DNA from: Candidatus Pacearchaeota archaeon
GTDB lineage: Archaea; Nanobdellota; Nanobdellia; Pacearchaeales; DTIR01
Direction of reading: 5' to 3'
Assembly: GCA_018303805.1 (NCBI GenBank)
Contig: JAGVXL010000001.1
Location: forward strand, 506,164 to 570,163
Length of the DNA: 64,000 bases
The notes beneath the pieces were generated by a model, which saw only the letters and a list, made by a program, of their open reading frames with translations, had not been told where the DNA came from and made no database searches. Positions 1-64,000 of this stretch are shown in pieces. Made by a program: the position numbers and the translations under genes. How positions within the stretch are numbered: position 1 is the first letter of the stretch; each line of letters opens with the position of its first letter.

Positions 1-3000
1 CAGGACAACCCTCTAATGAGATTTACTTGCCAGGATATTATTGCTCTGCCGCTTTGAAAATAAATCTGAATAGTGTTAATTATCCTGAAATCAAGGCAAA
101 AATAAGAATAGGAGATGATGAGTTCTGGCTTGCAAAAGGCCAGAGGTTCCTTGAAGAGAACTGCTGGGTTTCAAATATAGAGCAGAATATTATTGGAGGG
201 GGAAAAGTTACAATAAACTGCAAGGATTCAACTCCTGCAACATTAGAGATAGACCCGCCAAGAGCAAGATTATTGGTTAAGGATTCTGCAACAAAAAAAG
301 AAGTTGCATCAGATGATTTTGCTGTTAGGGATGAGCTTGTTTCAGGCAAGGGCATTTATCTCGGCTATGTTGGAAACACAGAAAAAGCATTGTCAACACA
401 ATTAAAACAGCTTAATCAGGATTTTGTTGTTATTGTGAAGCCAGAAGCAGCCACTGAAGATTATTTTAACAACCTGAATATAGTTGTTAACAGCATCCTG
501 AAAGGCAGGAAATATTCTTTTTTCAATGTTTTCAAAACCTTGTTGAAGGGCTCTGTGAAATTTGGGGAGGATGTTAAATGCTTAAGCGGTTGCGATGCCA
601 GCTTGGAGAAAGGCTTGCATGACTATCTAGGCAAGGATGCACTTTTCCAGATAGTTTCAACATCTGGAACAGGGCAGGGCACAGCATTTCAAGGTTACCA
701 TTTCACATTTGACAAGACAGTCGGCTCTGTTGAAAAGAGATATGAAAGTGAGGACTTTGGCAAGCTGCTTGAGAAATATTTTGCTGATGCAGCAGAAAAT
801 TACAAGAAGGTTGCAGAGCACTATGGCGATGAAAAGAAAGAGCAGCAGGAAGGGGCAAAGCCAACTTATTATGGCGCTGATGCCCTTTATGAAGCGGCAA
901 AACTTGCAGCAGAGCTGAAAAAATTCAAGACCCAGGAAGATCTGCTTAACAGAATAGTGAAGGATTATCCTGATTCAGGTGTTGCAGAAAATGCAAAACA
1001 AGAGCTTGAGCTGATGAGAATACATGACAGAAGCAAGGCATCTGCGTTTGTTTACACTGCAGGAGGAAGCTATTACACAATTCTAGAGGATATAAAGGAA
1101 GTTGGCAGGGATGACAAGTCTGTTGATTTAACAGTTGATTCAGCTACAGAGACCTATAGCGAGAATGAGGTAGTAAAAGGTACACTCGCTGTTGCAGGAA
1201 TTACAGAGGAATATGTTGATTTTTCCTATCAAAACAAGGAAGGTGATTTAAGGACTTTGAAGATTAAAGAAAAAGATTCTGTCAAGACATTATTCGTTAA
1301 AGACATAGAAACAGACAAGGAAATTTCAGTTAGTTTGAGAGTCAGCAAAATCAACCTGAAGAAAGAGGCATCTGTAACCTTAGAGCCCATGATTGCAAGA
1401 GCGCAGACACAAACTAATTTCACTTTTAAAATGGGGATTGAAAAAAGGGCGATAAAGCTAAGCCCTGAAAAAACCCAGGAGCTGATTAACGAACTTAATG
1501 ATTCAATTGCAAAATGGGAGACAATCGTGAACAATCTTGGCAATCTTGTCAAGACATGGAAGGGAACGTGCTTTGCCGGCTCTGCCTATCTTGTTGTCAA
1601 GAATTTCTTCAGCAACATGGGCGGTGGCAGCATGGCAAGAACAGAAGCCATGAATCACTGGAAAACGATATGCAAGGGCGAGATAGCAGAAGCAAAGAAG
1701 CAGGGCGTGGAGATGAGTTTCCATAAATGCTACACCAATCATGCAGATGAGATTGACGCTTCTGTAGGAAAAATAAAGGAAATTTATGCTGATGTGAATA
1801 ATGATGTGGGGAGCATTAAAAACATGCCAAATGTTTTGGAGACGCAAAAAGGGACATTTGGTATTTTTGATGAAAAATCAACAAATCAAGATGCATGCCT
1901 GAAAGCTTCACAGGAATATTTCAACAAATATCAGAATACAGTATTTAAGTCAGGAGAGAAAGGAAAAGACGACATTAAGGCAAGTGAATTTTTAAGCGAG
2001 GACAAAATAACTCTGCTCAGGGAAAACAACAGGATATATTGCGATGACGTGAAGGACATTCTTTTCAGCTTCAAGCTGCAGCAGGAATGCACAAATGGGG
2101 ATTTTAAATCTAAAAAAGAATACAAACAGTTCTGTGAGCAGATAAATTCAAGGCTTTACAGTGATATGAAGGAGTGGAAGACTATATCCTCCGAGTTGCA
2201 AAAAACTAAAACTGCACAGGAATTATTGGATAATGAAGGCATTCATGCCCGCATAATTTCTTGGGGCGGGGGTTTTGATAATCCCCTTCCTATCAAGAAA
2301 GAGGATTTGATCCCTAAAAAAGATTATATAAAATTGGATGAGAAGGGAATAAAAATTTCAGAGAAGCAGGAAGCAGCGATGATTACCTCAGCTTTTGGTG
2401 AATACATCCTTATATTTGAGCCTTCTGGTTCTGATTATAACATAAAAAAAGTTTATAGTATAGAAACAGAAAATAAAAAAATAATTTCAGCTAAAGAGGA
2501 GGAAAGAGGAAAAAAATTAGTCGACTTAAAGATTTCTTTTGCAAGGCTTACAGAGCCAGGGCAATACTCAAACCCCTATAAAAATCCTGATGTGAAATAT
2601 TGGGAATCAGGCCCTTACAAAGGGCTGCCTGCTGTCCTGCCCCTCGGAGAATATGCCAGCAAGGGATGGTATGTTGCAACTCAGCCAGCTAATCTTGGCA
2701 CTCAAGCAACCAAAGCATTCGCAGAATCAGGAATGCCAGTAAGCTACTGGATAAGCAATGTTAATGGCAATGGCTTGGAAGAATGGGAAACAGCAGGACA
2801 TGGAGATGACAAACCCTATTATATGTTCAGCATGCAGACAGGAATGCCTCTTGAATTTGAGTTTTCCGGATTAGACAAGCAGGAAGCGGCAAAAATGGTA
2901 AGCCTTGCAAGGCAATACCTGCTTGATGCCTCAAAGCAATACACAGGCAAAGGAATGGTGACAGTTGGCGGCAAGTCATTTTTTAGAGGCAAGCCAGCAG

Positions 3001-6000
3001 TAGCAATTCCCCAGTATGAATGCGAGGATTTTATGTCACCAAAGGAATGTAATATTATGTTCAATCTTTGCGACCCTGTTTTATGCCCTTCAAGCAGATG
3101 TGACTTTGGAGGCAAGTATCCTGTCGCTGATGTTGTCCAGACAGGAGTGATAGGAAGCATTGCTTTATGCCTGCCTAATATAAGAGAAGGCATAGCAGTC
3201 CCGATATGCCTGACAGGAATTCATGCTGGCTTGGATAATTTTGTGATGATACAGAAGGCAGTTCGTGACTGCCTGCAGGAAAACTTGAAAACAGGAAGAA
3301 ATGTTGGAATTTGCGACCAGATTAAATCAATCTATTTATGCGAGTTCTTCTGGAAGCAAGCTGCGCCTCTGGCAAAAGTTGGAATATCAAGTTTGCTTGA
3401 AAGTTTGTCTGGCAAATCTAATAATGGCGGCGGGGAATATTTGTTTGTGCAGGATTCCTGGCAAAAGGCCCAGGATTCAGTTAATTATTTCACGAATTAT
3501 TATGGTGTGAATGCATTCAAGGCATTCCAGGCAAGAAGCACAGAGGCAGCGGGAACAGAGGTTTGCAAGGCATGGGCTTCAGTAAGATACCCAACAACAG
3601 CAGGCATGTTTGGCAAGCTGCTTGCGCCTGAATCACCAACACAGTTTTATGCTACATTTTCAGAGGATGTTTTAACAGAAGCAACTCTCCCCCCAACTTC
3701 CCATTACAAGGTGTATTTCAGGATTTATGCAGGCAATGACCAGGGTGTTTATTACAATGTTTATTTGAAAGGGCAGCCGCAGACAGAATATTATGCCCAG
3801 ATGCAGCAGATAGCAGTTCCTAACGCAGTTGGATATATACCACAAGGCGAGCAGGTTGACAGGGCAACTGATTTTACAGCCCCCTCTGGATACAAGGAGT
3901 TGTGTGTCAGAATAAATGCGCAGGAGGAATGCGGGTTTGGGCAGGTAACAACCTCTTTCTTTATGAATGAATTAAAGGATACATATCTAAAGGAGCAGGC
4001 AACACAGCCAATCACAAAAGAAAGTGACTGCATAGAGGGAAAGCCAAGCATAACCCCTGTTGCATTAAATCTAAACCTGCAGGCAGGTGTTTCAGAAGCA
4101 ACTCAGCCAGCAATATACGAGAGGGGCATAATAAGAATATGCGCAACAGACAATCCGAGCATGACAACACAGCCAGACAGGTGGAAGCAAGTTGGCTATT
4201 GCGGGGACAAGAAGACAATATGCTGGCTTGACACAATCTCATTGAATAATAGTTTTAAGGATAAAGGCTTGTTGGGAGAAACATTGGACAAGGCAAAGGA
4301 AATGGCAAAAGAGCTTGAAGAGGGTAAGATGCTAGGTGAGGAGGAAAGTGATAAGGCATTGCAGGGTGCAGGAGAGAACAAAGAAAATCTGGTAGGCAAG
4401 GAAGAAGTTGGAAAAGCAAAAACAGAAGGAGAATTGGACAAGCTTCTCTCCAAAGAAAAACTGCAGTTTGCTGATGCAGATACGGTTGAGGCAGACATTG
4501 ATGATGCAATCAAATCTACAGTTTCACAATATGAAGAGGTAATAACTAAATCCGCCCTTAACGCAAAGAAGGCAGAGGCAAGATTTGAGTTCGCAGGAAT
4601 TTATGGGAAAATAACAAGGCTGATTTATGAGAACAAGGTTAGAAAGTCTGAAGGTGAAGAAGAAGCAGCTGTCGGAGCAGAAATAAACCTAGATAAGAGT
4701 AATGAGATAACAGAAGTTTTTTATGAAAGAGACGAGAAAACTATTTTATTTGATGGCAAAAAATATTATGTTTCTGTAGATCTTTCAGATTTGTCTGGAA
4801 AAACAAGAATTAGTATTTCTTTAGACTCTAAGCTAATCTTCCCACAAGTGAATCAGAGGCACATTTATAATTTAGATGGCAAAGGGGGGAATGACGTGGA
4901 GGTTACTTGGGATGGATTTTCAAAAACTCCCAGCATCAGGGTTACCTTAAAATTTGAGAGAATAAGCAAGATTAAAGAAAAGAAATGCAGCGATTGCAAT
5001 AAACTTTTTTCATCTTGTAGCATGGATGAATGCCATGATATGGGGGACTGTTATGTTAATTACAAGACAGGTGTGATTAGTAGCAAGTATGATTGTTTGG
5101 ACTGCAATGCAAACCTACCTTACAAACCTCTTTGTTCTGATTTCAATACTCCTGAAGAATGCGAGGGGAATAAATGCGATGTGATAGGATGTGCATGGGT
5201 AAATGGGGAATGTCAAATTAAAGTGGAGACAGAAGAAAAGAAACTTGCTCAAATAAAAACAACTGCAGAGCAGTGTACAAAATGCGGCGAGGGGCTGCTT
5301 AATAGATGTGATAGAGAAGAATGCCATAACCTAGGAAATTGTTATCTTGAATTTGCTAGTTTGATTACCTATCAATGCATAAACTGCAATGATAAAACAA
5401 AATGTTCTGCTTTTGACGACTATAATGAATGCAAGTTCAACAAATGCAATCTTGATTGCGGATGGACTTCTTCTGGATGTGTTCAATCTAGTTCTTCAGC
5501 TGATGAAAAAAAAAATTTGAATGAGGCTTCTGAGGATACAGCAGAAACTCCGGATAATGTCATCTGCATGGATATAGATGCAGAAGAAAATCCAGGAACA
5601 ATAACAGGCTCTGCTGTTTCAAACAACGAGGTTTGTATTATAATAGGCAAGGGCTACAGCGCTTCTGATATCCTGCAGTCAAAATCTGAAAGCACCTTCC
5701 AGAGCAGGCAAACTCTTTATGCCTTGGTTGACAAGTATGCAAAGCAGTACAATGTCAATTTCAATCTTGTAAGGGCATTCATAGAGGTTGAAAGCAGCTG
5801 GGATACAAAGGAACAGTCAAGCACAGGGGCTTATGGCTTGATGCAGATTAAGGATACAGTTATAAATGATTTCAAAGAAGGGGGGGCATGCGCAAAGTCA
5901 ATAGGGATATTATCCATAAACAAGTATAATACAGAGCAGAATATACAGGGCGGCGTCGCATATCTCGCCTGCAATATGAAAAGATTCAGCAATCTCGGGC

Positions 6001-6773
6001 TTGCTATTGCAGCTTACAAGGAGGGCCCTACTTATGTCTCAAAATACTGCAACACAGATGTTTCTTCCTGCAAAAATCCTTTGTTCAAACAGAACGGGGA
6101 CACTGCAAAGGCATATGTAAAGAAAATCGGGAAAGCATATTACTACACCGCTTCATTAGGTTCTCAGGCAAATGCAGCCGCCCCAGCTGTGAAGAAGCCT
6201 GCCAATAAAAAAGTTGTGATTGATGCAGGACATGGCGGCACTGACCCGGGTGCTGTAAACAGCGGGGGTATAAAGGAAAAGGATATTAATCTGCAAATTG
6301 TAAAAGAGTTGAGAAGCATTCTGGAAAGCAAAGGATATACTCTAAAGATGACAAGAGATGCTGACATCTCGACATCTCTCGCTTCAAGAGTTAAGACGGC
6401 TAATGATTTTGGCGCAGATATTTTTGTCAGCATCCATATGAATTCCGCATCATTGGATGTTGATGGCAAATACTGCTCTGCAAATGGTACTGAAACATTT
6501 TATTACAGGACTTCCACAAAAGGAAAGGAATTTGCACAAACAATACAGGAGAATGTTGTAAGTGCAATAGGCAATGCTAATAGGGGGATAAAAAAGGATA
6601 CAGAATCTGCAGAAGGAAGTTTATATGTTCTCAAAAATACAAACATGCCTGCTGTGCTTATTGAGCTGGGATTTATCTGCAATAAAGAGGAGATACAAAT
6701 TCTTTCAAATTCCCTTGAACAAGAGCAGATTGCCGCAGCAATCTCTCAGGCAGTTTCAACATATCTCTCATAA
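1..6773 (+). CDS. Giant Cys-rich protein with C-terminal lytic transglycosylase (SLT) and N-acetylmuramoyl-L-alanine amidase (Amidase_3) domains; 5'-truncated by window edge
   Basis: Frame is open from nt 3 (GQPSNEIYLPGYYC), so the track start at 27 is artificial. SLT motifs VES, GAYGLMQ, NIQGGVAYL, AAYKEG (~5710-6150). Amidase_3 motifs VVIDAGHGG, EKDINL, FVSIHMN, VLIELGF (~6205-6770). Confidence 0.92.
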   Translation, partial: GQPSNEIYLPGYYCSAALKINLNSVNYPEIKAKIRIGDDEFWLAKGQRFLEENCWVSNIEQNIIGGGKVTINCKDSTPATLEIDPPRARLLVKDSATKKEVASDDFAVRDELVSGKGIYLGYVGNTEKALSTQLKQLNQDFVVIVKPEAATEDYFNNLNIVVNSILKGRKYSFFNVFKTLLKGSVKFGEDVKCLSGCDASLEKGLHDYLGKDALFQIVSTSGTGQGTAFQGYHFTFDKTVGSVEKRYESEDFGKLLEKYFADAAENYKKVAEHYGDEKKEQQEGAKPTYYGADALYEAAKLAAELKKFKTQEDLLNRIVKDYPDSGVAENAKQELELMRIHDRSKASAFVYTAGGSYYTILEDIKEVGRDDKSVDLTVDSATETYSENEVVKGTLAVAGITEEYVDFSYQNKEGDLRTLKIKEKDSVKTLFVKDIETDKEISVSLRVSKINLKKEASVTLEPMIARAQTQTNFTFKMGIEKRAIKLSPEKTQELINELNDSIAKWETIVNNLGNLVKTWKGTCFAGSAYLVVKNFFSNMGGGSMARTEAMNHWKTICKGEIAEAKKQGVEMSFHKCYTNHADEIDASVGKIKEIYADVNNDVGSIKNMPNVLETQKGTFGIFDEKSTNQDACLKASQEYFNKYQNTVFKSGEKGKDDIKASEFLSEDKITLLRENNRIYCDDVKDILFSFKLQQECTNGDFKSKKEYKQFCEQINSRLYSDMKEWKTISSELQKTKTAQELLDNEGIHARIISWGGGFDNPLPIKKEDLIPKKDYIKLDEKGIKISEKQEAAMITSAFGEYILIFEPSGSDYNIKKVYSIETENKKIISAKEEERGKKLVDLKISFARLTEPGQYSNPYKNPDVKYWESGPYKGLPAVLPLGEYASKGWYVATQPANLGTQATKAFAESGMPVSYWISNVNGNGLEEWETAGHGDDKPYYMFSMQTGMPLEFEFSGLDKQEAAKMVSLARQYLLDASKQYTGKGMVTVGGKSFFRGKPAVAIPQYECEDFMSPKECNIMFNLCDPVLCPSSRCDFGGKYPVADVVQTGVIGSIALCLPNIREGIAVPICLTGIHAGLDNFVMIQKAVRDCLQENLKTGRNVGICDQIKSIYLCEFFWKQAAPLAKVGISSLLESLSGKSNNGGGEYLFVQDSWQKAQDSVNYFTNYYGVNAFKAFQARSTEAAGTEVCKAWASVRYPTTAGMFGKLLAPESPTQFYATFSEDVLTEATLPPTSHYKVYFRIYAGNDQGVYYNVYLKGQPQTEYYAQMQQIAVPNAVGYIPQGEQVDRATDFTAPSGYKELCVRINAQEECGFGQVTTSFFMNELKDTYLKEQATQPITKESDCIEGKPSITPVALNLNLQAGVSEATQPAIYERGIIRICATDNPSMTTQPDRWKQVGYCGDKKTICWLDTISLNNSFKDKGLLGETLDKAKEMAKELEEGKMLGEEESDKALQGAGENKENLVGKEEVGKAKTEGELDKLLSKEKLQFADADTVEADIDDAIKSTVSQYEEVITKSALNAKKAEARFEFAGIYGKITRLIYENKVRKSEGEEEAAVGAEINLDKSNEITEVFYERDEKTILFDGKKYYVSVDLSDLSGKTRISISLDSKLIFPQVNQRHIYNLDGKGGNDVEVTWDGFSKTPSIRVTLKFERISKIKEKKCSDCNKLFSSCSMDECHDMGDCYVNYKTGVISSKYDCLDCNANLPYKPLCSDFNTPEECEGNKCDVIGCAWVNGECQIKVETEEKKLAQIKTTAEQCTKCGEGLLNRCDREECHNLGNCYLEFASLITYQCINCNDKTKCSAFDDYNECKFNKCNLDCGWTSSGCVQSSSSADEKKNLNEASEDTAETPDNVICMDIDAEENPGTITGSAVSNNEVCIIIGKGYSASDILQSKSESTFQSRQTLYALVDKYAKQYNVNFNLVRAFIEVESSWDTKEQSSTGAYGLMQIKDTVINDFKEGGACAKSIGILSINKYNTEQNIQGGVAYLACNMKRFSNLGLAIAAYKEGPTYVSKYCNTDVSSCKNPLFKQNGDTAKAYVKKIGKAYYYTASLGSQANAAAPAVKKPANKKVVIDAGHGGTDPGAVNSGGIKEKDINLQIVKELRSILESKGYTLKMTRDADISTSLASRVKTANDFGADIFVSIHMNSASLDVDGKYCSANGTETFYYRTSTKGKEFAQTIQENVVSAIGNANRGIKKDTESAEGSLYVLKNTNMPAVLIELGFICNKEEIQILSNSLEQEQIAAAISQAVSTYLS

Positions 6774-6778
6774 AAAAG

Positions 6779-6906
6779 TGCGGGGGATAGGATTTGAACC
6801 TATGCAGGCACTAAGCCACTAGCTTTCTGAGATTTTTTCTTTCCGAGGTTTCTTCCTGAGAAAGCTCGCCTAAGGCTAGCCCGTTTGGCCGCTCCGGCAC
6901 CCCCGC
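6779..6906 (-). tRNA. tRNA-Leu(TAG) with 44-nt intron at 37/38 (6825-6868)
   Basis: Hand fold: acceptor GCGGGGG/CCCCCGC-A; anticodon stem CTAGC/GCTAG; loop CT-TAG-G|intron|A; long variable arm; T-loop TTCAAAT. Confidence 0.93.
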
Positions 6907-6909
6907 ATA

Positions 6910-6970
6910 ATAAGAAACCTACGGTTTCTTATGAACTTCCCTCTAAAAGGGTTCCTTACGAATTTAGATT
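6910..6970. repeat. Palindromic hairpin cluster immediately 5' of tRNA-Leu
   Basis: Perfect 10-bp inverted repeat ATAAGAAACC-tac-GGTTTCTTAT (6910-6932), then CCCT-ctaaa-AGGG and CCTTACGAA. Confidence 0.7.
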
Positions 6971-7025
6971 ATGCTTAATGCTATATAAAAATTTTGTTTT
7001 AGAGAAAAAGCCAAAATTTCCCTGC

Positions 7026-7283
7026 CTACTCTTTCTTTGCCTGTGCAGATGTTGATGCAGGGGATATGTAGATTATTGTGTCTCCCCTGATAAAGGCAAG
7101 CCCAATGCTCTTCTTGGCTTCATTGTTCTCTATCTCTTTCGCATTGTCAAGCACGATGTTGATGTGGATATCAAATGCCAGCAATGTGCCAACGAGCTGC
7201 TTGTCATTCTTCAACTGCAATAGTATCTCTTTGCCCTTGGAATTGTTCAGCAAGTCCAAAGGCCTTTCGACTCCGTTAACCAT
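7026..7283 (-). CDS. Sm-like archaeal protein (SmAP/LSm)
   Basis: RPLDLL...LLAFDIHINIVLDNA...FIRGDTIIYISP match the Sm1/Sm2 motifs. Confidence 0.92.
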   Translation of the reverse strand: MVNGVERPLDLLNNSKGKEILLQLKNDKQLVGTLLAFDIHINIVLDNAKEIENNEAKKSIGLAFIRGDTIIYISPASTSAQAKKE

Positions 7284-7382
7284 CCTAAAATCTTATCTGG
7301 AGAGTTTTTAAATATTTCCCTCTTTTAAGATATATATTCTAATTTTCATAAGATATTTAATCTTTTACGCTCTTTTTTTCGG

Positions 7383-7769
7383 ATGGGGGATATAAGATAC
7401 TTCATTAGGGATTATGTTAATTCTAAAAGGGCCCCAGATAGAAAATCCCAATTATTTATACATGAGGAAAATAGCGATTCAGCGCAAAAGCACGCACAAT
7501 ATATTTTGGATGAAATGCTTAAATGGGGTAGGCATAGGTTCTGGGAGATACAGCATTTTAATCCATTTTGTCACGGTGAATACAATTCAGAAAATATCGG
7601 TCCATCTGAAGGGACTGCCTCGTTGGAGGAACACATAGTGGGCATAATCTCTGATTTTGATAAGGACCATTGGAACAATATGATGAATCCGGCGTGGACT
7701 CATATTGGTGCAGATGCTGCATATGACAATGCTGCAGGCCTGCTTATTCTTGTGCAGAGGTTCTGCTGA
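7383..7769 (+). CDS. CAP/SCP-domain-like protein
   Basis: Motifs ENIG, HWNNMMNPAWTHIG and C-terminal VQRF are typical of the CAP superfamily. Confidence 0.6.
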   Translation: MGDIRYFIRDYVNSKRAPDRKSQLFIHEENSDSAQKHAQYILDEMLKWGRHRFWEIQHFNPFCHGEYNSENIGPSEGTASLEEHIVGIISDFDKDHWNNMMNPAWTHIGADAAYDNAAGLLILVQRFC

Positions 7770-7830
7770 AAAAGTTTGAATGATAAACGCAAAAGATAAG
7801 CTTTTTAAACTGAAATCTTATGTTTTTATT

Positions 7831-8196
7831 ATGGCAAGAAAAGCTTCTGGTGGAAAATACAAGAAATTAAGGAAGAAAAAGTTATTTGAGAGATTTGGAC
7901 AATCAAGAATTGTAAAACTGGGCAATCCAAAAAAGAAAAAAATTAGATGCATGGGGGGAAAAATAAAAACAGTCCTGCTTACTACAAATTTTGCAAACCT
8001 GCTTGACTTAAAAACAAGGAAATGTAAAAAGGCAAGCATTAAAAATGTCATTGAAACACCTGCAAATAAGTTCCTTGCAAGGCAGAATATACTTATCAAG
8101 GGCGCAATAATTGAAACAGAATTTGGAAATGCAAAGATAACTAACAGGCCCTCACAAGAGGCATGTGTGAATGCTGTGTTAATAGAAGAAAAGTGA
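7831..8196 (+). CDS. rps8e: 30S ribosomal protein S8e
   Basis: RKASGGKY...ARQNILIKGAIIETEFGNAKITNRPSQEACVNAVL. ATG 7831 preferred over track start 7780. Confidence 0.95.
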   Translation: MARKASGGKYKKLRKKKLFERFGQSRIVKLGNPKKKKIRCMGGKIKTVLLTTNFANLLDLKTRKCKKASIKNVIETPANKFLARQNILIKGAIIETEFGNAKITNRPSQEACVNAVLIEEK

Positions 8197-8214
8197 TATT
8201 GGGATTCTTATCAA

Positions 8215-8297
8215 TAGGAGTTCTAACCGGGGTTATATTTAGGAGTTCTAAAGAACCTTGGTTCTTTATTTATAAACCTTACGAAAGGTTTATAAAT
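8215..8297. repeat. Direct and inverted repeat cluster upstream of tfb
   Basis: TAGGAGTTCTAA at 8215 and 8240; AAAGAACC-tt-GGTTCTTT at 8250-8267; perfect 13-bp IR ATTTATAAACCTT-acga-AAGGTTTATAAAT at 8268-8297. Confidence 0.75.
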
Positions 8298-8341
8298 GGT
8301 TTTGCGAAATATTTATAAATACTGCTAAAGCTGTTTGAAAA

Positions 8342-9292
8342 ATGCCCACACAATTTATAAAAAAATGCCCAGAATGCGGAAGCATCAATCTAAGGCATGA
8401 TGAGCAGAAAGGCGAGATCCTCTGTCATGACTGCGGCTTAGTTGTAGAAGACAAGATGATTGACTTCGGCCAGGAATGGAGCCATTTTGAAGAGGGGGAC
8501 AAAAAAGGGAGAGGGGGGGCGCCAATGAGCATGCAAAAATTTGACAAGGGCTTGACAACAAATATTGGCGAGATTTCTGATATTTACAGATTAGAGGGTG
8601 CAAAACAGACACGCAAGTTTTTAAGATTAAAAAAATGGCAGGAAAGGGTATCCACAAGCATTGAAAGAAATTTAAGATTGGCAATGTTTGAACTGCGCAG
8701 AGTTGCATCTTTTTTGAGCTTGCCTAATATTGTCCGGGAGGAGGCCTCCCGTGTTTATAATGTTGTTCTACAAAGGGGCTTGGTAAGGGGCAGAAGCATG
8801 GAATCTGTAATTGCTGCATGCATCTATGCCGCATGCAGAAGCTACAACATTCCTAGAACATTAGATGAGATAGCGAATGCATCAGAAGTTGAAAGAAAAG
8901 AAATTGGTAGGACATACAGATTTATCACAAGAAAACTCACAATAAAAGTAACCCCCTCAAATCCTAAAGATTACATTCCAAGATTTTCATCAATTTTGCA
9001 TTTATCCCCAAAAACTCAGAACGATACTCTTAGAATATTAAGAAGGGCAGAGATTTCAGAGCTGACTTCTGGAAGGGGTCCTGCAGGGATTGCAGCAGCA
9101 GCATTGTATGTTGCTGCCTTGCTCAATGACGAGAAGAAGACCCAACGGGAAGTTGCAGATGTTGCAGGTATAACCGAAGTTACCATAAGGAATAGGTACA
9201 AGGAACTGCTTGAGAAGCTTGACTTGGAGGAAAAATTAAAGATAAAAGAGGCAGAGGCAACCAAGGAAAAAGAGAAGGAAAAGAAGAAATAG
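8342..9292 (+). CDS. tfb: Transcription initiation factor IIB
   Basis: Zn ribbon CPECG..CHDCG, cyclin repeats, GRSMESV, TQREVADVAGITEVTIRNRYKEL. Confidence 0.97.
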   Translation: MPTQFIKKCPECGSINLRHDEQKGEILCHDCGLVVEDKMIDFGQEWSHFEEGDKKGRGGAPMSMQKFDKGLTTNIGEISDIYRLEGAKQTRKFLRLKKWQERVSTSIERNLRLAMFELRRVASFLSLPNIVREEASRVYNVVLQRGLVRGRSMESVIAACIYAACRSYNIPRTLDEIANASEVERKEIGRTYRFITRKLTIKVTPSNPKDYIPRFSSILHLSPKTQNDTLRILRRAEISELTSGRGPAGIAAAALYVAALLNDEKKTQREVADVAGITEVTIRNRYKELLEKLDLEEKLKIKEAEATKEKEKEKKK

Positions 9293-9340
9293 ATAATTTA
9301 TAACGATAAAGCTTAAATTCTGATAATATTTAACTAAGCA

Positions 9341-9541
9341 ATGATAGAAGATTTTATTCTTAATACTACACAAGCAAAGCAGACGAGCCATGAAGAATCT
9401 GTCCCCAAACACATTAAATTTGTTGATAAAAGAAATCAAAAGCAAATTGACAAATTTTATGAAAGGGAAATATTAATCATGAAACACCTAAGAGAAGTTC
9501 GTCATGGACAAAGCCCATACCGCAACACTATTTTTAACTAA
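9341..9541 (+). CDS. Small hypothetical protein
   Basis: ORF fills the gap after an AT-rich promoter-like stretch; no motif recognised. Confidence 0.4.
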   Translation: MIEDFILNTTQAKQTSHEESVPKHIKFVDKRNQKQIDKFYEREILIMKHLREVRHGQSPYRNTIFN

Positions 9542-9589
9542 TTTTATTAAAAAAGATAAATTTATATTCTAGCTATTATCTCTTATTCT

Positions 9590-9781
9590 ATGGGCAAGGA
9601 TTTGGGAGAAAGGGTTAAGTTGCCGTCATTTAAGAACAATATTTTATTAGATATTGCTCAAATTAATCCTAAAAATAAGAAAAAGATTAATGAATATGCC
9701 CAAGACACAATAGAGTATGCTAACCGATTAGAAAATGCCCCCCGACCCGCAATCCTCAGAGTCAATAAAGAACTTCGCTAG
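9590..9781 (+). CDS. Small hypothetical protein
   Basis: ORF preceded by TATA-like TTTATAT; no motif recognised. Confidence 0.45.
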   Translation: MGKDLGERVKLPSFKNNILLDIAQINPKNKKKINEYAQDTIEYANRLENAPRPAILRVNKELR

Positions 9782-9798
9782 AAAGTTTTTAATTCTAA

Positions 9799-10695
9799 TT
9801 ATATCTCAACCCTCATAAAGTCCCTTGCCAGTTTTGTGTTCTTGAATACCTTTCTTGCCTCATCAAGTATTTTGTCCTCTTCTTTTTCATATCTTTGTGA
9901 GACATGTGTAAGAATAAGCTGTTCTGCTTTCGCTTTTTTTGCAATTTCTGCTGCTTGTTTTGCAGTGAGATGCTTGTATTCCCTTGCCTTTTCCTCTAGT
10001 TCTGCCGAGTAGGTTGCTTCTGATATAAACAAGTTTGCGTCCTTTGCAATCTTGATGCAGTTATCGCATACTGCGGTGTCAAGCATAAATGCAATACTTT
10101 TACCTTGCTCGACATAGCTAACATTCTCTGGCTTGATTGTTTTGCCTTTGAATGTTATGCTTTCCCCTTTCTGCAGTTTGCCTATCAAGGCACCTCGCAA
10201 GCCAATCTTTTTTATTTTTTTGATATCTATCCTTCTCTTGTCAGATTCAGAAAACCTGTAAGCAAGGCATGGTGCTCCATGCTGTAGAGGCAAGGCTTCA
10301 ATGCTGAAATCATCTGTTTTTACAAATGTTCCCCCTTCTATTTCTGTAACATCCACCTTTATCTTCCCTGCAAAAACAAACATGTTGTATATAAAATCAA
10401 CAAATCTCTTTGTTCCCCTCGGGCCATAAATCTCAAGGGTTTTGTTGTAGCCATTTAAGGCAAGAGTTTGAAGCAAGCCCGGAATACCCAAGACATGGTC
10501 GCCATGCCAGTGAGTGATAAGGATGCGGGTAAGCTTGCATGGGTTGAGCTTTGCAATGCGGAACTGCCTCTGGGTTCCTTCCCCGCAGTCAACAAGAATT
10601 GCTTCGTTCTTGTACCTAAGTAGGATGGATGTATGATTTCTTCTTGCAGTAGGAATTGCTTGAGATGTGCCTAAAAATGTGACTTCTATCATCAA
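9799..10695 (-). CDS. rnz: Ribonuclease Z
   Basis: FLGTSQAIP, DCGEGTQRQ, THWHGDHVLG, FMLDT, HLT, LTHVSQRY metallo-beta-lactamase motifs. Confidence 0.96.
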   Translation of the reverse strand: MMIEVTFLGTSQAIPTARRNHTSILLRYKNEAILVDCGEGTQRQFRIAKLNPCKLTRILITHWHGDHVLGIPGLLQTLALNGYNKTLEIYGPRGTKRFVDFIYNMFVFAGKIKVDVTEIEGGTFVKTDDFSIEALPLQHGAPCLAYRFSESDKRRIDIKKIKKIGLRGALIGKLQKGESITFKGKTIKPENVSYVEQGKSIAFMLDTAVCDNCIKIAKDANLFISEATYSAELEEKAREYKHLTAKQAAEIAKKAKAEQLILTHVSQRYEKEEDKILDEARKVFKNTKLARDFMRVEI

Positions 10696-10710
10696 TCAAG
10701 AAATCCCTGC

Positions 10711-10744
10711 ATTTTTAAATACCTTTTGGAATAAGGTTTAAATA
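10711..10744. promoter_or_regulatory. Divergent BRE/TATA pair between rnz and endA
   Basis: + strand AAGGTTTAAATA about 22 nt before endA; - strand AAAAGGTATTTAAAAAT before rnz. The same pattern recurs upstream of many genes in the window. Confidence 0.6.
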
Positions 10745-10765
10745 TCGTTTTAAATTAATAATCCC

Positions 10766-11341
10766 ATGAAAGTCAGGAAAGAAGGCAGGCAAGTTAAGAA
10801 AAAACCAGCTGACAAGGAAAAGAACAAAATCTTCAAGGTAGTATTGGCGGGAGAGAGGGTTTTTTCTAATGCCAAGGAGGCATTTACCTTATATGATTCA
10901 AGCAGGTTAGGCGAGCCAAAGGAAGGCAAGGTTTATTATTCCCTTGTTGAAACGCTTTACTTGCTTGAAAAAGGAAAATTGCAGGTTTACAAGGGCAAGA
11001 AAAAAGTTACAAGCAACATGTTCCTGAAAGAGGCCCAGCTTCTTGAAAATAATTTCCATACAAGGTTTATTGTTTTTAGGGACATGAGAAACAGGGGCTA
11101 TATAGTCAAAACTGCTTTAAAGTTTGGTGCCGATTTCAGGGTTTATGAACGGGGCGTTAAGCCTGGGCAAGAACATGCAAAGTGGATTCTTTATCCCGTT
11201 TTTGAATCCACTAGCTTAACATGGCATGAGTTCGCTGCGAAAAACAGGGTTGCGCATTCAACAAGAAAGAAGCTCCTTATAGCAATTGTCGATGATGAAA
11301 ATGATGTAACTTATTACGAGGTAGCATGGAGAAGGCCTTGA
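10766..11341 (+). CDS. endA: tRNA-intron (splicing) endonuclease, single-unit
   Basis: YSLVETLYL, DMRNRGYIVKTALKFGADFRVY (catalytic Tyr), EH (His, 10 residues later), KNRVAHSTRKK (Lys). Confidence 0.95.
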   Translation: MKVRKEGRQVKKKPADKEKNKIFKVVLAGERVFSNAKEAFTLYDSSRLGEPKEGKVYYSLVETLYLLEKGKLQVYKGKKKVTSNMFLKEAQLLENNFHTRFIVFRDMRNRGYIVKTALKFGADFRVYERGVKPGQEHAKWILYPVFESTSLTWHEFAAKNRVAHSTRKKLLIAIVDDENDVTYYEVAWRRP

Positions 11342-11381
11342 GAGATTGTTCTATTTTAATAAAATTGAGATTAAATGAAAA

Positions 11382-12242
11382 ATGATGGATGTAGAGGGAA
11401 AGAAAAGAAAGATAATGGAGATTATACAACAAAGAGGCCCGTCATTGCCGATTCATGTTGCGCGCGGCACAGAATTGAATATCTTGTTTGCTTCAGCGAT
11501 TCTCTCTGAGATGGTCTCAAACAAGATTCTGAATGTAAGCAGCTTGAAAGTTGGAGGCTCTCCTCTCTATTACTTGCCAGGTCAGGAGGAGATGCTTGAC
11601 AATTTCTTTGCGTATCTGCCTTCAAAGGAAAAGGATGCATTTCTTTTGTTAAAGAAGAATAATCTGCTTGAAGATGAAAAGCTGCAGCCGGCATTGAGGG
11701 TTGCAATGCGCGACATAAAGGATTTTGCAGTTTTATTCAGCATGAAAACAGAAGCTGAAGATAAAATTTTCTGGCGTTTTCATTCCTTTCGGAAAGAAGA
11801 TGCCATTAAAACTGCCGAAGCCATTCTCTCCAAGGAAAAAAAGCCAAGAAAAGAGGAAAGGAAAGATAAGACAGCAGAAGCCGCCAAGGAAACTTCCGGC
11901 TTAGAAAAATCAAAAGAAATCAAGAAAGTTGGAACCGATTTTATTAAGAAGGTTTATAGTTTTCTTGCGAATGAGAACATAAGGGTGTTAAGCGAGGAAG
12001 AGGCAAAGGGGAAAAGCCTAATGCTTAAAGCCATTGTAAATTCTTCCATAGGGGGGATAGAAATGCTTGTTATTGCAAAGGACAAGAAATCAGTAAGCGA
12101 GAATGATGTCAGAGTTCTGTTAAGCTACAATCAGGCGAGAAGATTGCCAATCCTATTTTTATGCAATGGGAAGCCATCGAAAAAGGCTTTACATGAGATA
12201 GAAAATTTTAAAAGCTTCCTATTTTTAAGGCAGATAGGATAA
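11382..12242 (+). CDS. Hypothetical protein (N-terminal wHTH-like)
   Basis: Long ORF with host-like codons; GGSPLYYLPGQE motif; function not recognised. Confidence 0.7.
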   Translation: MMDVEGKKRKIMEIIQQRGPSLPIHVARGTELNILFASAILSEMVSNKILNVSSLKVGGSPLYYLPGQEEMLDNFFAYLPSKEKDAFLLLKKNNLLEDEKLQPALRVAMRDIKDFAVLFSMKTEAEDKIFWRFHSFRKEDAIKTAEAILSKEKKPRKEERKDKTAEAAKETSGLEKSKEIKKVGTDFIKKVYSFLANENIRVLSEEEAKGKSLMLKAIVNSSIGGIEMLVIAKDKKSVSENDVRVLLSYNQARRLPILFLCNGKPSKKALHEIENFKSFLFLRQIG

Positions 12243-12253
12243 AAGGAGAAAGA

Positions 12254-12442
12254 ATGGGGAGAATAAAATCCGCGGTAATGAAGAAGACAGCAAAACAGTT
12301 TATCAGCGAGAATGCTGGGCTTTTTTCAGCAGATTTTAAAGGAAACAAACAGCTTGTTAAAGGTTTAATTGTTAACAAGAGAACAAGAAATATCGTTGTT
12401 GGCTATATCACACGGCTTGCTAAGACAGGCAAGGAAAAATAA
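12254..12442 (+). CDS. rps17e: 30S ribosomal protein S17e
   Basis: MGRIK...DFKGNK...KRTRNIVVGYITR. Confidence 0.93.
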   Translation: MGRIKSAVMKKTAKQFISENAGLFSADFKGNKQLVKGLIVNKRTRNIVVGYITRLAKTGKEK

Positions 12443-12513
12443 CATCATGCTCAAGCAGTATTGCTTGGATAACAAAGAACTGGGATAAACAAAAATTTCA
12501 AGGAGGTTAAAAA

Positions 12514-12831
12514 ATGACAGAAGAACAAGCAAAGAAAGAGAGAAAGGGGAGCGACAATAACACAATCTTTATTGGCGGCAAGCCCTTCATGAACTATGTG
12601 ACAGGTGTAGTGATGCAGATTACAACAAAAGGCGCGAGAGAAGTAGTGATAAGGGCAAGAGGCAAGTTTATCAGCAGAGCTGTTGATGTTGCTGAAGTAG
12701 CAGCAAAAAAATTCCTGAAAGAGCAGAATATTGCTGTGAAGGATATAAAGATTGACTCAGAGGAATTTGAGAACAAGGAAGGCAGAAAAGTCAATGTCAG
12801 CACAATAGATATAACCCTTGCAAGGAAGTAA
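12514..12831 (+). CDS. albA: DNA/RNA-binding protein Alba
   Basis: IFIGGKPFMNYV...RARGKFISRAVDVAE...VSTIDITL. Confidence 0.96.
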   Translation: MTEEQAKKERKGSDNNTIFIGGKPFMNYVTGVVMQITTKGAREVVIRARGKFISRAVDVAEVAAKKFLKEQNIAVKDIKIDSEEFENKEGRKVNVSTIDITLARK

Positions 12832-12900
12832 GATTTTTTCTTTCTTTTTATTTTTTATATTCTTCTTATTCAGAATTTTGCAGAAAGAAATCATGTGTGA

Positions 12901-12999
12901 TGGCTGTGGGCGGAGTTGAACCGCCGACATCTGCCTATCCCGAATCAATGAAGCAATGATTTCATGAGAGCAGCGCTCTGCCAACTGAGCTACACAGCC
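12901..12999 (-). tRNA. tRNA with CAT anticodon (elongator Met or Ile2), 26-nt intron at 37/38 (12937-12962)
   Basis: Acceptor GGCTGTG/CACAGCC-A; loop CT-CAT-G|intron|A; T-loop TTCAACT. Met versus agmatidine-Ile2 not resolved. Confidence 0.88.
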
Positions 13000-13015
13000 A
13001 TGGCATTAAGAAGAA

Positions 13016-13507
13016 TCAGTGTTTTAAAAGATTTCTTATTTTTCCCGCAATTATCTTAAGATGCTCTGGATCTGCTTTTGGTCCAAGCTGTGTTGTTATA
13101 TATCCCCTATATTCTTTAAAGAAAACAGTTTCTTTTGCCCATATTTCTTGAAAATCTTTTTCTAAGCCATAAATAGGATAAAGCTTTATGTGTGCATGAT
13201 TGACCCCAAGCCCTTCCATTATCATTGCTGTTCTTTTGACATTTAATGCCCTATCAAGCATTTTTGCAACTTTTTTTGCAATCTTTAATAATCCGCAGTA
13301 TTCATTATCTTGCATATTAAAAATATAAGAATCAAAATGTTTTTTTGGCATAACTAAAGTCATTCCGTCAACATTCGGATTTATGTCTAAGAAAGCCAAG
13401 AAATCTTTGTCCTCATAAATAATTTCCGCAGGAATTTCCTTCCTTGCTATCCTGCAGAATATGCAATCCTTATTCCCTTCTTGAGATGGCATCTTTGTAG
13501 TAAACAC
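13016..13507 (-). CDS. HIT family hydrolase
   Basis: DCIFCRIARKEIP, FLDINP; variant HIT motif HAHIKL. Confidence 0.9.
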   Translation of the reverse strand: MFTTKMPSQEGNKDCIFCRIARKEIPAEIIYEDKDFLAFLDINPNVDGMTLVMPKKHFDSYIFNMQDNEYCGLLKIAKKVAKMLDRALNVKRTAMIMEGLGVNHAHIKLYPIYGLEKDFQEIWAKETVFFKEYRGYITTQLGPKADPEHLKIIAGKIRNLLKH

Positions 13508-14123
13508 AGATTTTTTTAAGCTTGCAAATACTGCATCTTGGCTTTCTTGTCAAGCAAATCTCTTTGCCAAAAACAACAAAACCCAAATTTATAATCCTTT
13601 TGCATCTTTCAGGCACAATTTTTTCCAAATCAATCCTGATTTTTTCAGGCTCTCTGTTTTTTGTTAAGCCGAGTCTCTGACTGCAGACAGCAACGTGAAC
13701 ATCAACAGGAATTGTTGCCCTGTTGAAGCCATAGCATAACACAACATCTGCTGTTTTGCAGCCGACACCGGGCAATTCAAGAAGTTTCTCTCTTGTGCTG
13801 GGCACTTTGCCATTGTATTTTTCCAAGAGAATTCTGCAGACTTTTTTAATATTCTTGGCTTTCTGCCTGTAAAAGCCAGAGGGCTTGATGAGCTGCTGCA
13901 GTTTTTTATTATCTAATCTTAATATTGCTTTAGGTGTTTTTGCAATCTGGAAAAGCTGTTTTGATGCCTTTTCAGTATTTTCATCCCTTGTTCTCTGGCT
14001 CAATATGGTGGCTATTAATAGCTGAAAAACATTATCATGCCAATTTCTCAAATCTAAAAGATGCTTCATGTATCTCTTTTTAAGAAATTTACAGATTATT
14101 TTTGCTTTCTCCCCCCCTTTCAT
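13470..14123 (-). CDS. nth: Endonuclease III (HhH-GPD, 4Fe-4S)
   Basis: LIATILSQRT, LPGVGCKTA, VDVHV, C-terminal CxxxxxxCxxCxxxxxC. Confidence 0.95.
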   Translation of the reverse strand: MKGGEKAKIICKFLKKRYMKHLLDLRNWHDNVFQLLIATILSQRTRDENTEKASKQLFQIAKTPKAILRLDNKKLQQLIKPSGFYRQKAKNIKKVCRILLEKYNGKVPSTREKLLELPGVGCKTADVVLCYGFNRATIPVDVHVAVCSQRLGLTKNREPEKIRIDLEKIVPERCKRIINLGFVVFGKEICLTRKPRCSICKLKKICVYYKDAISRRE

Positions 14124-14644
14124 TTTTCAAAAAAATCTTTGGCTTCAAAAAGCCAATGAAGAGGATATTTTAAATCTGCCTTGCCCCTATTTACAACAAC
14201 ATAGCAGCCTAAAATTTTTGCCTTCGTTGGCTTGATAATTTTTATTATCTTTTTTAAACTAGTGCCTGTAGTCATAACATCATCTACAATTGCAATTTTA
14301 TCTTTCGGATTGGGAATATAGCCATCTATTAACTTATTAAGCCCATGATTTTTCTTCTTATTTCTAATCAGAGTTAAGTTCAGTCCATACTTTGAGCTTA
14401 TTGCGGTAGCAAGAGGCAAACCCCCATAATCAGAGGCAGCAATACAATTTGCTTCTTTAGGAATCAGGGCATATAATCTGTCTGTTATTTCATTCAAAAT
14501 CTCTGGAAAGCCATACGCCTTTTTTATATCAATATAGAAATCTGAGATTTTTTTGCTTTTTAATATAACTTTTTGCCTTTCAAGAACATCAAGTTGATTT
14601 AATTTTTCAATTAAGCCTCCCATTTTAAATTCCCGTTGTCTCAC
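14120..14644 (-). CDS. pyrE: Orotate phosphoribosyltransferase
   Basis: SDFYIDIK, IRNKKKNHG, PRPP loop IVDDVMTTGTS. Confidence 0.85.
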   Translation of the reverse strand: MRQREFKMGGLIEKLNQLDVLERQKVILKSKKISDFYIDIKKAYGFPEILNEITDRLYALIPKEANCIAASDYGGLPLATAISSKYGLNLTLIRNKKKNHGLNKLIDGYIPNPKDKIAIVDDVMTTGTSLKKIIKIIKPTKAKILGCYVVVNRGKADLKYPLHWLFEAKDFFEK

Positions 14645-14694
14645 ATTTGGATTTGTTATTGCTATTTACTATATTAGCAAATCAAAATGCTCGA

Positions 14695-14765
14695 TGGACC
14701 CATCGGGAATCGAACCCGAACTACAAGACTGCCAGCCTCGTGTCATGCCTTTAGACCATGGGCCC
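14695..14765 (-). tRNA. tRNA-Ala(GGC), intronless
   Basis: Acceptor GGGCCCA/TGGGTCC-A with G3:U70; loop CT-GGC-AG; T-loop TTCGATT. Confidence 0.9.
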
Positions 14766-14820
14766 GTTATTTACCACCTATTAAAAAAGAAAAGCGTTTA
14801 TAAAAGTAATTCTTGCCAGC

Positions 14821-16308
14821 TTATGCCCTGATTTTTTCCCTTAAGATTTTGGGTAAGTCGGAAATCTTCACCCTTTCCTGCTTCATGCTGTCACGCTCTC
14901 TTATTGTGACATCCTTCTGCTTCATGCTATCATAATCCAATGTTATGCAGAATTTTGTGCCGACTTCATCCTGCCTTCTATAACGCCTGCCGATGCTGCC
15001 CGAATCATCATAGAAAACTTTTATCTTGGAATCTTTAAGCATTTCATACACCTTTTCCGCCTCCTTGTCCAAGCCATCCTTGTTCACAAGGGGGAAAACA
15101 GCCGCCTCAAAGGGCGCCATTGCCATAGGAAACCTGAAAATCGCCCTTTCTTCTTTATCAACTTTTTCTTTTTTGTAAAAAATGTCAAGAAAAGCCCAGA
15201 TATTCCTGTCAACGCCAAATGAAAGTTCTAAAACATGCGGAATAAGTTTCTTGTTGTTATGAAAGATTTCAAGGTTTTTCCCGGAAATTTTTTCATGCCC
15301 CTTCAGGTCATGGTCTGTCCTGTAATGCAGGCCGGCAACCTCTTTGAATCCGCCAAGAGTCTCTAAATCCAGCTCAATGTCCATATGAATCTTGTTGTAA
15401 AAAGCCCTTTCTTCTTCGCTTAACTCCCTGAACCTAAATTTTTCTTTTGGTATTTTTAGGATGTCAAGATAAAACCCCTGTATCTTCGCAGCATTATAAA
15501 GATAAAATTTCGGGAATTTTTTATGCAGTTCCTTGCATGAAATCTCTTTTGCTTCTTTCTCCTCTGCCAGTTTAACATTTAGCTTCAGATTTTCAATACC
15601 TTCCCATTTTTCAGGATTAAGCTTGTCAATTTCATCCGCATCAAAAAAAATTTGAAGCTCTGCCTGCGTAAATTCTCTCAAGCGGAAAAACAGCTGTCTT
15701 GGCGAGATTTCATTTCTGTAAGCCTTGTCTATTATTGCCAATCCCAAAGGAAGCTTTTTCCTTGTTGCGTCAAATTCCTGATTAAAGGCAAGATAGGCAG
15801 ACTGGGCTGTTTCAGGGCTTAGATAGCCCTTCTCGCCTGCAAAACCTATTGAAACAGGAAACATCATATTGAACCACTTTACTTCGCTCAGCCCACCATT
15901 GCATTTAGGGCATTTCAGCTTTTTCTTTCCTATCAGGCTGTTCATCTCTCCAAGAGACATGCCATCTGTATACGGCTTTGAATCTTCTAATAATTGGTCT
16001 GCTTTGAAGCGGAAGTGGCAGTTCTTGCATTCTGCCAATGGATCATTAAAATTCTCTATATGCCCCGAGGCAATAAAAACTTTCTCAGGCAGGATGTTGT
16101 TGCCTTGGATTTCATAATAATTTTCCTCCTTAAGAAAAAAATTCCTCCATAAATTCTCCCATTTAATCTTCATCAGCTTTCCCAAATGCCCATATGTAAA
16201 AAATCCAGATTTTCCCCCATAAATATCAGCAGTTGGAAAAAAGAACCCCCTTTTGCAGGCTATTGCAGATATTTCATCAGCCCTGTTATTTTCAGGTTTC
16301 CCAGCCAT
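14821..16308 (-). CDS. glyS: Glycyl-tRNA synthetase (alpha2 type)
   Basis: YGHLG, SPETAQ, AYRNEISPRQ..FRLREFTQAE, LELSFGVDR, GSIGRRYRRQDEVG. Confidence 0.96.
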   Translation of the reverse strand: MAGKPENNRADEISAIACKRGFFFPTADIYGGKSGFFTYGHLGKLMKIKWENLWRNFFLKEENYYEIQGNNILPEKVFIASGHIENFNDPLAECKNCHFRFKADQLLEDSKPYTDGMSLGEMNSLIGKKKLKCPKCNGGLSEVKWFNMMFPVSIGFAGEKGYLSPETAQSAYLAFNQEFDATRKKLPLGLAIIDKAYRNEISPRQLFFRLREFTQAELQIFFDADEIDKLNPEKWEGIENLKLNVKLAEEKEAKEISCKELHKKFPKFYLYNAAKIQGFYLDILKIPKEKFRFRELSEEERAFYNKIHMDIELDLETLGGFKEVAGLHYRTDHDLKGHEKISGKNLEIFHNNKKLIPHVLELSFGVDRNIWAFLDIFYKKEKVDKEERAIFRFPMAMAPFEAAVFPLVNKDGLDKEAEKVYEMLKDSKIKVFYDDSGSIGRRYRRQDEVGTKFCITLDYDSMKQKDVTIRERDSMKQERVKISDLPKILREKIRA

Positions 16309-16342
16309 ATTGTAGCTTAACAAGAGATTTTTATAAATTTAA

Positions 16343-17113
16343 CTAATAGGACTTGGATTTTTCAAACATGTATGAGCCAAGAACAATCATAACAACAGAC
16401 ACAGCAGCCAGTACTATCAAGTCAAGCGTTTTCGGGAATATGGAAAATTTCATCAGGCTTGCCCTGAGGCCGTCAACGCCGTACATTAAAGGGTTTATGT
16501 ATGTGAAATAGAAAACAGGTTTTGGCAGGTTCTGCAGAGGGAGCATGGCTCCAGAAAGCAAAAATAAGGGGAATATCATAAAATTCATTATCAAATTAAA
16601 ACCCTGCACGTCAGACATCCTGGAAGCAAAAATCAGCCCCAGGCCGATGAATGTTATTGAAATAAAAAACATAAATAATGCCGCCCACAACACCCCCTGG
16701 ATTGTTGGTGTTTTAATGCGCATAAACAATGCTGCAGAAAGGATTATCAGGCCCTGGATCATAGTTATTGTAACACTGCCAAAAACCCTGCCTAAAACTA
16801 TTGAGATTCTGCTTACCGGAGTCACAACAATCTCTTTCAAAAATCCAAATTCCCTGTCCCATAGGAAGGATACTCCAGAGAACATAGCAGAGAATAAAAT
16901 TGTCGCGCCTATCATTCCCGGCATCAGGAAATTTACATAGTCTATTTCTTCAGGTATGCCTGGAATCATCACGCCAGAAAGGCCCATGCTGAAAAAAGCC
17001 AGGGATAATATAGGGATACCCAATGTTCCGATTATTCTTGACCTCGCCCTGAGAAATCTTTTCATTTCCCTTAACCATAAAGTGGATATCGCAGTCCAAT
17101 TAATCAGCTTCAT
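16343..17113 (-). CDS. ABC-2 transporter permease
   Basis: Six hydrophobic segments; WDREFGFLKEIVVTP; LSGAMLP..NLP; NPLMYGVDGLR. Confidence 0.92.
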   Translation of the reverse strand: MKLINWTAISTLWLREMKRFLRARSRIIGTLGIPILSLAFFSMGLSGVMIPGIPEEIDYVNFLMPGMIGATILFSAMFSGVSFLWDREFGFLKEIVVTPVSRISIVLGRVFGSVTITMIQGLIILSAALFMRIKTPTIQGVLWAALFMFFISITFIGLGLIFASRMSDVQGFNLIMNFMIFPLFLLSGAMLPLQNLPKPVFYFTYINPLMYGVDGLRASLMKFSIFPKTLDLIVLAAVSVVMIVLGSYMFEKSKSY

Positions 17114-18102
17114 TTTAATGGTATCAATCTATGACCCCCCTTTTCTGGCTTGCACTCTTCTTCCCTTATAGTTCTCCCAGTGAATCTTAGGAATACGTCT
17201 TCAAGGCTGGGCTTATGCAGGTTCACAGAGTTAACCCTGACTTGAAAATGCCTTGCTATGTTCATTATTTTTGGGATTTTTCTCTCTGCATCTAAAACAT
17301 TTAAAGCAAGAAACCCGTTATAATTCCTTATCCTTCTTACCCAGCTAATTTTTTTGACATACTCCAAAAATTTTTGGAATTTTATATTTTTAATCTGTAT
17401 TTCCAGCAGGATAACATCAGCCTCAACTAGCTTCTTCAGATTTTTTGGAGTGTTGATAGCGACTATTTTGCCATAATCAATTATTGCGACCCTGTCACAG
17501 AGAAAATCTGCCTCTTCCATGTAATGTGTTGTCAGGACTATTGTTACTTTCTCTTCCCTGTTCAGCTTCTTTATATAGTCCCAGATATGCCTTCTTGTCT
17601 GTGCATCCAATCCTATGGTTGGCTCATCAAGAAAAAGAACTTTTGGCTTGTGTATTAAACTCCTCGCAATTTCTAATCTTCTTTTCATGCCTCCAGAATA
17701 ATTTTCAACTAAGACCTTTGCTTTGTCTGTTAAATCTACCAACCCGAGCATTTTGCTTATTCTTACTGCTCTTTCTGCTTTAGACAGGCCATACATCCTA
17801 GAATGGAAATCCAGATTTTCAAATCCAGTCAGTTGGTCGTCTAGGGAAGGTTCTTGGAATACAATCCCTATATTCTCTCGCACATAGCCAGCTTCTTTTG
17901 CAATTTCAAAACCGGAGATTCTGGCAGTTCCTGCTGTTGGCTTGAGCAGAGTGGACAGCATGCTTATTGTCGTTGTTTTTCCTGCTCCATTAGGCCCAAG
18001 CAGGCCAAGAAGCTCTCCCTCTTTAACCTTAATTGAAATGCTGTCTACGGCTGTCAACTCTCCAAATTTTTTTGTTAGATTATCCACTTCTATTGCAAAC
18101 AT
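17110..18102 (-). CDS. ABC transporter ATP-binding protein (DrrA-like)
   Basis: GPNGAGKTT, YSGGMKRR, FLDEPT, TTHYMEEAD. Confidence 0.95.
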   Translation of the reverse strand: MFAIEVDNLTKKFGELTAVDSISIKVKEGELLGLLGPNGAGKTTTISMLSTLLKPTAGTARISGFEIAKEAGYVRENIGIVFQEPSLDDQLTGFENLDFHSRMYGLSKAERAVRISKMLGLVDLTDKAKVLVENYSGGMKRRLEIARSLIHKPKVLFLDEPTIGLDAQTRRHIWDYIKKLNREEKVTIVLTTHYMEEADFLCDRVAIIDYGKIVAINTPKNLKKLVEADVILLEIQIKNIKFQKFLEYVKKISWVRRIRNYNGFLALNVLDAERKIPKIMNIARHFQVRVNSVNLHKPSLEDVFLRFTGRTIREEECKPEKGGHRLIPLK

Positions 18103-18179
18103 TTTTGGAACAAGGTTTTCAATTTTTTAAATGTTTTGAGAGAGAAGAAAGCGGTTTATAACTTTTGTTAAGGAGTTAT

Positions 18180-18464
18180 CTAATTGGCTATTATTTCTTC
18201 AATATTTTTCTTTATCGAACCAATAAATGGTCCATTAAAATCTGACTTAATCAGATTTATTATATTAATATATTCATCTTTACTAAATTGAGTAAGCACG
18301 ATCTTGCCATCCTTTTTTCTTTCAGCAAAAATAGGCATATGGAATTTGTTTACCTTAAATCTATAAAGATATTCGTTAGGGTCATTGTAATTTCCAGAAG
18401 TTATAACATCTACCCTTATCTTTTTTCCATCATAGATTGTTTTTAAAGTTCCATAATATACCAT
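18180..18464 (-). CDS. AT-rich hypothetical protein
   Basis: ORF only; low-GC codons. Confidence 0.5.
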   Translation of the reverse strand: MVYYGTLKTIYDGKKIRVDVITSGNYNDPNEYLYRFKVNKFHMPIFAERKKDGKIVLTQFSKDEYINIINLIKSDFNGPFIGSIKKNIEEIIAN

Positions 18465-18541
18465 TAAACTACCTATAAACTAACCTTTTTAAAACTTATT
18501 GGAGTATGACTTAATCTTTTTCCTATAACTAAAAATATTCA

Positions 18542-18722
18542 AGCGGGGAGAGGGACTCGAACCCTCGAATAAGAGCTTGCTATTGTAGTTTCTCTACCTT
18601 CCTAGAGTTTCTCTCCGCGAAAAGCTGTGCTTTTCGGGGCACAGGAAAACTTTGTTTTCCTCTGTTTCTAAAGAGAAACTGTAGACTGCAGGCTCCCGCC
18701 GTAGCCACTGGGCCACCCCCGC
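18542..18722 (-). tRNA. tRNA-Cys(GCA) with 108-nt intron at 37/38 (18578-18685)
   Basis: Acceptor GCGGGGG/TCCCCGC with U73 discriminator; stem GGAGC/GCTCT; loop CT-GCA-G|intron|A; T-loop TTCGAGT. Confidence 0.9.
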
Positions 18723-18825
18723 GTGAAACATTAAATAGGGGTTTATTTTTAAAGTTTGTTAGGCAAGCTAGGCAAGCAGGGCAAGCAAGAAAAAGATTTA
18801 AATCGTTGCAGCAATTAAAGAGCAT

Positions 18826-18909
18826 ATGGAAGCCATAATAAAACTTGAAGATGTTTGGAAAATTTATAGTCTTAGTGAAACAAACCTTCCTGTTCTGAAG
18901 GGGCTGCAT
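18826..18909 (+). pseudogene. N-terminal remnant of a LolD/MacB-type ABC ATPase
   Basis: ATG 18826 reads MEAIIKLEDVWKIYSLSETNLPVLKGL, then runs into the antisense tRNA-Arg before any Walker A; promoter-like AAAAGATTTAAAT upstream. Confidence 0.65.
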
Positions 18910-18923
18910 TTTCATTTTAAAAA

Positions 18924-19145
18924 TGGGCCCGACAGGATTCGAACCTGCGACTTCTTGCTTTCTTTCCTTCTATTGTAGTTTTTCTACCTTCCTAGAGTTT
19001 CTTTTTCCGCGAAAAGCAGGCAATCCTCGCCGAAGCGAGCATCACGGGCTTTTCGGGGCACAGGAAATCTTTGATTTCCTCTGTTTCTCTAAAAAGAAAC
19101 TGTGGATAGAAGGCAAGCGCTCTATCCAAGCTGAGCTACGGACCC
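18924..19145 (-). tRNA. tRNA-Arg(TCT) with 147-nt intron at 37/38 (18960-19106)
   Basis: Acceptor GGGTCCG/CGGGCCC-A; stem CTTGC/GCAAG; loop CT-TCT-A|intron|A; T-loop TTCGAAT. Confidence 0.9.
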
Positions 19146-19341
19146 TTGATGATATCCAGCTGTTTCAATTTAAAAAACTTGTTGCGTAGCATGGCGAAAG
19201 CTTTTTAAATTTCCTTGTGTTAAGAGGAACAATGAAAAAGTCTCTTAGGACACTATTAGTGCAGGTCAGCTTGCTCGTTCTTGTACTTGTAGTAGTGCTC
19301 TTATAGGGGCCTCTTCATTTTTTCTTTTCAGGAGGTTTCTC

Positions 19342-19722
19342 ATGGCACTAAACAATTTACTTGGCTGTATAATAAGAATGGAAGAAACGGATAGATGCAG
19401 ATGCGGCTATATGTATGAGATAACCGTAAATTCCGAAGGAAGAGAAAGGACATTCTACTTTGATTTGAATCATCGCTTTAAAATAGAGGGGGAAAGGATA
19501 AAATTCGAGAAAAATAGAAGCCCTACTAAAAATGCAGAGGGGGATTACAAGAACAGCCCTATTGAAACAGTAGTTATAGGCATTATGCCGAATTATGGTG
19601 GTTTTAAAGAGGTTGGAGAGATAAAGAAAGCGCTTCAAGCAGCATATATTGAACATGAGAAGGAATGGAAGAAAGAGCCAAAATCTAATTTGGATTTAAA
19701 TAAAAGAGAATTATTACTCTAA
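19342..19722 (+). CDS. Hypothetical protein
   Basis: ORF with RBS-like GGAGG upstream; no motif. Confidence 0.55.
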   Translation: MALNNLLGCIIRMEETDRCRCGYMYEITVNSEGRERTFYFDLNHRFKIEGERIKFEKNRSPTKNAEGDYKNSPIETVVIGIMPNYGGFKEVGEIKKALQAAYIEHEKEWKKEPKSNLDLNKRELLL

Positions 19723-19753
19723 AATCCGAGAATTAATTCTCTGGGATTCTAAA

Positions 19754-20875
19754 ATGAGATTTATAAAAATTTTTGACACCACATTGAGGGACGGCGCGCA
19801 GTCAGCATCTGCTATGCTTAAAATAGGAAACGAGATAAAGGTAGCGGAGCAGCTCGAAAGGCTTAATGTTGATATGATTGAAGCAGGCTTTCCTGCATCA
19901 TCAAAAGCAGAGCAGGATATTGTTGGAATAATCGCTAGAGAAAGTAGCAAAACAATTGCAGCATTGGCAAGAGCAAAAAAAGAGGATGTTAAAAAAGCAT
20001 GGCATTCCATACGCAGGGCAAAAAAGCCAAGATTCCATATTTTCATTGCCTCTTCTGATGACCATATTAAAAATAAACTGAATATGAGCAGGCAAGAGGT
20101 GGTTAATGCGGCTGTTGAAAGCATAAAATATGCAAAAGAAATCAGCAATGGAAATGCCGAAATAGAGTTTTCTGCTGAAGATGCCACAAGAAGCAATGAA
20201 AGATTTTTATTTCAGTTGTATAACGCAGCAATAAAGGCAGGAGCAGGGATAATAAATATTCCTGATACAGTTGGATTTTTTCTGCCAAATGAGTTTTTCA
20301 GGATGGTCCGTAAAATAAGGAAAAGATTTCCTCTGCCAGAAGTAAGCGTGCACTGCCACAATGATTTAGGATTAGCAGTTGCAAATTCAATTGCAGCAAT
20401 ACATGCAGGAGCAAATCAAGTACACTGCACTATGAATGGGATCGGTGAAAGGGCAGGGAATGCTGCTCTTGAAGAAATTGCCACTATCCTGACTGTAAAG
20501 AAAAATTCTGTTAATGCCTGCAGCAATATTAAAATAGGGGAAATTTATAAAACTGCACAGATAGTGAGCAAATATTTTGGCGTGGGTATACCAGTATACA
20601 AGGCAGTAATAGGGGCAAATGCTATGAAGCATGAAGCAGGAATTCATGTTCAGCATGTTAAGGGCTATGAGGCATTTAATCCAGAATATATTGGGGCTGA
20701 ACGGGAGATAATCATCGGCAGGCATTCTGGTATCCATACTGTTCTTGAAGTTGCCAGAATTAACCGCATCAATATAGGAAAAGAAGAGGCAATTGCATTA
20801 TTAAATGAGATTAAAAAGAAGGGCTTAAAAATAAGCCAAAAAGATTTTAAGAGGTATTTAGAACAAAAAGCATAA
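19754..20875 (+). CDS. leuA: 2-isopropylmalate/homocitrate synthase family (DRE-TIM), short form without C-terminal regulatory domain
   Basis: IFDTTLRDGAQ, IEAGFP, FSAEDATRS, IPDTVG, HCHNDLGLAVANS, GERAGNA, HEAGIH. Confidence 0.88.
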   Translation: MRFIKIFDTTLRDGAQSASAMLKIGNEIKVAEQLERLNVDMIEAGFPASSKAEQDIVGIIARESSKTIAALARAKKEDVKKAWHSIRRAKKPRFHIFIASSDDHIKNKLNMSRQEVVNAAVESIKYAKEISNGNAEIEFSAEDATRSNERFLFQLYNAAIKAGAGIINIPDTVGFFLPNEFFRMVRKIRKRFPLPEVSVHCHNDLGLAVANSIAAIHAGANQVHCTMNGIGERAGNAALEEIATILTVKKNSVNACSNIKIGEIYKTAQIVSKYFGVGIPVYKAVIGANAMKHEAGIHVQHVKGYEAFNPEYIGAEREIIIGRHSGIHTVLEVARINRINIGKEEAIALLNEIKKKGLKISQKDFKRYLEQKA

Positions 20876-20906
20876 AGGATTTAAATTATCCTTTGCTGGG
20901 GTAAAC

Positions 20907-23375
20907 ATGGCTGAAGTGAATTTTCAGAAAATAGAGAAGAAATGGCAGAAAGAGTGGGAGAAAGCAGGAATCTTTCATGTTGCAGAAGACAGCAAAAAGA
21001 GAAAGTACTATGTTTTGGAGATGTACCCGTACCCAAGCGCAAGTTTTTTGCATATGGGGCATGTAAGGAATTATACCCTAGGCGATGTTTATGCAAGATT
21101 CAGGAGGATGAACGGATTTAATGTCCTTTATCCGATGGGTTATGATTCTTTCGGCCTGCCTGCCGAAACTGCCGCAAAGAAAGAAGGCATACATCCAAAA
21201 AAATATACTGAAGACGCTATCAAAAAAATCATAGAGTACATGAAAGCATTGGGATTAAGCTATGACTGGAACAGAATCATTGCAAGCCATGATCAAAATT
21301 ATTACAAGTGGAATCAGTTTTTCTTTTTGAAACTGTTCGAAAAAGGACTTGCATACAGGAAGAAATCGCCTGTCAATTGGTGCGAGAAATGTGAGTCTGT
21401 ATTGGCTGATGAGGAGGCAGAGGGCGGAAAATGCTGGAGATGCGGAAATGAGGTTATGAAAAAAGAGCTGGAGCAATGGTTTTTCAAGATTACAGATTAT
21501 GCTGAAAAACTTCTCAAGGGCTTGGACAGAATTGACTGGCCTGAAAGGATTAAGGTTATGCAAAAGAATTGGATTGGAAAAAGTTATGGAACAGAGATTG
21601 ATTTTGAAGTTGAAGGTAAAGCATGGCCCATCTTCACAACTCGGCCTGACACAATTTATGGTGTCACATTCATGGTTATTTCCAGCCAGCATCCAAGGCT
21701 GATGGAGCTTGTTACAGAAAACCAGAAAAAGGAGGTTGAAAATTTTGTCAGGAAATGCCAGAAGGCAAGAACTGCTGAAGAAATTGAGAATCTTGATAAG
21801 CAGGGTGTTTTTACAGGAAAATATGCTGTTAATCTCTTGACTAAAGAAAAAATTCCAGTATATGCCGGAAATTTTGTTCTTGCAGAATATGGCTCAGGCA
21901 TGGTTATGGCTGTTCCGGCACATGATCAGAGGGATTTTGAGTTTGCAAGAAAATACAAAATTCCTATGAAAGTGGTAATTCAGCCAAAGAATTGCAAGTT
22001 AAGTTCTGAGAAGATTGAGAAGGCATATATTGATGAAGGCATCATGGCAGATTCTGGAAATTTCAACGGCATGTTAAGCAGCAAAGCAATAGACCCAATT
22101 TCTGATTTTATTGAAAAGAAAAAACTCGGGAAAAGGGCAGTGCATTACAAGATAAGGGACTGGCTTGTTTCAAGGCAGAGATATTGGGGCACGCCAATCC
22201 CGATAATTTATTGCGGTAAATGCGGTGTTGTGCCTGTGCCTGAAAAGGATTTGCCAGTCCTGCTCCCGGAAAAGGTTGATTTCAAGGCAAAAACAAATCC
22301 CTTGTCAAGCAGTAAGGAATTTGTGAATGTGAAATGCCCCCTATGCGAGGGCAATGCAAGAAGGGAAACAGACACAATGGGCGGTTTTGTTGATTCCTCA
22401 TGGTATTTCTTAAGATATTGCGACAGCAAAAACAAGAACAAGCCATTTGATGAAAATAAGGTTGGGTACTGGATGCCTGTTGACCAGTATGTTGGCGGCG
22501 CAGAGCACGCAGTCATGCACCTGATATATGCAAGATTTTTCACAAAGGCATTGAAGGATTTGGGATTTGTAACATTTGATGAGCCCTTTGCTAGGTTATT
22601 CAATCAGGGGATTGTCTATAAGGACGGCTCAAAAATGTCAAAAAGTTCAGGTAATGTTGTCTTCCAGACAGATATTTCAGACAAATATGGAATCGACACT
22701 GCAAGGCTTTTCCTGATGTTTGTGTCCTCCCCTGACAAGCAGATGGAGTGGAGCGATGAGGGTGTGGAGGGGAGCTTCAGGATAATAAACAAGCTGATAA
22801 GGTTGAAAGAGAAGGTTTCAGGAAAAGGTGATGCAAGGCAGGAAAGCAAGATGAATCTGGCGGTTAAAAAAGCAACAGAAAGCCTAGAAAAATTTGAGTA
22901 TCCAAGAGCCATTATTTCAGTTATAGAGTGCGTTGATGCATTTTCAGATTCCCTCTCAAGGAAAAATTATGAAATCCTTTTGAAGCTGATGCACCCCTTC
23001 TGCCCGCACATAACAGAAGAGCTATGGCATGAACTTGGAAACAAGAGTTTTATCAGCCTTGAAAAATGGCCAAAGGCGGATGAAAGCAAAATTGATTTAG
23101 AATTTGAAAAACAGGAAAAGCAGTCTGAACTTGTTGTGGATGATATAAGAAATATTTTTAGAATCCTGAAAGAAAAACAAAACAAAGAGCCAAAGAAGGT
23201 TTATCTTTATATGCTGCCCAAGGAACTTGGGGTATACAAAGATGCCAAAGGGAGCATAGAAAAAAGTTTAAATGTTCCTGTTGAGATTTTTGCTGTTAAT
23301 GATCCCAAGAAATATGACCCGCAGAATAAGGCTGGTAAGGCAAAGCCCGGCAAGCCAGCAATTTATATCGAGTAA
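20907..23375 (+). CDS. leuS: Leucyl-tRNA synthetase (bacterial-type core, archaeal-type C-terminal tail)
   Basis: YVLEMYPYPS..LHMGH, MGYDSFGLPAE, editing domain FTTRPDT..GVT, GGAEHA, KMSKS; tail YDPQNKAGKAKPGKPAIYIE. Confidence 0.96.
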   Translation: MAEVNFQKIEKKWQKEWEKAGIFHVAEDSKKRKYYVLEMYPYPSASFLHMGHVRNYTLGDVYARFRRMNGFNVLYPMGYDSFGLPAETAAKKEGIHPKKYTEDAIKKIIEYMKALGLSYDWNRIIASHDQNYYKWNQFFFLKLFEKGLAYRKKSPVNWCEKCESVLADEEAEGGKCWRCGNEVMKKELEQWFFKITDYAEKLLKGLDRIDWPERIKVMQKNWIGKSYGTEIDFEVEGKAWPIFTTRPDTIYGVTFMVISSQHPRLMELVTENQKKEVENFVRKCQKARTAEEIENLDKQGVFTGKYAVNLLTKEKIPVYAGNFVLAEYGSGMVMAVPAHDQRDFEFARKYKIPMKVVIQPKNCKLSSEKIEKAYIDEGIMADSGNFNGMLSSKAIDPISDFIEKKKLGKRAVHYKIRDWLVSRQRYWGTPIPIIYCGKCGVVPVPEKDLPVLLPEKVDFKAKTNPLSSSKEFVNVKCPLCEGNARRETDTMGGFVDSSWYFLRYCDSKNKNKPFDENKVGYWMPVDQYVGGAEHAVMHLIYARFFTKALKDLGFVTFDEPFARLFNQGIVYKDGSKMSKSSGNVVFQTDISDKYGIDTARLFLMFVSSPDKQMEWSDEGVEGSFRIINKLIRLKEKVSGKGDARQESKMNLAVKKATESLEKFEYPRAIISVIECVDAFSDSLSRKNYEILLKLMHPFCPHITEELWHELGNKSFISLEKWPKADESKIDLEFEKQEKQSELVVDDIRNIFRILKEKQNKEPKKVYLYMLPKELGVYKDAKGSIEKSLNVPVEIFAVNDPKKYDPQNKAGKAKPGKPAIYIE

Positions 23376-23421
23376 GTTTTATATACTCTATTCTTGGTTC
23401 TTTATTAAAGAGGGATAAAAA

Positions 23422-23577
23422 ATGGAAACAAAAATTGGGATGATTGCTGCTGTTTCTGAGGCATTAAGATTCAGGAAGCAGAATCCAAAAGCGGGCAATG
23501 AGGGGGTTATCCAGCATATCTTCAATATGTCTATGCGGGAAAGGGATATGACAAAAAAGATGGGGATGGCAAGGTAA
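23422..23577 (+). pseudogene. Short ORF, probably truncated in its second internal repeat
   Basis: METKIGMIAAVSEALRF...TKKMGMAR*; the KIGM/KMGM repeat restarts and is cut where the ilvE-like fragment begins. RBS-like AGGGA upstream. Not in the ORF track. Confidence 0.5.
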
Positions 23578-23660
23578 CAGAACAGCTTAAAAAAGTTTAT
23601 CTTGATGCTGTTCATGGCAAGAACAAGAAATATGAAAATTGGCTGAGTTATGTTAAATGA
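23568..23660 (+). pseudogene. ilvE: C-terminal remnant of branched-chain amino acid aminotransferase (IlvE-like)
   Basis: GKVTEQLKKVYLDAVHGKNKKYENWLSYVK* matches the typical IlvE C-terminus from memory of the family; no start codon or upstream domain. Confidence 0.65.
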
Positions 23661-24112
23661 AAATAAGAACAATAATCTACTTGCTTGTTTTTATTATTGT
23701 TCTTTTTCTCTATAATTCCTTTTTTGGATTCAAGCCAGAGAATGATAGAACCATTGTTACAAATGTTATTGATGGGGACACGATTGTCATAAGCGGTGGC
23801 GAAAGAGTTAGGTTATTGGGCATAGACACGCCGGAGAAAGGCGAATTTTTTTACAAGGAAAGCAAGGCAAGGCTTGAAGAGCTGATTGAGAACAAAAATG
23901 TGACGCTTGAAAAAGAGGGCGATAACAAGGACAAATATGACAGATTATTGAGATACATATTCCTAAATGATACAAATATTAATCTGCAGATGGTTGAAGA
24001 AGGGCTTGCAATCTGCTATTTTTATGAGAAAAGCAAATACCAAGAGGCATGCAAAAATCTTGAAGAGAATGCGATGCAGAACAAGATTGGACGGTGGCAG
24101 GAAAAGAGTTAG
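23657..24112 (+). CDS. Thermonuclease (SNase-like), membrane-anchored
   Basis: N-terminal TM; VIDGDT, VRLLGIDTPE, DKYDRLLRY, NLQMVEEGLA. Confidence 0.93.
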   Translation: MKIRTIIYLLVFIIVLFLYNSFFGFKPENDRTIVTNVIDGDTIVISGGERVRLLGIDTPEKGEFFYKESKARLEELIENKNVTLEKEGDNKDKYDRLLRYIFLNDTNINLQMVEEGLAICYFYEKSKYQEACKNLEENAMQNKIGRWQEKS

Positions 24113-24146
24113 AATGGCTTTTAAAAGGCATAAAAGCTAAAAAGAA

Positions 24147-25109
24147 TCAGAGAAAGGGCAAAGCATTAATTTCTTCTCCCTCATTTTTCAGCAGGATTAC
24201 ATCTATACTTATATTTTCGTTAATAAATAGACTTTTTAATTCATCAATTGTTTCCTTTATTATTAGATGTTCTTTATGAAACAACTGAATAAAACAGTTT
24301 GGCTTTGCTAAAGATAAGATTATGGAGTTTACATATTTATTGTTATTAGCAAACTCTTTTAGTTTATTTTGGTTCTCTATAGAAAAGTTTCTTAAATTTA
24401 TTGAAAGTAACGAATAATTATATCCTAATTTGTTCATATCAAACATTATCCTTGAACCAGTAATAATTTTTTCCTTTTTTAGTCTCCTGAGTTTATATAA
24501 GGCTAATTCAGCCGAAATCCCGGCTTTTTTCGCAATATCTATTAATTTAATTCTTCCGTCTTCTTCTAACGCTTTCATAATCTTCTTGTCTTTATCATCC
24601 AATTTTATTTTTTCAGATGACTCGCCAATTATAACTAAGCTATTTTCACTCTTGCTTCCTAAAAACTTTAAAGGGTAAATTTTAGCATAATAGGGCTTTA
24701 TTATCAATATTTCCTCTATAGCTTCGCTATAATCCTTTGTTGCGTTGAAAAAATATTCGTTTATCTCCCTTTCCTCTTTAAATACGCCTTGTATGAATAA
24801 ATCATATTTGTTATTAACCAAACCTTTTGAAATCCAAAAATTATCTTTCCCCAATTTTTTATGGAACTCTTTAATATATTTTGGTTTTGTAAACTTAATT
24901 AATGCTATTGCAAGGGCATTATATCCTAATTTGGGATAATTGAAAAAAGTAATAAATCTCTTTATAACTCCTTCACTAAGATATTTATTGATTCTATAGA
25001 CTACCTGTTCTCTTGAAAGCCTTGTTTCTTTAGCTATTTTAGAAATAGGCTCTCTTGCATTGTGATAAAGATACCCCAATAACCTTGAGTCCTGTTCTTT
25101 TAATTCCAT
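24147..25109 (-). CDS. Lrp/AsnC-family regulator with tandem HTH units
   Basis: Two wHTH repeats (NAREPISKIAK; DGRIKLIDIAK), each followed by KLGY. Confidence 0.85.
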   Translation of the reverse strand: MELKEQDSRLLGYLYHNAREPISKIAKETRLSREQVVYRINKYLSEGVIKRFITFFNYPKLGYNALAIALIKFTKPKYIKEFHKKLGKDNFWISKGLVNNKYDLFIQGVFKEEREINEYFFNATKDYSEAIEEILIIKPYYAKIYPLKFLGSKSENSLVIIGESSEKIKLDDKDKKIMKALEEDGRIKLIDIAKKAGISAELALYKLRRLKKEKIITGSRIMFDMNKLGYNYSLLSINLRNFSIENQNKLKEFANNNKYVNSIILSLAKPNCFIQLFHKEHLIIKETIDELKSLFINENISIDVILLKNEGEEINALPFL

Positions 25110-25233
25110 GAGTTATCAATAAGCGGAATACTATTTAAATTTGCCTATTTATTAATTTATTTAAGTATTTATTTTAATAATTGCGTACTTTTAATTAGAA
25201 AGTTAATTATATATTAAAGTTTATTACTATTGC

Positions 25234-26166
25234 ATGACAATAAGTACATTAGTAGAAAAGATTGAACAATCTTTTGAGAAAGCAGAACCTAAAAGTCAAG
25301 AACCGAAAACTTTAGCTGAAGCTGTATCAAATTCATTAATAAAAGTTATTCCAAGAATTTCTCCAGAATTGTTTGATATTAGGAGAGAAGTAGATATAAC
25401 TCTTTCTAGCAAACAAATCGAGAAAATCGATACAATTTACAAAATGGCTCATCCCTTTGGTAATCTACCAGTAATTAAGTATGGTACCTTTAATGATTCC
25501 ACATTTGGAGCAGTAGCGAAACGAGATATAGAAATTGAAGGTGAAGAAGAAATGAAAGAAAGAAAACTTAAAAGAGTAAGAAAAATAATAAATGCTAGTA
25601 TTCCTCTTTTTTCATACGCTAATATAAAAGATAAAATTGTTTGTTATCCAAAAAGCTTAGACATTATTTATGAACAAGATTGGAAAGAAAAAAGAGAACT
25701 TGCATGGCCAACAGACGGAGCTCTAGGAGGCTTTTGTCGTGAGTCTGGAGAATATCAAGATCTAGGAAAGACCAACCTTAATATTAAAGGACATTGGAGT
25801 CCAAATTTCAAACTAAATGTTGCTGTGGAAGTACCAGAATTACCCAGGGGTTTTGTTGAACTTGGAGATGAGGCGGTCGCATTATATTATGCGCATGTTA
25901 AAGGAACTTCAAAAGAATTAAGAAAAAAAACTTCCTTACGATCTCCAAGTTTAGGAGTATTATGGATTCCTAATCCAAAAGCCTTTTATGCAACAGGAAA
26001 TATTCCTAAGATAGAACCACCTCCTAAAAAAGGTGACCCTGTTCTAGTTTTAGATATTCCTGGAGAAAAAAGAAGCTATAGGCACGCTGTTGCTGCATGG
26101 AATATCGGAGAAGAGATCCATTTCAGAAATTGGCTAGCTGAATATACTGAAGGGGGCAGAGTATAA
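25234..26166 (+). CDS. Hypothetical protein (AT-rich island)
   Basis: 310-aa ORF with A/T-ending codons; C-terminal GDPVLVL...AAWNIGEE. Confidence 0.7.
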   Translation: MTISTLVEKIEQSFEKAEPKSQEPKTLAEAVSNSLIKVIPRISPELFDIRREVDITLSSKQIEKIDTIYKMAHPFGNLPVIKYGTFNDSTFGAVAKRDIEIEGEEEMKERKLKRVRKIINASIPLFSYANIKDKIVCYPKSLDIIYEQDWKEKRELAWPTDGALGGFCRESGEYQDLGKTNLNIKGHWSPNFKLNVAVEVPELPRGFVELGDEAVALYYAHVKGTSKELRKKTSLRSPSLGVLWIPNPKAFYATGNIPKIEPPPKKGDPVLVLDIPGEKRSYRHAVAAWNIGEEIHFRNWLAEYTEGGRV

Positions 26167-26167
26167 A

Positions 26168-26542
26168 ATGGGCCTAATATTAACCGGATTTCCTGATATT
26201 TCTCCTGAGGATAGGGCTCGGAAAGATAGAGAAGTAAGAAAACGCCTTCATGGATACAAAATGGAGTTATTGGGAGGTATTGAAAAACATGTAAATGAAG
26301 TAAGAACAGACTGTCTACCTAAGACAGATATAAGAGTTCAAGTTGTTGAAAATATGACTCCACATCAGAAAGTAAGACTATTAAAAAAGCTTGAAGAAGA
26401 GATGAAGTCCTGTAGCGAATACCCAAGAGAACAATCCTGGGTTGAACAAGCGGTAAAGGAGTTTAAGCGAGGCAATTATAGCTATGAAACTATTTATGAT
26501 TATATCTCTGCAAAAGATATAGCTAAAATTGTTTCAAATTAG
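26168..26542 (+). CDS. Hypothetical protein
   Basis: Coupled to the previous ORF (1-nt gap). Confidence 0.6.
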   Translation: MGLILTGFPDISPEDRARKDREVRKRLHGYKMELLGGIEKHVNEVRTDCLPKTDIRVQVVENMTPHQKVRLLKKLEEEMKSCSEYPREQSWVEQAVKEFKRGNYSYETIYDYISAKDIAKIVSN

Positions 26543-26596
26543 TGAAGAATAAACAAATGTAAATAAATCGGAAAATTATATAATGGCAAAAATAAA

Positions 26597-26980
26597 ATGA
26601 AAAAATCTAAAATTGTGCTAGATTGGGATGAAATTGAAACTAAGAAGCAGAAAAAAGGACTCATTGATGCGGTTCTTTCAGAAATAGCCTTACTTAGAAA
26701 CTCCCCCGCTCTCAAGGATGTAATAAGTGATGATGGGATAAGTATTGCTGAAATAGACAGGAGTAATAATGTTGATGACAATGGAGTTTATACACTTAGG
26801 ATACTAAAAACCGGAAAGATTGTAGAGGATAATTCATACATGGAGTCTGATGGATACTTTTCAGAACCGAGATACAAGGGGGGAATGCCTGTTTCAAAAT
26901 CTGAATTAGCTCAAAAGATAGAATTCTATAAAATAACCCCAAACGATATCCGTACGATTCAAAAAAGAATCAAAAGATGA
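26597..26980 (+). CDS. Hypothetical protein
   Basis: ORF in same island and orientation. Confidence 0.6.
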   Translation: MKKSKIVLDWDEIETKKQKKGLIDAVLSEIALLRNSPALKDVISDDGISIAEIDRSNNVDDNGVYTLRILKTGKIVEDNSYMESDGYFSEPRYKGGMPVSKSELAQKIEFYKITPNDIRTIQKRIKR

Positions 26981-26985
26981 TGAGG

Positions 26986-28767
26986 CTAGCTAACCAACAC
27001 CGCCTTGATTCTTCTCACGCCTGCGGCAACCGCCTCTTCCTTGACTATTTTGAATTTTCCAAGCTCCTTGGTGTTCTGCACATGCGGGCCTGCGCAAACC
27101 TCCTTGCTGAATTCCTGTCCTGCCTTGCCGATTGAATAAACTGATACTTTCTCTCCATATTTTCCATCGAAAAATGCCAATGCACCTTTCTTTCTTGCCT
27201 CTTCAAGTGTCATTTCTTCCCTCTTGACAGGCATTGCCTTTTCAATTTTTTCATTCACTATTGATTCAGTCTTCTTGATTTCCTCATCCGTCATTTTTTT
27301 ATCATGTGAGAAGTCAAATCGCAATCTTTCTGCTGTTATGTTGCTGCCTTTCTGTTGGATATGGCTGCCTAGAACTTCCCTCAATGCCTGACCAAGAATA
27401 TGTGTTGCAGTATGCAGTCTTGTTGTCTGCTCTGAAGTGTCTGCCAAACCTGACTTGAATTTTTTCTCACTTCCCTGCCTTGAAATTTCCTGATGCCTTT
27501 CAAATTCTTTTTTAAAGCCATTAACATCAACTTTTTTATCTTTTTCGTCTGCCAGCTCGCATGTCATCTCAATAGGAAAGCCAAATGACTGATACAGCAG
27601 AAAGGCATCCCTGCATAAAATTTTGTTCTTGCTCTTTTTGCAGATATTCTCAAATTCCTTCAATCCTCTTTCAAGAGTTCCCCTGAAAAGTGCCTCTTCT
27701 TTTTCAAGCTCTTCAATAATAAATTTCCTGTTTTTGCTGAGTTCAGAATAATCTTCCTGATAAATCCTGATAACCTCTTCTGCAATTTTTTCTGTGAAAT
27801 TTTCTTTTATACCAAGAATATTGCCATGCCTGATTGCTTTTCTTATCAATCCCCTGAGGATATAACCCTGGTCTTTTTTCCCGGGATGAATGCGCTTCTC
27901 ATCCCCTAAAATGAATACCGCAGCTTTTAAATGGTCTGCGATTATTCTGATGCTATTTTCCTGCCCCCCATTTTCATTTTTTATCCCTGCAATTTCCTTA
28001 ATCCTTTTTATTACTGGCAGAAAAACAGAAGTTTCATAGACATTCTTTTTTCCTTGCAGCATTGTAATTGTCCTTTCAACACCCATGCCAGTATCTACAT
28101 TCTTCTGCTTTAGTTTGGAGTATTTTCCCTCTGCTGTTTTGTTGTATTCCATGAAGACATCATTCCATATTTCAAAGTATTTGCCGCAGCTGCATCCTGG
28201 CCCGCATGTTTTTGAGCATGGCTTTTTGCCGGTATCAATGAACATTTCTGTGCATGGTCCGCAGGGCCCTGTCATTCCAGCAGGCCCCCAGAAATTATCG
28301 CTTTTTCCAAGCCAGTATATCCTTTCTCCAGGTATGCCAAGATTCTGCCATATTCTTGCAGATTCCCCATCTTTTGGCGCTTCCCCATCGCCTGCAAAAA
28401 CTGTTACATGTAATTGCCCTGGCTTGAATTTTAGTTCTTTTATTAAAAATTCAAAGCTCCATTCTATTGCCTCTTTTTTCCAGTAATCTCCCAAGCTCCA
28501 GTTTCCAAGCATTTCAAAAAAAGTGAGATGGGAACTGTCGCCTACAGAGCCAATGTCTGTTGTTCTTATGCATTTCTGCGCATTCACCAACCTCTTGCCT
28601 TGGGGATGCGGCTGCCCAAGCAAAAATGGAACAAGAGGATGCATTCCTGCGGTTGTAAAAAGAACTGTTGGGTCATGTTCAGGAATAAGGGATGCAGAAG
28701 GAATTATTTTATGCCCTTTCTTATGGAAAAATTCCAAATATCTCTTTATGAACTCTTTTCTTTCCAT
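26986..28767 (-). CDS. alaS: Alanyl-tRNA synthetase, short form lacking C-Ala domain
   Basis: LFTTAGMHP, FFEMLGNWS, DTGMGVER, editing HTATH...CAGPH; ends right after the editing domain. ATG 28767 preferred. Confidence 0.95.
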   Translation of the reverse strand: MERKEFIKRYLEFFHKKGHKIIPSASLIPEHDPTVLFTTAGMHPLVPFLLGQPHPQGKRLVNAQKCIRTTDIGSVGDSSHLTFFEMLGNWSLGDYWKKEAIEWSFEFLIKELKFKPGQLHVTVFAGDGEAPKDGESARIWQNLGIPGERIYWLGKSDNFWGPAGMTGPCGPCTEMFIDTGKKPCSKTCGPGCSCGKYFEIWNDVFMEYNKTAEGKYSKLKQKNVDTGMGVERTITMLQGKKNVYETSVFLPVIKRIKEIAGIKNENGGQENSIRIIADHLKAAVFILGDEKRIHPGKKDQGYILRGLIRKAIRHGNILGIKENFTEKIAEEVIRIYQEDYSELSKNRKFIIEELEKEEALFRGTLERGLKEFENICKKSKNKILCRDAFLLYQSFGFPIEMTCELADEKDKKVDVNGFKKEFERHQEISRQGSEKKFKSGLADTSEQTTRLHTATHILGQALREVLGSHIQQKGSNITAERLRFDFSHDKKMTDEEIKKTESIVNEKIEKAMPVKREEMTLEEARKKGALAFFDGKYGEKVSVYSIGKAGQEFSKEVCAGPHVQNTKELGKFKIVKEEAVAAGVRRIKAVLVS

Positions 28768-28837
28768 AGAAGCATAAACATAAGGCAATTTAATAAGTTT
28801 TTCTATGAAATGGCTTTGCACATTTTCCTCTTATAGA

Positions 28838-29224
28838 TTATTGCCTCTTACGAATGTTTATGTGCAAAGCCCTATAGAAGAATTCCCTATCCCAATTTCT
28901 CAAGCTGTTTACTTTTTCCTTGGTTTCCCTTGCCTCTTTTTTTAATGGCCTGAATTTTGCAGCTGCCTTCCTTGTTGCATGAGTTTCCACATCGCTTACA
29001 GGCAGCCCGCCTATAATCTTGTCTATTTCTGCTGCAATCTCCCTTATTTTTCCCCTGGTCTCTTCTTTTAGCTTAAACTCAGCTTTTCTCAGCTCCTTGG
29101 TTGAGATAATAGCTTTTATGATGTCAAGAAGATGCAGTTGTATCTCCAGCAAATCCCTTTTGTATTCAACTGCTTCAGAATTGAGAATCTCTACATGAAC
29201 TGCCTGAGTTTCCACATCTTTCAT
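28838..29224 (-). CDS. Hypothetical coiled-coil protein
   Basis: Helical, charged ORF. Confidence 0.6.
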   Translation of the reverse strand: MKDVETQAVHVEILNSEAVEYKRDLLEIQLHLLDIIKAIISTKELRKAEFKLKEETRGKIREIAAEIDKIIGGLPVSDVETHATRKAAAKFRPLKKEARETKEKVNSLRNWDREFFYRALHINIRKRQ

Positions 29225-29250
29225 TTTTATAAAAGAATTTCCGCATTGAT

Positions 29251-29739
29251 TCAGCCAATCTTGCTGAATAATCTTTCATCTATGATTTGTGCCTTTGCCT
29301 TGATATCCTCAACCTCTTTCTCCCAAGAGTCTAATTCCTCCTGTTCCTTTGCCTTTGTTTCTTTAATCTTTTTCAGCAGGTTATCAATATCCAATAGCTT
29401 TTCTTTTATTATCTCAAAATTAGCCAATGCTTCCTTAAATTTATCTATTTTCACAAAAATTGGCTCTTTTGCCCTGCTGTAACTCATCTCCCTTTCTGCA
29501 TGCATAACCATTGGCTCGCTTATTTCTTGTGTTACTGCCCTCTGTTCAGGCATGACAGCCCTTTCCTCCCTTCTGGCGGGCATAACAGGGAATGCTGCCG
29601 GTTGTGCCTGCATCCGGGGCATCTCAAGAGGCGGTCTAACCGCTTCTTTTATCTGCTGCATCTCTGAAAAATTAGGCAGTTCAGGCAGTTCAAATCTTTC
29701 AGCAGGCATCCCTTCCTTCTTTTTTCTAAATAGAGGCAT
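29251..29739 (-). CDS. Hypothetical protein (Pro-rich N-terminus, coiled-coil C-terminus)
   Basis: EPIFVKIDKFKEAL...EELDSWEKEV. Confidence 0.75.
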   Translation of the reverse strand: MPLFRKKKEGMPAERFELPELPNFSEMQQIKEAVRPPLEMPRMQAQPAAFPVMPARREERAVMPEQRAVTQEISEPMVMHAEREMSYSRAKEPIFVKIDKFKEALANFEIIKEKLLDIDNLLKKIKETKAKEQEELDSWEKEVEDIKAKAQIIDERLFSKIG

Positions 29740-29873
29740 TTTTCAATTTGGAGGCATTTTTCAATTCCCAAAAAAATGAGGAATATTATATAAATAGTTT
29801 TGCTAACATCCTATAGTGGTAACAGAAAAAGCAAAAATATTTATTCTCCAGTATATTCTGCTTTGAACTTAAA

Positions 29874-30500
29874 ATGCTGGACAAAATGCTCTATGATTTG
29901 GCAGAGGGTATAGTGGGAAAAAATGGGATAGCCATAATTGATATCCTGAAGGATAACAGGGATGTTAACGAATTTAAGATAGCAGAAAAGATGAAGCTGA
30001 CTATAAATCAGGTCAGGAACATACTCTACCGGCTCGATGCCCATGATATTGTCAGCTTTATCAGGAAGAAGGATAAGCGCAAGGGATGGTATATCTATTA
30101 CTGGTCTTTGGACAAGCTCAAGGCACTGAAGCTTTTCGTGAAGATGAAAGAAAGGGGGATACAGCAATTAAACCATGTGCTAGCAAGCCATGAGAATAAG
30201 AGATTTTTTAGATGCAATGGATGTGAAATAGAACTGACAGAAGAGAATGCCTTAACCCATGATTTTATCTGTTTAGAGTGCGGCAATCTCCTCGAGTTAA
30301 GCGACAATAAAGGAAAGATAGTTGAAATAAGAAAGAATATAACAAAAGAAAAGAAGATTTTGGAGTTAATACGGGCAGAGATGGCAAAGTTGAGTGTGGA
30401 GGAGCATAAGAAAATTGGCATGAAAGAAAAGCGCGCCAGGAAACAGGCAAAGCAAAAACCAAAGAAAAAGAGCAAAAAGGCAAAAGGCAGGAAAAAATGA
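29874..30500 (+). CDS. tfe: Transcription factor E (TFIIE alpha)
   Basis: wHTH (EFKIAEK..INQVRNILY, GWYIYYW) and Zn ribbon CNGC..CLECG. Confidence 0.92.
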   Translation: MLDKMLYDLAEGIVGKNGIAIIDILKDNRDVNEFKIAEKMKLTINQVRNILYRLDAHDIVSFIRKKDKRKGWYIYYWSLDKLKALKLFVKMKERGIQQLNHVLASHENKRFFRCNGCEIELTEENALTHDFICLECGNLLELSDNKGKIVEIRKNITKEKKILELIRAEMAKLSVEEHKKIGMKEKRARKQAKQKPKKKSKKAKGRKK

Positions 30501-31147
30501 TGAAAGATAGAAGAAACAGAAGCATAACTCTGCAGCTTATTATTGCCAATTCAATTTTTTTCTTAGCCATGCTGCCGATAACTTACAGGAATCCTGCCTG
30601 GGTTGATTACATTGCCTTGATTCCGTCAAAGATACTATCTTCGGAAAGGCTCTGGACTCTTGTGACAAGCATGTTCATGCATGCAAGCATCCCCCATCTG
30701 TTTGTTAACATGATGAGCCTCATGTTTCTGGGCTCATCTCTGGAAAGGATTATAGGAAGAAAGAGATTTGCTGTGTTCTACATTGTGTCAGGGATCTTCT
30801 CTGGCTTGTTTTTTGTTGCATCGGCATTCCTGTTCCGCCAGGATTTGAACATCGGCGCAGTAGGCGCTTCAGGCGCAATTTTTGGGATTGCAGGAATGCT
30901 TGCCGTGCTTGTCCCAAAACTGCCTGTGTATATCATGTTTATCCCTATTGCAATGCATATGTGGTTTGCAGTAATCTTGCTGCTGCTGGTGTTATGGATT
31001 TTCTCATTAGTATCAGGAGTGCCAATAGGCAATACCGCCCATCTAGGCGGCTTGATTATCGGCTTTGTTTATGGTTTTTATCTAAGAACAAGATACAAGA
31101 GAAAAGTGCTTATGCTAAATAAATTCCTGCTGCATAGGGGATTTTAG
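30497..31147 (+). CDS. Rhomboid intramembrane serine protease
   Basis: TSMFMHASIPHLFVNM, GASGAIFG, NTAHLGG. Confidence 0.94.
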   Translation: MMKDRRNRSITLQLIIANSIFFLAMLPITYRNPAWVDYIALIPSKILSSERLWTLVTSMFMHASIPHLFVNMMSLMFLGSSLERIIGRKRFAVFYIVSGIFSGLFFVASAFLFRQDLNIGAVGASGAIFGIAGMLAVLVPKLPVYIMFIPIAMHMWFAVILLLLVLWIFSLVSGVPIGNTAHLGGLIIGFVYGFYLRTRYKRKVLMLNKFLLHRGF

Positions 31148-31195
31148 GAAGTATTTTAAACTTAAAATATTTGTTAAGATAAGAAAAGAGGAAAA

Positions 31196-31588
31196 ATGCC
31201 TGAAGATACCAGCGAGGTTGCAGAATTATTGTCTGAATTCAATACGAAGATTTCTGACTTGGAATCAAGGCACGAATTACTGCGGGAGAGAGTGATAAGC
31301 TTTGGGGGCGGTTTTGTTAAGAGCAGGGATGACTTAAAAAAAGAGTTGAATCTGGTAAAGGGGGATATAAGCAAGCTGCAGGATACAATAGGGAATATCC
31401 AGGAGAATTTGCGTTATATTCTTGCTCAACTGGATAATTTTGTAAGAAAAGAGCAGTTGCAGACATTTGAGAAGTACATTAAGCTCTGGGAGCCGTTAAA
31501 ATTTGCCAGAACAGAGGATGTGCAGAAAATGATTGATGATGCCCTGCGAAATGAGGCAAATGCAGGCAAGGAGGCGTTAGCAGGATAA
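31196..31588 (+). CDS. Hypothetical coiled-coil protein
   Basis: Heptad-rich ORF; no family recognised. Confidence 0.7.
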   Translation: MPEDTSEVAELLSEFNTKISDLESRHELLRERVISFGGGFVKSRDDLKKELNLVKGDISKLQDTIGNIQENLRYILAQLDNFVRKEQLQTFEKYIKLWEPLKFARTEDVQKMIDDALRNEANAGKEALAG

Positions 31589-31628
31589 CCATAAAAAGTT
31601 ATAAAAAGGTTGCCTGCCAAACAATAAT

Positions 31629-32294
31629 ATGCCGGGAGTGATAGACACAATATTAGACCTGCAAAAAAAGGGGCTGAATGATACAGAGATAGTCGCGCAA
31701 CTCCGCAGCATGAATTATTCTGCGCAGGAGATAACAGACGCTGTAAATCAAATTAAGATTAAATCATCTGTGAATGGGAAAGAGGAGATGCAGCCCTCAA
31801 TTATGGAAGAGGGGGAAACAGAAGTGCCGCTGCCAAGCAAGAAAAAAAAGCTTAAAGTCGGCATGAAAGAGGCGCAATACCCCCCTTATGCAGCATATCC
31901 CCAATATGCCTCAACTTTCCAGAATGAGGAACAACAGCAACAGGCAGCGCAGCCGGACATAGAGATGATAGAGGAGATTGCAGAAGAGATAGTATCAGAA
32001 AAATTTTCTGAGATAAGGGACAAACTCTCGGCAGTTCTTGATTTCAGGGACAACATGGAAATCAGAATTACGAATCTGAATGACCGTCTGAAGAGAATGG
32101 AAGCGACAATTGACAGCCTGCAGACAGCAATACTAGGTAAGGTCCAGCAGTATAACCAGGATATCCGCTCATTGGGAAGCGAAATGCAGGCCCTGGAAGG
32201 TGCATTCGGCAAGATTTTAAACCCCCTTGTGGATAATGTCAAAGAGCTTGGCAGGATAACAGACAGGATCAAGACAAAAGAAAAGGCAAAGTAG
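31629..32294 (+). CDS. Hypothetical protein with long C-terminal coiled coil
   Basis: Helical N-domain, disordered linker, heptads IEEIAEEIVSEK... Confidence 0.75.
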   Translation: MPGVIDTILDLQKKGLNDTEIVAQLRSMNYSAQEITDAVNQIKIKSSVNGKEEMQPSIMEEGETEVPLPSKKKKLKVGMKEAQYPPYAAYPQYASTFQNEEQQQQAAQPDIEMIEEIAEEIVSEKFSEIRDKLSAVLDFRDNMEIRITNLNDRLKRMEATIDSLQTAILGKVQQYNQDIRSLGSEMQALEGAFGKILNPLVDNVKELGRITDRIKTKEKAK

Positions 32295-32321
32295 ATTTTT
32301 TCTCAGGGTAATTTATATTAT

Positions 32322-32816
32322 TCATTTCTTGCTCAGAAACCAGGATAAAATAGCCCCTATAACAAAAAGAACCAGCACGCCAAGCACCGTTGGCTGCAAA
32401 ACAGTGTCCTTGACATCAGCAACACTAATTCCAACAACTCCGAGATATCTGTTTACCAAATAGCCAAAAACATTTATGCCTGAAATGACAAATACAGCCA
32501 AGAGCATAATTATAAGGGCGGCGCTAAACCCTTTGCTCTTTATCAAATTAAAGTTTGAATGAACAAAGGTGAGGATAAGAACAAATAAAAACAGGCAGAC
32601 AAGAAAAACAGCAAGCCAGGGTGTTACTTTGAGGGTGTATGTTCTTGCTAATGGAGTAATCAAAAATATCATTGCGATGACAAAGCTTATCAGGAAGTTT
32701 ATTGATGTATTTTCTCCAAGAACTTTTGTTTTTGCCAGTAGGGCATAAATAAGTGTAATTACAAACAGAAAAGCAAGGACTGGCGCAAGATAAGCAAGTG
32801 AAAATTCAAGAGCCAT
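32322..32816 (-). CDS. Membrane protein, paralog 3 of tandem family
   Basis: FLFVITLIYALLAKTKVLGE..IN..IS motif shared with the two neighbours. Confidence 0.8.
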   Translation of the reverse strand: MALEFSLAYLAPVLAFLFVITLIYALLAKTKVLGENTSINFLISFVIAMIFLITPLARTYTLKVTPWLAVFLVCLFLFVLILTFVHSNFNLIKSKGFSAALIIMLLAVFVISGINVFGYLVNRYLGVVGISVADVKDTVLQPTVLGVLVLFVIGAILSWFLSKK

Positions 32817-32830
32817 TTTAATCCCGGGGT

Positions 32831-33334
32831 TTAGTCCTGTTCAGGCGTTGTTTTTGGCACAGTAAGAGTAACTATTATTCCTACTATTACAACCAAAGCA
32901 ATTACACCCCCACCCCATTGCTGCCACCAGTTGTTAGAAGTGAATGAAAAACCCCCGTAAGTGTAGGAAAGCATCACTATAAAGATTATGAATGCTATGC
33001 TTGCCAAGATGATATAATAAACACCCCTGGTTTTTGAAGTTATGAACATCCCTACGAGTATGACTAAGGAGAGCAGCACTGCTATTGCTATCCCTAATCT
33101 TGGAAAAATTTCAGAAAAAAATCTTGGCATAAAATCCCACTGCAATGAAAGCAAGCCAATGGCAACACCAATAATCACGTCTATGCCCCTTTGCCCTCCG
33201 AGCACCCTTGATTTTTGGAGTATGGCAAACACGACTGCAAACACCAATAGGAAAGGTATTAAAACTGAAAAAACTCCAAAAGACGCCCACATCTGAAGCA
33301 TTGCATCAAGCTGTGTGAATCCATAATATACCAT
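32831..33334 (-). CDS. Membrane protein, paralog 2 of tandem family
   Basis: PFLLVFAVVFAILQKSRVLGG motif. Confidence 0.8.
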   Translation of the reverse strand: MVYYGFTQLDAMLQMWASFGVFSVLIPFLLVFAVVFAILQKSRVLGGQRGIDVIIGVAIGLLSLQWDFMPRFFSEIFPRLGIAIAVLLSLVILVGMFITSKTRGVYYIILASIAFIIFIVMLSYTYGGFSFTSNNWWQQWGGGVIALVVIVGIIVTLTVPKTTPEQD

Positions 33335-33444
33335 TTTATTTTGTATATTTTAGATGTTTTTTGGTTTTTATATAGTTTTCTATCCTTTAGATTTTTATTA
33401 GGTTTTTGCTTGGCTTATTGGTTTTTATAAATCTTATCTTTTTT

Positions 33445-33497
33445 TGCTATTGTAGTTTTCTTCTACCCAAGGACTCTTCTTTTAGAAAAAGAAGAGG
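33445..33497. repeat. Intergenic copy of the tRNA-intron terminus plus hairpin
   Basis: TGCTATTGTAGTTTTCTTCTACC vs TGCTATTGTAGTTTCTCTACC at 18578; followed by CTCTTCTTT-tagaa-AAAGAAGAG. Confidence 0.75.
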
Positions 33498-33499
33498 GC

Positions 33500-34003
33500 T
33501 TACTCCTCTTTGCTTTCATTTTTGCCTTTCATTGCCACAATAATAACAACCAGGATTATAACAACGAAAACCACTGACTGGAGGACCATGTTCCCTGCAG
33601 AGCCCTTGCCTGTTTCAATAATCTTGCTGAGCCAGCCGGTACTCCACAAAACCGCTCCAATGAGTATGATTCCTGTAAGGATGGCTATTGCTATCCCTAA
33701 CCCTTTATTGATATTCCCCTCTTTTGTTGTGCCTCCGACAAAGCCAAGGATTATCATAAAAACCAGTATCAGGACAGCCAGAACAGCAATAACCGGCACG
33801 ACTTCAACTATAACAATTCTTGCCTGCTCAACTGCAATGAGGATAAACGCGATAACCAGGGAGATAATAGAATTTATCTGGTGCTTGCTGTCCCCAAGAA
33901 TCTTGGATTTTTCTAGAATAGCAAAAATTAATGTAAAGACAAGGGCAAAAGGCAAGACAATCTGGTTGAACCAGTCCCCCCCAAAAATGCCTAACGGTGC
34001 CAT
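33500..34003 (-). CDS. Membrane protein, paralog 1 of tandem family
   Basis: PFALVFTLIFAILEKSKILGD..IN.IIS motif. Confidence 0.8.
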   Translation of the reverse strand: MAPLGIFGGDWFNQIVLPFALVFTLIFAILEKSKILGDSKHQINSIISLVIAFILIAVEQARIVIVEVVPVIAVLAVLILVFMIILGFVGGTTKEGNINKGLGIAIAILTGIILIGAVLWSTGWLSKIIETGKGSAGNMVLQSVVFVVIILVVIIVAMKGKNESKEE

Positions 34004-34035
34004 TTTTCCAGTTGAGATAACTTAAACTGCAGTGA

Positions 34036-34329
34036 CTATGCTGTTTCTTCTTCTGTTTCCTCTGCAGCCTCTTCCTTGCTTGGCACGGCAGATTTGCTTA
34101 CAACAATTACGTCGCCTACCGCCTTAACAAATTGGTGCGGCACAATCAAGCCGCGAGCACCGCCAAGAAATGGTGCAAGGCTGGAGTCCTTTGCAATTCT
34201 GATGCGCCAGCCGTCAATCTTGTTCTCAACAAGGTTTGCCTCTTCAATTTCCCCAAAGTAGTCCCCCCCATCAGTGAATACCTTCATGCCGACGATTTCA
34301 GAAACTTTCCTTATTTTTAACATTTTCAA
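34036..34329 (-). CDS. PRC-barrel protein (CdpB-like)
   Basis: SEIVGMKVFTDGGDYFGEI...IVPHQFVKAVGDVIVV. Confidence 0.85.
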   Translation of the reverse strand: MKMLKIRKVSEIVGMKVFTDGGDYFGEIEEANLVENKIDGWRIRIAKDSSLAPFLGGARGLIVPHQFVKAVGDVIVVSKSAVPSKEEAAEETEEETA

Positions 34330-34421
34330 ACCTTTTGTTTTTTATTAAATTAAAATAAAAAGGCAACTTTATATACTTTTCTCTTTGCTGGGCTGTTCGC
34401 AATACGCTTTCTGCATATCTG

Positions 34422-35150
34422 TTAATCCCTGCCGTTTATAATCTCCTGCAGCCCCTTCCAGTTCCTTCCTATATTTATGTCAAATCCCTCATTTATTTTC
34501 TTCATGCTCCCTGCGACATTTATGCCCAAGCAATACTCAATGCTGCTCGCCTTTGCCCTGTCAACCATCTCCTTATCTTCTTCAGAATCCCCAGCTATGC
34601 TGATAATCTTCGGGGAGTATTTATTCACTAATTCGTCTACTACTTTGTATTTATCAAATTGCCTGTAATACCCCCTATCAAACCCTAAAATTGCCTGATA
34701 GGGCATTCCTATCTTCTCAACAGTCCTTGTTATAAGTATCTGTTTTTGGTGTGGGCAATGCTCTTCTAAATACCCAAAGAATTCTGTTATGCCTGGGTAC
34801 AACCTTTTGGCGGCATTCTCAATATTAACCTCTATTTTTGCCAGGTCCCTCTCAAATCTTGTGAAATATGTCCGCCATATTTCAAACCTGCTCTTTTTCC
34901 CCATCTTCATTATTTTCAGCAGGGAGAAAGCCCCCCAGATTAGCGTAAGCGGATTCTTGAAGAAATTTTTCTTTACAAATGCCCTCGTCGGAGAATGGGC
35001 AATTGAGTCGTCCAAATCAGAGACAAACAATTCAGAATTTAGAATTGCCCTTCTTACGTCTCCTATTGACAGATTGTCTTTTGCAATAACCCATTTATCC
35101 CATTCATATTTTGTTGGCTTTATTAGGTATTTCATGAGATAAGAAAACAC
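34422..35150 (-). CDS. HAD-superfamily-like protein
   Basis: SDLDDS (DxD motif I), LITR (motif II), AGDSEED (motif IV). Confidence 0.7.
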   Translation of the reverse strand: MFSYLMKYLIKPTKYEWDKWVIAKDNLSIGDVRRAILNSELFVSDLDDSIAHSPTRAFVKKNFFKNPLTLIWGAFSLLKIMKMGKKSRFEIWRTYFTRFERDLAKIEVNIENAAKRLYPGITEFFGYLEEHCPHQKQILITRTVEKIGMPYQAILGFDRGYYRQFDKYKVVDELVNKYSPKIISIAGDSEEDKEMVDRAKASSIEYCLGINVAGSMKKINEGFDINIGRNWKGLQEIINGRD

Positions 35151-35305
35151 AGGAGTTTATTTAAAGATTTTTTGGATATGTTTTTTATTGCTTTAAAGAA
35201 TTGAGGTAATCCAAGGCCAAAGTTCTCTCTTCTTTTTCCATCTTTTCTTCATTAAATGTGTCAAGCTTTATTGAGAAATAGCATTTATAATTCTCTTCTT
35301 TGAGC

Positions 35306-35893
35306 TTAGCTAAAATCTTTTTCATAAATCATTATTGCCCTTGCCTTAATATTGGAATCATCCTTAATTTCACCAGGCCCTATTAATGCTTCTGTACCGA
35401 CATATACATTTTTGCCTATTTTTACTTCTCCAACTGCGAAATAATCTATTCCATACTCATGAGCCCATAATCTTGCACAATCACCTATCAAGGTGTTATC
35501 ATCAACTGATATCAGTTCTGGATAGAAGTAATCAAATTGAACTCTTGGTGCTATTGTAACATCTTTTCCGAGATTTACACCTATTAATCTCAGCAGATTG
35601 TTCTTTATATCTAATTCTGGAAAGTAGGGAATTGACTTGCACAGTTCTATAATTCCTGCATTAAATGAGGTTCTATAAAAATTACTTACTTTGTACCAAC
35701 TATGCTCAGGAACTTCTATCCCATGAAAGAATACTCCTTTGTTACAGCAAGATAATTCTTTTAGCACTTCTTTATTTACCTCTTTAATATGTATTCTTTT
35801 CCCATTTCAGTTATTTGAAAGAAAAATGTCTCTTTTAGGATACCTCTCTTTTAATCTTGTGATTATATCATCAACAACTTTTTCAAGTTTCAT
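35306..35893 (-). pseudogene. YvoF-like hexapeptide-repeat O-acetyltransferase, split by an in-frame TGA (35807-35809)
   Basis: KNNLLRLIGVNLGKDVTIAP..DYFYPELISVDDNTLIG..LWAHEY. ATG 35893 lies 1 nt after the PHP stop and is in frame; the track ORF starts at GTG 35767. Confidence 0.65.
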
Positions 35894-35894
35894 T

Positions 35895-36791
35895 TTACCC
35901 TCTTGGCAATATCCTCCTTTCAATCTCTTTATGCATCTGGCTTATCCCTACAGGAATAGCATAAGAAAAAAGGAAGTGGCTGCGGGGCACATAGCCCTTG
36001 TTTACTTCATACTCCAGATTAAAAATCTTTTCTTTCAACGATTTTTGCAGTGCCTTTCCACTTTCCTTTTCAAAATCTGCAATATCTATTTCTATATTTG
36101 CAGTTCCGATTAAATCCAAATCATTCTTGCTTCTTGCATGCAAGTCGGTATCTGCTATAACAGGACAGTTAATCTTATTTTGTTTTAAAATCCCTGAAAA
36201 ATTTTCCAATTTCTTGTTTGTGTCGCTGAATCTTATATTTTCTCCGATTAATCTCAGGGTCGAGCAAAATAGCTTATCAATTCCTTTCTTAAGCAAAGGA
36301 ATTGAATAGCCATTCCATTCCAAGGCTATCTTGCTGTTGTAATCCTTGCACAACCCAAACAGGAAATCTTCATTTTCTTTGCTGATGTCAGAGTAGTTTA
36401 AAGCGACAAAGGGATGGTCAATAACAGCAAAAGAATCTGTTGACAAGGCAGCCTCAATATTTTTTCCCAGCCCTTCCTTCTGCTTTATGCCTTTTTGATT
36501 GCCGAAGACAAGCAAGTGAAAACCCCCTTTGTTTTCATATTCCCCGACATTGAGGATATATCTCTCCTTGTCATCCTCATTTGTTACTTTTATCGCAAGA
36601 GAGTCATTTGTGACTTTGAAAGGATTTTGAAGTTTGTCAAACTCTTTTCTTATATCATCAAAAATATCCCTGTTATAGCCGGCCAATCCAACAATATCAA
36701 TGCCTCTTGCATACATTGCTTCGACAATGCTTTCTGCGTTATAACTATTAAAATGCGGGTGAATATGAAAATCTATCTTTGCTTTTGCCAT
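35895..36791 (-). CDS. PHP-domain phosphoesterase
   Basis: IDFHIHPH, FHLL, IDHPF, ADTDLH. Confidence 0.8.
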   Translation of the reverse strand: MAKAKIDFHIHPHFNSYNAESIVEAMYARGIDIVGLAGYNRDIFDDIRKEFDKLQNPFKVTNDSLAIKVTNEDDKERYILNVGEYENKGGFHLLVFGNQKGIKQKEGLGKNIEAALSTDSFAVIDHPFVALNYSDISKENEDFLFGLCKDYNSKIALEWNGYSIPLLKKGIDKLFCSTLRLIGENIRFSDTNKKLENFSGILKQNKINCPVIADTDLHARSKNDLDLIGTANIEIDIADFEKESGKALQKSLKEKIFNLEYEVNKGYVPRSHFLFSYAIPVGISQMHKEIERRILPRG

Positions 36792-36793
36792 TT

Positions 36794-37153
36794 TTATATT
36801 CTGAAAACATTAAAACCAAGATTCTTAAGATTCTTTTCCTCATCCTTTATTTTTTCATAGGCATTCCTGGCTAAAAGGACCAAAGCTTTACTTTTATCTG
36901 ATTCGTAACCCGTAAGCTCTAAGTCCAATATCTTCTTGAATTCTTTTGTTCTTCCATGTTTTTTAATGGGGGAATAAACAAGAATTAATTTACCATGTGC
37001 ATCATAAGAAGGATAAGGCAATCTTGCTCCCCAATCTGCTAACTGCTTTATCCTCTCTTTAAATCTTGATTCTAAGAAAATTGTCTCTATACTATTATCT
37101 TTACAATAACTAGTTAGAGTTTTGTAATTGTCCCCCACATCTTGCTTTACCAT
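36794..37153 (-). CDS. Hypothetical protein
   Basis: ORF 2 nt from the PHP gene, probably same operon. Confidence 0.55.
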   Translation of the reverse strand: MVKQDVGDNYKTLTSYCKDNSIETIFLESRFKERIKQLADWGARLPYPSYDAHGKLILVYSPIKKHGRTKEFKKILDLELTGYESDKSKALVLLARNAYEKIKDEEKNLKNLGFNVFRI

Positions 37154-37238
37154 AACAAAATATAGAAAGAGCCATTATTTAAATCTTCCTATTTTTAACT
37201 ATTTCTAAGTAACAACAATAATAAACTTGGATAACCGG

Positions 37239-37796
37239 CTAGATAAATCCTGAGATTTTATGCCTAAGTTCCTCATGAATAAGCCATAAAACAAGCAGGA
37301 CTGCATCTATTCCTGCTGTGATCATGTTTCCAATAGGGGTTGGCGGGATTAAATTCAGGCCAATCGGCTCTGTAAAAAATCCAACACGCAAAAATCCTGT
37401 TAGTGTTGAATCCAAGGCAAGATGAACTGCAATGCCTAATGCTACTACAAAGAGAATCCCTGAAATTTTTAATTTATGTTTGGTGAAAATCCTTTCTATT
37501 GGCCTTATTTTGCCTTTCTTCTCAAGCCATAAAAATGTAAGAGCCAGCATCAGAAATATTGGTATCCATAATATGCTGTGGGTAAAAGAAGGGTGCAGAT
37601 TCATCGCACCCCCATTCAAAGCAGAGGATATAGACATGCCATCAAACAAAACAAGCAAAATATCTATATCAGGCAGCATGCCTGCAATTCCTGCAATCAG
37701 AACATAATGCAAAGGGAATTTCTTCTTGAAAACATAATCCCTAAGCAATTCTGCGATTATTATTGCAACCAGAACATGCGTCACTGCAAATGGCAT
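37239..37796 (-). CDS. Membrane metal-dependent hydrolase (YdjM-like)
   Basis: VTHVL, GMLPDID, FTHS, HLALD. Confidence 0.85.
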   Translation of the reverse strand: MPFAVTHVLVAIIIAELLRDYVFKKKFPLHYVLIAGIAGMLPDIDILLVLFDGMSISSALNGGAMNLHPSFTHSILWIPIFLMLALTFLWLEKKGKIRPIERIFTKHKLKISGILFVVALGIAVHLALDSTLTGFLRVGFFTEPIGLNLIPPTPIGNMITAGIDAVLLVLWLIHEELRHKISGFI

Positions 37797-37879
37797 CCCC
37801 CAACAAATTGAAGCAGTTTTATAAAACTAATGAAAAATGGCAAGAAAAGTTTTAAAAACCATTTATGTTAGGGTATGTC

Positions 37880-38401
37880 ATGGCAAGAGGGATGTATTAT
37901 TATTTAAGGCAGGCATGGAAAAAGCCGTCAAGGGATATGCTTAAATCAAGATTGATTGAGTGGCGCAAGGGCAGGGCAGTAACCAGGCTTGAAGATCCAA
38001 CAAGAATAGACAGGGCCAGGAGTTTGGGTTACAAGGCAAAAACAGGATTTATTATTGTAAGAGTCAAGATTTTAAGGGGTGGCAGGACAAAGACAAGGCC
38101 TTCAAAGAAGGGAAGGAGAAGCAAGAGGCAAAGCCCGAGAAAAATCTTGCGGATGAATTACCAGTGGGTTGCAGAACAAAGAGCAGCGAGAAAGTTTCCG
38201 GGATTAGAGGTTTTAAACAGCTATTTTTTAGCCAAAGACGGCATGAATTATTTTTATGAGGTTATTCTCGTTGATAAATCAAGGCCTGAAATTCAGGCTG
38301 ATGAGAGCATTAAGTGGATTTGCTCAAGCAAGAACAGGGGAAGGGTATACAGGGGCTTGACAAGTTCTGCGAGAAAATCAAGGGGATTGAGGAAGGTTTA
38401 A
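37880..38401 (+). CDS. rpl15e: 50S ribosomal protein L15e
   Basis: PTRIDRARSLGYKAKTG, VLNSYFLAKDG, GRVYRGLTSSARKSRGL. Confidence 0.96.
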   Translation: MARGMYYYLRQAWKKPSRDMLKSRLIEWRKGRAVTRLEDPTRIDRARSLGYKAKTGFIIVRVKILRGGRTKTRPSKKGRRSKRQSPRKILRMNYQWVAEQRAARKFPGLEVLNSYFLAKDGMNYFYEVILVDKSRPEIQADESIKWICSSKNRGRVYRGLTSSARKSRGLRKV

Positions 38402-38412
38402 TTAAACAGAAG

Positions 38413-38640
38413 ATGAAAAACACTGCTTATAAAATAAGGGAATTTTTTAAAGAATTGATTAATCCGTATTACAGTGTTAGAAAAGAGCAGCAAGAACTAA
38501 GCCACAGATGTTCTATTCTTGAAAAACTTGCAAGCGAGCGCGGCTCAATCAGCGTGGTTCCGCTTGATGAGATTGAGAAACAGTTAGGCATAACAGAAAC
38601 AAGAAATGATATGGGAAACTACATTCCCTGTTGCTCGTAA
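38413..38640 (+). CDS. Small hypothetical protein
   Basis: ATG 38413 preferred; the track start overlaps rpl15e. Confidence 0.45.
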   Translation: MKNTAYKIREFFKELINPYYSVRKEQQELSHRCSILEKLASERGSISVVPLDEIEKQLGITETRNDMGNYIPCCS

Positions 38641-38649
38641 TTTTTCCTT

Positions 38650-39504
38650 TCAGGACATATGCAGCTCAACAACATCATCATCTTCTAAAATGTGATTGAT
38701 TCCAACCTTGATGCCGTTAAATTTTACTGATTTGCCATAAACCCTTGCAAATTTAAAGCGCTTGACAAAATCCTTATGGACATGCTCTGCCATATCTTTT
38801 ATTGTTGAATTGTTTTTTAGGACAAGAGGCTCGGCGTCTGGCTTTCTTCCAGGATGCTTTGTGTAAACCTTGACGAGGTTGAGGTTTTTCCAGATTTCAT
38901 CCGCGAGGCTCTTTTGGTTGCTGTAAATTATTTCTGGTGTTTTGATGCCTGTTTTTTTCAGCTCATTTTCAATAAGCGCTTTTTCTTTGTCATTCCTGAA
39001 CAGGAGAATGAGCAAATCTGCCTGCCTCATTATGCTGAGAAAGGCGGTGCCATTTTCAATTTCTGAAAAATTTTCCCTTATTGCAGGAATTTCTATAACC
39101 TGCAGCTTGACTCCATGATAATCAAGAGCCCCTATTTCCGGCATTTTTGTTGTGTAAGGAAATTCAGAAATTGCAGCATGAACATTTGTCAGTTTATTTA
39201 ACAGCATTGACTTGCCTGACTGGGTTGTGCCAACAAGGCAGATTTGCGCATCGGCTTCCTTCTTTACTGAAAGCTGGAAACCCCTGCCTTTTTTCTGCTG
39301 TCTTTCTTTTTCAATGTTCTCCTTCAATTTTTTATATCTGCTTCTTATATTCGCCCTCATTTTTTCAGCAGATTTATGCTTTGGCATGGTCCTTATCATT
39401 TCTTCCAATGCTTCTATTTTCTCCCTGTTGTTTTTTGCTACCGAGTATCTCTTTTCTGCAGCGAGATACTCGGGCGGCTGGTTTGTGCTCATTTTATATC
39501 CCAA
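38650..39504 (-). CDS. DRG/OBG-family GTPase with TGS domain (short form)
   Basis: PKHKSAEK, GTTQSGKS, FPYTTK, C-terminal TGS (VHKDF..FARVYG). Confidence 0.9.
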   Translation of the reverse strand: MGYKMSTNQPPEYLAAEKRYSVAKNNREKIEALEEMIRTMPKHKSAEKMRANIRSRYKKLKENIEKERQQKKGRGFQLSVKKEADAQICLVGTTQSGKSMLLNKLTNVHAAISEFPYTTKMPEIGALDYHGVKLQVIEIPAIRENFSEIENGTAFLSIMRQADLLILLFRNDKEKALIENELKKTGIKTPEIIYSNQKSLADEIWKNLNLVKVYTKHPGRKPDAEPLVLKNNSTIKDMAEHVHKDFVKRFKFARVYGKSVKFNGIKVGINHILEDDDVVELHMS

Positions 39505-39682
39505 ACATATCTTTTTTTATTTTTTTCTCGTAATTCCCTGCAATCAATTCTGCCTCTGCCAAAAGCAAATCGTTTTCCAAATCCCAAAGAAACCTTCTTG
39601 TTTTTGCAATATGCCTGCTGTTTTCATAAATCAGCGCATCACAGGCTTGTATCAGCTCACTGCGGCTTTTGTATTTTATCAT
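39494..39682 (-). CDS. Small hypothetical protein
   Basis: Overlaps the GTPase start by 11 nt. Confidence 0.45.
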   Translation of the reverse strand: MIKYKSRSELIQACDALIYENSRHIAKTRRFLWDLENDLLLAEAELIAGNYEKKIKKDMFGI

Positions 39683-39763
39683 CTAAATTATAAAGAAGAT
39701 GATTTTAAAAGACTTTTGAAAATCAAGGGAAAATTTTATTAACCTCTTCTTGTTTCTGCATGC

Positions 39764-41110
39764 ATGGAGAATATAAGGAACTTTTTCGAGCCAAAATCAG
39801 TCGCCATTGTTGGAGCATCGCATCACAAGGGCAAGGTTGGGAATATCATCGCGGGCAACATGCTCCATTTCAAAGGAAAATTGTTCTTTGTCAACCCAAA
39901 CATAAACAAGGTGCTTGGCAAAAAATGCGTTAAGTCTGTTCTTGATGTGAAGGAGAAAGTTGATTTGGCTGTGATTTGCGTGCCTAAAAATTTTGTTGCA
40001 CAAGTAATTGATGAGTGTGGGAAGAAAGGCATTAAATCAGCCGTGATAATAACAGCAGGATTTTCAGAGGTTGGCAACAAAAAGCAGGAGCAGGAAGTTC
40101 TGCAGGCTGCAAAAAAATATGGAATAAGAATCATCGGCCCCAACTGCTTTGGCGTTGTTAATCCCTATCTGCATTTAAATTCAACATTTGCCCTGAATAA
40201 TGTTGCGAAAGACTCAATATCCTTTGTGTCGCAAAGCGGCGCTCTTGGGGCATCAATAATTGATATTTCAGCTTCAGAGGGATTAGGATTCTCACGGATG
40301 GCATTCTTGGGCAATGAGTCTGACATTGATTTTAATGAAGTTATTGAATATCTGAATTCTGACAAAGACACAAAAGTCATTCTTCTGTATATTGAGGCAT
40401 TGAAGAAAGGGAAAGAATTCATTGAAGTTGCAGGAAAATGCAGGAAGCCGATTATAGTGATAAAATCAGGCAGCAGCCTTGCAGGGAGCAGGGCGGCATT
40501 AACACATACGGGCTCTCTCTCAGGAAGTGCAGAGATTTACAATGCTGCATTCAAGCAGGCAGGAGTTGTTATTGTGGATTCAATAACAAATGCATTGAAT
40601 CTTGCAAGATTCATCTCACTCAGCAAGTTTGATGTGAAATCCAAAAAAATAGAGAATGTGCTGATATTGAGCAATGCCGGCGGAGCGGCAGTTCTGAGTG
40701 CAGATTACTGTGAAAAAGAAGGATTGAATGTCATACAGATTCCTCCAAACATTCTTGAAAAATTGAATAGAATACTGCCTGCAGCATGGAGCAAAAACAA
40801 TCCAATAGACTTGATGGGTGATGCGGATGCCAAGAGATACAAGGATGCTCTTTTATTGCTTGAAAAGGAGAATTTCTTTGATGTTCTGATATGCCTTCTT
40901 ACCCCTCAGGCAATGACGCAGCCATATGAGACTGCTCTTGCCCTGAAAAAATTTGCAGAAAAATCCCGCAAGCCAGTTCTGGCTTCTTTTATAGGGGGCA
41001 GAAGGGTGAAAAGAGCAGCAGATTATCTAAATAAGCACAAAATTTTGTTCTTTTCAGAGCCAAAAAGGTGCGTTGAAATTATTGCGGCGTTGAAAGGAGA
41101 TTCAAAATGA
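39764..41110 (+). CDS. acdA: Acetate--CoA ligase (ADP-forming) alpha subunit
   Basis: FFEPKSVAIVGAS, IIGPNCFG, SQSGALG, THTGSL (phospho-His), NPIDLMGDA. Confidence 0.95.
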   Translation: MENIRNFFEPKSVAIVGASHHKGKVGNIIAGNMLHFKGKLFFVNPNINKVLGKKCVKSVLDVKEKVDLAVICVPKNFVAQVIDECGKKGIKSAVIITAGFSEVGNKKQEQEVLQAAKKYGIRIIGPNCFGVVNPYLHLNSTFALNNVAKDSISFVSQSGALGASIIDISASEGLGFSRMAFLGNESDIDFNEVIEYLNSDKDTKVILLYIEALKKGKEFIEVAGKCRKPIIVIKSGSSLAGSRAALTHTGSLSGSAEIYNAAFKQAGVVIVDSITNALNLARFISLSKFDVKSKKIENVLILSNAGGAAVLSADYCEKEGLNVIQIPPNILEKLNRILPAAWSKNNPIDLMGDADAKRYKDALLLLEKENFFDVLICLLTPQAMTQPYETALALKKFAEKSRKPVLASFIGGRRVKRAADYLNKHKILFFSEPKRCVEIIAALKGDSK

Positions 41111-41724
41111 GGGTAATGACAGAAAAAGATGCAGAGGATTTTTTGGAAAAACAGGGGTTCTCAATTGTAGAAAGAATGGTTGTTAAAACAAGGCAAGATA
41201 TTCCTAAGGCGGCCAGAAAAATTGGCTTTCCTGTTGTTTTGAAACTTTCCTCCAGCAGCATTATACATAAGACAGAATTGAATGCTGTTGCAGTTGACTT
41301 AAAAAATACTCTGGGAATCGCAAATGCACTGAGAAAAATGCCAAAAATCAAAAATGCTGAGTTTATTGTCCAGAAATTCGTGAAAGGGAATGAGCTGCTT
41401 ATTGGCTTGAAGAAGGATGCAGTCTTCGGGCATGTTTTAATTTTTGGTTCTGGCGGGATTTACACAGAAATTTTCAAAGATGTAAGCATGAGGGTTCTTC
41501 CTGCAAACAGGAAAGAGATTGAGAACATGGTTAGGGAGACAAGGGCATTTCAACTATTAATCGCGAGAGGCAAGAAGTTCAACATGCAGAAACTTCTTGA
41601 TGTGCTGGAAAAAACAGCGAAACTTGCAGCAAAGCATCCAGAAATAAAGGAACTTGATATTAATCCCCTGATTGTGAATGAGAAAGAATGCTTGGTTGTG
41701 GATGCCAGAATTGTTTTTAATTAA
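41107..41724 (+). CDS. acdB: Acetate--CoA ligase (ADP-forming) beta subunit (ATP-grasp)
   Basis: GFPVVLK...HKTE, FGHVLIFGSGG, ELDINPL..VDAR. Confidence 0.93.
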   Translation: MRVMTEKDAEDFLEKQGFSIVERMVVKTRQDIPKAARKIGFPVVLKLSSSSIIHKTELNAVAVDLKNTLGIANALRKMPKIKNAEFIVQKFVKGNELLIGLKKDAVFGHVLIFGSGGIYTEIFKDVSMRVLPANRKEIENMVRETRAFQLLIARGKKFNMQKLLDVLEKTAKLAAKHPEIKELDINPLIVNEKECLVVDARIVFN

Positions 41725-41730
41725 GGATAT

Positions 41731-42168
41731 TTATTTTTTTAAGTGTCCCATTGCAATCTTGAGGCATTTTCTCTGGTTGGGGTATTCAAGCAGTTTTAGC
41801 GCTGTGCTATAATCTGTCCAGACAAATCTGTCATGCTCCATCTTGTCAATCCTAATTTTTTTGCTTTTTAATCCAGCAATGAATAGCACATAAGTTTGCC
41901 CCCTGAAGCCAACCTTTTTCTGGAATTTTTTCCCGTAATCATATCTCCCGGAATGGTGAAGATTAATTATTTTATCGGCTTTTTGTCCGGTTTCCTCTTT
42001 GATTTCCCGTTTTGCTGTTTCCTCTGCACTTTCCCCATTTTTCCGCTTACCCTTGCATAACTCCCAGCCGTTCCAATGCAGCTTTCTGTGCAAGAGCAGG
42101 AATTCTGGTTTTTCGCCATGATAGAGAATGCAGAAAACCCCTTTTCTGTACTTATTCTTAATTTTCAT
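41731..42168 (-). CDS. NUDIX hydrolase
   Basis: WELCKGKRKNGESAEETAKREIKEETG. Confidence 0.9.
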   Translation of the reverse strand: MKIKNKYRKGVFCILYHGEKPEFLLLHRKLHWNGWELCKGKRKNGESAEETAKREIKEETGQKADKIINLHHSGRYDYGKKFQKKVGFRGQTYVLFIAGLKSKKIRIDKMEHDRFVWTDYSTALKLLEYPNQRKCLKIAMGHLKK

Positions 42169-42305
42169 CTTTTTCTGGACTGTATGCACACTAAAATTTA
42201 TAAATGCTCCTTTTCTCCTTGCATGGATTAAGATGTTCATCTTAAAGGGAAGCTTTGCTTTTGTAAGGTTATCCTAATTTGGAATATTTCTGTATTTATT
42301 TTAAA

Positions 42306-43247
42306 ATGAGAATTGTAAAGGATTTTTTATGGAAGCATGGCATGACTGTTGGGGAATTGGTTGCCAAGTTTGGCAGCCTGGGCTTTCAGGCAATAGAGCT
42401 GCATGAAGCATCGGAGATAATCCTAAAGATGAAAAAAGCCCGGGCAAAAATCTTTCTGACTTTTACATCAAACATGGTTACATCGGGCTTAAGGGGTTTT
42501 TTTGCGCAGCTTGTCAAGCTGGGCATGGCTGATGCCATTGTAACAACATCCGGCTCGATTGAGGAGGATATAATGAAATTTCTTGGGGATAATTTTGAAA
42601 TTTCCAATTTTAATGCAGATGATGTCCAGCTTCATGAAAAAGGCGAGAACAGAATAGGGAACTTGCTGATAAGGAATGAGAGCTATATGAAATTTGAGGA
42701 TAAAATGAATGAATGCCTAAACAGGATTTATGAAAAGAAAAAAAGGATTGACACTTCAGAACTGCTCAGGGAGCTTGGCTTGATGTTCAAGGATGAGAAT
42801 TCCTTCTTGTATCAGGCAGCCAAGAATAATATCCCTGTTTTCTGCCCCGGAATTGCTGACTCTGCTATAGGATTTCACCTGTTCATGTTCCAGCAGAAGC
42901 ATAATGATTTTATTATTGACACCATCCACGACATAAAGAATGCGGTTCTCTGCTCCAGCCATGATGAGAAAAAAGGGCTGATAGCATTGGGAGGCAGCAT
43001 ATCCAAGCATTACGCAATCTTCGCAGGGCTGCTTTCAGGGGGGTTTGATTATGCTGTTTACCTGACAACATCCCATGCAACTTCTGGCAGCTTTTCAGGA
43101 GCAACAACCAATGAGGCAAAATCATGGGGCAAGATAAAGGATGATGCGGCTGCAGCAACAGTCATAGGCGATGTCACAATCACCTTCCCCCTTGTCATGA
43201 TACCTGTTCTTGAAATTTTGAAGAAAGAAAAACTGCTGAAAATCTGA
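42306..43247 (+). CDS. dys: Deoxyhypusine synthase
   Basis: FLTFTSNMVTSGLR, CPGIADS, LGGSISKH, GSFSGATTNEAKSWGK (catalytic Lys). Confidence 0.95.
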   Translation: MRIVKDFLWKHGMTVGELVAKFGSLGFQAIELHEASEIILKMKKARAKIFLTFTSNMVTSGLRGFFAQLVKLGMADAIVTTSGSIEEDIMKFLGDNFEISNFNADDVQLHEKGENRIGNLLIRNESYMKFEDKMNECLNRIYEKKKRIDTSELLRELGLMFKDENSFLYQAAKNNIPVFCPGIADSAIGFHLFMFQQKHNDFIIDTIHDIKNAVLCSSHDEKKGLIALGGSISKHYAIFAGLLSGGFDYAVYLTTSHATSGSFSGATTNEAKSWGKIKDDAAAATVIGDVTITFPLVMIPVLEILKKEKLLKI

Positions 43248-43269
43248 TTAAAAAAATTTCAACTCTAAA

Positions 43270-44304
43270 ATGCAAGCGCGTTTCATTCTAAGCAGGAAAA
43301 TGGTTCTGAAGCAGTATGAACTTTTGAAAAAGTTGGGCGTGAAAACAAGCTACAGCTTTAAGACTAACAGGGAGGTTGGGAAAATCTTGGAGGAGGCGAC
43401 AGATTCTGAATTCTCAATACATCTTCTTGAAGAAACAGGCATGATTAAGAACAAAAAGAGAATATGGTTTTTTGCTCAGGCATGGAGCAAAAAAGATATC
43501 GGAGAGATAACAAAAAAAGGCGTAAGAAAATTTGTTGTTGACAATGAGAAGGATTTGCAGGAACTGCTTGGGTTTCTTGCAAAAAGCAAAATCACAATTG
43601 ATTTGGCATTGAGAATGCAGTTTCATGAGCATAGGGTGTCATCAGGCAGATATTTTGCATATGGCATGCCCTCTTCAAAAGTCAATGGGATAATATCAGA
43701 AATAAAGGATAATCCCAGCATCAGCAGGCTGGGAGTGCACATCCACCGGAAAAGCCAGAACACAAGCGAATGGGAAATCAAAAGCGAGCTGCTTGATTCA
43801 TTGGCAAGCCAGAGCATGAAAAGGATAAATTTTGTAAATCTTGGGGGCGGCTTGCCTGTGCAGTACAAGAGTTATACAGCAGAGATAATGCCATACATCT
43901 TTAATAAAATCAAGGAAGCAGCAGCATGGCTGCATGAAAAAGGCATAGAAGCATACATAGAGCCGGGCAGGTTTGTTGCCGCTCCTGCAGTAAAGCTTGA
44001 AACTGGAATAATCCAGATTTATAGCAGCGTAATTGTTGTCAACACCTCGCTTTACAATTGTGCATTGGACACATTGATAACAGAGACGAAAATGCTTGTT
44101 GAAAATGAGCTTGCTGATTATGAGAAAGGGGAGTATTATCTAATAAAAGGAAACTCTCCGACAAGAGACGATATTTTTCGGTATAAAGTGAAGTTAAAGC
44201 AGCTGAAAGTAGGGGACAAAATTGTTTTTCTTAATGCAGGGGCATACAACTACACGACAGATTTCTGCGGCTTCAGGAAACTTAAGACAGAGATTGTTGA
44301 TTGA
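43270..44304 (+). CDS. Group IV PLP-dependent decarboxylase (Orn/Arg/Lys/DAP family)
   Basis: YSFKTN (PLP Lys), NLGGGLP, EPGRF, GAYNYT. Confidence 0.85.
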   Translation: MQARFILSRKMVLKQYELLKKLGVKTSYSFKTNREVGKILEEATDSEFSIHLLEETGMIKNKKRIWFFAQAWSKKDIGEITKKGVRKFVVDNEKDLQELLGFLAKSKITIDLALRMQFHEHRVSSGRYFAYGMPSSKVNGIISEIKDNPSISRLGVHIHRKSQNTSEWEIKSELLDSLASQSMKRINFVNLGGGLPVQYKSYTAEIMPYIFNKIKEAAAWLHEKGIEAYIEPGRFVAAPAVKLETGIIQIYSSVIVVNTSLYNCALDTLITETKMLVENELADYEKGEYYLIKGNSPTRDDIFRYKVKLKQLKVGDKIVFLNAGAYNYTTDFCGFRKLKTEIVD

Positions 44305-44464
44305 TTAAAAGTTAGGTGAATTACAATTTGGTTATTCAGTCAGGGTTTGAAAATTTGCTCTAATAGAATTTATATCTTCATTGTTTATCTTACTGATAAA
44401 AAGCTTCATCTTTATTAAAAAGTCTTCTGCTTTTAATGTCATATTTCTGCAGGAATCTTCTGTA

Positions 44465-44620
44465 GGAAGAGGACCATTCTCACTTGCTTCAACTTATGTC
44501 AGCCCCCAACTCATTGTGGGAGCTTTTGCACTCTCCATAGTTGTTGGCTTAATTGCTGGTGCAGTGCCCACATATGGGGCATCAAAACTAAAACCAGTTG
44601 ATGCGTTGAGATATGAATGA
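44465..44620 (+). pseudogene. C-terminal remnant of MacB/FtsX-type ABC permease
   Basis: SIVVGLIAGAVPTYGASKLKPVDALRYE* signature with no upstream domain. Confidence 0.75.
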
Positions 44621-44733
44621 TAAAATAATCTGAATCCCGATTTCTATATTTTAGTATAGCAATTTATATAAATAAACTGCCCTAAGAATCATCTATAAGT
44701 AGTTCAAAATTAAGTGATTTTTTAAATTCTATT

Positions 44734-45021
44734 TTATCTCTTGTAAGCTTCATCGTGATGCCCAAAAAAGATAAACTTGACTGTTTTTGCGGATTCATCA
44801 ATTTCAAACTTGAGAACAAAGCTTTTCATGATATGCACCCGCCTTTCACCTGATAGGTCATATCTCAAGGGCTTGTAATGCTGCGGGTTCTGAATAATTT
44901 CATTCATCTTTTTTCTAAGAGAAGACCCAAGAACTGGATTTTTCTTGCATAATTTATTTATTTCCTCTTGACATTTAGGATGAACATAGATGCTGTAACT
45001 CATTTTAACCTTTTTATGCAA
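44734..45021 (-). CDS. RelE/ParE/YafQ-family toxin
   Basis: PQHYKPLRYDLSGERRVHIMKSFVL...GHHDEAY. Confidence 0.85.
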   Translation of the reverse strand: MHKKVKMSYSIYVHPKCQEEINKLCKKNPVLGSSLRKKMNEIIQNPQHYKPLRYDLSGERRVHIMKSFVLKFEIDESAKTVKFIFFGHHDEAYKR

Positions 45022-45035
45022 AAAGAGATAAGATT

Positions 45036-45326
45036 TCAGTGTTTAAATATTTCATCTACAGAATTAAATTTCAAAAAAGGTCCTTTCTTCCTTTTTTCTA
45101 TCTCTTTCTTAAATTCTTCTTTCAGAGGCAGCTCATCTACAGGATGCCAGTCAATTTTCTCGCAGAAATCCCAGTCTATATCAGAAATCTCTCCACTCTT
45201 CAAATATTTCTCAAATATTATCTTTTTCATAGCTTCTTCTCTAGCAATTTCACTCCAATTTACCCACATGAATGCCTTTAGCTGATTCTTAAAGTCTTCA
45301 GATACAGACAAGGTTAATGAAGCCAT
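45036..45326 (-). CDS. RHH-like antitoxin
   Basis: LTLSVSEDFK..VNWSEIAR; directly upstream of the toxin. Confidence 0.75.
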   Translation of the reverse strand: MASLTLSVSEDFKNQLKAFMWVNWSEIAREEAMKKIIFEKYLKSGEISDIDWDFCEKIDWHPVDELPLKEEFKKEIEKRKKGPFLKFNSVDEIFKH

Positions 45327-45327
45327 T

Positions 45328-45564
45328 TTATAGTTTCCCAGAGTTTTTCAACTCTTCAAATTTTTTTAATTCTTTAATTCTAAGTTCAAATCTCTTCTTC
45401 AGATATTCTGCCCAGTTTATCTCTGAATGCTCGTCCAGCTTCTTCTTTAAATCCTTAGGTATTGAAACAGTAAAGGTTCCCATTTTTAATAAACTAATCT
45501 TAGTGTATAAACAAATATTTGTTAGTATATTTAAACCTTTTGGTTTAGTAAATCTATTATTCAA
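45328..45564 (-). CDS. RHH-like antitoxin paralog
   Basis: FTVSIPKDLK..EINWAEYL, similar to neighbour; ATG near 45483 is likelier than the track start. Confidence 0.65.
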   Translation of the reverse strand: MNNRFTKPKGLNILTNICLYTKISLLKMGTFTVSIPKDLKKKLDEHSEINWAEYLKKRFELRIKELKKFEELKNSGKL

Positions 45565-45749
45565 AAGCTGTTTTAAGTTATGCTAATCTATATAAATCAA
45601 TTATATTCATAGGCTTCAGAAGTAGGCTAAAAATACGCGATTTGCAATTCAGTTTCAACGGACGTCGGGTCCATCAGGGTCCAACACTTCTTGGATGGCA
45701 AGCTTTATAAACAAAATTTATATAGTTCTACAATTTCATTTTTAAGGAG

Positions 45750-46895
45750 TTGAGCATGGAGCAGGGTGAAGTGAAAAAAGAGGTTGCCAGTAATATTAAG
45801 GAAGAGGAGAAGCATAGCACCCCAGAACCTAATTCTAAGGACTATGCGAAAGTCTCTGTTAAGAAACTTAGGCAGGAGGATATCCTTCCCATTTTGAAGC
45901 TTGTCGCGCCTGGAACTGCATTAAGTTCAGCGATAATAGACATAACAAAGGCAAAGAAAGGGGCGCTGATTATTGTTGACACGCAGAATTTGCAGAAGAT
46001 TATAGAGGGGGGATTCAGGGTAAACTGCAGGTTCACCCCCCAACGGCTGGTTGAATTGAGCAAGATGGACGGCGCAATCATCCTTTCGAAGGATATGAAA
46101 AAGATTCTTTATGCAAATACACTGCTCTCCCCAGACATAAGAATTCCGACGAGAGAAACCGGAACAAGGCACAAGGCAGCAGAAAGAACCGCCAAGCAGT
46201 TCAAGACAATTGCCATTGCTGTTTCAGAGAGGCGCAATACTATAACCCTCTATTATGAAAATTTGCGCTACAGCCTGAAGAATTCCAGCGAGGTTTTAAG
46301 CAGGGCAATTGAGTCATTGCAGCTTCTTGAAAAGCATTGTGAAATTTTTCAGGATTTGCTTACAAACCTCAACGTGCTTGAATTCACAAATCTGGCTACT
46401 ATAAATGACATATGCCTTATAATCCAAAGGGCGGAGATAATTCTCAAGATATCCACAATGATAAGGCGTTATATAGTGGAGTTAGGGAATGAGGGAGTCT
46501 TGCTCAGGATAAGGCTGAAGGAGCTTGTAAAGGATATAGAGAAGGAGGAGATGCTTGTCATAGAGGACTACTCAAAGCTGAAAGCAAGAAAAACAAAAAA
46601 CCTATTTTCAGTGCTTTCATTTGAAGAGCTCCTTGACATAAACAACATACTTCTTGCCCTTGCATGCAAAGAAGAGGACACCCCACTTGGTAAGGGCTCA
46701 AGGCTGCTTAGCAAGGCAAAAATTGAGCAGCAGGATATCCTCAAGCTTGTCAAGTCATTCAAGAATTTAAACACTATCTTTGAGTCCCCGACAGAAAAAC
46801 TTGCTGCAGTGTTGAATAATGAAAGTAAGGCAAGAAAGCTTCAGAAAGATTTAATACACATGAAAGAGCAGGTTATGTTGGGAAAGAGGATATAA
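45750..46895 (+). CDS. disA: DNA integrity scanning diadenylate cyclase DisA
   Basis: LKLVAPGTAL, DAC motifs DGA and TGTRHKAAE, AVSERR, linker, C-terminal HhH-like region. Confidence 0.93.
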   Translation: MSMEQGEVKKEVASNIKEEEKHSTPEPNSKDYAKVSVKKLRQEDILPILKLVAPGTALSSAIIDITKAKKGALIIVDTQNLQKIIEGGFRVNCRFTPQRLVELSKMDGAIILSKDMKKILYANTLLSPDIRIPTRETGTRHKAAERTAKQFKTIAIAVSERRNTITLYYENLRYSLKNSSEVLSRAIESLQLLEKHCEIFQDLLTNLNVLEFTNLATINDICLIIQRAEIILKISTMIRRYIVELGNEGVLLRIRLKELVKDIEKEEMLVIEDYSKLKARKTKNLFSVLSFEELLDINNILLALACKEEDTPLGKGSRLLSKAKIEQQDILKLVKSFKNLNTIFESPTEKLAAVLNNESKARKLQKDLIHMKEQVMLGKRI

Positions 46896-46918
46896 GCAAG
46901 CTTTCCGAACAAATAAAA

Positions 46919-47956
46919 ATGCTCACCCAAAAGGAGATATTGGAATTCCGTGAACTGCTAAATACTGCACAGAACCCTCTTTTTTTGTTTGATAATGATA
47001 CTGATGGCTTGTCTGCCTTCCTGCTTTTGAGGAGACTTGCAGGAAAAGGGAAGGGAGTTGTGATTAAATCTTTTCCTGACTTGAATGCAAGTTATACAAG
47101 GAAGCTTTACGAGTTCAATCCGGATTATGTATTTGTTCTTGACAAGCCATTAATTGCCAAGGAATTTATTGACACTGCCCTGTCTTTAGGAATAAAGGTT
47201 GTGTGGCTTGACCATCATCCATTGCAGGAGCATGAAGGTGTTTTTTACTTCAACCCGCTTGCATCAGAGCCTGCAACAAACGAGCCGACTTCCTACTGGG
47301 CTTACCAGATTGCAGGAAGGAAGAATGATGCATGGCTTGCGATGCTCGGCTGCATCGGCGACTGGTTTTTGCCTGAGTTTTCACAAGAGTTCCACAAGCA
47401 ATACCAGGATATTTTTTCAGATGTAAAAACAGCTGCCCAGGCACTCTATGAAACTCCTCTTGGCAAGATTGCAAAAATACTAAGCTTTGCATTAAAAGAC
47501 AGGACAACAAATGTCGTGAGGATGATTAAGTTTCTTATAGAAGTAAAAGATTTGCATGAACTGCTTGATGAGAACAGCAAGACAAGAACGATGTATAAAA
47601 GGTTCAGGGAGATAAACGGGAAATATTCCAAGCTTCTGGAAAAGGCAAAATCCTTTGCAAAAGGCAAGCTCCTGTTTTTCCAGTATTCTGGAGATTTAAG
47701 CATTTCAGGCGAGCTTGCAAATGAGCTTTTCTATAATTTCCCTGACAAGACAGTTGCAATTGCATACATAAAAGGGAGCGATGCGCAGATTTCATTGCGT
47801 TCAAAACAGGATATAAGAGAAAAAACAGCAATTGCAATTCAGGGTATTGAAGGAAGGTCAGGAGGGCATAAAAACGCCTGCGCTGCAAAAGTCCCTGTTT
47901 CTGACCTGCCGAAATTCAGGGAGAATCTGGAGAAAGAGCTTAATCCCTTAATATGA
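46919..47956 (+). CDS. DHH/DHHA1 phosphoesterase
   Basis: DNDTDG, VLDKP, LDHHP, SGGHKNA. Confidence 0.9.
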   Translation: MLTQKEILEFRELLNTAQNPLFLFDNDTDGLSAFLLLRRLAGKGKGVVIKSFPDLNASYTRKLYEFNPDYVFVLDKPLIAKEFIDTALSLGIKVVWLDHHPLQEHEGVFYFNPLASEPATNEPTSYWAYQIAGRKNDAWLAMLGCIGDWFLPEFSQEFHKQYQDIFSDVKTAAQALYETPLGKIAKILSFALKDRTTNVVRMIKFLIEVKDLHELLDENSKTRTMYKRFREINGKYSKLLEKAKSFAKGKLLFFQYSGDLSISGELANELFYNFPDKTVAIAYIKGSDAQISLRSKQDIREKTAIAIQGIEGRSGGHKNACAAKVPVSDLPKFRENLEKELNPLI

Positions 47957-49411
47957 TTTTCCAATATAGGCAAGATAATCTGCGTGTTTTCCGCAGATTA
48001 TGCATCTCTCATTGCGGGGCTTCTGCTTTTCTGGTATGTTCAGGACTTTTGCGCCGTCTGTCCTTGATTTCAGCATATCCTCGCATTCCCTTGACTTGCA
48101 TAAGGGCGTGAGGGCAATTTTTTTATCCTTGACTGCCTTTATTGTTTCTTGGAGCGATGCTGTTTTCACTATTCCATCTTTCAGCATTTTCTCTGCTTTT
48201 CTGAACAGGCATTCCTGGATGTCATCCAGAATTGCAGGAACTTTTTTCTCAATCTCAGAAATTTTTACAATTTCCTTTTTGCTGCTGTCTCTCCTGACAA
48301 GAATAGCAGAATTTTTTTCAATATCTTTCGGTCCTATCTCTATCCTCAGGGGAATGCCTTTTAATTCCCATTCATTAAACTTGAATCCGGGAGTATGCCC
48401 CTCTCTTGCGTCAAGGATTGGGCTGAATCTTTCAAGTTTCTTTTTTATTTCTTCTGCTTTTTTAATGACTTTGTTTTTGCTGTCATCAAAAAGTATTGGA
48501 ACAATAACAACAGCATTCTCGGCAATTTTTGGCGGCAGTATTAATCCCTTTGAATCAGAATGAATTGCGAACATAACCCCAATCATTCTTGTTGTTATCG
48601 CGAATGTATTCTGGTAGGCATACTGCTCCTTTCCGCTCTTGTCAAGGAATTTTATGCTGTATGCCTTTGCAAAGTTCTGCCCGTCATAATGGAAGTCAGG
48701 CCCCTGTATTGCTTTCCCGTTTGGCATCAGGAATTCCATCGAAATTGTGTATTCTGCCCCCGCAAATTTTTCTTTCTCACTTTTTCTGCCAATTAATGAG
48801 GGCAGTGCCATAAATTTTTCACAAATTTCCCTGTATATGGAAATCACCTGCTCTCTCTCAGCTTCTGCCTCTTCTTTTGTCGCGTAAACAGTATGCCCCT
48901 CATTCCACAGGAATTCCCTTGTCCTCAGGAAGGGGATAGGATTCTTAAATTCCCACCTTACAATGTTATTCCACTGGTTGATTTTCAACGGCAAGTCCCT
49001 CCAGCTTCTTATCCATTTAGAGTATGACTCATACATTATAGTCTCTGAAGTGGGGCGGACAGCAAGTCTTTCTGCAAGTTTTGTGTTTCCTGCTTCTGTA
49101 ACCCATGCAACCTCCGGACTGAACCCTTTGATATGCTCCTGCTCTTTTGCAAGTGTTTTTTCAGGGATGAACAATGGGAAATATGCATTTTTTATGCCTA
49201 ATACCCTAAACCTTTTGTCAATCTCTTCCCTGATTTTTTCCCATATTGCATATGCGCTTGGCTTCAGGATAATGCATCCAGAAACACTGCTGTAATCAGC
49301 CAAGTCCGCCTTAATCATCAGTTGAGTGAACCACTCAGAGAACTCATCCTTCTCGGCAGTAATACCAATCTCTTTCTTCTCTGGTTCTTTATTATTCCCT
49401 TTTTTTGCCAT
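47948..49411 (-). CDS. proS: Prolyl-tRNA synthetase (archaeal/eukaryotic type)
   Basis: AVRPTSET, QWNNIVRWE, FLRTREFLWNEGHT, C-terminal GKSY. Confidence 0.96.
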   Translation of the reverse strand: MAKKGNNKEPEKKEIGITAEKDEFSEWFTQLMIKADLADYSSVSGCIILKPSAYAIWEKIREEIDKRFRVLGIKNAYFPLFIPEKTLAKEQEHIKGFSPEVAWVTEAGNTKLAERLAVRPTSETIMYESYSKWIRSWRDLPLKINQWNNIVRWEFKNPIPFLRTREFLWNEGHTVYATKEEAEAEREQVISIYREICEKFMALPSLIGRKSEKEKFAGAEYTISMEFLMPNGKAIQGPDFHYDGQNFAKAYSIKFLDKSGKEQYAYQNTFAITTRMIGVMFAIHSDSKGLILPPKIAENAVVIVPILFDDSKNKVIKKAEEIKKKLERFSPILDAREGHTPGFKFNEWELKGIPLRIEIGPKDIEKNSAILVRRDSSKKEIVKISEIEKKVPAILDDIQECLFRKAEKMLKDGIVKTASLQETIKAVKDKKIALTPLCKSRECEDMLKSRTDGAKVLNIPEKQKPRNERCIICGKHADYLAYIGKSY

Positions 49412-49448
49412 GTTTGATATATGGTGGCCTATTTTATAAATATTAAGA

Positions 49449-49563
49449 TGGGCCTAAGAGGATTTGAACCCCTGTCTCTCGGTTTCTTTCGTTTTTCTTC
49501 GAGGTCTTTTTTTAAAAGAGCTCTCCGAAGCCGAGTGCCCTATCCAGGCTAGGCGATAGGCCC
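49449..49563 (-). tRNA. tRNA-Arg(TCG) with 41-nt intron at 37/38 (49484-49524)
   Basis: Acceptor GGGCCTA/TAGGCCC-A; stem CTCGG/CCGAG; loop CT-TCG-G|intron|A. Confidence 0.9.
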
Positions 49564-49612
49564 AAGCAATTCCAGGCAAAAGGAATTTAAAAGGTTAATC
49601 ACTTTTCCCTGC

Positions 49613-50800
49613 ATGGAAAAAGAGGGCTTTTACAGGGCAGTCACAACCCTTGTAGGCACAATTATTGGTGCAGGTATTCTTGCAATTCCTTATGCCATCA
49701 TGAAGGCAGGATTTCTTACAGGCCTGCTGAATCTTGTTGTGTTAAGCGCGGCTTCTTTTCTTATCTACCTGTTCACAGGAGAGATTGTGCTAAGGACAGA
49801 GGGAAATCACCAGTTGCCGGGCTATGCAGAAAAATATCTTGGCAAGGTTGGTAGCATGCTGATGGCTTTCGCAATGATATTTGGGATATATGGCGCGTTA
49901 GTCTCATATATCATTGGTGTCGGCAGAACTTTTACAGAGCTTTTTGGCATGCAGGATGTTTTATTGAATTTTCTCGGCTTTTCCTTCCAGTTCAATTTTA
50001 TTTTCAGCATCCTTTTCTTCATTTTTGTCTCTTTTGTTGTATATATCGGCTTGAAAATGGTCGGAAAATCAGAATTGATAATGAGCTCATTAATAATAAT
50101 CGCCCTGCTGTCAGTATCATTGCTTTCATTGCCACGGCTTGAGATTTCAAATCTTATGTCATTCAACTTTAGCAGGATTCTAACTCCTTATGGGGTGATA
50201 CTTTTTGCGCTTTCAGGGGCTGTTGCTGTCCCTGAAATGAAAGAGCAGCTGCAAAAGAACAGGAAACTGCTGAAAAAAGCAATTCTTGCCGGGGTTTTAA
50301 TTCCAGTTATTCTCTACTTTTTGTTTTCCCTGTCAGTTGTCGGTGCATGCGGCTCAGGAACAACAGAGATTGCAACTATCTGCCTGGGTCAGAAATTTGG
50401 CACCGTTGTCTTTTTGCTTGGCAATCTTTTTGCAATATTTGCGATGTCAACGAGCTTTATGAGCTTAGGGCTTGGACTGAAGGAGATGTATCATTATGAT
50501 TACAAGAAGAATGAAAATTTGTCTTGGGTTTATGCCTGCCTTGTTCCTTTTTTGTTCTATTTCCTGATATTATTTTTTGTTCAGGGAGAAATATTTTTTA
50601 AGACGATAGCAATCTCAGGCGGCATAACAATGACTTTAGAGGGCATTCTGATTGTGTTGATGCATAACAGGGCAAAAAAATATGGTGACAGGAAACCAGA
50701 ATACAGAATCAGGGCAAGTAAGATTATTTCTGCAATTTTAATCTTAATATTTTTACTTGGATTGCTTTATACCCTGCTGGAATTTGCTGGTGTGATTTAA
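49613..50800 (+). CDS. Amino acid permease (aromatic amino acid/APC family)
   Basis: GTIIGAGILAIP, about 11 TM segments, TSFMSLG. Confidence 0.88.
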   Translation: MEKEGFYRAVTTLVGTIIGAGILAIPYAIMKAGFLTGLLNLVVLSAASFLIYLFTGEIVLRTEGNHQLPGYAEKYLGKVGSMLMAFAMIFGIYGALVSYIIGVGRTFTELFGMQDVLLNFLGFSFQFNFIFSILFFIFVSFVVYIGLKMVGKSELIMSSLIIIALLSVSLLSLPRLEISNLMSFNFSRILTPYGVILFALSGAVAVPEMKEQLQKNRKLLKKAILAGVLIPVILYFLFSLSVVGACGSGTTEIATICLGQKFGTVVFLLGNLFAIFAMSTSFMSLGLGLKEMYHYDYKKNENLSWVYACLVPFLFYFLILFFVQGEIFFKTIAISGGITMTLEGILIVLMHNRAKKYGDRKPEYRIRASKIISAILILIFLLGLLYTLLEFAGVI

Positions 50801-50816
50801 ACTTAATCTAACATTG

Positions 50817-52193
50817 TTATTTTAATAATTTGAGCAATATTTCCCTTGCAATCCTGCTGTCTGCCCTGCCTTTTGTTGCAGCCATAACCTGCCCCAGCAA
50901 AAAGTCAAGCGCTTTTTTCTCCCCTGATTTAAAATCCTGGACTGCCTTTGGATTATTTTTCAGGATATCAACGCAGATTTTTTCAAGTTCCTCCTTGTCC
51001 TCAATCCTTGCTGTCTCTTTCAGTTTTTCCTTTGGATTGAATGATTTAGGGATGAACCTGTTCAGAAGTTTTTTTGCAGCAGTTTCAGTTATCTCCTTTT
51101 TTTCAATCATTTTGAGCAGCTCTGAAAAATGCCCGGGATTTATACTCACATCCTCAAGCTGCTTTTTATTCCAGTTTAAAATCCTCAGCAATTCAATTGT
51201 AACCCAGTATGAAGCAAGTTTCTTGTCAATGCCAAAATTCAGCACTTGCTCGTAAAATTCTGAAATTGCCCTGTTCTGGCTCAGCACTTCTGCAGTGTCA
51301 GTTTCAATCTTGTGCTGCTTCACAAATCTGTTTGTTTTTGCATGAGGAAGTTCAGGCAGTTCTTTCTCAATCTTAGCAGCGAGGTTTTTGTCATGAAGCA
51401 TGATTGGCAAGTCAGGGTCTGGAATAAATCTGTAGTCCTCTGCCTGCTCTTTTTCTCTCATTAAAATTGTTATGCCATTTGCCTCGTCAAAAGCCCTCGT
51501 TTCCCTTTTTACAGTATTTCCCTTTTTTGTTTCAGCTTCCTGCCTTGCAGTCTCGTACTCTACTGCTTTCATTATACTGTTCAATGAGTTGATATTTTTT
51601 ATCTCAACTCTTTCTCCAGAAGTAGAGATGTTTACATCTGCCTTTATGCCTGCATCCTTTTCTAGTGCTTTTATGTATCCAAGTGTGATTATCAATTTTT
51701 TCAGCCACTCTCTAACCTCTTTAGAGGATTTAAAGTCCGGCTCAGTAACAATTTCCACAAGAGGCAAGCCGCATCTGTTGTAATCAACTTCTCCTGTATC
51801 AGGATTCCATGCTGCAGGGTCTTCCTCAAGATGCACTTCCCTTATGCGTATGCCTAAGAATTCTCCTCCAGAGCCGACAGGTACACTATAAGAGCCAGAG
51901 ATTGTATCCTGATAACCTTTTGGCAGGTCAGGCCAGTCATAGTGCTTTCTCTGCCATATCAATGCCTTCTCGCTTAATTTGCATTCAAGCATTAATGCTA
52001 TTGCAATTGATTCCTTTATCGCCTCTTCATTAGGAAGCATCGGCTTGCTTCCGGGATATCCACAACAAATTGGGCAAATGTTAGTATTAGGTTTAGTATT
52101 TCCTTTTTTGTAATTAGTAGGACATCTACAAAAAAGTTTTTCTTTTGTTACTAAATATCCATGAACTTCTAATCCTATCTTAACATTTGACAT
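50817..52193 (-). CDS. gatB: Asp/Glu-tRNA amidotransferase subunit B
   Basis: KIGLEVH, CPICCGYPGSKP, HLEED, DYNR.G.PLVEIVTEPD, EIKNINS, DYRFIPDPDLP. Confidence 0.95.
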   Translation of the reverse strand: MSNVKIGLEVHGYLVTKEKLFCRCPTNYKKGNTKPNTNICPICCGYPGSKPMLPNEEAIKESIAIALMLECKLSEKALIWQRKHYDWPDLPKGYQDTISGSYSVPVGSGGEFLGIRIREVHLEEDPAAWNPDTGEVDYNRCGLPLVEIVTEPDFKSSKEVREWLKKLIITLGYIKALEKDAGIKADVNISTSGERVEIKNINSLNSIMKAVEYETARQEAETKKGNTVKRETRAFDEANGITILMREKEQAEDYRFIPDPDLPIMLHDKNLAAKIEKELPELPHAKTNRFVKQHKIETDTAEVLSQNRAISEFYEQVLNFGIDKKLASYWVTIELLRILNWNKKQLEDVSINPGHFSELLKMIEKKEITETAAKKLLNRFIPKSFNPKEKLKETARIEDKEELEKICVDILKNNPKAVQDFKSGEKKALDFLLGQVMAATKGRADSRIAREILLKLLK

Positions 52194-53193
52194 TTTTCAA
52201 GGCTATTTGGTTTAGTTTATTTATTTTTTCTGGATGATTGGAGGATATAACATTAAAAAATCTTCTTATAGTCTCTCGTTTGGATGTTCTTATCCTAAAG
52301 AACTCTTGATTTTGAGTTCTCTTGGGTTCACTTAGATTTATTCCATTTTCGTTGAGTTTATCTCTAACCCAAATAAGTATTTCACATGGAAGATCACTTG
52401 AGGCTTGCCCAATATCTAACCAAGGATTTTTCTTGGTTTCTCCTACCCCCCCTTCAGCATCAAAAAATCCTCTTATAAAAGAAAACTGTAAAGGCAGCTC
52501 AGAACTTTTTATAATCCTTGGGACTTCAATATCTCTAACCTTCTTCCCAGATTTTAGATTTAGCACATTTTTAAAAAAAAGATAGACTGGTTTAGAACAA
52601 ATTCTTAATGTGTACCATTTTTTTGATTCCTTTGTTTGAAAGTAGATATTTCCCTTAATGTTAAATTGTTTATATAAAATTTCATTTATCTTTTCTAAAA
52701 ATTCTTTATTACCCTCATAAAAATATATGGAATGTTCTTGAAAATCTCCTACATTTTCTTTTTTAAGGTGCCCATCTCCTTGGAAAAAACCAATTATATA
52801 AGCTAAATCCTTATTTAATTCTCTTGGTAATATTATTTTTCTTTGACTATTTTGGCTATATCCTTCATTACCCATGTAAATAAAATCCCATCTCTTTGTG
52901 AATTCTTTTTCACTTTTTTTACAATTCTTTTTCCAGAATCTTAATAAAACATAAATTTTTGAGATGGGAATAGGATTGTATCCCCTTACCCAAGAATAAA
53001 GTGTTTGATAGGGGATATTTAACTCTTTTGATAATTTCTTAATTGTTTTCTTATTATATAATTTTTTAATATCTGAATAAATTGATTTTATAGTTGGAGA
53101 AACACCATGCAAACAAATGTTTTTCCTTTTTTCCTTATTTTCTGCTTTTTCTATTTCTGGAAGGTAATTTTTAAGTTTCAATTTTAACTCCAA
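52180..53193 (-). CDS. Free-standing LAGLIDADG homing endonuclease with N-terminal HTH
   Basis: Two LAGLIDADG motifs (AYIIGFFQGDG, SFIRGFFDAEG); AT-rich codons; stop overlaps the gatB start by 14 nt. Confidence 0.9.
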   Translation of the reverse strand: MELKLKLKNYLPEIEKAENKEKRKNICLHGVSPTIKSIYSDIKKLYNKKTIKKLSKELNIPYQTLYSWVRGYNPIPISKIYVLLRFWKKNCKKSEKEFTKRWDFIYMGNEGYSQNSQRKIILPRELNKDLAYIIGFFQGDGHLKKENVGDFQEHSIYFYEGNKEFLEKINEILYKQFNIKGNIYFQTKESKKWYTLRICSKPVYLFFKNVLNLKSGKKVRDIEVPRIIKSSELPLQFSFIRGFFDAEGGVGETKKNPWLDIGQASSDLPCEILIWVRDKLNENGINLSEPKRTQNQEFFRIRTSKRETIRRFFNVISSNHPEKINKLNQIALKNVKC

Positions 53194-53362
53194 GTTTTCT
53201 GATTATTTCTATAGTATTCCAAGAATCTTTAATTTTCTTTTTAACATTATTTTCAAATTTTGATACAGCTGGTTGAGAAAGATTAAGTTTTTCTGCTATC
53301 TTTTTCTGCTTTAATCCTTTTTTTCTTAATTTTATAATCTCGATTTCTCTTTCTGTTAACAT
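53171..53362 (-). CDS. Small HTH protein (LuxR/sigma-r4-like)
   Basis: LTEREIEIIKL..KGLKQKKIAEKLNLSQPAVS. Confidence 0.85.
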   Translation of the reverse strand: MLTEREIEIIKLRKKGLKQKKIAEKLNLSQPAVSKFENNVKKKIKDSWNTIEIIRKLGVKIET

Positions 53363-53382
53363 AACTATTATAGGTTATATTA

Positions 53383-53401
53383 GATATATAAAACTTTCGG
53401 T
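53383..53401 (-). promoter_or_regulatory. BRE/TATA of the inserted cassette
   Basis: ACCGAAAGTTTTATATATC about 21 nt before the HTH ATG. Confidence 0.65.
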
Positions 53402-53402
53402 T

Positions 53403-53447
53403 TTAACAAGAAATATACCCATGTATCTCCAAGCCGATTTTTACCAT
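53403..53447 (-). pseudogene. gatB: Stranded 5' fragment of gatB
   Basis: MVKIGLEIHGYISC* vs intact MSNVKIGLEVHGYL; TATA-like GAAGATTTTTTAAAAT about 20 nt upstream (53467-53482). Confidence 0.8.
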
Positions 53448-53534
53448 AACAGGCCAAGCAAAAGGGATTTTAAAAAATCTTCCCTCTGAAAGAGATTAAA
53501 CCTTAGCAAGAAATCTGTCTGCTTCAGCTGATAG

Positions 53535-53681
53535 ATGAATTGTGTTAAATTATCTAAAAAGAAAGAAGGTAAGATTTATCATAAGTATGTTATTGTTTTA
53601 AAGAAAGGTTTAGTTGAAAAGGCAGGGTTCAAGGAAAGAGAGTATCTTTCAGAACACGAAGGGGGGAGGGCTATTGGATAG
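53535..53681 (+). CDS. Short AbrB-like ORF, possibly degenerate
   Basis: MNCVKLSKKKEGKIYHKYVIVLKKGLVEKAGFKE (48 aa, below track cut-off). Confidence 0.4.
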   Translation: MNCVKLSKKKEGKIYHKYVIVLKKGLVEKAGFKEREYLSEHEGGRAIG

Positions 53682-53899
53682 GGGAAGCCGAGAGATTTGA
53701 GAAGGGAGCAAGCCAGAGGGCTGATATCCTGAGAAAGCAGCGGAAGAAAAGGTAGATTTTTTCTTATCTCGTGTATTCCGTTTAGGTTGCAGGGCTTGGT
53801 TCTTGGGTTTTCGAGCCAGCAGGCGAGAAAACAGGTGGGGAAAGGGTCAAAAAGCTAAAAACAGAAAGGTTTAAATAATGTTTAAACATTGTTTAAACT

Positions 53900-54673
53900 A
53901 TGATAGAGACAGGAGTTATTAAAAATATAAGAAGATGGGGCAATTCTGCTGGGGTTCTGCTGCCTAGAGAGTGGATAGGAAAAGAAGCAAGAATAATCCT
54001 GGTGGACAGGAGCTTGGAGATAAGGAAAGAGGTTTTTGATATTCTCTCTGGCTATTTGGAAGACATTTTAGGGATATATCTCACAGGAAGCTATGCGAGA
54101 AATGAGCAAACTGAAGAGTCAGACATAGACATAATTGCTATTTCAAACAAAACAAAAAAAGAGATTATTTCAGGGAGATATCATGTTTCTATTGCAACCT
54201 TGGAGAGCATCAAAAAGACTTTAGAAACCAACCCTGAACTGATTCTGCCCAGGATAGATGAAGCCAAAATAATATTGAACAGCTCTCTGCTGGATGAATT
54301 GAAAAGCAAGAAAATAGGCAGAAATTCATTTAAAGGGTTTATAGGGGACAGCAGGAGAATAATCAGGATAAACAGGGGATTTATAGAACTGGATAAAGAA
54401 CAGGGATTTAAAGATTTAGATTCTGTTAATGTGATTTATTCAATTATTTTAAGGTTAAGGGGGGTTTTTCTTATTAACAAACTTCTTAAAAAAGAAAAAT
54501 ATAATAAGAAAGATTTTCTTCAATGGATAGAAAAAGAAGCTGGCAAAGAAGCAGAGAAAGTTTATGATACCTATCAACAAATAAGGGATGACAAGAAAGT
54601 TAAAGCAGAGATACAGATAGAAATCGCTGAAAGATTATTGAATAAACTGGAAAAAGAGGTAGATAAGCTATGA
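53900..54673 (+). CDS. Minimal nucleotidyltransferase with N-terminal AbrB-like segment
   Basis: RRWGNSAGVLLP; GSYAR..EESDIDI. Confidence 0.85.
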   Translation: MIETGVIKNIRRWGNSAGVLLPREWIGKEARIILVDRSLEIRKEVFDILSGYLEDILGIYLTGSYARNEQTEESDIDIIAISNKTKKEIISGRYHVSIATLESIKKTLETNPELILPRIDEAKIILNSSLLDELKSKKIGRNSFKGFIGDSRRIIRINRGFIELDKEQGFKDLDSVNVIYSIILRLRGVFLINKLLKKEKYNKKDFLQWIEKEAGKEAEKVYDTYQQIRDDKKVKAEIQIEIAERLLNKLEKEVDKL

Positions 54674-54852
54674 AAAGAAAAAAACGGCTGCAAAAAGGGA
54701 TTAAATCAATCAAAGAGCAGATAAATCTTCATGTTGAGAAAAAGGAGATTGCAAAAAAAAAGGGCAAAGTTGAATTGGCAGGATATTATAATAAGGAAAT
54801 AGAAAAATTAGAAGAAACAAAAGAGAAAAAAGAAAAGCAGATGGAAAGGTAG
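54670..54852 (+). CDS. Small basic helical protein
   Basis: ATGA overlap with the MNT gene. Confidence 0.6.
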   Translation: MKRKKRLQKGIKSIKEQINLHVEKKEIAKKKGKVELAGYYNKEIEKLEETKEKKEKQMER

Positions 54853-55007
54853 ATTCTGTATATTTTGAACGAGGTTTTTGATTTCTGTATTCTGTCTAAT
54901 CTGCAGGGCCGGGTTCTGAGTTTTTTAGCTGAGGAAGGGGGCTAAAAGACGGATTATGTAGACAAAAAATAGAAAGATTTAAATATGTAGTCACCTAATA
55001 TAATCAG

Positions 55008-55943
55008 ATGTATATAGAAAAAAGAAGAGTTAAAGGAAGGGTGAAGAACTATCTTGCCCATTCATTCAGGGAAGGCGGCAAAGTTCACAAGATAAGAAAA
55101 TATCTTGGGGCAGATTTGAATTCTCAAATCTTGAAAGAAAGAGTGGAAAAAGCAAGACAACTGATTCTTGAAGAGATAAATCAGTACAAAATAATAAAAG
55201 ACCCGCTGCAAACGCCTTTATCAAACGAGGAAATAGAATTAGTTGAGAACTTAGAAGCCGTAGGGGAGTTGAAGGTATTTCATCTGTCTAAGAGACAGTG
55301 GGAGCTATTTTCAGAACTGTTTACATACAGCACAAATGCCATTGAAGGAAGCGAATTAGATCGCCTAGAAGTCAAGGAAATTTTAGAGAAAGACAAATGG
55401 CCTAAAAAGTCAAAAGAAGATATTGCTGAAGCTTATGGTGTAAATGAGGCAATCCAATATATAAGAAACACAAAAGAGCATTTATCATTGAACTTGATAA
55501 AAGAGCTTCACGAAATTGTTTTTAGAAATTCAAGGAATTTTGCAGGTTATTTTAGGATGCGTGGAGAGGAGGTTGTTGTTAGAGATGGCTTGGGAAATGT
55601 TATTCACCATGGAGCCCCACAATCGCGGGTTCTCACGCTGCTGAACGAGTTAGTTGAATGGTATAGCAAGAATAGAAAAAAATATCCTGCATTGATTCTT
55701 GCTGCAGTTGTTCATAATCAGTTCGAGAATATACATCCATTCAGAGACGGTAATGGGAGAGTTGGCAGGCTGCTGCTGAATAACATACTGATTAAAAATG
55801 GATTGCCGCCACTAAATATTGATTTTAACAATAGAAAAGACTATTATCATGCACTGCAAGAGTATGAAAAGAATCATAATTTAAAACCAACAATTGACCT
55901 TCTTTTGAAGGAGTACAGGGCGTTAAGAAGGAGATTGAGGTGA
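55008..55943 (+). CDS. Fic/Doc family protein
   Basis: HPFRDGNGRVGR and STNAIEGS. Confidence 0.93.
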   Translation: MYIEKRRVKGRVKNYLAHSFREGGKVHKIRKYLGADLNSQILKERVEKARQLILEEINQYKIIKDPLQTPLSNEEIELVENLEAVGELKVFHLSKRQWELFSELFTYSTNAIEGSELDRLEVKEILEKDKWPKKSKEDIAEAYGVNEAIQYIRNTKEHLSLNLIKELHEIVFRNSRNFAGYFRMRGEEVVVRDGLGNVIHHGAPQSRVLTLLNELVEWYSKNRKKYPALILAAVVHNQFENIHPFRDGNGRVGRLLLNNILIKNGLPPLNIDFNNRKDYYHALQEYEKNHNLKPTIDLLLKEYRALRRRLR

Positions 55944-56074
55944 CTACATTCTGCAATTTTGTGGTCACCTAATCAGGCATCCTGTTTGATGTACAGGGCT
56001 TTGTTCTGCCTGTTTTTTGGTTTAGGGGTGTGAGAGCTCATAACATTTATAAATTCTATTTAATATTTGATAAT

Positions 56075-56257
56075 ATGGGAGCAAGACCCCCTGAAGCAAA
56101 AAAGAGAAGAATGGAATACAACATTGACCAGGAAATTTATGATAATTTTGTCAAGGCATGCAGCAAAAAAGGGCTTGCGCCGCAGGTTTTGATTGAGCAG
56201 TTTATGAAGAGGTTTAATCAGACAGGGCAGGCTCAGTTTTCTAGTCTCTATCCCTGA
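56075..56257 (+). CDS. Small RHH-like protein
   Basis: MEYNIDQEIYDNFVKAC..APQVLIEQFM; ATG 56075. Confidence 0.55.
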   Translation: MGARPPEAKKRRMEYNIDQEIYDNFVKACSKKGLAPQVLIEQFMKRFNQTGQAQFSSLYP

Positions 56258-56421
56258 TTTCTGCATGGCGGGGTGTGGCAGCAATGGGTTTTTTGGCAGA
56301 AAAAGGGAAGGTATCGGAAATCTCAGAAATCTTTTGATTTCTGATGGGGCGATAGGGTTAAAAAGATTACAGAAAACTGCAAAACAGATAAACTTAAAAT
56401 TAACAGATTTTTAAAAAGAGT

Positions 56422-56745
56422 ATGACTTATGCAGTTTACACAACTGAAAGTTTTGAAAAAGAGATTGAAAAGATTTCTGCATTTGAAAGAGGGATAATAC
56501 AGAAGATGTTTCTGCAGCTTAAAGAAAATCCTTATATTGGCGGCCAAATAAGATACAGGTTTTTCCGTGAGAAGAAAATAAAAGATAAAAGAATTTACTA
56601 TCTGATTTATGATGATTTAAAAGCAGTTCTTGTTGTTGCTTTTGGGGGAAAGAAGGCTCAGCAGGAAACAATTGACGAGACTGTAAAATATTTTCCAGAG
56701 TTTAGAAGATATCTTGAGAATCTTTTAAAAAGTGAAAGAAGATAA
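56422..56745 (+). CDS. RelE-like toxin
   Basis: YTTESFEKE..LKENPYIG..REK...RIYYLIY. Confidence 0.75.
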   Translation: MTYAVYTTESFEKEIEKISAFERGIIQKMFLQLKENPYIGGQIRYRFFREKKIKDKRIYYLIYDDLKAVLVVAFGGKKAQQETIDETVKYFPEFRRYLENLLKSERR

Positions 56746-56752
56746 AGAAGGA

Positions 56753-56965
56753 CTAAGCAACTCTCTTTATTCTCCCTTTTTTAACGTCTTCTAAACTGTT
56801 TTTGAACTGTTTTATCAGGTCAACATCTATTTTTTTTAAGATTACCAAATCGTTCATTTTTTCTACAGCTAAAATTGAGCCCTTGTTTATTCCAAGCTCG
56901 TTTCTTATTCTTAGCGGTATAACTACCTGCCCCTTTGAGCTTATTTTTGTTATTTCGGTTTCCAT
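56753..56965 (-). CDS. AbrB/MazE/SpoVT antitoxin
   Basis: TKISSKGQVVIPLRIRNELGI. Confidence 0.9.
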   Translation of the reverse strand: METEITKISSKGQVVIPLRIRNELGINKGSILAVEKMNDLVILKKIDVDLIKQFKNSLEDVKKGRIKRVA

Positions 56966-57065
56966 TTTGCACTCCTATGTAAGAAAGTAAGATTTTCCTA
57001 TTTTTAAAGGTTTTGGTTTTCTAATCCCTATCCTTGATTTCTTTCTGGGCTTGGTTCTTGGGATT

Positions 57066-57317
57066 TTATCTCTCATAAATATTCCTTCTATGCCCGACTT
57101 TAGTGACTTTTATTGTTTTTAAAGAAATATCAACATCAACTATTGCCCTGTAATTCCCGATTCTAAGCTTAAAGCCATCAATTTCTGCCAAATGCTCAAG
57201 AAACCTAAAAGGCTCTTCCTTGCATAACTGAAGCTTGTTCCAGATTCTTTCCTTTACTTCCCTGCCAAGCTTATTCAAATCATGCAAAGCCTTCTTTTCA
57301 AAAATAAGATGGTACAT
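57066..57317 (-). CDS. RelE/StbE toxin
   Basis: KLRIGNYRAI..VGHRRNIY. Confidence 0.9.
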   Translation of the reverse strand: MYHLIFEKKALHDLNKLGREVKERIWNKLQLCKEEPFRFLEHLAEIDGFKLRIGNYRAIVDVDISLKTIKVTKVGHRRNIYER

Positions 57318-57320
57318 GCC

Positions 57321-57557
57321 TTAAAGCCCAAGAATTTTCTTTGCCTCTTCTTCTGTGTAGAACTCGCCTTTTTTAATCCTTTCTCTGGCTTCCTTGATTT
57401 CAAGAATAGTCTTTTGGCTTAATTTGGGCTCTTTCTCGCACATTTTTGCAAGGTATAGCAGCTTTCTGACTAGCTCATCATAGCTCTCGCTCTTGTATTG
57501 CCTGAACCCGTCAAGTTCCACTTTTGTTGCAGGATTTAATTTTATTGTTGTTTCCAT
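57321..57557 (-). CDS. Cognate antitoxin of RelE
   Basis: ETTIKLN..ESYDELVRKL..GEFYTEEEAKKILGL; 3 nt upstream of the toxin. Confidence 0.8.
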   Translation of the reverse strand: METTIKLNPATKVELDGFRQYKSESYDELVRKLLYLAKMCEKEPKLSQKTILEIKEARERIKKGEFYTEEEAKKILGL

Positions 57558-57723
57558 ATACTAAGGTATACTTAAGTATACTATTTAAAGCTTTCGGTGA
57601 TTATTTTTATCCCTATCCCTGATTTAATCCTGGGGGGTGGCTGCAGTGGGGTTCTGACAGGGAAAGCGGTGGCGAAACTTTAAATATTGGGGTTGTTCTT
57701 AAAAAAATAATCAGTTAATAGAT

Positions 57724-57795
57724 GGGCCTGTAGTATAATGGCTATTATCCTCCGTTTGCAACGAAGAGATTCGAGTTCAATTCTCGACAGGTCCA
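57724..57795 (+). tRNA. tRNA-Ala(TGC), intronless
   Basis: Acceptor GGGCCTG/CAGGTCC-A with G3:U70; loop TT-TGC-AA; one C:A mismatch in the anticodon stem. Confidence 0.88.
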
Positions 57796-57909
57796 TAATT
57801 GAGCCCGTGGGTTTTTTGGGATTGAGCCGATGGGTTTTTAAACTCTATCTCATATAAAAAATAATAAGGGGATGGTTTCTGCTCAGAGAATTTCTGGGAA
57901 TGTTAAAAA

Positions 57910-58302
57910 ATGAATAAATTTAGGAAAACCTTAAGTACATTATTGATTCCTACAATTATAAGTCTAACTGGTTGTTTTCCTGTATCATCCTCTGACTTAG
58001 AAGGAATTATCAAAGGAGACAAAGTAAGACTTGTTAGAAAGAATCTATGTGCCAGTCCAGTACATACTACTTATCTTTATGCAACTAAAAGCAAAAAGAA
58101 AGAAATATGCTACGTTGATTATGATAATGATTTGAAATTAGATAATGTTAGAGTTTGTATCCCATTTGAAGAAATGAAGTTTTACGATATAAACGACCCA
58201 TTAGATAGACCAATCATGGAAGAGGCCCAAAAACAATTTGAAGAGTATATGAAGATTATCACCCCATATTTACAAAGCAAGGAAAAAGCCAATTTAAGAT
58301 AA
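57910..58302 (+). CDS. Putative lipoprotein, hypothetical
   Basis: Basic N-terminus, hydrophobic stretch, lipobox-like LTGC. Confidence 0.6.
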   Translation: MNKFRKTLSTLLIPTIISLTGCFPVSSSDLEGIIKGDKVRLVRKNLCASPVHTTYLYATKSKKKEICYVDYDNDLKLDNVRVCIPFEEMKFYDINDPLDRPIMEEAQKQFEEYMKIITPYLQSKEKANLR

Positions 58303-58468
58303 ATTATAGATTTCTTCTAGCTCTATCAAAGTATCTCTTTTAGCAGTTATATAGCAGGGTTTTGTTCATTGGGAAACCGAGCCGAACTGCAGTGAGGCGA
58401 GGTTTGGGGCGAGAAAACAGGCTGGGCAGGAAATAAACCTTTAAATATTTTAGTTTCTTGAGGACCAT

Positions 58469-58687
58469 ATGACTAAACCTACAAAATGGGAAAGTGAAGT
58501 TCAAGAGGCGGCATATAAATTTTTTGCAGTTCCAGTAATTTTTTTGATAGGACTATATGTAGCTTCAGTTATAATACAAGAGTTTACTGGTATAACTGAT
58601 TTCTTTAGATGGATACTATTCTCTGCAGGACTTATTGGGGCAATAGTATACTACTTTAAAAAACATCTCAGCGAAATTAACTGGTAA
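58469..58687 (+). CDS. Small two-TM membrane protein
   Basis: Two hydrophobic helices. Confidence 0.6.
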   Translation: MTKPTKWESEVQEAAYKFFAVPVIFLIGLYVASVIIQEFTGITDFFRWILFSAGLIGAIVYYFKKHLSEINW

Positions 58688-58698
58688 TCCCCCAAAAA

Positions 58699-59337
58699 AT
58701 GGCTAAATTATTTGATGATAAAAAAAGAGAGATTTTTAGATATTTAGACAATTGTGTAAAAGCCCAAAGGTGGGATAATCTAGATAATGAAACAATTCAT
58801 GAAAAATTTGATAAGAGACTTGGGAAAAAAGAAGTGGAAGGCATTCTTGAAAAATTAGAGGAAGATAAAAGTGTAAAAACAACTGAGATGAGTTATACTA
58901 TATACTATCCTAAAGATAATGAAAAAGAGGTATTAAAAAATTTATCTAAAAAATCTAAAGCAAATCTAGGATCTATTTATTTTATAATTTCAATTATTTG
59001 GCTTTATCTTATTTATAAATTCCCAAAAATAATAAGGATAGTTAGAGGAACAGAGCAGAGTACAAGTAGCGATTTATTTGTTTCAGGGTTTTTAATTAGT
59101 ATAATAATCATCTTCATTACATCTAATGTAGTTTATGGAATATTTTTATGGTTAAGAAAAAGAATTCCCTTTTTTAAAAAACAGAAAATTGTAGTTAGTA
59201 TATTCGTCTCTATCTTACTAATAATTTTGGTTGCTATTTTTACCCAGATAAAGTTTCCAAACTATCAGCTAATAGCAACTGCTATTATGACAGTTATAAC
59301 AATTGTTGTATCTTACTTAATAAATGTAAAAAATTAA
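58699..59337 (+). CDS. Hypothetical membrane protein (soluble N-terminus, 4 TM)
   Basis: AT-rich ORF with four hydrophobic segments. Confidence 0.65.
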   Translation: MAKLFDDKKREIFRYLDNCVKAQRWDNLDNETIHEKFDKRLGKKEVEGILEKLEEDKSVKTTEMSYTIYYPKDNEKEVLKNLSKKSKANLGSIYFIISIIWLYLIYKFPKIIRIVRGTEQSTSSDLFVSGFLISIIIIFITSNVVYGIFLWLRKRIPFFKKQKIVVSIFVSILLIILVAIFTQIKFPNYQLIATAIMTVITIVVSYLINVKN

Positions 59338-59412
59338 AGTTTTTTATCTCTATATCTTCACATAACTCTTTTTAGATATCTAGTTAGGTGGTTCGGAAGG
59401 GGCATCAGCCCC

Positions 59413-60285
59413 TTAATCCAGCATCCCCCACATGATGCTTCTTGCTTGCTTGGTGAGATGGGGATTTTTTCCTATGGATTTCAGGAATTTTGGGATGATT
59501 GTGTCAAGATTGTTAATTTCAGAGGGTCTTATCGGAAGGAAAGGAATGCCATAGTATCTGTAAGCCCTGTTCTTTTTTATTGTTCCGCTTCTGCTGTCTC
59601 GGTATTGCCCATACATCTCAATTATGCAGTTGTATTCAGGAAGGAAGAAATCAGGAACTGCAAAAACAATTCCGAGTTTCTTGAAATCTGGAAAGACAAG
59701 CATCTTGCCCTCATAGAAATAGGCTGTCTTGTTCTTGAAAAGCCAGTTTGCTATCATCACCTCATACAGGCTTCTGACTTCCTCTTTTCTCATTGTGATT
59801 TTGCTTAATTTCTTTTTGTTGCCCTTGCCCTGCTCAATGTATCTCATTGCATTCTTGTGCTTTATCAGCCATGCAATGAACCTCTTTCTTGAAGCTTCCC
59901 TTAAATTTGGGTGGTTTTTGTAGACTTCTTTTCCTATTCTGCTTGCCCTTTCCCTTTTCTCTGGATTTTTCCATAATTCAATAAGGAATTTTTTGTGTGC
60001 TTCTACTTTTTCAGGATGCTTTTTCCAGTATTTCTTCATGTAAATGGAATGCTGCTTTTTCAGTTCTGGATGCTGTTTCAGGAGTTTTATCTTGGAAATG
60101 CTGATTTTCTTTTTTATTGTCTTGCTGAGATGAATGCCTTTTCTATGGCTCTTTGTTATGCCCAGCTTGAATAATAACTTTTTTGTCCTGCTTTCCCTTT
60201 TTCTTGATGCTAAAGGCATGGGCTTGTTCTTGTTCCAAGGCTTCATGCCTTTAAGAAATCTGCCGAGTTTGTCTCTTGACTGCAT
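59413..60285 (-). CDS. Putative endonuclease: NUMOD3-like repeats plus PD-(D/E)xK/Vsr-like domain
   Basis: RDKLGRFLKG.KPWNK, HLSKTIKKKIS; RSLYE..IAN.L, VPDFFLPEYNCIIEMYG. Confidence 0.65.
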   Translation of the reverse strand: MQSRDKLGRFLKGMKPWNKNKPMPLASRKRESRTKKLLFKLGITKSHRKGIHLSKTIKKKISISKIKLLKQHPELKKQHSIYMKKYWKKHPEKVEAHKKFLIELWKNPEKRERASRIGKEVYKNHPNLREASRKRFIAWLIKHKNAMRYIEQGKGNKKKLSKITMRKEEVRSLYEVMIANWLFKNKTAYFYEGKMLVFPDFKKLGIVFAVPDFFLPEYNCIIEMYGQYRDSRSGTIKKNRAYRYYGIPFLPIRPSEINNLDTIIPKFLKSIGKNPHLTKQARSIMWGMLD

Positions 60286-60328
60286 TTTACATCAGAACCA
60301 ATGTTCCGATACCTCCTTTCTTATTTTT

Positions 60329-60577
60329 TTAGCTGTCTGCCAGTTTATCAATACATTTTTTATGAAATCTTAATTTTTCCTCACTATTGCCATCATTCCT
60401 TTTTATTAAAATGTGCCTTTCCTCTATTCTATGCAGGCATACGTAACAGCCGATTGGGTTGAACAAGCCGTTTATTTGATCTATCAATTTTGTTTCCTCC
60501 TCAAAGAAGCCATGCCTGTAAAGCAGGATTGCTTTATTGAGTGTGCTTTGATACTGCTTTCCGATTTCTATTACCAT
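60329..60577 (-). CDS. Small hypothetical protein, possible Zn finger
   Basis: CYVC...HKKC. Confidence 0.5.
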   Translation of the reverse strand: MVIEIGKQYQSTLNKAILLYRHGFFEEETKLIDQINGLFNPIGCYVCLHRIEERHILIKRNDGNSEEKLRFHKKCIDKLADS

Positions 60578-60670
60578 TTATATTTCTGGCTGCTGTAGTT
60601 TATATTCTTTTAGAATCAATTAGCTTTTCTTTTGCCAAGGATTTTCTTTTTCTAAAAGAAAATGCTTTTT

Positions 60671-61246
60671 TTAATAATTCTCAGCGAAAAGCTCATAAAA
60701 TGACTGGGGATGCTTGCATGCAGGGCATTTTTCTGGAGCTTCCATGCCCTCATGGACATAGCCGCAGTTCCTGCATTTCCATTTAGCTGCTTCTGCTTTT
60801 TTGAAAACCTTGCCTTCAGCAAGGTTTTTCAGCAGTTTCCTGTATCTCTTTTCATGCTGCTGCTCAACCTCTGCGATCTCCTTGAATGAGCCTGCGATTT
60901 CCTCAAAACCTTCCTGCCTTGCAATCTTCTCAAACTCAGGATAAATCTCCCCCCATTCCATTGCCTCACCCTCTGCAGCAGCATCTAGGTTCTCGATTGT
61001 TGTTTTTATTATGCCTGCAGGATAAGATGCGGTTATCTCGGCATTCCCGCCCTGAAGATATTTGAAGAAAACTTCTGCATGCTCTTTTTCATTATCTGCT
61101 GTCTCAAGGAATATTGAGGAAATCTGTTCAAAGCCCTCATCTCTGGCTATGCTGGAGAAATAAGTGTATCTGTTCCTTGCCTGCGACTCTCCTGCAAACG
61201 CCTTCAGCAAGTTCTGCTCTGTTTTGCTTCCTTTTACAGATGCCAT
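60671..61246 (-). CDS. rbr: Rubrerythrin
   Basis: AFAGESQARNRY, EKEH, EQQH, rubredoxin CRNCG..CPAC. Confidence 0.96.
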   Translation of the reverse strand: MASVKGSKTEQNLLKAFAGESQARNRYTYFSSIARDEGFEQISSIFLETADNEKEHAEVFFKYLQGGNAEITASYPAGIIKTTIENLDAAAEGEAMEWGEIYPEFEKIARQEGFEEIAGSFKEIAEVEQQHEKRYRKLLKNLAEGKVFKKAEAAKWKCRNCGYVHEGMEAPEKCPACKHPQSFYELFAENY

Positions 61247-61367
61247 TTTTATTTCCAGATGATTTTTTCCAGCTTTTTAATCTTTTCCCCCCATTATATT
61301 TATAATTATTAACTAATAAGTGGTAACAAACAGAAAGGTTTATAAGCGAGGGCATATCCAATAAGTT

Positions 61368-62615
61368 ATGGTGGAAATAACAAATCCAAAATTGAGGGAA
61401 TTGGACAGGAAAATTGGGGATTTTTATAAGCTCTCTGACAGATATTTTGGCTCATTGGCTAATATGCATGGAAGAGCAGTCTACAAGTCTGGCTTGGCGG
61501 CCTTGCTGGCTGAAGCTGACAGCATAAAGCCGGAATCTGAATTTGATGGGCTTGTTTTGAGGAATATTCATTCTAATTTAAGATTGAATGATTTGGTTAT
61601 GGACTATTTTACAGACCCAAATTTTTCTTTATCAGTAAGGGAATTTTTTGATAGAATTGCCGGGAATGGCTCTTTTGAACATTTGGAAATGAAAGTCAAA
61701 TCTCCCCTTTGGGTGGAAAGGTGGGAACATTCTGAAAAAAGTCAGGAAACGGACAATTCAAGAGTCAGCCCATTTATAGAAGAAGCCCAGAAATCAGCAA
61801 AAGACTGGCTTCCTAAATTAAAAAAAGATATTTTGGAGTATGGAAAATCAGGGGGTTATCTGCCTAACGATTTTGATATGAACATACTGCTGCTCCCCCC
61901 AAAATCAGGGGATAAGTGGAGTTACTGGAACTCAAAAACAAGGGTTTTAAGCATGGGTTCTTGTGGATTTGATTTTTTTCCAAAAAATGAAAAAGTCATT
62001 GCTGTTCCGGCTAAAGCATATAACATAGCATTCCATGAGATATTAGGGCATGCCGCCCATCAAATTCATTCTGAAAATCTGCCATGCTCATTGAGATTTA
62101 CAGAAGAAATAGGGATGATTACCCCAACAAAATCCACAACAGAGGGGGTGGCAATTGACAGGGAAAAGCAGGGTTATACTTTTTTAAGGGGCAAATTAAA
62201 GGAATTGGATTTGACTGAAGAGGATGTTGTGCTTCTGCAGGATAAAAATTATTTGCAGCATCAATCGAGATGTGAACTTATGCATTATGCTTTAACGAAA
62301 GACAGGGAATTGAGGGAAAAAGGATTTGATGGTTATGAGTATCTGCTGGGATTAACTAAAAACCCGGTTATGGCAAGAGTATTTAAATATGACTTCAATG
62401 AAGGATTTTTTGATGTTTGGAAATGGATAGGGCATACATTGGGTCCTATCCATTATGAAGGAATGGTAAACAAAACCAAAAAAGAGTTTGGTGAGGATTA
62501 CTTAGAAAAGGAAAAGAAGGATTTCCATAAAGCCACACTAAAAGGGGTTTGGTCTTGGGAAGTTTATCCTGATGCTGTTGCTTATTTCTTAAGAAATAAG
62601 GAAAAAAGGATATAA
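61368..62615 (+). CDS. Putative Zn metallopeptidase (DUF885-like)
   Basis: FHEILGHAAHQ followed by TEGVA (third-ligand Glu pattern). Confidence 0.6.
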   Translation: MVEITNPKLRELDRKIGDFYKLSDRYFGSLANMHGRAVYKSGLAALLAEADSIKPESEFDGLVLRNIHSNLRLNDLVMDYFTDPNFSLSVREFFDRIAGNGSFEHLEMKVKSPLWVERWEHSEKSQETDNSRVSPFIEEAQKSAKDWLPKLKKDILEYGKSGGYLPNDFDMNILLLPPKSGDKWSYWNSKTRVLSMGSCGFDFFPKNEKVIAVPAKAYNIAFHEILGHAAHQIHSENLPCSLRFTEEIGMITPTKSTTEGVAIDREKQGYTFLRGKLKELDLTEEDVVLLQDKNYLQHQSRCELMHYALTKDRELREKGFDGYEYLLGLTKNPVMARVFKYDFNEGFFDVWKWIGHTLGPIHYEGMVNKTKKEFGEDYLEKEKKDFHKATLKGVWSWEVYPDAVAYFLRNKEKRI

Positions 62616-62620
62616 TCCTA

Positions 62621-63184
62621 TCAAATTGCCTTTTCCAGTTTCTTAATTTTTTCCCACGTTCTAGCAAGCTTTCTGCTAGCTTCCTTAACAAGAAGCCTTA
62701 TGAAAAAATAATTTACAAGGATTTTTCCTTTGTTGGCTATAGGCATCTCTAGCTTCTCTGTTGATGCAATTTCGCACACTATTCTCCTGCCGAATGTGAT
62801 AATCCCTGTTTTTTTCCAGCCCGCGAGCTTTGCTTTGTTTATGAGTTCCTGCGCTTTCTGCAATGTTGAGCACGCAGCATGCAGGATGCACGGCTCCATT
62901 TTGAAATAGACTAATCCATGATGCTTTTTTGCTGAACTGCTTATTGCCTTTCTGAATTCTCTCGGGGAAATCTTTTCATGGCTCTTGAAAAGATACAAGC
63001 CCTCCTGCTTTTTTTCCTGCCCAACCATAAGCACAATCCTGCCTGAACAGCTTGAAGTTGTGTAATACTCTTTCCTGCTGTTGATTCTTTTGATGAGTTT
63101 TGAAATTGCCTTGTCAATATGCCCCTCATCCGACTTGTCCAGCTTTTTGAATTGCCCTTTCTTCAAGAACTCAAAATGTTTCAT
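62621..63184 (-). CDS. taw3: tRNA wybutosine/wyosine methyltransferase Tyw3/Taw3
   Basis: LDKSDEGHID, YYTTSSCSGRI, PCILH. Confidence 0.93.
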   Translation of the reverse strand: MKHFEFLKKGQFKKLDKSDEGHIDKAISKLIKRINSRKEYYTTSSCSGRIVLMVGQEKKQEGLYLFKSHEKISPREFRKAISSSAKKHHGLVYFKMEPCILHAACSTLQKAQELINKAKLAGWKKTGIITFGRRIVCEIASTEKLEMPIANKGKILVNYFFIRLLVKEASRKLARTWEKIKKLEKAI

Positions 63185-63253
63185 TTTTATTTTTTACTTC
63201 AAAACTAATCATCCTCTAATAAAATTTATATAGTTTAAAATCCTTTTTGAGAA

Positions 63254-63892
63254 ATGAAACCAATTATTGCTACAACACTTTCAGGATTGTTTATAAAAAA
63301 ATAGGCATGGGATACTGCCCATGTTCTATGGTATAAAAAAGCATCTAAAAAATTAAAGGATTTATCTGTTAATCAATGGGCAAAAAGAGAGGATTATTTT
63401 AAGGGAGTGGATGAAGTGATGAAAAGGCTTTATCCAAATTTAACAGACGAAAAACGGACAATAAAAGCAAGAAAGATGTTTTTTAGTTCTGTAGTAAAGA
63501 ACATCAAACAGAATCCTGATTTTAAAAATAAAGAAATTGTGGATTATTTCAGCTCCCTGAAAAATAAATACAGATTAGCATTAATAACCACAAACACTAA
63601 ACCTGCGCTTGAAAAAATATTATCAATAACACAATTCTTGGGCTTGTTTGATATAATTGAAACTTTAGAAGAAACAGAAAAGGATGATAAGAGGGCGGTA
63701 TTTGACAGGTTTGTGAAAAAGCATGGCAAGCCAGTAATTTACATAGGAGGAGACAAAAAAGATAGTTATGATTACTGCAAGGAAAGAAATATTTATTGCA
63801 TATTTGCCAATCTGGAAAATCAGGGGGAAATTGAGGGGATTAAATCAATCCCGAATCGGGGTGAATTAAAAGAAAAAATAGATTCCCTTTGA
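63254..63892 (+). pseudogene. HAD-like hydrolase interrupted by an in-frame TAG (63302-63304)
   Basis: ATG 63254 reads MKPIIATTLSGLFIKK*AWDTAHVLW... in frame with track ORF 63407; LITT and YIGGDKKDS motifs. Confidence 0.65.
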
Positions 63893-64000
63893 TTCTCAAA
63901 TTATCCTGTTTTCTATCCAAAAATTCCAGCCTATATTCCCTCTTCAGAAATTTTACTTCAAAATTTCTGCCCTTATGCCTGCGTCCTTGCACAACTTGCA

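Follow-up and report, generated by a model that had tools for sequence, protein, structure and literature searches.

The stretch analysed here, the window, comprises 64,000 nucleotides of Candidatus Pacearchaeota archaeon (GCA_018303805.1, JAGVXL010000001.1:506164-570163), and its first 6,773 positions belong to one giant gene on the plus strand. The reading frame (frame 3..6773) runs open through the 5' edge of the window. The full gene starts outside the window, at genome position 505398 (L002:10399), which lies 766 nt upstream, and the complete product has 2,512 aa (P0002). The first-pass annotation had correctly recognised a long frame that is open at its 5' end, but its figure of more than 2,248 aa was an underestimate. 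The gene and its product are organised as follows:

1 to 6773, plus strand: giant gene, codons 257-2512 plus stop inside the window; N-terminal signal of the product MQETLKKFAGNKIAVGTLVAAFVIVLAMIYVKAQA, followed by YS
3 to 4241, plus strand: conserved scaffold, full-length residues about 40-1669, of which 257-1669 in the window
3012 to 3632, plus strand: best-conserved scaffold part, residues 1260-1466, a centre that is Cys-rich and partly hydrophobic
4242 to 4631, plus strand: Glu/Lys-rich linker, residues 1670-1799, onset of the variable tail
4632 to 4979, plus strand: beta-rich tail module, residues 1800-1915
4986 to 5225, plus strand: Cys-rich repeat 1, residues 1918-1997, 33% identical to repeat 2 (E 9e-13)
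5271 to 5492, plus strand: Cys-rich repeat 2, residues 2013-2086
5727 to 6059, plus strand: SLT/GH23 lytic transglycosylase, residues 2165-2275, assigned by Pfam, motifs and model
6213 to 6758, plus strand: Amidase_3 N-acetylmuramoyl-L-alanine amidase, residues 2327-2508, assigned by Pfam, motifs and model

The scaffold is roughly 1,650 aa long and Cys-rich, with about 30 invariant cysteines. It is common to all 120 relatives among the matches listed and gave no match in Pfam, PHROG, PDB or BFVD. Its best-conserved part, residues 1260-1466, carries the motif series CxDFMSPxxC..NxCDPVxCPSSRC..GSIALCLPN..VPxCLTG, and AlphaFold2 modelled it with a pLDDT of just 30-50. The beta-rich module that follows the linker is shared by the closest relatives only and was likewise poorly modelled.

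The two enzyme domains at the C-terminus, SLT and then Amidase_3, had been read from the sequence in the first-pass annotation, and the Pfam profile search confirmed both. The SLT domain (PF01464) matches at residues 1909-2019 of the fragment encoded in the window, with an E-value of 1.5e-17 and a score of 63.7 bits (cut-off 21.3), and it reached 70 bits in a six-frame search of the genome. Its catalytic residue E2186 lies in the motif IEVES (E2186-S2187, nt 5790-5792), followed by GLMQ at 2201-2204 and AYKEGP (AAYKEGP) at 2260-2265. These E-S, GLMQ and A-Y2261-KEGP elements align with RQES, GLMQ and AGYNAGP of the Neisseria lytic transglycosylase 5mpq/5o1j, the Asn of the AYNxG motif being replaced by Lys in the giant protein, and the catalytic Glu is kept in all ten archaeal SLT+amidase relatives compared. 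AlphaFold2 gave a pLDDT of about 88-97 over a lysozyme-like alpha-helical fold, which matched Slt (5o1j, 5ohu), MltF and MltE in Foldseek at E-values of about 1e-5.

The match to Amidase_3 (PF01520) covers fragment residues 2071-2252 and model positions 1-173 of 174, with an E-value of 1.8e-55 and a score of 188 bits (cut-off 27). The zinc ligands H2333 (nt 6231, DAGHGG), E2348 (nt 6276, KEKD) and H2401 (nt 6435, VSIHMN) and the catalytic E2477 (nt 6663, LIELGF) are invariant in 14 of 14 archaeal and 21 of 21 bacterial rows, and the motifs align residue by residue with CwlV (1jwq), CwlD (7rag), 4rn7 and AmiC2 (5emi). Every catalytic and zinc-binding motif quoted in the first-pass annotation (VES, GLMQ, AAYKEG, DAGH, E, SIH, IELGF) is thus present and aligned to solved enzymes. 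The model of the tail has a pLDDT of 88-98 across residues about 2134-2512, mostly above 90 in the amidase, whose alpha/beta amidase fold superposes on 4rn7 (TM 0.91, rmsd 1.3 A) and CwlV 1jwq (TM 0.93, rmsd 1.5 A). With all catalytic and zinc-binding residues in place and confidently predicted folds, both enzymes are apparently intact.

The amidase does not reach the NCBIfam equivalog thresholds of CwlD, AmiA, AmiB and AmiC, so that it belongs to the family without being orthologous to any of these enzymes. Its best matches are of the compact CwlV, CwlD and AmiC2 type of about 180 aa, and the alignments to E. coli AmiA (8c2o) and AmiB (8c0j) and to Bartonella 3ne8 split into two stretches. 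This pattern suggests indirectly that the regulatory insert with the autoinhibitory helix of AmiA/B/C-type enzymes may be absent from the giant protein. If the helix is truly absent, this would imply a constitutively active amidase.

The giant protein begins with a hydrophobic segment that ends in an AXA site (AQA, then Y), and beyond this segment we found no second hydrophobic span. A hydrophobic N-terminus is present in 114 of 121 family members. From this pattern the protein looks like a Sec-exported, extracellular one, whose signal would be cleaved as the pattern in the orthologs implies. Recovery of the 5' end, which the first-pass annotation had proposed together with a search for a signal peptide or membrane anchor, thus turned up a putative Sec-type signal and gave no support for the tethered apparatus imagined there. 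The signal appears cleavable, and a tether, if there is one, would have to be provided by the pilin-like partner described below.

The source genome is archaeal, a single contig of 575 kb in which roughly 23% of marker genes were scored missing. Its tRNA genes contain introns, and the genes flanking the giant gene are archaeal (S8e, TFB, tRNA-splicing endonuclease, GINS, S3Ae, L44e, SRP54/FtsY), a tRNA and a small CAP-like ORF or LSM lying directly downstream, before S8e. It is extremely improbable that the locus is an artefact or foreign DNA, whether bacterial sequence joined to the contig during assembly or a tail lysin or endolysin left by a prophage. The enzyme domains do match phage endolysin and lytic-tail-protein PHROGs, and the closest amidases outside the archaea belong to Firmicutes, but archaeal and bacterial amidase domains form separate groups and the reading frame is continuous, with the sole run of Ns more than 440 kb away. 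In codon usage the SLT and amidase segments do not stand out from the genome, and independent assemblies show the same architecture in the corresponding position, with ribosomal-protein genes on either side. The chimeric junction with bacterial DNA of which the first-pass annotation had warned left no sign in this archaeal contig. We rejected a phage tail-associated lysin or endolysin because the syntenic neighbours are housekeeping genes, with no phage genes nearby, and because PHROG matches are limited to the enzyme domains, the scaffold having none and no BFVD match either.

The SLT and Amidase_3 domains of the giant protein are the sole copies in this genome (profile searches, six-frame for SLT), and no Mur ligase (Mur_ligase_M) was detected by profile search in its 575 kb. 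Because this ligase is missing, the archaeon makes neither murein nor pseudomurein, in line with the statement in the first-pass annotation that archaea do not make murein, and a bacterial wall is their most sensible substrate. Such a wall could also serve as food, as the first-pass annotation had considered: a metabolically poor cell might digest the wall debris of dead bacteria for amino sugars and amino acids. The very small genome (575 kb) would fit nutrient scavenging, and it has been proposed that Pacearchaeota obtain amino acids from peptidoglycan (PMC11537232). We consider this quite improbable, however: AnmK, Peptidase_S66/LdcA and a NagB-type deaminase are all undetectable in the genome, so that the anhydro-muropeptides released by SLT would have no recognisable catabolic route, and a 2,500-aa scaffold would be a costly means of releasing soluble enzymes.

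Some GH23/SLT-fold enzymes act on chitin-like glycans. A substrate other than murein, such as chitin-like or GlcNAc polymers, archaeal host glycans or pseudomurein, or a role of the two domains as mere binding modules, is nevertheless very improbable, as Amidase_3 specifically cleaves the MurNAc-L-Ala bond, its pairing with SLT and the alternative tips of the orthologs (M23, VanY, YkuD) point to murein chemistry, and the full conservation of the catalytic residues speaks against binding alone. In favour of another substrate, Pfam detected none of the canonical peptidoglycan-binding domains (LysM, SPOR, PG_binding, SH3) in the giant protein, and Strock et al. raised the same caveat for catalytic domains without wall-binding modules (PMC12352652).

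The giant protein has many relatives. A word search returned at least 181 clusters, and the full scan 1,007 family representatives, 896 of them with E-values of at most 1e-30; at a clustering level of 50% identity the family thus amounts to about 1,000 clusters. The relatives, entered under the names Pacearchaeota, Nanoarchaeota or archaeon, are 1.6-3.1 kaa long. Of the 29 genomes sampled from the same order, 27 contain the scaffold, all but one of them with a single match; in the phylum sample it is present in 88 of 401 genomes. The same architecture, including the enzyme tip, was recovered from independent assemblies (P0003, with 60% identity, P0004, P0005, P0006, P0009).

The C-terminal tips differ widely. 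Among the matches listed we found SLT+Amidase_3, SLT, amidase, M23, VanY, YkuD, trypsin or none, so that the survey for swapped C-terminal effectors suggested in the first-pass annotation was positive. SLT is carried by 20 of the 120 relatives among these matches and about 70% have no recognised tip domain or murein hydrolase, while nine of the ten long tails scanned gave no Pfam match. This exchange takes place at one conserved locus, ordered partner, giant, LSM, S8e, TFB, MBL, tRNA endonuclease, where the tips include SLT+Amidase_3 in the window and in L004, none in L007, M23 in L008, and also VanY. In the sister genome L003, the giant protein (P0007) aligns to query residues 23-2101, and residues 2109-2510 are matched by a separate gene that lies 15 nt downstream and encodes 414 aa (P0125); the split point falls directly after Cys-rich repeat 2, and this stand-alone SLT+Amidase_3 protein bears a predicted signal peptide of its own. 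The tip hence occurs both fused to the giant protein and split off from it, by gene fusion or fission. Judged from these comparisons, the murein enzymes are an optional, swappable accessory tip. Because about 70% of the relatives lack a recognisable murein hydrolase, the core function of the scaffold would not be murein cleavage as such; the apparatus would be independent of murein cutting, and the targets of many members may be non-bacterial.

At this housekeeping locus the giant gene is always preceded by a conserved partner gene for a pilin-like protein of 606-644 aa, which in the source genome has 644 aa and a pilin-like signal by sequence pattern. The partner orthologs are 41-73% identical and share the N-terminus K/R-A, followed by QVT(I/L)F. 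The partner of the source genome carries N instead of K/R at position -2 of its putative prepilin site. A prepilin peptidase gene lies at position 487964-488341 of this genome.

We propose that the giant protein is probably a Sec-exported surface apparatus of 2,512 aa, made by a Pacearchaeota-type DPANN archaeon, whose tip cuts bacterial murein. Its three parts would be a disulfide-rich, lineage-conserved scaffold, a variable stalk formed by the Glu/Lys-rich linker, the beta module and the two Cys-rich repeats, and the C-terminal two-enzyme tip. The SLT domain would cut the MurNAc-GlcNAc glycan bond, leaving 1,6-anhydroMurNAc ends, Amidase_3 would remove stem peptides from MurNAc, and the two predicted activities together would breach bacterial peptidoglycan locally. 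The giant gene would be co-transcribed with that of the 644-aa partner, and the two proteins probably work together, the pair forming a surface apparatus whose tip may be replaced from lineage to lineage so as to match the envelope of the contacted cell. For the source archaeon, this cell would be a murein-walled bacterium, and we infer a living host or prey as its role. The interpretation given in the first-pass annotation is thus supported in part.

Instead of docking to a host, the protein or a released tip might lyse competitors in the manner of bacteriocin-like peptidoglycan hydrolases. Secreted archaeal peptidoglycan hydrolases do kill bacteria experimentally, those of a haloarchaeon having been shown to kill a bacterium (PMC12352652), and predatory Woesearchaeota were proposed by Vigneron et al. 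(PMC9723730). The diversification of the tips resembles arms-race turnover, and a stand-alone secreted SLT+Amidase_3 form exists. Yet bacteriocins are patchy and plasmid-biased, unlike this scaffold of more than 1,600 aa, which is single-copy and syntenic and occurs almost throughout its order; in addition, the lysis of Gram-negative cells from outside would require crossing the outer membrane, and the lytic tip is absent from most scaffolds. We therefore regard an antibacterial weapon as unlikely and favour the contact apparatus.

Judged by the family description and a homolog from Pacearchaeota RBG_13_33_26 (P0047, E 3e-283), the giant protein would be a member of a described DPANN family, not a special case. 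The earliest mentions of this family are by Rinke 2013 and Castelle 2015; it was described as fam00969, a giant extracellular 'murein-like lytic transglycosylase' of Pacearchaeota and Woesearchaeota, by Castelle et al. 2021 (PMC8204110), and was named 'large lytic murein transglycosylase' by Vigneron et al. 2022 (PMC9723730); binding or degradation of bacterial walls has already been proposed in both. Lineage, size class (up to about 3,000 aa), predicted export and the SLT/GH23 domain agree with these descriptions, whereas the source copy adds Amidase_3 behind SLT. The passages on the family in the two accounts give a lytic transglycosylase domain only and do not mention the partner gene, the fixed locus, tip exchange or the fused and split states.

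The modular peptidoglycan hydrolases of Strock et al. 2025 (PLoS Biol, PMC12352652), who highlighted Nanoarchaeota as rich in such enzymes, are likewise archaeal, secreted, of bacterial type and taken as directed against bacteria. They are of ordinary size, however, and combine a catalytic with a recognised wall-binding domain. The giant protein has no such binding domain and would fail their filter, and its enzymes are carried by a scaffold of about 2,100 aa. In layout it resembles Rhs and CdiA-type polymorphic toxins, in which a long conserved N-terminal part is followed by enzymatic C-terminal tips exchanged at one locus. There is no relationship in sequence or fold, with no Rhs/CdiA-like Pfam matches, and where those systems carry intracellular toxins, its tips are wall hydrolases. 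No cognate immunity gene lies directly downstream of the giant gene; a cell without murein would not need one. With the CwlV, CwlD and AmiC2 amidases and the family-1 lytic transglycosylases (Slt70, LtgA, MltE) the tip shares folds and catalytic or zinc-binding residues, but at only 24-38% identity, and with the two activities fused in one archaeal giant chain.

We found that the plus-strand frame at window positions 3..6773, which the ORF scan left open to the left edge of the window, belongs to a complete gene. Walking the frame upstream in the genome, a single contig of 575,132 bp in which the window covers positions 506164-570163, gave an ORF from 505398 to 512936, which encodes a protein of 2,512 aa (P0002, whose residue numbering is used here). 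The first-pass annotation had seen this protein without its 5' end; the recovered start at genome position 505398 is followed, as judged by pattern, by an N-terminal Sec-type signal. Residues ~12-30 are the sole strongly hydrophobic stretch of P0002 and precede an AXA-type signal-peptidase site (VKAQA↓YSYSP; the arrow marks the cleavage point), and orthologs carry textbook Sec signals such as ...ACAVVNA↓QQ and ...FVSA↓QA. P0002 is therefore read, on this pattern, as exported, with a signal that is probably cleaved and leaves no N-terminal anchor. Only two Pfam domains are found in the protein, both at its extreme C-terminus:

Window 5727-6059, plus strand: SLT domain, P0002 residues 2165-2275 (Pfam, E 1.5e-17)
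Window 6213-6758, plus strand: Amidase_3 domain, P0002 residues 2327-2508 (Pfam, E 1.8e-55)

Over its whole length the amidase can be aligned with the solved enzymes CwlD (7rag), 4rn7, AmiC2 (5emi) and CwlV (1jwq), whose Zn ligands and catalytic Glu correspond to H2333, E2348, H2401 and E2477. In the alignment of the SLT domain with a Neisseria lytic transglycosylase (5mpq/5o1j), IEVES takes the place of RQES, GLMQ that of GLMQ, and AAYKEGP that of AGYNAGP. These residues of the two enzymes are invariant in each of the ten archaeal proteins with both an SLT and an Amidase_3. An AlphaFold2 model of residues 1800-2512 reaches a pLDDT of 88-98 over both enzymes; the modelled amidase superimposes on 4rn7 and 1jwq with TM 0.91-0.93 and an rmsd of 1.3-1.5 Å, and a structure search matched the modelled SLT to Slt, MltF and MltE. 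Aligned residues and confidently modelled folds therefore speak against collapsed active sites, and the earlier observation of two enzymes with their catalytic residues in place stands.

Profile searches of the genome revealed no Mur ligase and no second SLT or Amidase_3 outside the giant protein. The organism makes neither murein nor pseudomurein, and remodelling of its own wall by the SLT and the amidase was rejected, since the genome is without a Mur ligase. Our analysis instead favors, as the probable reading of these sequences, a surface apparatus that is exported by Sec, has a pilin-like partner and, with its tip in this lineage, nicks bacterial murein. The SLT would cut on the glycan side and the Amidase_3 on the peptide side, and the aim could be to dock onto, or to breach, a bacterial cell. 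The same cuts might serve to scavenge nutrients from bacterial walls, a rival explanation against which stands that AnmK, S66/LdcA and NagB were not found in the genome, which is scored 77% complete by marker genes, yet is a single contig. Such a score is typical for DPANN.

The genes around the giant gene are archaeal: S3Ae, L44e, GINS, SRP54 and FtsY flank it to one side, and to the other lie S8e, TFB, an MBL-fold RNase Z-like protein and a tRNA-splicing endonuclease. Several tRNA genes of the window contain introns. The SLT and amidase segments have a GC content and a codon usage inside the genome's normal range, the sole run of Ns in the genome is more than 440 kb away from the gene, and the architecture recurs at 35-63% identity in independent assemblies (P0003, P0004, P0005, P0006, P0009 and P0027). 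A chimera or a recent horizontal transfer was rejected on the basis of this composition, the lack of nearby Ns and the repeated architecture, and a prophage origin was rejected on gene context. An artefact or a prophage as source of the enzymes is thus essentially excluded, and the archaeal origin assumed in the first-pass annotation holds against the possibility of a chimeric junction. In the amidase-domain tree all archaeal copies are separate from bacterial ones (89/96 support), a split that fits a single old acquisition, and not contamination. As to the tRNA genes, Rfam matches of 99, 222 and 115 nt mark intron-bearing copies at window 12901-12999, 18924-19145 and 49449-49563 (-); ARAGORN misses these and reports two intron-less tRNA-Ala genes only.

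A full-length search retrieved at least 181 clusters of proteins of 1.6-3.1 kaa, and the named clusters are Pacearchaeota, Nanoarchaeota or 'archaeon'. Exhaustive search with the scaffold core (residues 1250-1670) yielded 1,007 representatives of clusters at 50% identity, and for 896 the E-value was below 1e-30. Across 121 members, compared in three alignments, the scaffold is kept over query residues ~40-1669 with about 30 invariant cysteines, and the tail behind it (94-1,456 aa) is not conserved. The core occurs in 88 of the 401 genomes of the phylum sample and in 27 of 29 same-order genomes, as a single match in all but one. An SLT is present somewhere in 14 of these 29. Among 151 genomes of the order only 16 have an Amidase_3, which in about seven cases is part of a giant ORF. 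In contrast to the scaffold, SLT and Amidase_3 are accessory. SLT domains were also recorded in 202 of the 401 phylum genomes, often in 2-5 copies, and the ORFs that encode them are mostly 200-1,000 aa long. Lytic transglycosylases of the murein type are thus common in this archaeal class, well beyond the giant proteins.

The scaffold itself has no Pfam, NCBIfam or PHROG match, and Foldseek returned no match in PDB or BFVD at E < 1e-3, generic beta-sandwiches only. AlphaFold2 modelled residues 1100-1700 with a mean pLDDT of 67, with beta-rich domains at 80-90 flanking a center at 30-50. This center, residues 1260-1466 (window 3012-3632, plus strand), is the worst-modelled, yet the most sequence-conserved segment of the family; it combines invariant Cys, Pro and Gly with two hydrophobic stretches and has no structural match. 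The tail ahead of the enzymes includes two homologous, likewise poorly modelled Cys-rich repeats, and AlphaFold2 gave no usable model for its residues 1800-2030.

The tips of the listed relatives differ:

C-terminal tips of 120 listed relatives, from precomputed Pfam annotation
SLT + Amidase_3: 6 of 120
Amidase_3 alone: 5 of 120
SLT alone: 12 of 120
PF07759, with or without SLT: 2 of 120
Peptidase_M23: 2 of 120
VanY: 3 of 120
YkuD: 1 of 120
Trypsin_2: 1 of 120
LRR_4: 2 of 120
No recognised domain: ~86 of 120

In a Pfam scan of ten long relative tails of the last kind, nine were without match, and one 'empty' tail gave a sub-threshold match to Phage_lysozyme (GH24). Local searches placed SLT and amidase of the listed relatives always in the C-terminal tail, with the amidase at the very end. 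One same-order genome (G106) encodes an SLT (C7:16802-17164) N-terminal to the core (18914-20191) in the same 2,558-aa ORF, which shows that enzyme modules can also lie outside the C-terminal tip.

Downstream of the giant gene, the locus continues with LSM, S8e, TFB, the MBL protein and the tRNA endonuclease. Giant genes at this syntenic locus end in SLT + Amidase_3 (window and L004, a locus of the same genus), in M23 (L008, a relative), in VanY or in no recognised domain (L007, another relative), and they are orthologs with differing tips, which bears out the swapped C-terminal effectors that the first-pass annotation had thought worth a survey. A non-murein substrate of the SLT + amidase tip is unlikely, given its Amidase_3 and the further tips specific for murein that orthologs carry. 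In the sister-genome locus L003, the giant (P0007, 2,205 aa) covers query residues 23-2101 in the alignment. A separate gene 15 nt downstream, in another frame, encodes a protein of 414 aa (P0125) that has a signal peptide of its own and matches residues 2109-2510. The enzyme module thus occurs either as part of the giant chain or as a neighbouring secreted protein, and by the Rosetta-stone argument scaffold and enzymes would act together. Strock et al. 2025 lend support in principle to a bacteriocin-like weapon, a reading that fits poorly with a scaffold that is single-copy, syntenic and near-universal in the order.

At every compared locus the start of the giant gene adjoins, or is overlapped by, an ORF of 606-644 aa without Pfam match. 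The copy in the window genome (P0243, 644 aa, L002:8462-10396) stops 2 nt short of the start codon of the giant gene, shares 41-73% identity with its orthologs and has no Pfam, NCBIfam or PHROGs match. Its orthologs have a common N-terminus, K/R-A↓QVT(I/L)F, with a hydrophobic helix behind it, which we take to fit the archaeal class III (prepilin) signal pattern; the -2 residue of P0243 is N. A Peptidase_A24 (prepilin peptidase) gene, which bears on the pilin-like signal of the partner, is located upstream of the window (C1:487964-488341, minus strand), at ~17 kb from the giant gene.

Beyond a surface apparatus that nicks murein, we tentatively consider a less likely, wider reading: a two-gene surface machine of new fold, perhaps mounted on a type IV pilus-like fibre or at its base, with interchangeable envelope-specific 'warheads'. 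Scaffold and partner with its pilin-type signal would be co-transcribed and near-universal in the order, and the Cys-rich hydrophobic center might engage the target membrane. If so, the tip set (SLT, amidase, M23, VanY, YkuD, GH24-like, unrecognised) would report the cells, bacterial or not, that each Pacearchaeota lineage contacts.

We know of no Pacearchaeota or Woesearchaeota whose host is known, or that is in pure co-culture. An order-wide surface protein with a murein-specific tip is among the few sequence-level clues to physical contact of some of these archaea with bacteria, rather than with other archaea. Castelle et al. 2021 (PMC8204110) propose attachment to bacterial hosts for this giant family. 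Vigneron et al. 2022 (PMC9723730) take up the idea, as do Takamiya et al. 2024 (PMC11537232). Orthologs already bear the NCBI name 'N-acetylmuramoyl-L-alanine amidase [archaeon]'. The window gene is therefore a further member of a described kind and adds little beyond published work, yet its full-length ORF with signal peptide, partner gene and both enzymes intact by sequence, clean and complete on a single contig, would suit expression and assay. The fixed locus, the conserved partner, the in-place exchange of tips and the fused or split module, all absent from the searched passages of the family papers, give a concrete route to the host question.

Between the giant gene and S8e, the window carries a 128-aa ORF (7383-7769, plus strand) without N-terminal signal and with a weak CAP/SCP match (PF00188; E 1.1e-4, 23.4 bits vs a cut-off of 21.1); L004 has a 128-aa ORF without Pfam match at the equivalent position. 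A mobile/defence block, absent from the window, separates the giant gene from LSM/S8e at L004:15496-19878 and contains genes for an InsA/rve-like transposase, an EcoRI-type methylase and a GmrSD/HNH nuclease.

Follow-up and report, generated by a model that had tools for sequence, protein, structure and literature searches.

Nested hairpin repeats in near-identical introns of two neighbouring tRNA genes of a Pacearchaeota archaeon

Two interrupted tRNA genes with near-identical introns

The window analysed here is a stretch of 64,000 nt from a Candidatus Pacearchaeota archaeon (assembly GCA_018303805.1, contig JAGVXL010000001.1, positions 506,164 to 570,163 of the forward strand). The genome is represented by a single contig of 575 kb with 38% G+C, which is open, begins inside a gene, contains 87 N and is estimated to be 77% complete. 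Two interrupted tRNA genes lie on the minus strand of the window, separated by a gap of about 200 nt after a deletion. Coordinates are those of the window unless given as genome positions.

18542-18722, minus strand: tRNA-Cys(GCA) gene, with 5' exon 18686-18722, intron 18578-18685 (108 nt, after nt 37) and 3' exon 18542-18577; called from ARAGORN and the joined exons
18924-19145, minus strand: tRNA-Arg(UCU) gene, with 5' exon 19107-19145, intron 18960-19106 (147 nt, after nt 37) and 3' exon 18924-18959; called from ARAGORN and the Rfam tRNA model (46.8 bits)

The default tRNA scan, run without an intron search, detected neither gene. ARAGORN with intron search recovered both on the minus strand and labelled them Gly(gcc) and SeC(tca), and the Rfam tRNA model detected only tRNA-Arg of the two; for annotation, this means that default tRNA finders miss or mis-type both genes. 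When the exons were joined at 37/38, clean cloverleaves of tRNA-Cys(GCA) and tRNA-Arg(TCT) were obtained, and the exon junctions matched those of intron-less orthologues base for base. ARAGORN with introns gave 31 tRNA genes in the genome, over half of them interrupted, and neither this program nor a joined-exon search found a second Cys or Arg-UCU gene in the assembly. Folding energies of the two pre-tRNAs were -77.1 (z = -5.3) and -87.4 kcal/mol (z = -5.8), and 0 of 200 shuffles were as good.

The original prediction held that the two introns are nearly identical and sit in tRNAs with unrelated exons, over a span (18578-19106) bounded by the final base of the Cys intron and the initial base of the Arg intron. 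Our analysis confirmed this observation. Aligned with each other, the introns match at 99 positions and mismatch at 9 (91.7% identity); they further differ by two 2-nt indels, and the Arg intron has in addition an insert of 30 nt and a tail of 10 nt. The exons are those of ordinary tRNAs unrelated to each other. A BLAST search with one intron gave 23 matches in its own genome and retrieved the other intron at E = 4.5e-19, so that the similarity is not due to chance.

Three nested modules in introns and between genes

The intron consists of three nested layers. The outermost is a hairpin element of 56 nt, the backbone; its loop contains a module of two hairpins (P2-P3, 50 nt), and within that module the Arg intron, unlike that of Cys, has a UUCG-capped hairpin of 30 nt. 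In the backbone (5'-CUACAG ... CUACAAUAG-3', or with longer ends 5'-CUACAGUUUCUCUUUAGAAA ... AGAGAAACUCUAGGAAGGUAGAGAAACUACAAUAG-3'), a hairpin of pyrimidine and purine arms is followed by a spacer and then by another purine run. The consensus of the P2-P3 module is CAGAGGAAAnCAAAGnUUUCCURUGCCCCGAAAAnn-loop-nnUUUUCGCGGA.

18665-18684, minus strand: backbone 5' part of the Cys intron, CUACAGUUUCUCUUUAGAAA, pyrimidine arm of the outer hairpin
18614-18664, minus strand: P2-P3 module of the Cys intron, nested in the backbone loop, with a short ACA loop on P3; 79.2 bits with covariance model R1
18580-18613, minus strand: backbone 3' part of the Cys intron, GAGAAACUCUAGGAAGGUAGAGAAACUACAAUAG, comprising purine arm, spacer, second purine run and the CUACAAUAG end
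19084-19105, minus strand: backbone 5' part of the Arg intron, CCACAGUUUCUUUUUAGAGAAA
19006-19083, minus strand: P2-P3 module of the Arg intron including the nested insert; 69.8 bits with covariance model R1
19018-19047, minus strand: 30-nt UUCG-capped hairpin of the Arg intron, CCGUGAUGCUCGCUUCGGCGAGGAUUGCCU, in the P3 loop; absent from the Cys copy
18970-19005, minus strand: backbone 3' part of the Arg intron
18960-18969, minus strand: Arg-specific 10-nt tail, AAGGAAAGAA, which pairs with the anticodon loop and builds the central helix and h' of the splice motif

In the source genome, the backbone is confined to four tRNA introns, those of Cys, Arg-UCU and two further genes.

Genome 119806-120029: tRNA-Glu-CUC with composite intron
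Genome 305459-305710: tRNA-Ser-UGA with composite intron

All four introns carry P2-P3 nested at the identical point of the backbone loop, and their pairwise identity is 86-93%. The 30-nt UUCG hairpin occupies the P3 loop in Arg, Glu and Ser and is absent in Cys; the Glu and Ser copies are identical to that of Arg, as is one at genome position 315865, and a near-identical 30-mer lies flipped in P2 loops, both at genome position 249595 and in G001, a genome of the same genus. The Ser intron has an additional insert in its P2 loop. The backbone is followed in every intron by a short tail, particular to that intron, which base-pairs with the anticodon loop of the host tRNA. The four copies are mosaic, in that Cys has the outer-stem variant of Glu but the 3' end AAUAG of Arg, and Arg is closest to Ser.

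The enzyme that would excise these introns is encoded nearby, about 7 kb from the tRNA genes, in the sole copy found.

10766-11341, plus strand: EndA tRNA-splicing endonuclease, 191 aa, with N-terminal and catalytic domains (PF01974, 96 bits; PF02778, 40 bits)

Homotetrameric EndA is the type with strict specificity, and the domain architecture of this protein looks like that of a homotetramer. Splice motifs of the bulge-helix-bulge (BHB) kind vary among the four introns: in Cys, 3 of 4 pairs of the central helix form (C35xA mismatch) and h' is absent (0 bp), in Arg the central helix is C-G, U-A, U-A, CxA (3 of 4 pairs) with an h' of 2 bp, in Ser the central helix has 4 of 4 pairs, and Glu has a perfect hBHBh' motif. 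A six-frame search of the assembly, an open contig of estimated 77% completeness, with PF01139 gave no match to RtcB ligase, and no RtcB motifs were found in it; the same model was positive in 10 of 14 control genomes, including all 4 archaeal ones. Splicing of the Cys and Arg introns is plausible, because EndA is present, the joined exons are normal and no other Cys or Arg-UCU gene occurs in the assembly, and for such sole-copy genes it would be necessary. Concerning the predicted removal of an element at 37/38 by host EndA, the position and the EndA gene stood up, but the BHB motifs are imperfect and a ligase was not found in the assembly.

The P2-P3 module is far more widespread than the introns. 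Among 23 copies from six genomes, pairing holds in 94% of the cells and both partners vary in 11 of 20 pairs, compared with 0 of 500 shuffles that were as good and 31-56% for slid controls; covariation supports both helices. The covariance model R1 that we built for it located about 26 sites in the source genome and, across the order, sites in 48 of 201 genomes and 32 of 100 genera, both in introns and between genes. Within one family the copy number ranges from 4 to 27 or more per genome. At one position of P3, a C stands opposite C, U or A in 59 of 61 non-redundant copies, which is a non-Watson-Crick arrangement present on one strand only. The stems contain 14 G-U and 16 A-C cells of 1206; this comparison gives no asymmetry that would mark an RNA-level structure, and since both kinds are equally rare, the P2-P3 stems behave as near-perfect palindromes, unlike typical RNA helices. 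In tRNA-Gly(UCC) (genome 415222-415427), a P2-P3 intron is orthologous in G000, G001 and G002, with the hairpins kept through compensatory changes. Searches against Rfam, at the gathering threshold and at E<=10, matched tRNA only and no snoRNA, sRNA or other family, and a known RNA family was rejected accordingly. By sequence and folds, the Cys copy has no C/D boxes, and the 30-nt Arg insert has a GUGAUGC string only, without a D box or K-turn geometry; a C/D box or K-turn in the insert could not be fitted by hand and was rejected.

The distribution of the backbone was surveyed with a 60-nt query against the 201 genomes of the order. Matches with up to 98% identity were found in 18 genomes from 14 genera and 5 families. 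In relatives, the backbone without P2-P3 begins right after nt 37 (plus 0-1 nt) of tRNA genes, and such backbone-only introns are hosted by at least 10 tRNA types (Trp, Gly-GCC, Cys, His, Ser-GCU, Ser-UGA, Lys-CUU, Lys-UUU, Asn and Thr-GGU). Backbone introns are in sense orientation throughout, in more than 20 tRNAs of many types. Outside splice sites, the backbone lies 3 nt past the end of tRNA-Ala in G001 and beside the 5' end of 16S genes; a hairpin after tRNA-Val was also considered and was rejected as a copy, the sequence there being a different element. A metagenome scan with the backbone/P2-P3 junction as query detected the composite in tRNA-Asp(GUC) and tRNA-Thr(GGU), 93.5% and 90.7% identical to the Cys intron, on two contigs of one metagenome that have no other match to the source genome at E<=1e-20.

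Members of the element superfamily share a further layout, in which the purine arm R1 of the outer hairpin is followed by a YYNGG-type spacer and then by a second purine run R2 that is the mirror image of R1 and not a direct repeat of it. These figures come from restricted scans, the unrestricted genome-wide scan for mirror repeats being dominated by noise: the 78 informative hairpins included 14 perfect mirrors and 3 perfect direct copies, and the mirror was better in 26 and worse in 12. Judged by eye, a switch of the backbone stem from C-G to U-A is accompanied by G to A at the mirrored R2 position in 16 of 18 copies, a pattern that two element sub-lineages explain equally well. A hairpin with a mirror purine run is the layout of a fold-back purine-motif (intramolecular) triple helix, which we note as a partly tested lead.

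Filled and empty sites and the origin of the introns

Intron-less alleles of both genes were found in sister genomes. By joined-exon search, tRNA-Cys is intron-less in G001 (exons 97% identical), G003, G005, G006, G007, G010, G014 and G039, and has other introns in G004 (38 nt, another backbone type) and G002 (115 nt, unrelated). tRNA-Arg(UCU) is intron-less in G001, G002, G003, G005, G007, G014 and G039, and has other introns of 25-90 nt in G004, G010, G013, G023 and G033. The Cys and Arg exons are 88-97% identical to those of the intron-less orthologues, which are thus available from the same-genus genome and from most relatives.

For intergenic copies, the joined flanks were aligned to relatives, and five sites gave empty counterparts.

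secE / spt5: in G001 and G002 the genes overlap as ATGA; in the source genome, a 135-nt insert flanked by duplicated AAATGA (6 nt)
S8 / L6: about 9 nt in G001; 93 nt in the source genome
rpoH / rpoB: 8 nt in G001; 164 nt in the source genome
TATA box to rpoP start: adjacent in G001 and G003; an insert of about 150 nt in the source genome
L1 / L10: contiguous in G003; 141 nt in the source genome

Since these sites are empty in relatives, the copies are lineage-specific insertions and not conserved leaders. A clear target duplication was seen in one of the five comparisons (AAATGA at secE/spt5), and none was clear at S8/L6, rpoH/rpoB, rpoP or the tRNA sites. Between co-directional genes, P2-P3 was co-oriented with them in 13 cases and opposed in 4 in the source genome, and in 14 and 9 in relatives. 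All 12 of 12 intron copies of P2-P3 are in sense orientation, which purely random insertion of DNA would not give, unless antisense copies were unspliceable.

On balance, we consider it probable that the Cys and Arg introns represent copies of a small non-coding repeat that forms hairpins and spreads as DNA, in the manner of MITE or REP elements or of 'introners'. Copies landing between genes would be tolerated there, and copies landing just after nt 37 of a tRNA gene would be tolerated because the pre-tRNA could still fold a BHB-like motif and be cut by EndA. Both introns would have been gained in the source lineage after its split from the same-genus relative. Their donor was probably another resident copy, the tRNA-Ser(UGA) intron being the closest to Arg. 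Recombination among copies would then have followed, and members of the family would nest in the hairpin loops of each other. Behaviour at the DNA level is suggested by the intergenic copies and the 30-nt hairpin, each of which occurs in both orientations, and by stems without an excess of G-U. Against it, the strand-specific C mismatch and the compensatory changes in tRNA-Gly(UCC) suggest that the structure is under constraint, possibly as RNA.

A mobilising enzyme would be required. Y1/RAYT transposase (PF01797), the sole transposase family searched, had no match in the assembly, with the control positive in 7 genomes, and was rejected as the mover. A virus or plasmid as carrier was likewise rejected: three exact-pattern scans of viral contigs gave one chance match in GC-rich coding DNA (16.6 bits with the model), and BLAST against phage and plasmid records gave nothing.

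Of the two alternatives in the original prediction, the first, a recently mobile element at 37/38 that is removed by EndA, agrees with the empty orthologues, the many host tRNAs across the order and the EndA gene about 7 kb away; the splicing and the movement themselves we infer. Its picture of a mobile non-coding element fits the recent gain, but the element is not one unit. It is a nested composite of three modules, of which the inner one is mostly intergenic and not tRNA-specific.

A broader form of this idea is possible, and we offer it tentatively. In it, the nested modules would be archaeal introners, mobile DNA repeats that create tRNA introns and move between distant ultrasmall archaea, with insertion directed by an enzyme to hairpin or anticodon loops, perhaps through recognition of the conserved fold, in which a pyrimidine/purine hairpin precedes a purine run in mirror image, as in the layout of an intramolecular triple helix. 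Movement between distant archaea is suggested because the composite is 91-93% identical where no other nucleotide similarity exists. If true, archaeal tRNA introns would for the first time have a source that can be traced. Because the introns are in sense only, the C mismatch is strand-specific and identity across families is very high, there is still scope for horizontal spread of this kind or for a role at the RNA level.

Such a role is the subject of a reading that we consider unlikely, in which the conserved P2-P3 module, or else the intron as a whole, works as a structured RNA, either a protein-binding site or a stable, possibly circular RNA from introns and intergenic copies, the tRNA introns being one route of expressing the module. 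Strong covariation in both hairpins, the conserved C mismatch on one strand and the UUCG tetraloop of the nested hairpin would suit an RNA, but G-U is not in excess over A-C, the 30-nt hairpin also occurs flipped, and neither an Rfam family nor a C/D or K-turn fit by hand was obtained. The tRNA-Gly(UCC) intron has been kept with compensatory changes in three genomes and identity across families reaches 91-98%, as expected of a conserved function, but the orthologous tRNA and intergenic sites of the closest relatives carry no copies and copy number varies widely within one family. The uniform sense orientation of the introns and a modest excess of co-oriented intergenic copies (27 vs 13 overall) point the same way, but one in three intergenic copies runs antisense to the neighbouring genes. 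The second alternative of the original prediction, a conserved functional RNA released as a circle, was not supported, given the empty sister sites, the occurrence of both orientations and the lack of a G-U excess.

The likeness of the Cys and Arg introns could also come mainly from gene conversion among pre-existing neighbouring or dispersed repeats, that is, from concerted evolution. The mosaic of the four copies, with the outer stem of Cys as in Glu, its 3' end as in Arg, and Arg nearest Ser, and the short distance left between the two genes by the deletion are consistent with exchange of this kind. Conversion requires a prior intron, which is lacking from the orthologues of the same-genus genome and of most of the order; therefore Cys and Arg each received at least their first intron by insertion, and conversion explains later homogenisation only. 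As the main cause, we regard it as improbable.

A route through RNA appears very improbable to us. In this scheme the endonuclease and ligase reactions would run backwards and place an excised, perhaps circular, intron in another pre-tRNA, after which it would be copied back to DNA. The position of backbone introns after nt 37, always in sense and in more than 20 tRNAs, has the precision expected of a passage through the splicing machinery at the RNA level, but the ligase was not found in the assembly, and we know of no reverse-splicing reaction of endonuclease and ligase. The backbone also lies off splice sites, 3 nt after tRNA-Ala and next to 16S genes, and the inner modules enter hairpin loops in either orientation as well as intergenic DNA. 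Finally, a misassembly that duplicated the segment, or a pair of dead tRNA pseudogenes, could be suspected in an unclosed, metagenome-type assembly with 87 N, but its probability is close to negligible because the copies differ by 9 substitutions, indels and the 30-nt insert, each lies within its own intact and different exons with intron-less orthologues, the contig has two more, diverged copies at other places, independent assemblies contain related ones, and this assembly has no second gene for either tRNA.

Comparison with known introns and repeats

The preferred reading, a DNA-level repeat tolerated as an intron, can be set against several known systems. The tRNA-Trp intron of Euryarchaeota encodes a C/D box guide RNA. 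Like such functional archaeal tRNA introns, the introns described here are long, structured, non-coding and located at 37/38. They differ from the tRNA-Trp intron in that the Cys copy has no C and D boxes, the Arg insert has no D box or K-turn, and Rfam gives no match.

REP, BIME and REPIN elements of bacteria are mobilised by RAYT (Y1) transposases. The family shares with them short imperfect palindromes, tens of copies, a location in short operon spacers, both orientations, clustering and nesting, and presence/absence differences between close genomes. Unlike REP and REPIN elements, its source assembly has no Y1/RAYT and its copies double as tRNA introns; its architecture combines a pair of hairpins, in which a C mismatch is conserved, with an outer hairpin that precedes a mirror purine run. 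Prokaryotic MITEs, such as the SM elements of Sulfolobus, are comparable in being small, non-autonomous and non-coding and in showing lineage-specific expansion, and one 6-nt target duplication was seen here as well. Unlike MITEs, the family has no usual terminal inverted repeats and no matching full-length insertion sequence, its target duplications are inconsistent, and its modules enter the hairpin loops of others.

In eukaryotes, introners are spliceosomal introns derived from transposons. As in introners, a repeat family here would make new introns, each copy of which could be removed by host splicing. Splicing in archaea is protein-only (EndA and ligase) and the targets are tRNAs, so the resemblance is one of analogy and not of homology.

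The closest precedent is found in Thermoproteales, in which related introns in different tRNAs have been attributed to intron transposition of unknown mechanism, probably at the DNA level (Fujishima et al. 2010, as summarised in PMC4090602). Cross-isotype families make up 28% of the introns of Thermoproteales and 1.5% of those of Asgard archaea, and for the latter copying, mobile elements and reverse transcription were tested and the route of arrival was left open (bioRxiv 10.64898/2026.10.13.758758). As described in PMC4090602, Thermoproteales families have introns at least 80% identical across isotypes in one genome, unrelated host tRNAs and recent gains relative to sister species. The same features were found here, with 86-93% identity over Cys, Arg, Glu and Ser and intron-less orthologues in relatives. 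Unlike those families, the present one belongs to a different, ultrasmall archaeal lineage, its introns are long (108-170 nt) and modular, all intron copies are at the canonical 37/38, and its inner module is mostly intergenic with empty sister sites, which ties the introns to dispersed repeats.

Our literature search found no paper on this modular intron/repeat family. To the precedent are added an ultrasmall archaeal lineage, a nested modular intron and a direct tie to intergenic insertions with preserved empty sites. How archaeal tRNA introns are gained is an open question, and cross-tRNA introns have been known in Thermoproteales since 2010 without a mechanism. Here one sequence family occurs in three states, as new tRNA introns, as free copies by tRNA and rRNA genes, and, for the inner module, as recent insertions between essential genes. 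With the three states in one small clade, the question of intron gain becomes testable there. Archaeal tRNA intron gain is tied in this clade to a dispersed repeat family with both filled and empty sites available, which provides a concrete lead on intron acquisition.

An ATPase relic between tRNA-Cys and tRNA-Arg

The neighborhood of the two tRNA genes with near-identical composite introns, tRNA-Cys(GCA) and tRNA-Arg(UCU), was examined. Between them lies the following feature:

Window 18826-18927, plus strand: relic of an ABC-transporter ATPase N-terminus, 34 codons (MEAIIKLEDVWKIYSLSETNLPVLKGLHFHFKNG)

The end of the relic coincides with the start of the 3' end of tRNA-Arg, and no full-length copy of this ATPase was found in the genome. 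In G003, a relative within the order, the same ATPase N-terminus adjoins tRNA-Cys, and tRNA-Arg lies 4.6 kb away. Therefore, the two tRNA genes were probably brought side by side by a deletion in the present genome. Imperfect short tandem repeats (aggcaagctaggcaagcagggcaagcaag) were also observed at window 18757-18790 (plus strand), immediately upstream of tRNA-Cys and on the opposite strand to it.

Interrupted tRNA genes, splicing genes and a module copy in an apparent 23S rRNA gene

Over half of the tRNA genes are interrupted by introns; in addition to tRNA-Cys and tRNA-Arg, the window contains the following three:

Window 6778-6906, minus strand: tRNA Leu-UAA with a 44-nt intron
Window 12899-13000, minus strand: tRNA Met-CAU with a 26-nt intron
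Window 49447-49564, minus strand: tRNA with a 41-nt intron, called SeC(tca) by ARAGORN, probably a mis-typing

Outside the window, tRNA-Gly(UCC) (genome 415222-415427), which ARAGORN mis-types, holds a second intron of 22 nt in its D arm; this intron was not present in the orthologues of G001 (same genus) and G002 (same order). The splicing endonuclease EndA is encoded on the contig, and a Pfam six-frame search and motif scan of the same contig (genome 1-575132, not closed) returned no match to the exon-joining ligase RtcB. Because the contig is not closed, the RtcB gene could merely be absent from the assembly. The intron of tRNA-Ser(UGA) (genome 305459-305710, outside the window) carries an additional insert within the loop of its P2 hairpin, in which strings resembling box C and box D (CUGAUGAUGG ... 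CCUGA) were noticed. Separately, a reversed copy of the two-hairpin module (P2-P3) known from the composite introns was detected in G036, another relative within the order (contig 1, locus L030:1480-1539), inside the apparent 5' domain of a 23S rRNA gene. Either an expansion segment or an intron of the rRNA may explain this copy.

Hairpin insertions at protein-coding genes

Comparison with locus L158 of G001 showed that genome 87679-87813, a site outside the window, holds an element roughly 135 nt long that splits the overlapping stop and start codons (ATGA) of secE and spt5. One copy of AAATGA stands on each flank of the element, and this duplication preserves both the stop codon and the start codon. 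At genome 249590-249756 (outside the window), an array of five hairpins, about 150 nt long, separates the start codon of a putative rpoP, a small zinc-ribbon gene, from its TATA-like box. This box lies about 25 nt upstream of the ATG in G001 and G003, a spacing as for a leaderless mRNA. The five-hairpin insert would supply the putative rpoP with a long structured leader.

Mirror purine runs

In the superfamily of hairpin intron and repeat elements, the purine run 3' of the hairpin mirrors the purine arm of the hairpin (14 perfect mirrors versus 3 perfect direct copies). Examples among many loci are as follows:

Genome 52536, 87740 and 139524: mirror runs in this genome
L124, L153 and L167: mirror runs at further loci

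Such a mirror purine run is the layout expected of a fold-back triple helix.

Follow-up and report, generated by a model that had tools for sequence, protein, structure and literature searches.

Is a sequence that closes a tRNA intron and recurs between two protein genes the same element in both places, and how could it have come to stand there? This question is raised by positions 33445–33467 of the window (the whole stretch of DNA that was analysed, 64,000 nucleotides), where the plus strand reads TGCTATTGTAGTTTTCTTCTACC. The first-pass annotation had compared these letters with the end of the intron in tRNA-Cys, had seen a hairpin next to them and no tRNA exon nearby, and had proposed that the intron family and an intergenic repeat are one element, in support of mobility. 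The minus strand, on which both flanking genes are encoded as well, is the one that is informative. Read on this strand, the match to the Cys intron end is real: the reverse complement, GGTAGAAGAAAACTACAATAGCA, aligns with the 3′ end of the tRNA-Cys(GCA) intron, GGTAGAGAAACTACAATAGCA, with two 1-nt indels, and with that of the tRNA-Arg(UCU) intron, GGTAGAAAAACTACAATAG, with one 2-nt indel. The hairpin was confirmed as well. It is perfect, comprises 10 base pairs and a 3-nt loop, and occupies positions 33474–33496.

Match and hairpin are parts of a minimal unit of 54 nt at 33446–33499, which was delimited by homology and by its absence from the orthologous spacers of four relatives. The unit and all its parts lie on the minus strand. 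In sense order it reads GCC-CTCTTCTTTT-TCT-AAAAGAAGAG-TCCTTGGGT-AGAAGAAAA-CTACAATAGC. The 5′ strand of the hairpin, termed P1, is a pyrimidine arm (Y, CTCTTCTTTT, 33487–33496), which was also returned by a sequence-agnostic scan for Y-R-R′ arrangements. Fold prediction places the 3-nt loop, TCT, at 33484–33486, and the 3′ strand of P1 is a purine arm (R, AAAAGAAGAG, 33474–33483) that is perfectly complementary to Y. Comparison of copies identifies the following linker, TCCTTGGGT (33465–33473), as the CYTYGG motif of the family, and the last part, CTACAATAGC (33446–33455), as a 3′ terminal motif with the family-wide consensus CTAYAAKAG[C]. Between linker and terminal motif lies the tract R′ (AGAAGAAAA, 33456–33464), which mirrors R at 9 of 10 positions and is a candidate third strand of a triplex. 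The terminal motif and GTAG at 33463–33466 could form a 4-bp hairpin, and the predicted fold of the unit region consists of P1 and this tail hairpin. RNA folding of the 71-nt region gave a z-score of −1.08, no better than shuffles; the value is weak because shuffled sequence rich in Y and R pairs too.

The unit begins directly after the TAA stop codon (33500–33502) of the upstream gene, the sense context being …GAG GAG TAA, the unit, and then AAAAAAAGATAAGATTTATAAAAACC…. According to the ORF call this gene (33500–34003, minus strand) encodes a membrane-protein paralog of 167 aa, for which a Pfam search gave no match. ORF call and paralog comparison assign to the downstream gene (32831–33334, minus strand) the next 167-aa paralog of a tandem trio. 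An A run and a TATA-like box follow downstream of the unit, likewise downstream of the copies in the genomes G258 and G257. The spacer also contains a 12-nt direct repeat, TTGGTTTTTATA (sense TATAAAAACCAA), at 33361–33372 and 33418–33429 of the window, which represents a second copy of the promoter-like box.

In the 575-kb genome there are two exact occurrences of the 13-mer CTATTGTAGTTTT, and a 13-mer common to about 255 nt of intron and 1.15 Mb is roughly at chance level. The genome-wide search with intron tails that had been suggested was carried out with a profile from seven tails, built without the site. It returned the site as the best non-training match of the genome, with an E-value (0.054) that is weak by itself. 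Both numbers would suit a chance similarity in A/T- and purine-rich low-complexity DNA, that is, the unique match within chance expectation which the first-pass annotation had named as speaking against its own proposal. Significance comes from the wider evidence, however, and not from the 21 nt. The unit is identical at 40 of 42 positions to a copy behind the stop codon of ftsZ (genome positions 86432–86505; blastn E=1.6e-13), and this copy is linked to the introns: it extends upstream into the UUCG-capped hairpin and the H3 stem of the long introns and is matched by a profile made from introns only at E=4.8e-10. Furthermore, the first unit of the tRNA-Thr(GGU) intron in a genome from another family of the same order (G084), AAGC-TCTCTTCTTT-AAAA-AAGAAGAGA-CCTTGG-AGAGAAGAAA-CTACAATAGC, is 84% identical to it over 56 nt (E=8e-10), and the genome is enriched about 12-fold in Y-R-R′ units. 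Against these values a chance origin of the match is of practically negligible probability.

Homology is secure because of the bridging copy at ftsZ, the Thr intron of G084 and the common syntax of all copies. Together with the intron profile they support the initial proposal that the intron family and the intergenic sequence form one family. The unit itself combines a hairpin and linker of the ‘B-type’ with the GGTAG...CTACAATAG end of the ‘A-type’, and this mixed makeup ties both sub-types together. The Cys intron, with which it had initially been compared, is more distant from it than the short B-type units are.

The common syntax consists of AAGC, a pyrimidine arm Y, a loop, a purine arm R, a CYTYGG linker, R′ and finally CTAYAAKAG. 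It is found in nearly all introns at position 37/38 in this genome (Phe, Thr, Ser-GCU, Val, Leu-UAA, Leu-CAA and Arg-UCG) and also in the intron of the Ala gene within the rRNA spacer. The introns of Cys, Arg-UCU, Glu and Ser-UGA follow the same syntax with extra hairpins nested in the P1 loop. Altogether the genome holds at least 12 copies outside tRNAs and about 14 intronic ones, and the places where the family is found include tRNA introns, leaders and trailers, the spacers of rRNA and positions immediately behind stop codons. Four of the intronic copies lie in the window, all on the minus strand. The tRNA-Cys(GCA) gene (18542–18722; ARAGORN with introns) has a 108-nt intron at 37/38 (approximately 18578–18685), in which H2 and H3 hairpins are inserted in the P1 loop of an A-type unit. 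The tRNA-Arg(UCU) gene (18924–19145; ARAGORN with introns, Rfam) contains a 147-nt intron of the same family (approximately 18960–19106). By comparison of copies, tRNA-Leu(UAA) at 6778–6906 carries a 44-nt B-type intron (AAGAAA/CCTCGG/AAAGAA) and tRNA-Arg(UCG) at 49449–49563 one of about 41 nt (AAAAGA/CCTCG/AGAAAA). A second intergenic minimal Y-R-R′ unit of the window was found by blastn and the Y-R-R′ scan at 60625–60662, again on the minus strand. It reads AAGCA-TTTTCTTTT-AGA-AAAAGAAAA-TCCTTGGC-AAAAGAAAA with a mirror that is perfect over 9 nt, and it shares the TCCTTGG linker of the unit studied here.

The intron profile also detected the H2/H3 hairpin modules immediately 3′ of the gene for RNase P RNA and in the stretch that separates the spacer tRNA from 23S rRNA (genome positions 51332–51412 and 16153–16190). 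At the loci of other copies, Rfam recognised only the adjoining tRNA, rRNA or RNase P. The module capped by UUCG, CCCGTGATKCTCRC-YTCG-GYGAG...TTGCCTG, was found in both orientations and within the loop of either H3 or H2. Its stem shows compensatory changes when the copies at genome positions 249595–249735 and 315862–315938 are compared, and it therefore behaves like a separate element nested at loops. We considered a C/D-box or K-turn guide RNA for this module. On inspection it contains GUGAUG...GAUU and lacks a proper D box and sheared G·A pairs; Rfam was negative, and the module is missing from the unit at 33446–33499. A hammerhead-like core (CUGAUGA...GAAA) was likewise rejected, as it did not fit on inspection and Rfam was negative.

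Standard tools mishandle the intron-containing tRNAs. Rfam misses tRNA-Cys at the gathering score, ARAGORN labels tRNA-Cys as ‘Gly(gcc)’ and both Arg genes (18924–19145 and 49449–49563) as ‘SeC(tca)’, and a crude ORF caller places spurious ORFs over the tRNAs at 18542–18722, 18924–19145 and 49449–49563.

Another reading takes the site for what is left of a decayed tRNA gene, with nothing but the 3′ part of the intron surviving. Its 3′ 23 nt, including GCA, do resemble an intron end. The unit is complete, however, with Y, R and R′, and is no fragment. ARAGORN, Rfam and the Rfam scan with E≤10 agree with the earlier observation that no tRNA exon is nearby: the nearest tRNA or tRNA fragment is about 14–16 kb away, the matches of the Rfam 15 scan in 33200–33700 are at chance level (E≥0.75), and no exon remnant was found at E≤10. 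Moreover, the order of the three paralogs is kept in four relatives, none of which has a tRNA in the spacer. We therefore consider a tRNA relic highly improbable.

Compared with archaeal tRNA introns bordered by a bulge-helix-bulge (BHB), the unit has the homology, but it is located outside tRNA and rRNA genes and its predicted fold shows no such motif at the borders, that is, no two 3-nt bulges flanking a 4-bp helix. In its intronic relatives the BHB is formed by the anticodon loop and a tRNA-specific 3′ extension, and this extension is missing from the copy at 33446–33499. The common part is thus not an intron terminus in the splicing sense, as had been assumed, and consists of the mirror third strand and the family-wide 3′ motif. 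This bears on a further explanation, in which spliced-out introns spread as RNA by reverse splicing or ligation, reverse transcription and recombination, with the intergenic copy being a retro-copy. Its sense orientation inside a probable transcript would agree with that, as would the 3′ end CTACAATAGCA, which is the same as in the Cys intron, and the reverse transcriptases encoded by some relatives. However, no reverse transcriptase was found in the studied genome. The intron 5′ end TCTACAG is missing from the unit, which starts at AAGC like other non-intronic copies, and no BHB can be drawn at its borders. In addition, AATAGCAAAAA is the 3′ consensus of the family in non-intronic copies of other genera rather than a Cys-specific splice junction, and antisense copies adjoin 16S rRNA in relatives. 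Taken together, a retro-copy is very unlikely.

The most characteristic property of the family is that across copies R′, which follows the linker, mirrors R. Examples are AAAGAAGAGA/CTTCGG/AGAGAAGAAA, AGAAAG/CCTTGG/GAAAGA, AAGAGAAA/CCTTGG/AAAGAGAA and AAAGAAAGAAA/.../AAGAAAGAAA; the corresponding tracts in the unit are AAAAGAAGAG/TCCTTGGGT/AGAAGAAAA. Among 12 distinct sequence classes the mirror identity of R and its own R′ is 0.927. Permuted pairs gave 0.816 ± 0.026, and 0.927 was not reached in any of 100,000 permutations. As controls, shuffling of the letters within R gave 0.792 and a reading as direct repeat 0.833. A test anchored only on the succession of purine run, CYTYGG and purine run yielded p≈0.011 in the studied genome (17 units) and p≈0.011 in relatives (6 units). 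Stem and third strand also change together. At one position of the A-type stem, compared over many genomes, a C:G pair is accompanied by G in eight cases and by A in two, and a T:A pair by G in none and by A in 13 (Fisher test, 9e-5, copies being treated as independent). All of these co-variation statistics treat copies as independent and ignore their shared descent. Past the 6-nt seed the mirror is extended in 20% versus 18%, and the positions concerned correspond to the non-purine stem base (…AACT), beyond the third strand, so that this comparison was discarded. The arrangement is also over-represented. In the sequence-agnostic scan for Y, loop, R, linker and mirrored R, arms of 7 nt gave nine loci, one of them the unit studied here, against 0.75 in shuffled sequence, and arms of 6 nt gave 41 against 12.1 expected.

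Since copying processes do not generate mirror repeats, the mirror pattern implies selection for three-stranded pairing. A triplex is putative for the unit itself. On the sense strand, Y and R would form Watson-Crick pairs and R′ would bind as an antiparallel purine third strand, resulting in a purine-motif triplex. The complementary strand could adopt a pyrimidine-motif triplex with the classical T·A-T and C+·G-C arrangement. In all intronic copies it is the purine-motif strand that appears in the RNA; purine-motif triplexes of RNA are generally regarded as unfavourable. Within these limits the three-way co-variation points to a natural intramolecular triple helix that may be under selection in archaea.

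The family is found beyond this genome. Of 251 genomes sampled from the order, 30 contained A-type minimal units, as did 22 of 112 genera; their identity between families of the order is up to 98%, and most of the copies are located in tRNA introns. Other locations are the rRNA spacer, behind its tRNA (G001), the 16S leader (G017) and, in one case, the span of a 23S rRNA match (G007). In two genera, an antisense A-type unit is located within 1–3 nt of the mature 16S 5′ end (G162, L037 1500–1553; G248, L057 1500–1556), where it possibly contributes to the stem for rRNA processing. Contig C5 of G213 contains four tandem 88-nt repeats directly upstream of an intact tRNA (L044, approximately 13150–13470), each of which combines the first 14 nt of a tRNA gene with an A-type unit and a promoter-like box. 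In G203 an Rfam RT-16 RNA, which is associated with reverse transcriptases, was observed about 0.7 kb from an A-type unit (L052 2211–2384).

An exact-pattern scan for the tail in 185,579 species genomes matched only metagenome-assembled genomes labelled Pacearchaeota, Woesearchaeota, Nanoarchaeota or just ‘archaeon’, and the host is a Pacearchaeota/Woesearchaeota-type DPANN archaeon. Metagenome contigs gave no match to an exact 24-mer of the sub-type of the unit, and a search of metagenomes for loci orthologous to that of the membrane gene did not bring up any relatives. Among viral contigs the B-type pattern had no match and the A-type tail had one exact match (L098, IMGVR_UViG_3300008259_000449, positions 19–40), at the extreme end of a 12.9-kb contig that also has a tRNA gene. 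This match is compatible with chance, as about 0.2 are expected.

The spacer can be compared with that of relatives in which the three tandem membrane paralogs are syntenic (G001, from the same genus, with 77% protein identity; G003, from the same family; G002 and G004). The empty sites that the first-pass annotation had suggested looking for were found: the unit is absent from the orthologous spacers of all four genomes. In G003 and G004 a promoter-like box, (A)TATATAAAACC, follows the stop codon by 9–12 nt. The studied genome has the same box as TATATAAAAACC with about 125 extra nt before it, of which the first 54 are the unit. The spacer therefore holds about 70 nt besides the 54-nt unit that G003 and G004 lack, and either the insertion event may have been larger than the unit or the duplication may have come afterwards. 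A second locus shows the same pattern. The copy 3′ of ftsZ is absent behind ftsZ in all four relatives, and the FtsZ protein end (…EFIE-stop) is identical in G002 and G004. Conversely, G001 has a similar minimal unit near a stop codon at another site (L104). Gain and loss between close relatives are thus well supported by these sequence comparisons. For the spacer, to speak of an ‘insertion’ rests on parsimony and on the good alignment with G004, as the spacer of the same genus cannot be aligned base by base. Of the mobility that had been proposed, at least gain and loss stand, with empty sites in four relatives at two loci; the direction may have been from repeat to intron or from intron to repeat.

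The borders give no sign of a conventional transposon. No terminal inverted repeats are present at the unit, which is flanked by TAA on one side and AAAAAAAG on the other, and the target-site duplications that the first-pass annotation had suggested looking for are not visible there; in full-length relatives, CTACA(A/G) stands at either end in direct orientation. The unit thus lacks both hallmarks of a MITE or an IS-derived element. Neither the studied genome nor G001, from the same genus, gave a match to Y1 transposase (PF01797) or TnpB (PF07282), though a few relatives were positive. G003 has by far the most copies of H2-type hairpins (at least 26 matches) and is the only close relative with matches to Y1 of the IS200/IS605 type, a coupling that may be coincidence.

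There are four intergenic copies whose first base directly follows a genuine stop codon, namely the unit studied here (window position 33500) and those behind ftsZ, a SecE-like gene and g303831 (genome positions 86430, 87676 and 303829); the junctions read TAA/GCC, TGA/GCTCTC and TAA/GCTCTT. A target preference around TRA/GC would agree with such starts, as would a function or the fact that spacers in this genome are very short. As an alternative to target preference, they suggest that the 5′ AAGC of the element overlaps the stop codons.

A function at this position is the core of the main rival explanation: the unit would be a cis-element, for instance one that stabilises 3′ ends, signals processing or acts as insulator/terminator between genes of the same direction, which was recruited repeatedly and whose presence in tRNA introns reflects the same function. 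Besides the four starts behind stop codons, the orientation of most copies along local transcription agrees with this, and several copies precede an A run and a TATA-like box. The identity of up to 98% of A-type units across families of the order and the copies at conserved places beside rRNA ends would also be explained. On the other hand, four relatives, with genes and promoters conserved in other respects, lack the unit at the orthologous sites. Relative to rRNA, copies are found in either orientation, the hairpin is followed by no long U run on the sense strand, and the bias in orientation can also be explained by selection against T runs in transcription units. Bacterial PIT motifs, of comparable architecture, gave no promoter or terminator activity (PMC4666352). 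A recruited cis-element is therefore the most serious competitor, though in our view an improbable one.

Our preferred reading, which we regard as probable, is that of a tolerated DNA-level insertion of a repeat-family copy whose architecture is selected for triplex formation. The stretch 33446–33499 is a minimal copy of a dispersed non-coding DPANN repeat family that also forms most of the tRNA introns at position 37/38 in this genome. Y, R and R′ change together from copy to copy, which would reflect selection for a fold-back three-stranded helix. In the studied lineage, a recent insertion would have brought the copy into the spacer directly behind the stop codon of the membrane gene. Spread of the unit probably took place at the DNA level, and at this site the unit presumably lacks a cellular function. 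The insertion would most likely be neutral or selfish and be co-transcribed with the upstream gene, the orientation of the copy probably being the only one without long T runs in the transcript.

The results bear on how archaeal tRNA genes gain introns that are spliced by an endonuclease. A 2014 review described the mechanism of their transposition as unknown (PMC4090602), and a 2026 census of Asgard tRNA genes gave no general pathway for the arrival of introns (bioRxiv 10.64898/2026.10.13.758758). The locus described here is a clean case, in which one small unit occurs both as tRNA introns and as a free-standing, lineage-specific insertion with empty sites. An origin of introns from the repeat, or the reverse, hence becomes testable by comparative and population genomics. 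For the annotation of DPANN genomes these units matter as well, since because of them tRNA genes are overlooked or wrongly typed and spurious ORFs are annotated.

As a tentative extension, which we consider possible rather than probable, the Y-R-R′ cassette could be the self-folding triple-helix vehicle of tRNA-intron gain in DPANN archaea, an ‘introner’ for endonuclease-spliced introns. The cassette would land in, or be copied into, transcribed non-coding DNA such as stop-proximal spacers, rRNA spacers and tRNA flanks. In an anticodon loop it could survive as an intron once the splicing motif is completed by a short 3′ extension complementary to the anticodon. What is recognised or exploited during copying would then be the triplex, whether formed in RNA or in single-stranded DNA.

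Several known systems resemble parts of this picture. With REP/BIME elements and MITEs the family has in common that the units are small, non-coding, hairpin-forming and multi-copy, mostly extragenic and often behind stop codons, nested or clustered, and patchy in distribution. In contrast to them, the archaeal unit lacks terminal inverted repeats, a target-site duplication and, in this genome, a cognate RAYT/Y1 or TnpB, and its third, mirrored strand has no counterpart in REPs or MITEs.

For Thermoproteales, very similar BHB introns across isoacceptors have been reported, implying spread after speciation (Fujishima et al. 2010, as summarised in PMC4090602). According to the same summary, this spread is thought to act at the DNA level by an unknown mechanism. 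Near-alike introns in different tRNA isoacceptors are therefore common to both groups. The introns of the DPANN family, in contrast, are all located at the canonical 37/38 site. Its unit also occurs outside tRNAs (at mRNA 3′ ends, in rRNA spacers and in trailers), with empty sites in relatives, and it has the Y-R-R′ mirror. To our knowledge, neither copies outside tRNAs nor a Y-R-R′ mirror has been reported for the intron families of Thermoproteales.

A full-text literature search returned no published description of such repeats in archaeal tRNA introns, and the only described counterparts that we found for intramolecular triplex repeats are bacterial DNA repeats without known function. These class II intrastrand triplex repeats, known as PIT elements, BoxC or TMECO (Hoyne et al. 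2000, as cited in PMC4666352), have no assigned function, and TMECO forms a stable DNA triplex in vitro (Holder et al. 2015, PMC4666352). The archaeal unit agrees with this class in the order of its arms, mirrored at 9 of 10 positions, and in its over-representation. Both systems consist of a pyrimidine arm, a loop of 3–6 nt, a complementary purine arm, a short second loop and a mirrored purine arm that measures about 9 nt. Both systems occur intergenically in multiple copies that vary from one close relative to another, and in both the complementary strand could form a pyrimidine-motif version. Sequence homology is absent, however. The bacterial motif is G/C-rich (CCCTCNCCC...GGGNGAGGG), whereas the archaeal family is A/G-rich with 2–3 G per arm; the unit studied here, with 3 G in 10, bears no resemblance to this G/C-rich TMECO consensus. 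The second loop measures 6–9 nt in the archaeal family and 3 nt in bacteria, and the DPANN family has conserved ends (AAGC... and ...CTAYAAKAG) and hairpin modules nested in the loop. The two are thus analogous in architecture and separate as families, and the chief difference between them is that the archaeal family sits inside tRNA introns.

Follow-up and report, generated by a model that had tools for sequence, protein, structure and literature searches.

A probable splice-free homing endonuclease cassette that replaces the 5' end of gatB in a DPANN archaeon

Sequence comparison indicates that nucleotides 53407..52056 on the minus strand of the window (the 64,000-nt stretch of contig JAGVXL010000001.1 analysed here) very probably form a mobile homing-endonuclease cassette of about 1.35 kb inside the gatB coding sequence of a DPANN archaeon, whose genome is a single 575-kb contig. 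The cassette would consist of its own promoter, an optional HTH regulator gene, a LAGLIDADG gene and recoded, foreign codons 1-46 of gatB, which would be fused in frame to host codons 47-458. An earlier note made from the sequence alone had proposed that gatB was invaded without splicing by means of a replacement 5' end, and the comparative data (a native stub, a foreign 5' end and recurrence in relatives) strongly support this proposal.

Results

All features of the locus lie on the minus strand, in the order native gatB promoter, 14-codon stub, second promoter, HTH gene, LAGLIDADG gene and complete gatB. The elements that the earlier note had listed (TATA-like boxes, a gatB start with a stop, the HTH and LAGLIDADG genes and the complete gatB) are all present where it had placed them. 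The native gatB promoter (BRE/TATA, AAGATTTTTTAAAATC, 53466..53481) now stands 5' of the stub, and an identical 16-mer lies equally far from the gatB ATG in G001, a cassette-free genome of the same genus. The stub (53403..53447) is a gatB 5' end made of an ATG, 13 codons (MVKIGLEIHGYISC) and a TAA (ATG-VKIGLEIHGYISC-TAA), and its homology to native gatB stops at about 53408. The cassette promoter (BRE/TATA, AAAGTTTTATATATC, 53383..53397) would lie at the left end of the mobile unit; its pattern AAAG(N)TTTATATA is kept in L221, L223, L224, L228, L033 and L063 with an unchanged distance to the first cassette gene. A short leader follows (53363..53382) with an imperfect palindrome, TAATATAACCTATAATAG, which is a candidate HTH operator, and a perfect palindrome, CTATATAAcTTATATAG, is present at the equivalent leader position in L224, L228 and L223.

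The HTH gene (53171..53362) encodes a 63-aa GerE/LuxR-type protein (Pfam matches to GerE at 2.5e-9 and HTH_3 at 1.6e-7) and is an optional cargo of the cassette. Orthologues with 63-81% identity lie directly 5' of the endonuclease in L221, L222/223, L224-226 and L228, and the gene is missing from six other cassette lineages. The LAGLIDADG gene (52180..53181; Pfam LAGLIDADG_3, 2.1e-15) encodes a single-chain, double-motif protein of 333 aa, and its TTG start overlaps the end of the HTH gene by 11 nt. Its final codons contain a TATA-like sequence, AAAATAAATAAA (52216..52227, -34..-23 relative to the gatB ATG), that is a candidate private promoter for gatB; the box is kept in nearly all cassettes, with the spacing that native TATA boxes have in gatB genes without a cassette. 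The same letters double as code for the conserved peptide EKINKF.

The complete gatB (50817..52193, 458 aa; GatB_N 7e-74, GatB_Yqey 5e-37) starts with an ATG 14 nt ahead of the nuclease stop. Its codons 1-46 (52056..52193) are AT-rich and, judged by GC3 and a break in identity, appear to be a foreign replacement 5' end, which bears the cassette signatures Val10 and Cys44. Codons 47-458 (50817..52055) form the native body of the gene, for which the body tree gives G001 as the sister (SH-aLRT 98). The predicted homing site, in its putative immune form, occupies codons 41-46 (CCA ATT TGT / TGT GGA TAT, 52056..52073). The G+C content of the cassette is 0.21-0.29, whereas that of the flanks is approximately 0.40.

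The endonuclease carries two LAGLIDADG motifs (motif 1, YIIGFFQGDGHL; motif 2, FIRGFFDAEGGVG), each of which ends in a catalytic acidic residue, and matches Pfam LAGLIDADG_3 in two stretches. Its I-DmoI-like core is preceded by an N-terminal HTH extension (about 125 aa). The AlphaFold model (pLDDT 90.6, pTM 0.90) has the pseudo-dimeric alpha-beta-beta-alpha-beta-beta-alpha fold in one chain. Foldseek matched this model to I-DmoI at a target-normalised TM of 0.70-0.75 and to intein endonuclease domains at E values of 1e-9 to 1e-11, one of them 5.6e-11, and a PDB profile search agreed with the I-DmoI-like assignment. D136 and E243 were invariant across 32 family members, and there were no frameshifts. 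The endonuclease looks active because the catalytic Asp and Glu are invariant, the reading frame is intact and the I-DmoI-like model is a confident one. The gene is present in one copy in this genome, and a multi-copy, transposon-like element was rejected because a second endonuclease copy was absent.

All 14 endonuclease clusters with readable context adjoin the start of gatB, and the architecture recurs in at least 14 related genomes that represent independent assemblies from several projects and sources. Among 401 sampled genomes of the order, three had the cassette, scattered over the gatB tree, and gatB was uninterrupted in G001 and most relatives. On the gatB body tree, the distribution of cassette alleles requires 6-8 or more state changes. 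Two features by which homing elements are recognized were therefore found here, namely presence/absence polymorphism at one homologous site among relatives and foreign sequence flanking the endonuclease gene, the latter in the mosaic gatB and in G305.

When the stub and its promoter (53486..53390) were aligned with the promoter and first 13 codons of gatB in G001, 73 of 95 positions were identical (77%) with a score of 94, whereas the best of 300 shuffles scored 28. The stub aligns with MAKIGLEIHGYISS of G001, including the lineage-specific 'YIS'. Because the promoter and stub align to a genome of the same genus far above the shuffle maximum, the stub is taken to be the native gatB 5' end and not a chance match. 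The stub and the working copy share a peptide core in which five of the seven identical-residue codons differ synonymously, which agrees with the previous observation that the two N-termini match in protein and diverge at synonymous sites. GLEIH was found in all 7 stubs that retain the motif and GLEVH in the matching working copies.

Longer homologous stubs were found at 8 other loci, and stubs in 9 of the 14 cassette lineages. The ends of the longest (L032, L063, L033 and L141) differ by no more than one codon: three stop directly after the TGY of CPxC, which is Cys43 of CPIC, and that of L141 one codon further (CPICT); the L033 stub consists of the final 18 nt only. Since the stubs of relatives extend to codon 43-44, the insertion point is placed at codon 43/44, and the 14-codon stub in this window is a decayed leftover. 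The earlier note had taken the stub for the first ~12 codons of a gatB, and the insertion point at codons 12-14 that this would imply has to be moved accordingly. A forward stub was lacking in three lineages (L224-226, L228 and L062), which are equally compatible with an ancestral state of a free-standing gene upstream of gatB.

Codons 15-46 of the working gatB were 58% identical to G001 and 96% identical to G004, which belongs to another genus, whereas the body had 77% nucleotide identity to G001 and 72% to G004 (Fisher p=1.4e-4 for G001 and 5e-9 for G004). The GC3 of codons 1-45 was 0.13, 0.07 and 0.13 in successive 15-codon windows compared to 0.38 for the whole gene, with a break at codon 46, which bears out the impression that the first ~45 codons are AT-rich unlike the remainder. 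Alignment with cassette-free relatives reveals a break in identity within gatB, between codons 15-46 and the body, and the mosaic boundary lies at 52055-52045. Because codons 15-46 are nearer to G004 while the body is nearer to G001, and because GC3 breaks at the same place, the 5' end of the working gatB is judged to be foreign in origin. An independent replicate is provided by G305. Its 43-codon stub (IGLEIHAYVVTREKLFC...) is similar to G405 (IGLEIHAYLVTREKLFC...), the closest relative without a cassette, and its working copy (IGLEVHGYIKTKEKLFC...) is not.

Over the whole family, a Mantel-like rank correlation using 55 pairs gave a Spearman coefficient of 0.45 between the 5' 46 codons and the body and 0.01 between the 5' 46 codons and the endonuclease. 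Outside the clear cases, this window and G305, the data thus do not demonstrate co-transfer of the 5' end. The null result would reflect either transfers that occur mostly between close relatives or too little signal in 42 conserved residues. Because of it, the claim of a foreign 5' end is based on the two loci for which a close relative lacking the cassette is available, and on the shared signatures Val10 and Cys44.

LAGLIDADG enzymes cut a long target of about 20 bp and leave 4-nt 3' overhangs. From the common end of the stubs and a Thr/Cys polymorphism, we infer the target of this endonuclease to lie in codons 41-46, whose susceptible form is CCN ATH TGY / ACN GGN CAR; a sequence of the G001 type reads ...ATATGCCCTGTATGC/ACAGCGCAGCCGGG... 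across the predicted cut. Codon 44 was Cys in 13 of 15 cassette alleles, and among 23 cassette-free alleles it was Thr in 19 and Cys in 2. Of the 401 genomes of the order, only 8 had the pattern CPxCCGxPG. Thr was retained at codon 44 in two cassette alleles (L141 and L227), so Cys44 cannot be the sole route to immunity. The earlier note had held that the recoded end makes the allele resistant to cleavage; what stands of this is the Thr/Cys association at codon 44, and the recoded end is linked to immunity only by association.

An Rfam scan of 50500-54000 found no group I, group II or other RNA family, with no intron family matching at E<=1, and a Pfam scan found no match to an intein (Hint) domain; this search for splicing covered Rfam families and Pfam Hint. 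The reading as an intein was rejected because there is no Hint match, the stub is followed by a stop codon and the downstream gatB has a separate start codon. The same layout disagrees with an intron, as the N-terminus of the downstream gene duplicates the stub.

It had also been proposed that the element makes itself indispensable by placing gatB under its own promoter and HTH protein. This addiction idea is weakened because the HTH gene is missing in half of the cassette lineages. In addition, gatB need not depend on the HTH-controlled promoter, since there is a TATA-like box in the nuclease end and a native promoter upstream. A Cys-type allele was found in six endonuclease-free genomes, and in the endonuclease-free G004 it is accompanied by the 96%-identical, cassette-type codons 15-46. 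These alleles, G004 especially, suggest that the element may be losable without killing gatB. A G004 cassette split over two contigs was considered and rejected: the 68 nt 5' of its gatB are not an endonuclease 3' end, that assembly has no member of the endonuclease family, and its HTH homologue is located elsewhere, with no endonuclease gene after it.

Discussion

The model favored here is that the endonuclease cuts cassette-free gatB within the conserved zinc-knuckle sequence CPIC / TGQPG, at codon 43/44, and that the break is repaired from a cassette-bearing allele. On the right, the crossover would occur a few bases past the cut, where the mosaic boundary is in fact observed. On the left, the first 43 codons of the host gene would be pushed upstream and remain behind the native promoter as a dead stub, which would then shrink by deletion to the 14 codons left here. 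Splicing of RNA or protein would be unnecessary, as the element comes with a start codon and the full N-terminus. The changes at the cut, Thr44 to Cys and Gln46 to Tyr or Met, most likely make the invaded allele immune. Expression of gatB could come from the cassette operon, from read-through of the native promoter or from the TATA-like box in the endonuclease end.

A different account is that the element is a free-standing endonuclease of the phage seg/mob type, that is, an intergenic gene whose product cuts gatB of empty alleles, with codons 1-46 as a co-conversion tract and the stub as an accident. The three lineages without a forward stub fit this account, as does the family-wide tendency of the 5' end to follow the host body and not the endonuclease, and a right crossover near the presumed cut is classic co-conversion. 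However, stubs occur in most lineages, the longest end at one codon boundary, and even the remnant in L033 is the last 18 nt. A common end is what insertion at the cut site would leave, with the stub as the left homology arm, and we therefore consider the free-standing account unlikely. The two readings overlap functionally, because either way the nuclease gene moves together with the replacement 5' end.

It could also be argued that the LAGLIDADG and HTH proteins are domesticated, as a vertically inherited gatB regulator or maturase-like factor, and that the 5' end came from an unrelated gene conversion. Gene order and the overlap between stop and start codons are tightly conserved across cassettes, which would suit such a role, as would the N-terminal HTH domain of the endonuclease. 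Vertical inheritance is difficult to reconcile with a patchy distribution (3 of 401 genomes, 6-8 or more changes) and with the lack of the endonuclease in G001 of the same genus, and domestication does not sit well with invariant catalytic residues or dead stubs, which makes this explanation very improbable. Least probable of all is an assembly or binning artefact in which an AT-rich foreign fragment was misjoined into the contig. The composition does change abruptly at both borders and the assembly is a metagenome assembly, but the same architecture is seen in at least 14 independent assemblies, and the right border is within a gatB frame that is open over its full length, on a single 575-kb contig.

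To our knowledge, homing endonucleases persist in essential genes only through self-splicing introns or inteins, and otherwise sit between genes. The cassette family would be a third solution, in a cellular chromosome, in which the front of the gene is replaced and expression signals are supplied. The closest parallels are the fungal mitochondrial mORFs that carry a substitute gene terminus, described for atp6 of Allomyces macrogynus, atp6, atp9, cox2 and nad3 of Glomus sp., atp9 of Rhizopus and cox2 of Mortierella (PMC3630166 and references therein). As in these mORFs, a LAGLIDADG gene (GIY-YIG genes also occur in mORFs) interrupts a conserved protein gene and no intron is involved; the insert brings along a diverged, foreign version of the gene end that it displaced, which is fused in frame and in mORFs is expressed; the native end persists close by as a duplicate that is not expressed and that matches close relatives; and the inserted and native ends have roughly 60-80% DNA identity with nearly identical protein (PMC3630166). 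By contrast, in the mORFs described there it is the 3' (C-terminal) end that is substituted, the promoter is that of the host gene, and the ORF is often in frame with that gene (PMC3630166), whereas here the host is an archaeal chromosome, the target is gatB, the 5' end is replaced and a regulator is supplied in half of the lineages. An element that takes over the 5' end has to bring its own promoter and start codon. The defining pair of a foreign end in frame and a displaced native end matching relatives is thus found in mirror image, 5' instead of 3'. The setting is not organellar, and the nearest solved relatives of the endonuclease are the archaeal I-DmoI and intein domains and not the mORF enzymes. 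The cassette therefore works like a mORF but is no member of that group by descent.

Free-standing phage and cyanophage endonucleases engaged in 'intronless homing', such as SegB, SegF, SegG, MobE and F-CphI (PMC2330249, PMC2790892, PMC6083498, PMC2988022), also adjoin their target outside of introns and inteins and cut a nearby conserved gene of the empty allele. Flanks are co-converted in both systems, and in phages cut-site polymorphism gives immunity. The phage enzymes are of the GIY-YIG, HNH or EndoVII type, lie between genes without a duplicated gene end and spread by co-infection, whereas this cassette has a LAGLIDADG enzyme, is inserted inside an ORF and has left a stub behind. The rRNA-intron-encoded I-DmoI and the inteins PI-PfuI and Tli VMA share the fold, the catalytic motifs and archaeal hosts with the endonuclease described here, but their host genes are spared through splicing of RNA or protein; the cassette enzyme has a 125-aa N-terminal HTH extension. 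The literature searched contained no relevant link between gatB and homing endonucleases, no report of free-standing LAGLIDADG genes within protein genes of archaea, and no description of a splice-free cassette of this kind for archaea. The one paper found on LAGLIDADG genes with regard to Woesearchaeota concerned group I introns in archaea (PMC6125680).

The substitute-terminus strategy, so far a matter of fungal mitochondria and 3' ends, would thereby be extended to archaea and to 5' ends. The model offers a clear and testable route by which segments from different lineages come together in one target gene. For a compact single-chain LAGLIDADG enzyme, it predicts both a naturally occurring 20-bp target and the immune variant that goes with it. 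It also implies that gatB, and perhaps other DPANN marker genes, can carry horizontally replaced segments and that stubs will escape automatic annotation.

A broader reading, possible although on balance doubtful, is that DPANN archaea may host a general, as yet undescribed class of splice-free cassettes that combine a LAGLIDADG gene, a promoter, self-regulation and a recoded replacement for the 5' end of whichever essential gene they cut. Self-regulation would be exerted by the HTH repressor on the palindromic operator and, in lineages without the HTH gene, by a decoy copy of the left homing half-site set against the TATA box. If the regulator, operator and decoy are real, the element would be a small natural gene drive with built-in dosage control. 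If this broader reading is true, cassettes would take over part of the transcription of an essential gene (gatB) and drive allele replacement across genera, their loss would leave Cys44-type 'immune scars', and they would serve as landing pads for cargo such as the HTH gene, a TrmB gene or an 88-aa ORF with a membrane ORF.

Terminal inverted repeats ('NICPIC') were also considered as transposon ends and were set aside because they occur only in one subclade and do not agree with strand-annealing repair. The inverted 'NICPIC' copies themselves, in L229, L231 and L062, are real and conserved in position within that subclade.

Organization of the gatB locus

The window is part of one 575-kb contig from a DPANN-type archaeon, and all of the elements listed in an earlier note were found on its minus strand, in the order given there, by ORF positions and Pfam matches. 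A BRE/TATA-like element at 53481..53466 (AAGATTTTTTAAAATC), the native gatB promoter, is upstream of a 14-codon ORF (MVKIGLEIHGYISC and a stop, 53447..53403), called the stub here. A second BRE/TATA element (AAAGTTTTATATATC, 53397..53383) is the promoter of the cassette, which consists of this promoter, optional cargo, a LAGLIDADG endonuclease gene and a replacement for the first 46 codons of gatB. In the window the promoter is followed by a 63-aa HTH gene (53362..53171; GerE 2.5e-9, HTH_3 1.6e-7), the 333-aa LAGLIDADG gene (53181..52180; LAGLIDADG_3 2.1e-15 in two stretches, with an additional weak HTH match at the N-terminus) and the working copy, a complete gatB of 458 aa (52193..50817; GatB_N 7e-74, GatB_Yqey 5e-37). 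The TTG at 53181 is most likely the nuclease start and fits the N-termini of its relatives (MKLxNYL), and the gatB ATG lies 14 nt ahead of the nuclease stop. The G+C content is 21-29% across 52050-53400 compared to about 40% in both flanks. The same layout in many independent assemblies rules out an assembly artefact, and a multi-copy element is ruled out by the endonuclease gene being single-copy in this genome.

Origin of the stub and of the working gatB

The gatB of G001, a genome of the same genus, is uninterrupted, with no endonuclease or HTH gene upstream. Window positions 53486..53390 align with the G001 promoter and first 13 codons (MAKIGLEIHGYISS) with 73 of 95 positions identical and a score of 94, against a best score of 28 among 300 shuffles. 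A 16-nt TATA element identical in both genomes falls within the aligned block, as does the lineage-specific 'YIS'. The homology ends at about 53408, with the cassette promoter next. By this alignment the short ORF is the native gatB 5' end, which bears out the earlier note, where it was read as the first codons of a gatB.

The working copy is a mosaic. In a codon alignment with G001, codons 15-46 are 58% identical (54/93) compared to 77% for the body of the gene (932/1212; Fisher p 1.4e-4). In the alignment with G004, from another genus of the family, the same codons are 96% identical (92/96) and the body only 72% (Fisher p 5e-9). A maximum likelihood tree of the body (codon 56 onward) places the window sister to G001 (SH-aLRT 98). 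Taken in steps of 15, codons 1-45 have GC3 values of 0.13, 0.07 and 0.13, compared to 0.38 for gatB as a whole, with a break at codon 46, so the earlier observation that the first ~45 codons are AT-rich and unlike the rest of the gene was accurate. Past codon 46 the gene becomes G001-like again within ~10 nt. The contrast in identity, the body tree and the GC3 break together indicate that codons 1-46 came in with the cassette and that the remainder of gatB is native.

Upstream gatB fragments were found in nine lineages. The longest are those of L141 (42 codons, ending ...NICPICT), L063 (41 codons, ...NICPPC) and L032, the locus of genome G305 (~38 codons recognizable, ...NVCPIC). The others are L222/223 (~34-37 codons), L232/233 (36), L221 (~17-21), L227 (14), the window (14) and L033 of genome G372, where just the last 18 nt are left (AATATCTGCCCAATGTGT). 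The longest stubs and the 18-nt relic share an end just past the second Cys codon of the zinc-knuckle CPxC (one codon on in L141, CPICT). From this we infer that the cassette originally inserted, and the nuclease cuts, at the CPxC boundary, and that later deletion trimmed the shorter stubs. Stub and working copy have diverged strongly at all of these loci, with only 47-71% identity in DNA and synonymous differences at more than half of their identical-residue codons, which excludes a recent local duplication. G305 provides a second independent case, as its stub (HAYVVTREKLFC) resembles the nearest cassette-free relative, G405 (HAYLVTREKLFC), and its working copy (HGYIKTKEKLFC) does not.

The endonuclease family and comparison with known systems

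A protein search with a cut-off of E <= 1e-20 found 34 clusters with 51-71% identity and no protein beyond these within that cut-off; the next-best LAGLIDADG genes in genome and locus scans were at most ~39% identical. The LAGLIDADG motifs are both intact, with the catalytic residues Asp136 and Glu243 invariant in 32 family members. Gene context was readable for 14 clusters, from genomes and metagenome contigs of several projects, and in every one of these the endonuclease gene runs up to or overlaps the gatB start codon. Of 401 genomes sampled from the order, only three have the cassette endonuclease, and cassette alleles are scattered on the gatB body tree, requiring at least 6-8 state changes. 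In an AlphaFold model built from the family alignment (pLDDT 90.6, pTM 0.90), the predicted nuclease core (residues ~125-315) superposes on I-DmoI (target-normalized TM 0.70-0.75) and on archaeal intein endonuclease domains (E 1e-9 to 6e-11), and a PDB profile search was consistent with these matches. Residues 1-125 are predicted to form a helical extension with an HTH, which presumably adds DNA contacts.

No intron RNA family was found at the gatB locus (50500-54000) and a Pfam scan gave no intein (Hint) domain match, which speaks against an intron or intein. The closest analogues are mobile endonuclease ORFs of fungal mitochondria, which insert in atp6, atp9, cox2 or nad3 and bring a foreign C-terminal gene segment, while the native C-terminus, which is like that of close relatives, stays downstream and unexpressed (PMC3630166, which also summarizes the Allomyces atp6 case). 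The gatB cassette follows the same logic in mirrored geometry: it replaces the 5' end and so needs its own promoter and start codon, both of which are present. It also differs in residing on an archaeal chromosome, and its enzyme is related to the fungal ones only at the level of the shared superfamily. The free-standing endonucleases of phages have cut-site polymorphism and co-conversion in common with the cassette but are not inside an ORF and leave no stubs. Literature searches found no report of a gatB-associated endonuclease or of such an arrangement in archaea. Several independent comparative lines (the stub, the mosaic gene, the family and the common stub end) support the core interpretation, already put forward in the earlier note, of an endonuclease cassette that carries a replacement 5' end and does not splice. 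Such a cassette is of interest to the homing-endonuclease, DPANN mobile-element and meganuclease-engineering fields.

Junction changes, candidate immunity and probable scars

The presumed target is ...AGAATATGCCCTGTATGCACAGCGCAGCCGGGCAGC... in G001-type genes, with the consensus AATATCTGCCCAATATGCACAGGACAGCCAGGA, and reads AACATTTGCCCAATTTGTTGTGGATATCCCGGA in the window's own allele. Directly after CPxC, 13 of 15 cassette alleles have a Cys codon (TGY), compared to a Thr codon (ACN) for 19 of 23 relatives without the cassette, and the next-but-one codon in cassette alleles is Met or Tyr in place of Gln. The pattern CPxCCGxPG occurs in only 8 of 401 genomes of the order, although the G372 allele (CPTCCG) escapes it. 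Likewise, GLEIH is encoded by all seven of the stubs in which this motif is still present, and GLEVH by all of their working copies (gatB codon 10; in the window 53423-53421 in the stub and 52166-52164 in the working copy). As shared derived characters, these features argue for descent of the replacement 5' ends from one another, together with the nuclease gene. In a separate observation, L224 and L225/L226 have an identical endonuclease yet differ at gatB codon 10.

The two- to three-base change at the CPxC junction is the obvious candidate for cleavage immunity. The exceptions are L141 (CTICTGQPG) and L227 (CPVCTGAPG), which retain Thr and whose immunity, if any, must rest on other changes. 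Cys-type alleles with neither endonuclease nor stub are found in G004, G002, G116, G078, G214 and G357, and G004 is 96% identical to the window's cassette-borne segment over codons 15-46 but only 70% over codons 5-14. These alleles are probable scars. The G004 pattern would arise if recombination between stub and working copy deleted the cassette, or if break repair used a cassette allele as template but left the nuclease gene uncopied. Read as scars, the alleles suggest that the cassette may be losable, which bears on the possible addiction mechanism raised in the earlier note; some evidence argues against such a mechanism. In G004, the 68 nt before gatB at the start of contig C22 (L004 1-68) include two copies of a 20-nt direct repeat (AAAAAAGAAAGAATCATGCA). 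The contig stops at this point, and the assembly may have been broken by a polymorphism or repeat.

Regulatory modules and gatB expression

The 63-aa HTH gene is directly ahead of the endonuclease in five lineages including the window, and in these cassettes the nuclease starts with TTG 11 nt within the HTH gene. The interval from the cassette TATA box to the HTH start contains a palindrome, perfect (CTATATAAcTTATATAG) in L224 (~1250-1270), L228 (~2805-2825) and L223 and imperfect in the window (53363-53382). This palindrome is a candidate operator of the HTH protein. Its position and the overlapping TTG start suggest that the HTH protein represses its own expression and that translational coupling holds the nuclease at a low level.

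In the cassettes of the six lineages that lack the HTH gene, the nuclease start is ATG. Each of these cassettes keeps a left-half copy of the presumed target 0-12 nt from the promoter, forward in L032, L063 and L033 and inverted in L229, L231 and L062; this copy has been lost from all five HTH-bearing cassettes. The inverted copy (18-24 nt of the 'NICPIC / KD' stub/junction sequence; L229 2917-2940, L231 2947-2973, L062 ~2945-2970) belongs to one HTH-less endonuclease subclade, abuts the TATA box 27-29 nt before the endonuclease ATG, and may be a small inversion. As is known for I-TevI, the half-site copies at HTH-less promoters could serve the nuclease itself as a decoy operator. The retention pattern could also reflect chance and shared ancestry.

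Other cargo lies between stub and endonuclease in L141 (2402-2997) and L232 (1546-2126), namely a conserved 88-aa ORF (MISxKLFxMREKVKQELQH...) and an opposite-strand membrane ORF of 68-76 aa. In L227 the cargo is a gene for a 242-aa TrmB-type regulator that overlaps the endonuclease start.

With the native promoter before the stub and the cassette promoter, a TATA-like AAAATAAATAAA at -34..-23 from the gatB ATG, within the conserved last nuclease codons, brings the candidate gatB promoters to three, with candidate transcription starts near 53455, 53370 and 52200. Its spacing to the ATG is typical of native promoters in cassette-free genes. The earlier note's view of gatB as dependent on the promoter under HTH control is possible but unsupported.

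In G004, a homologue of the cassette HTH protein (77 aa, 62% identity) is encoded by itself on contig C46 (L258 1501-1734), directly after a large surface-protein gene and with no gatB or endonuclease nearby. Downstream of it (1800-1870), AATATCCTACAGGGAACA occurs twice with a spacing of ~30 nt.

Region upstream of the gatB locus

Window positions 53535-57560 are not syntenic with the same-genus genome. By eye, this region is seemingly rich in small toxin-antitoxin-like and nucleotidyltransferase genes, with a 48-aa AbrB-like ORF, a 257-aa ORF that resembles an AbrB-like domain joined to a nucleotidyltransferase, a 311-aa Fic-like ORF and several ORFs of 70-107 aa, and it looks like a variable island.
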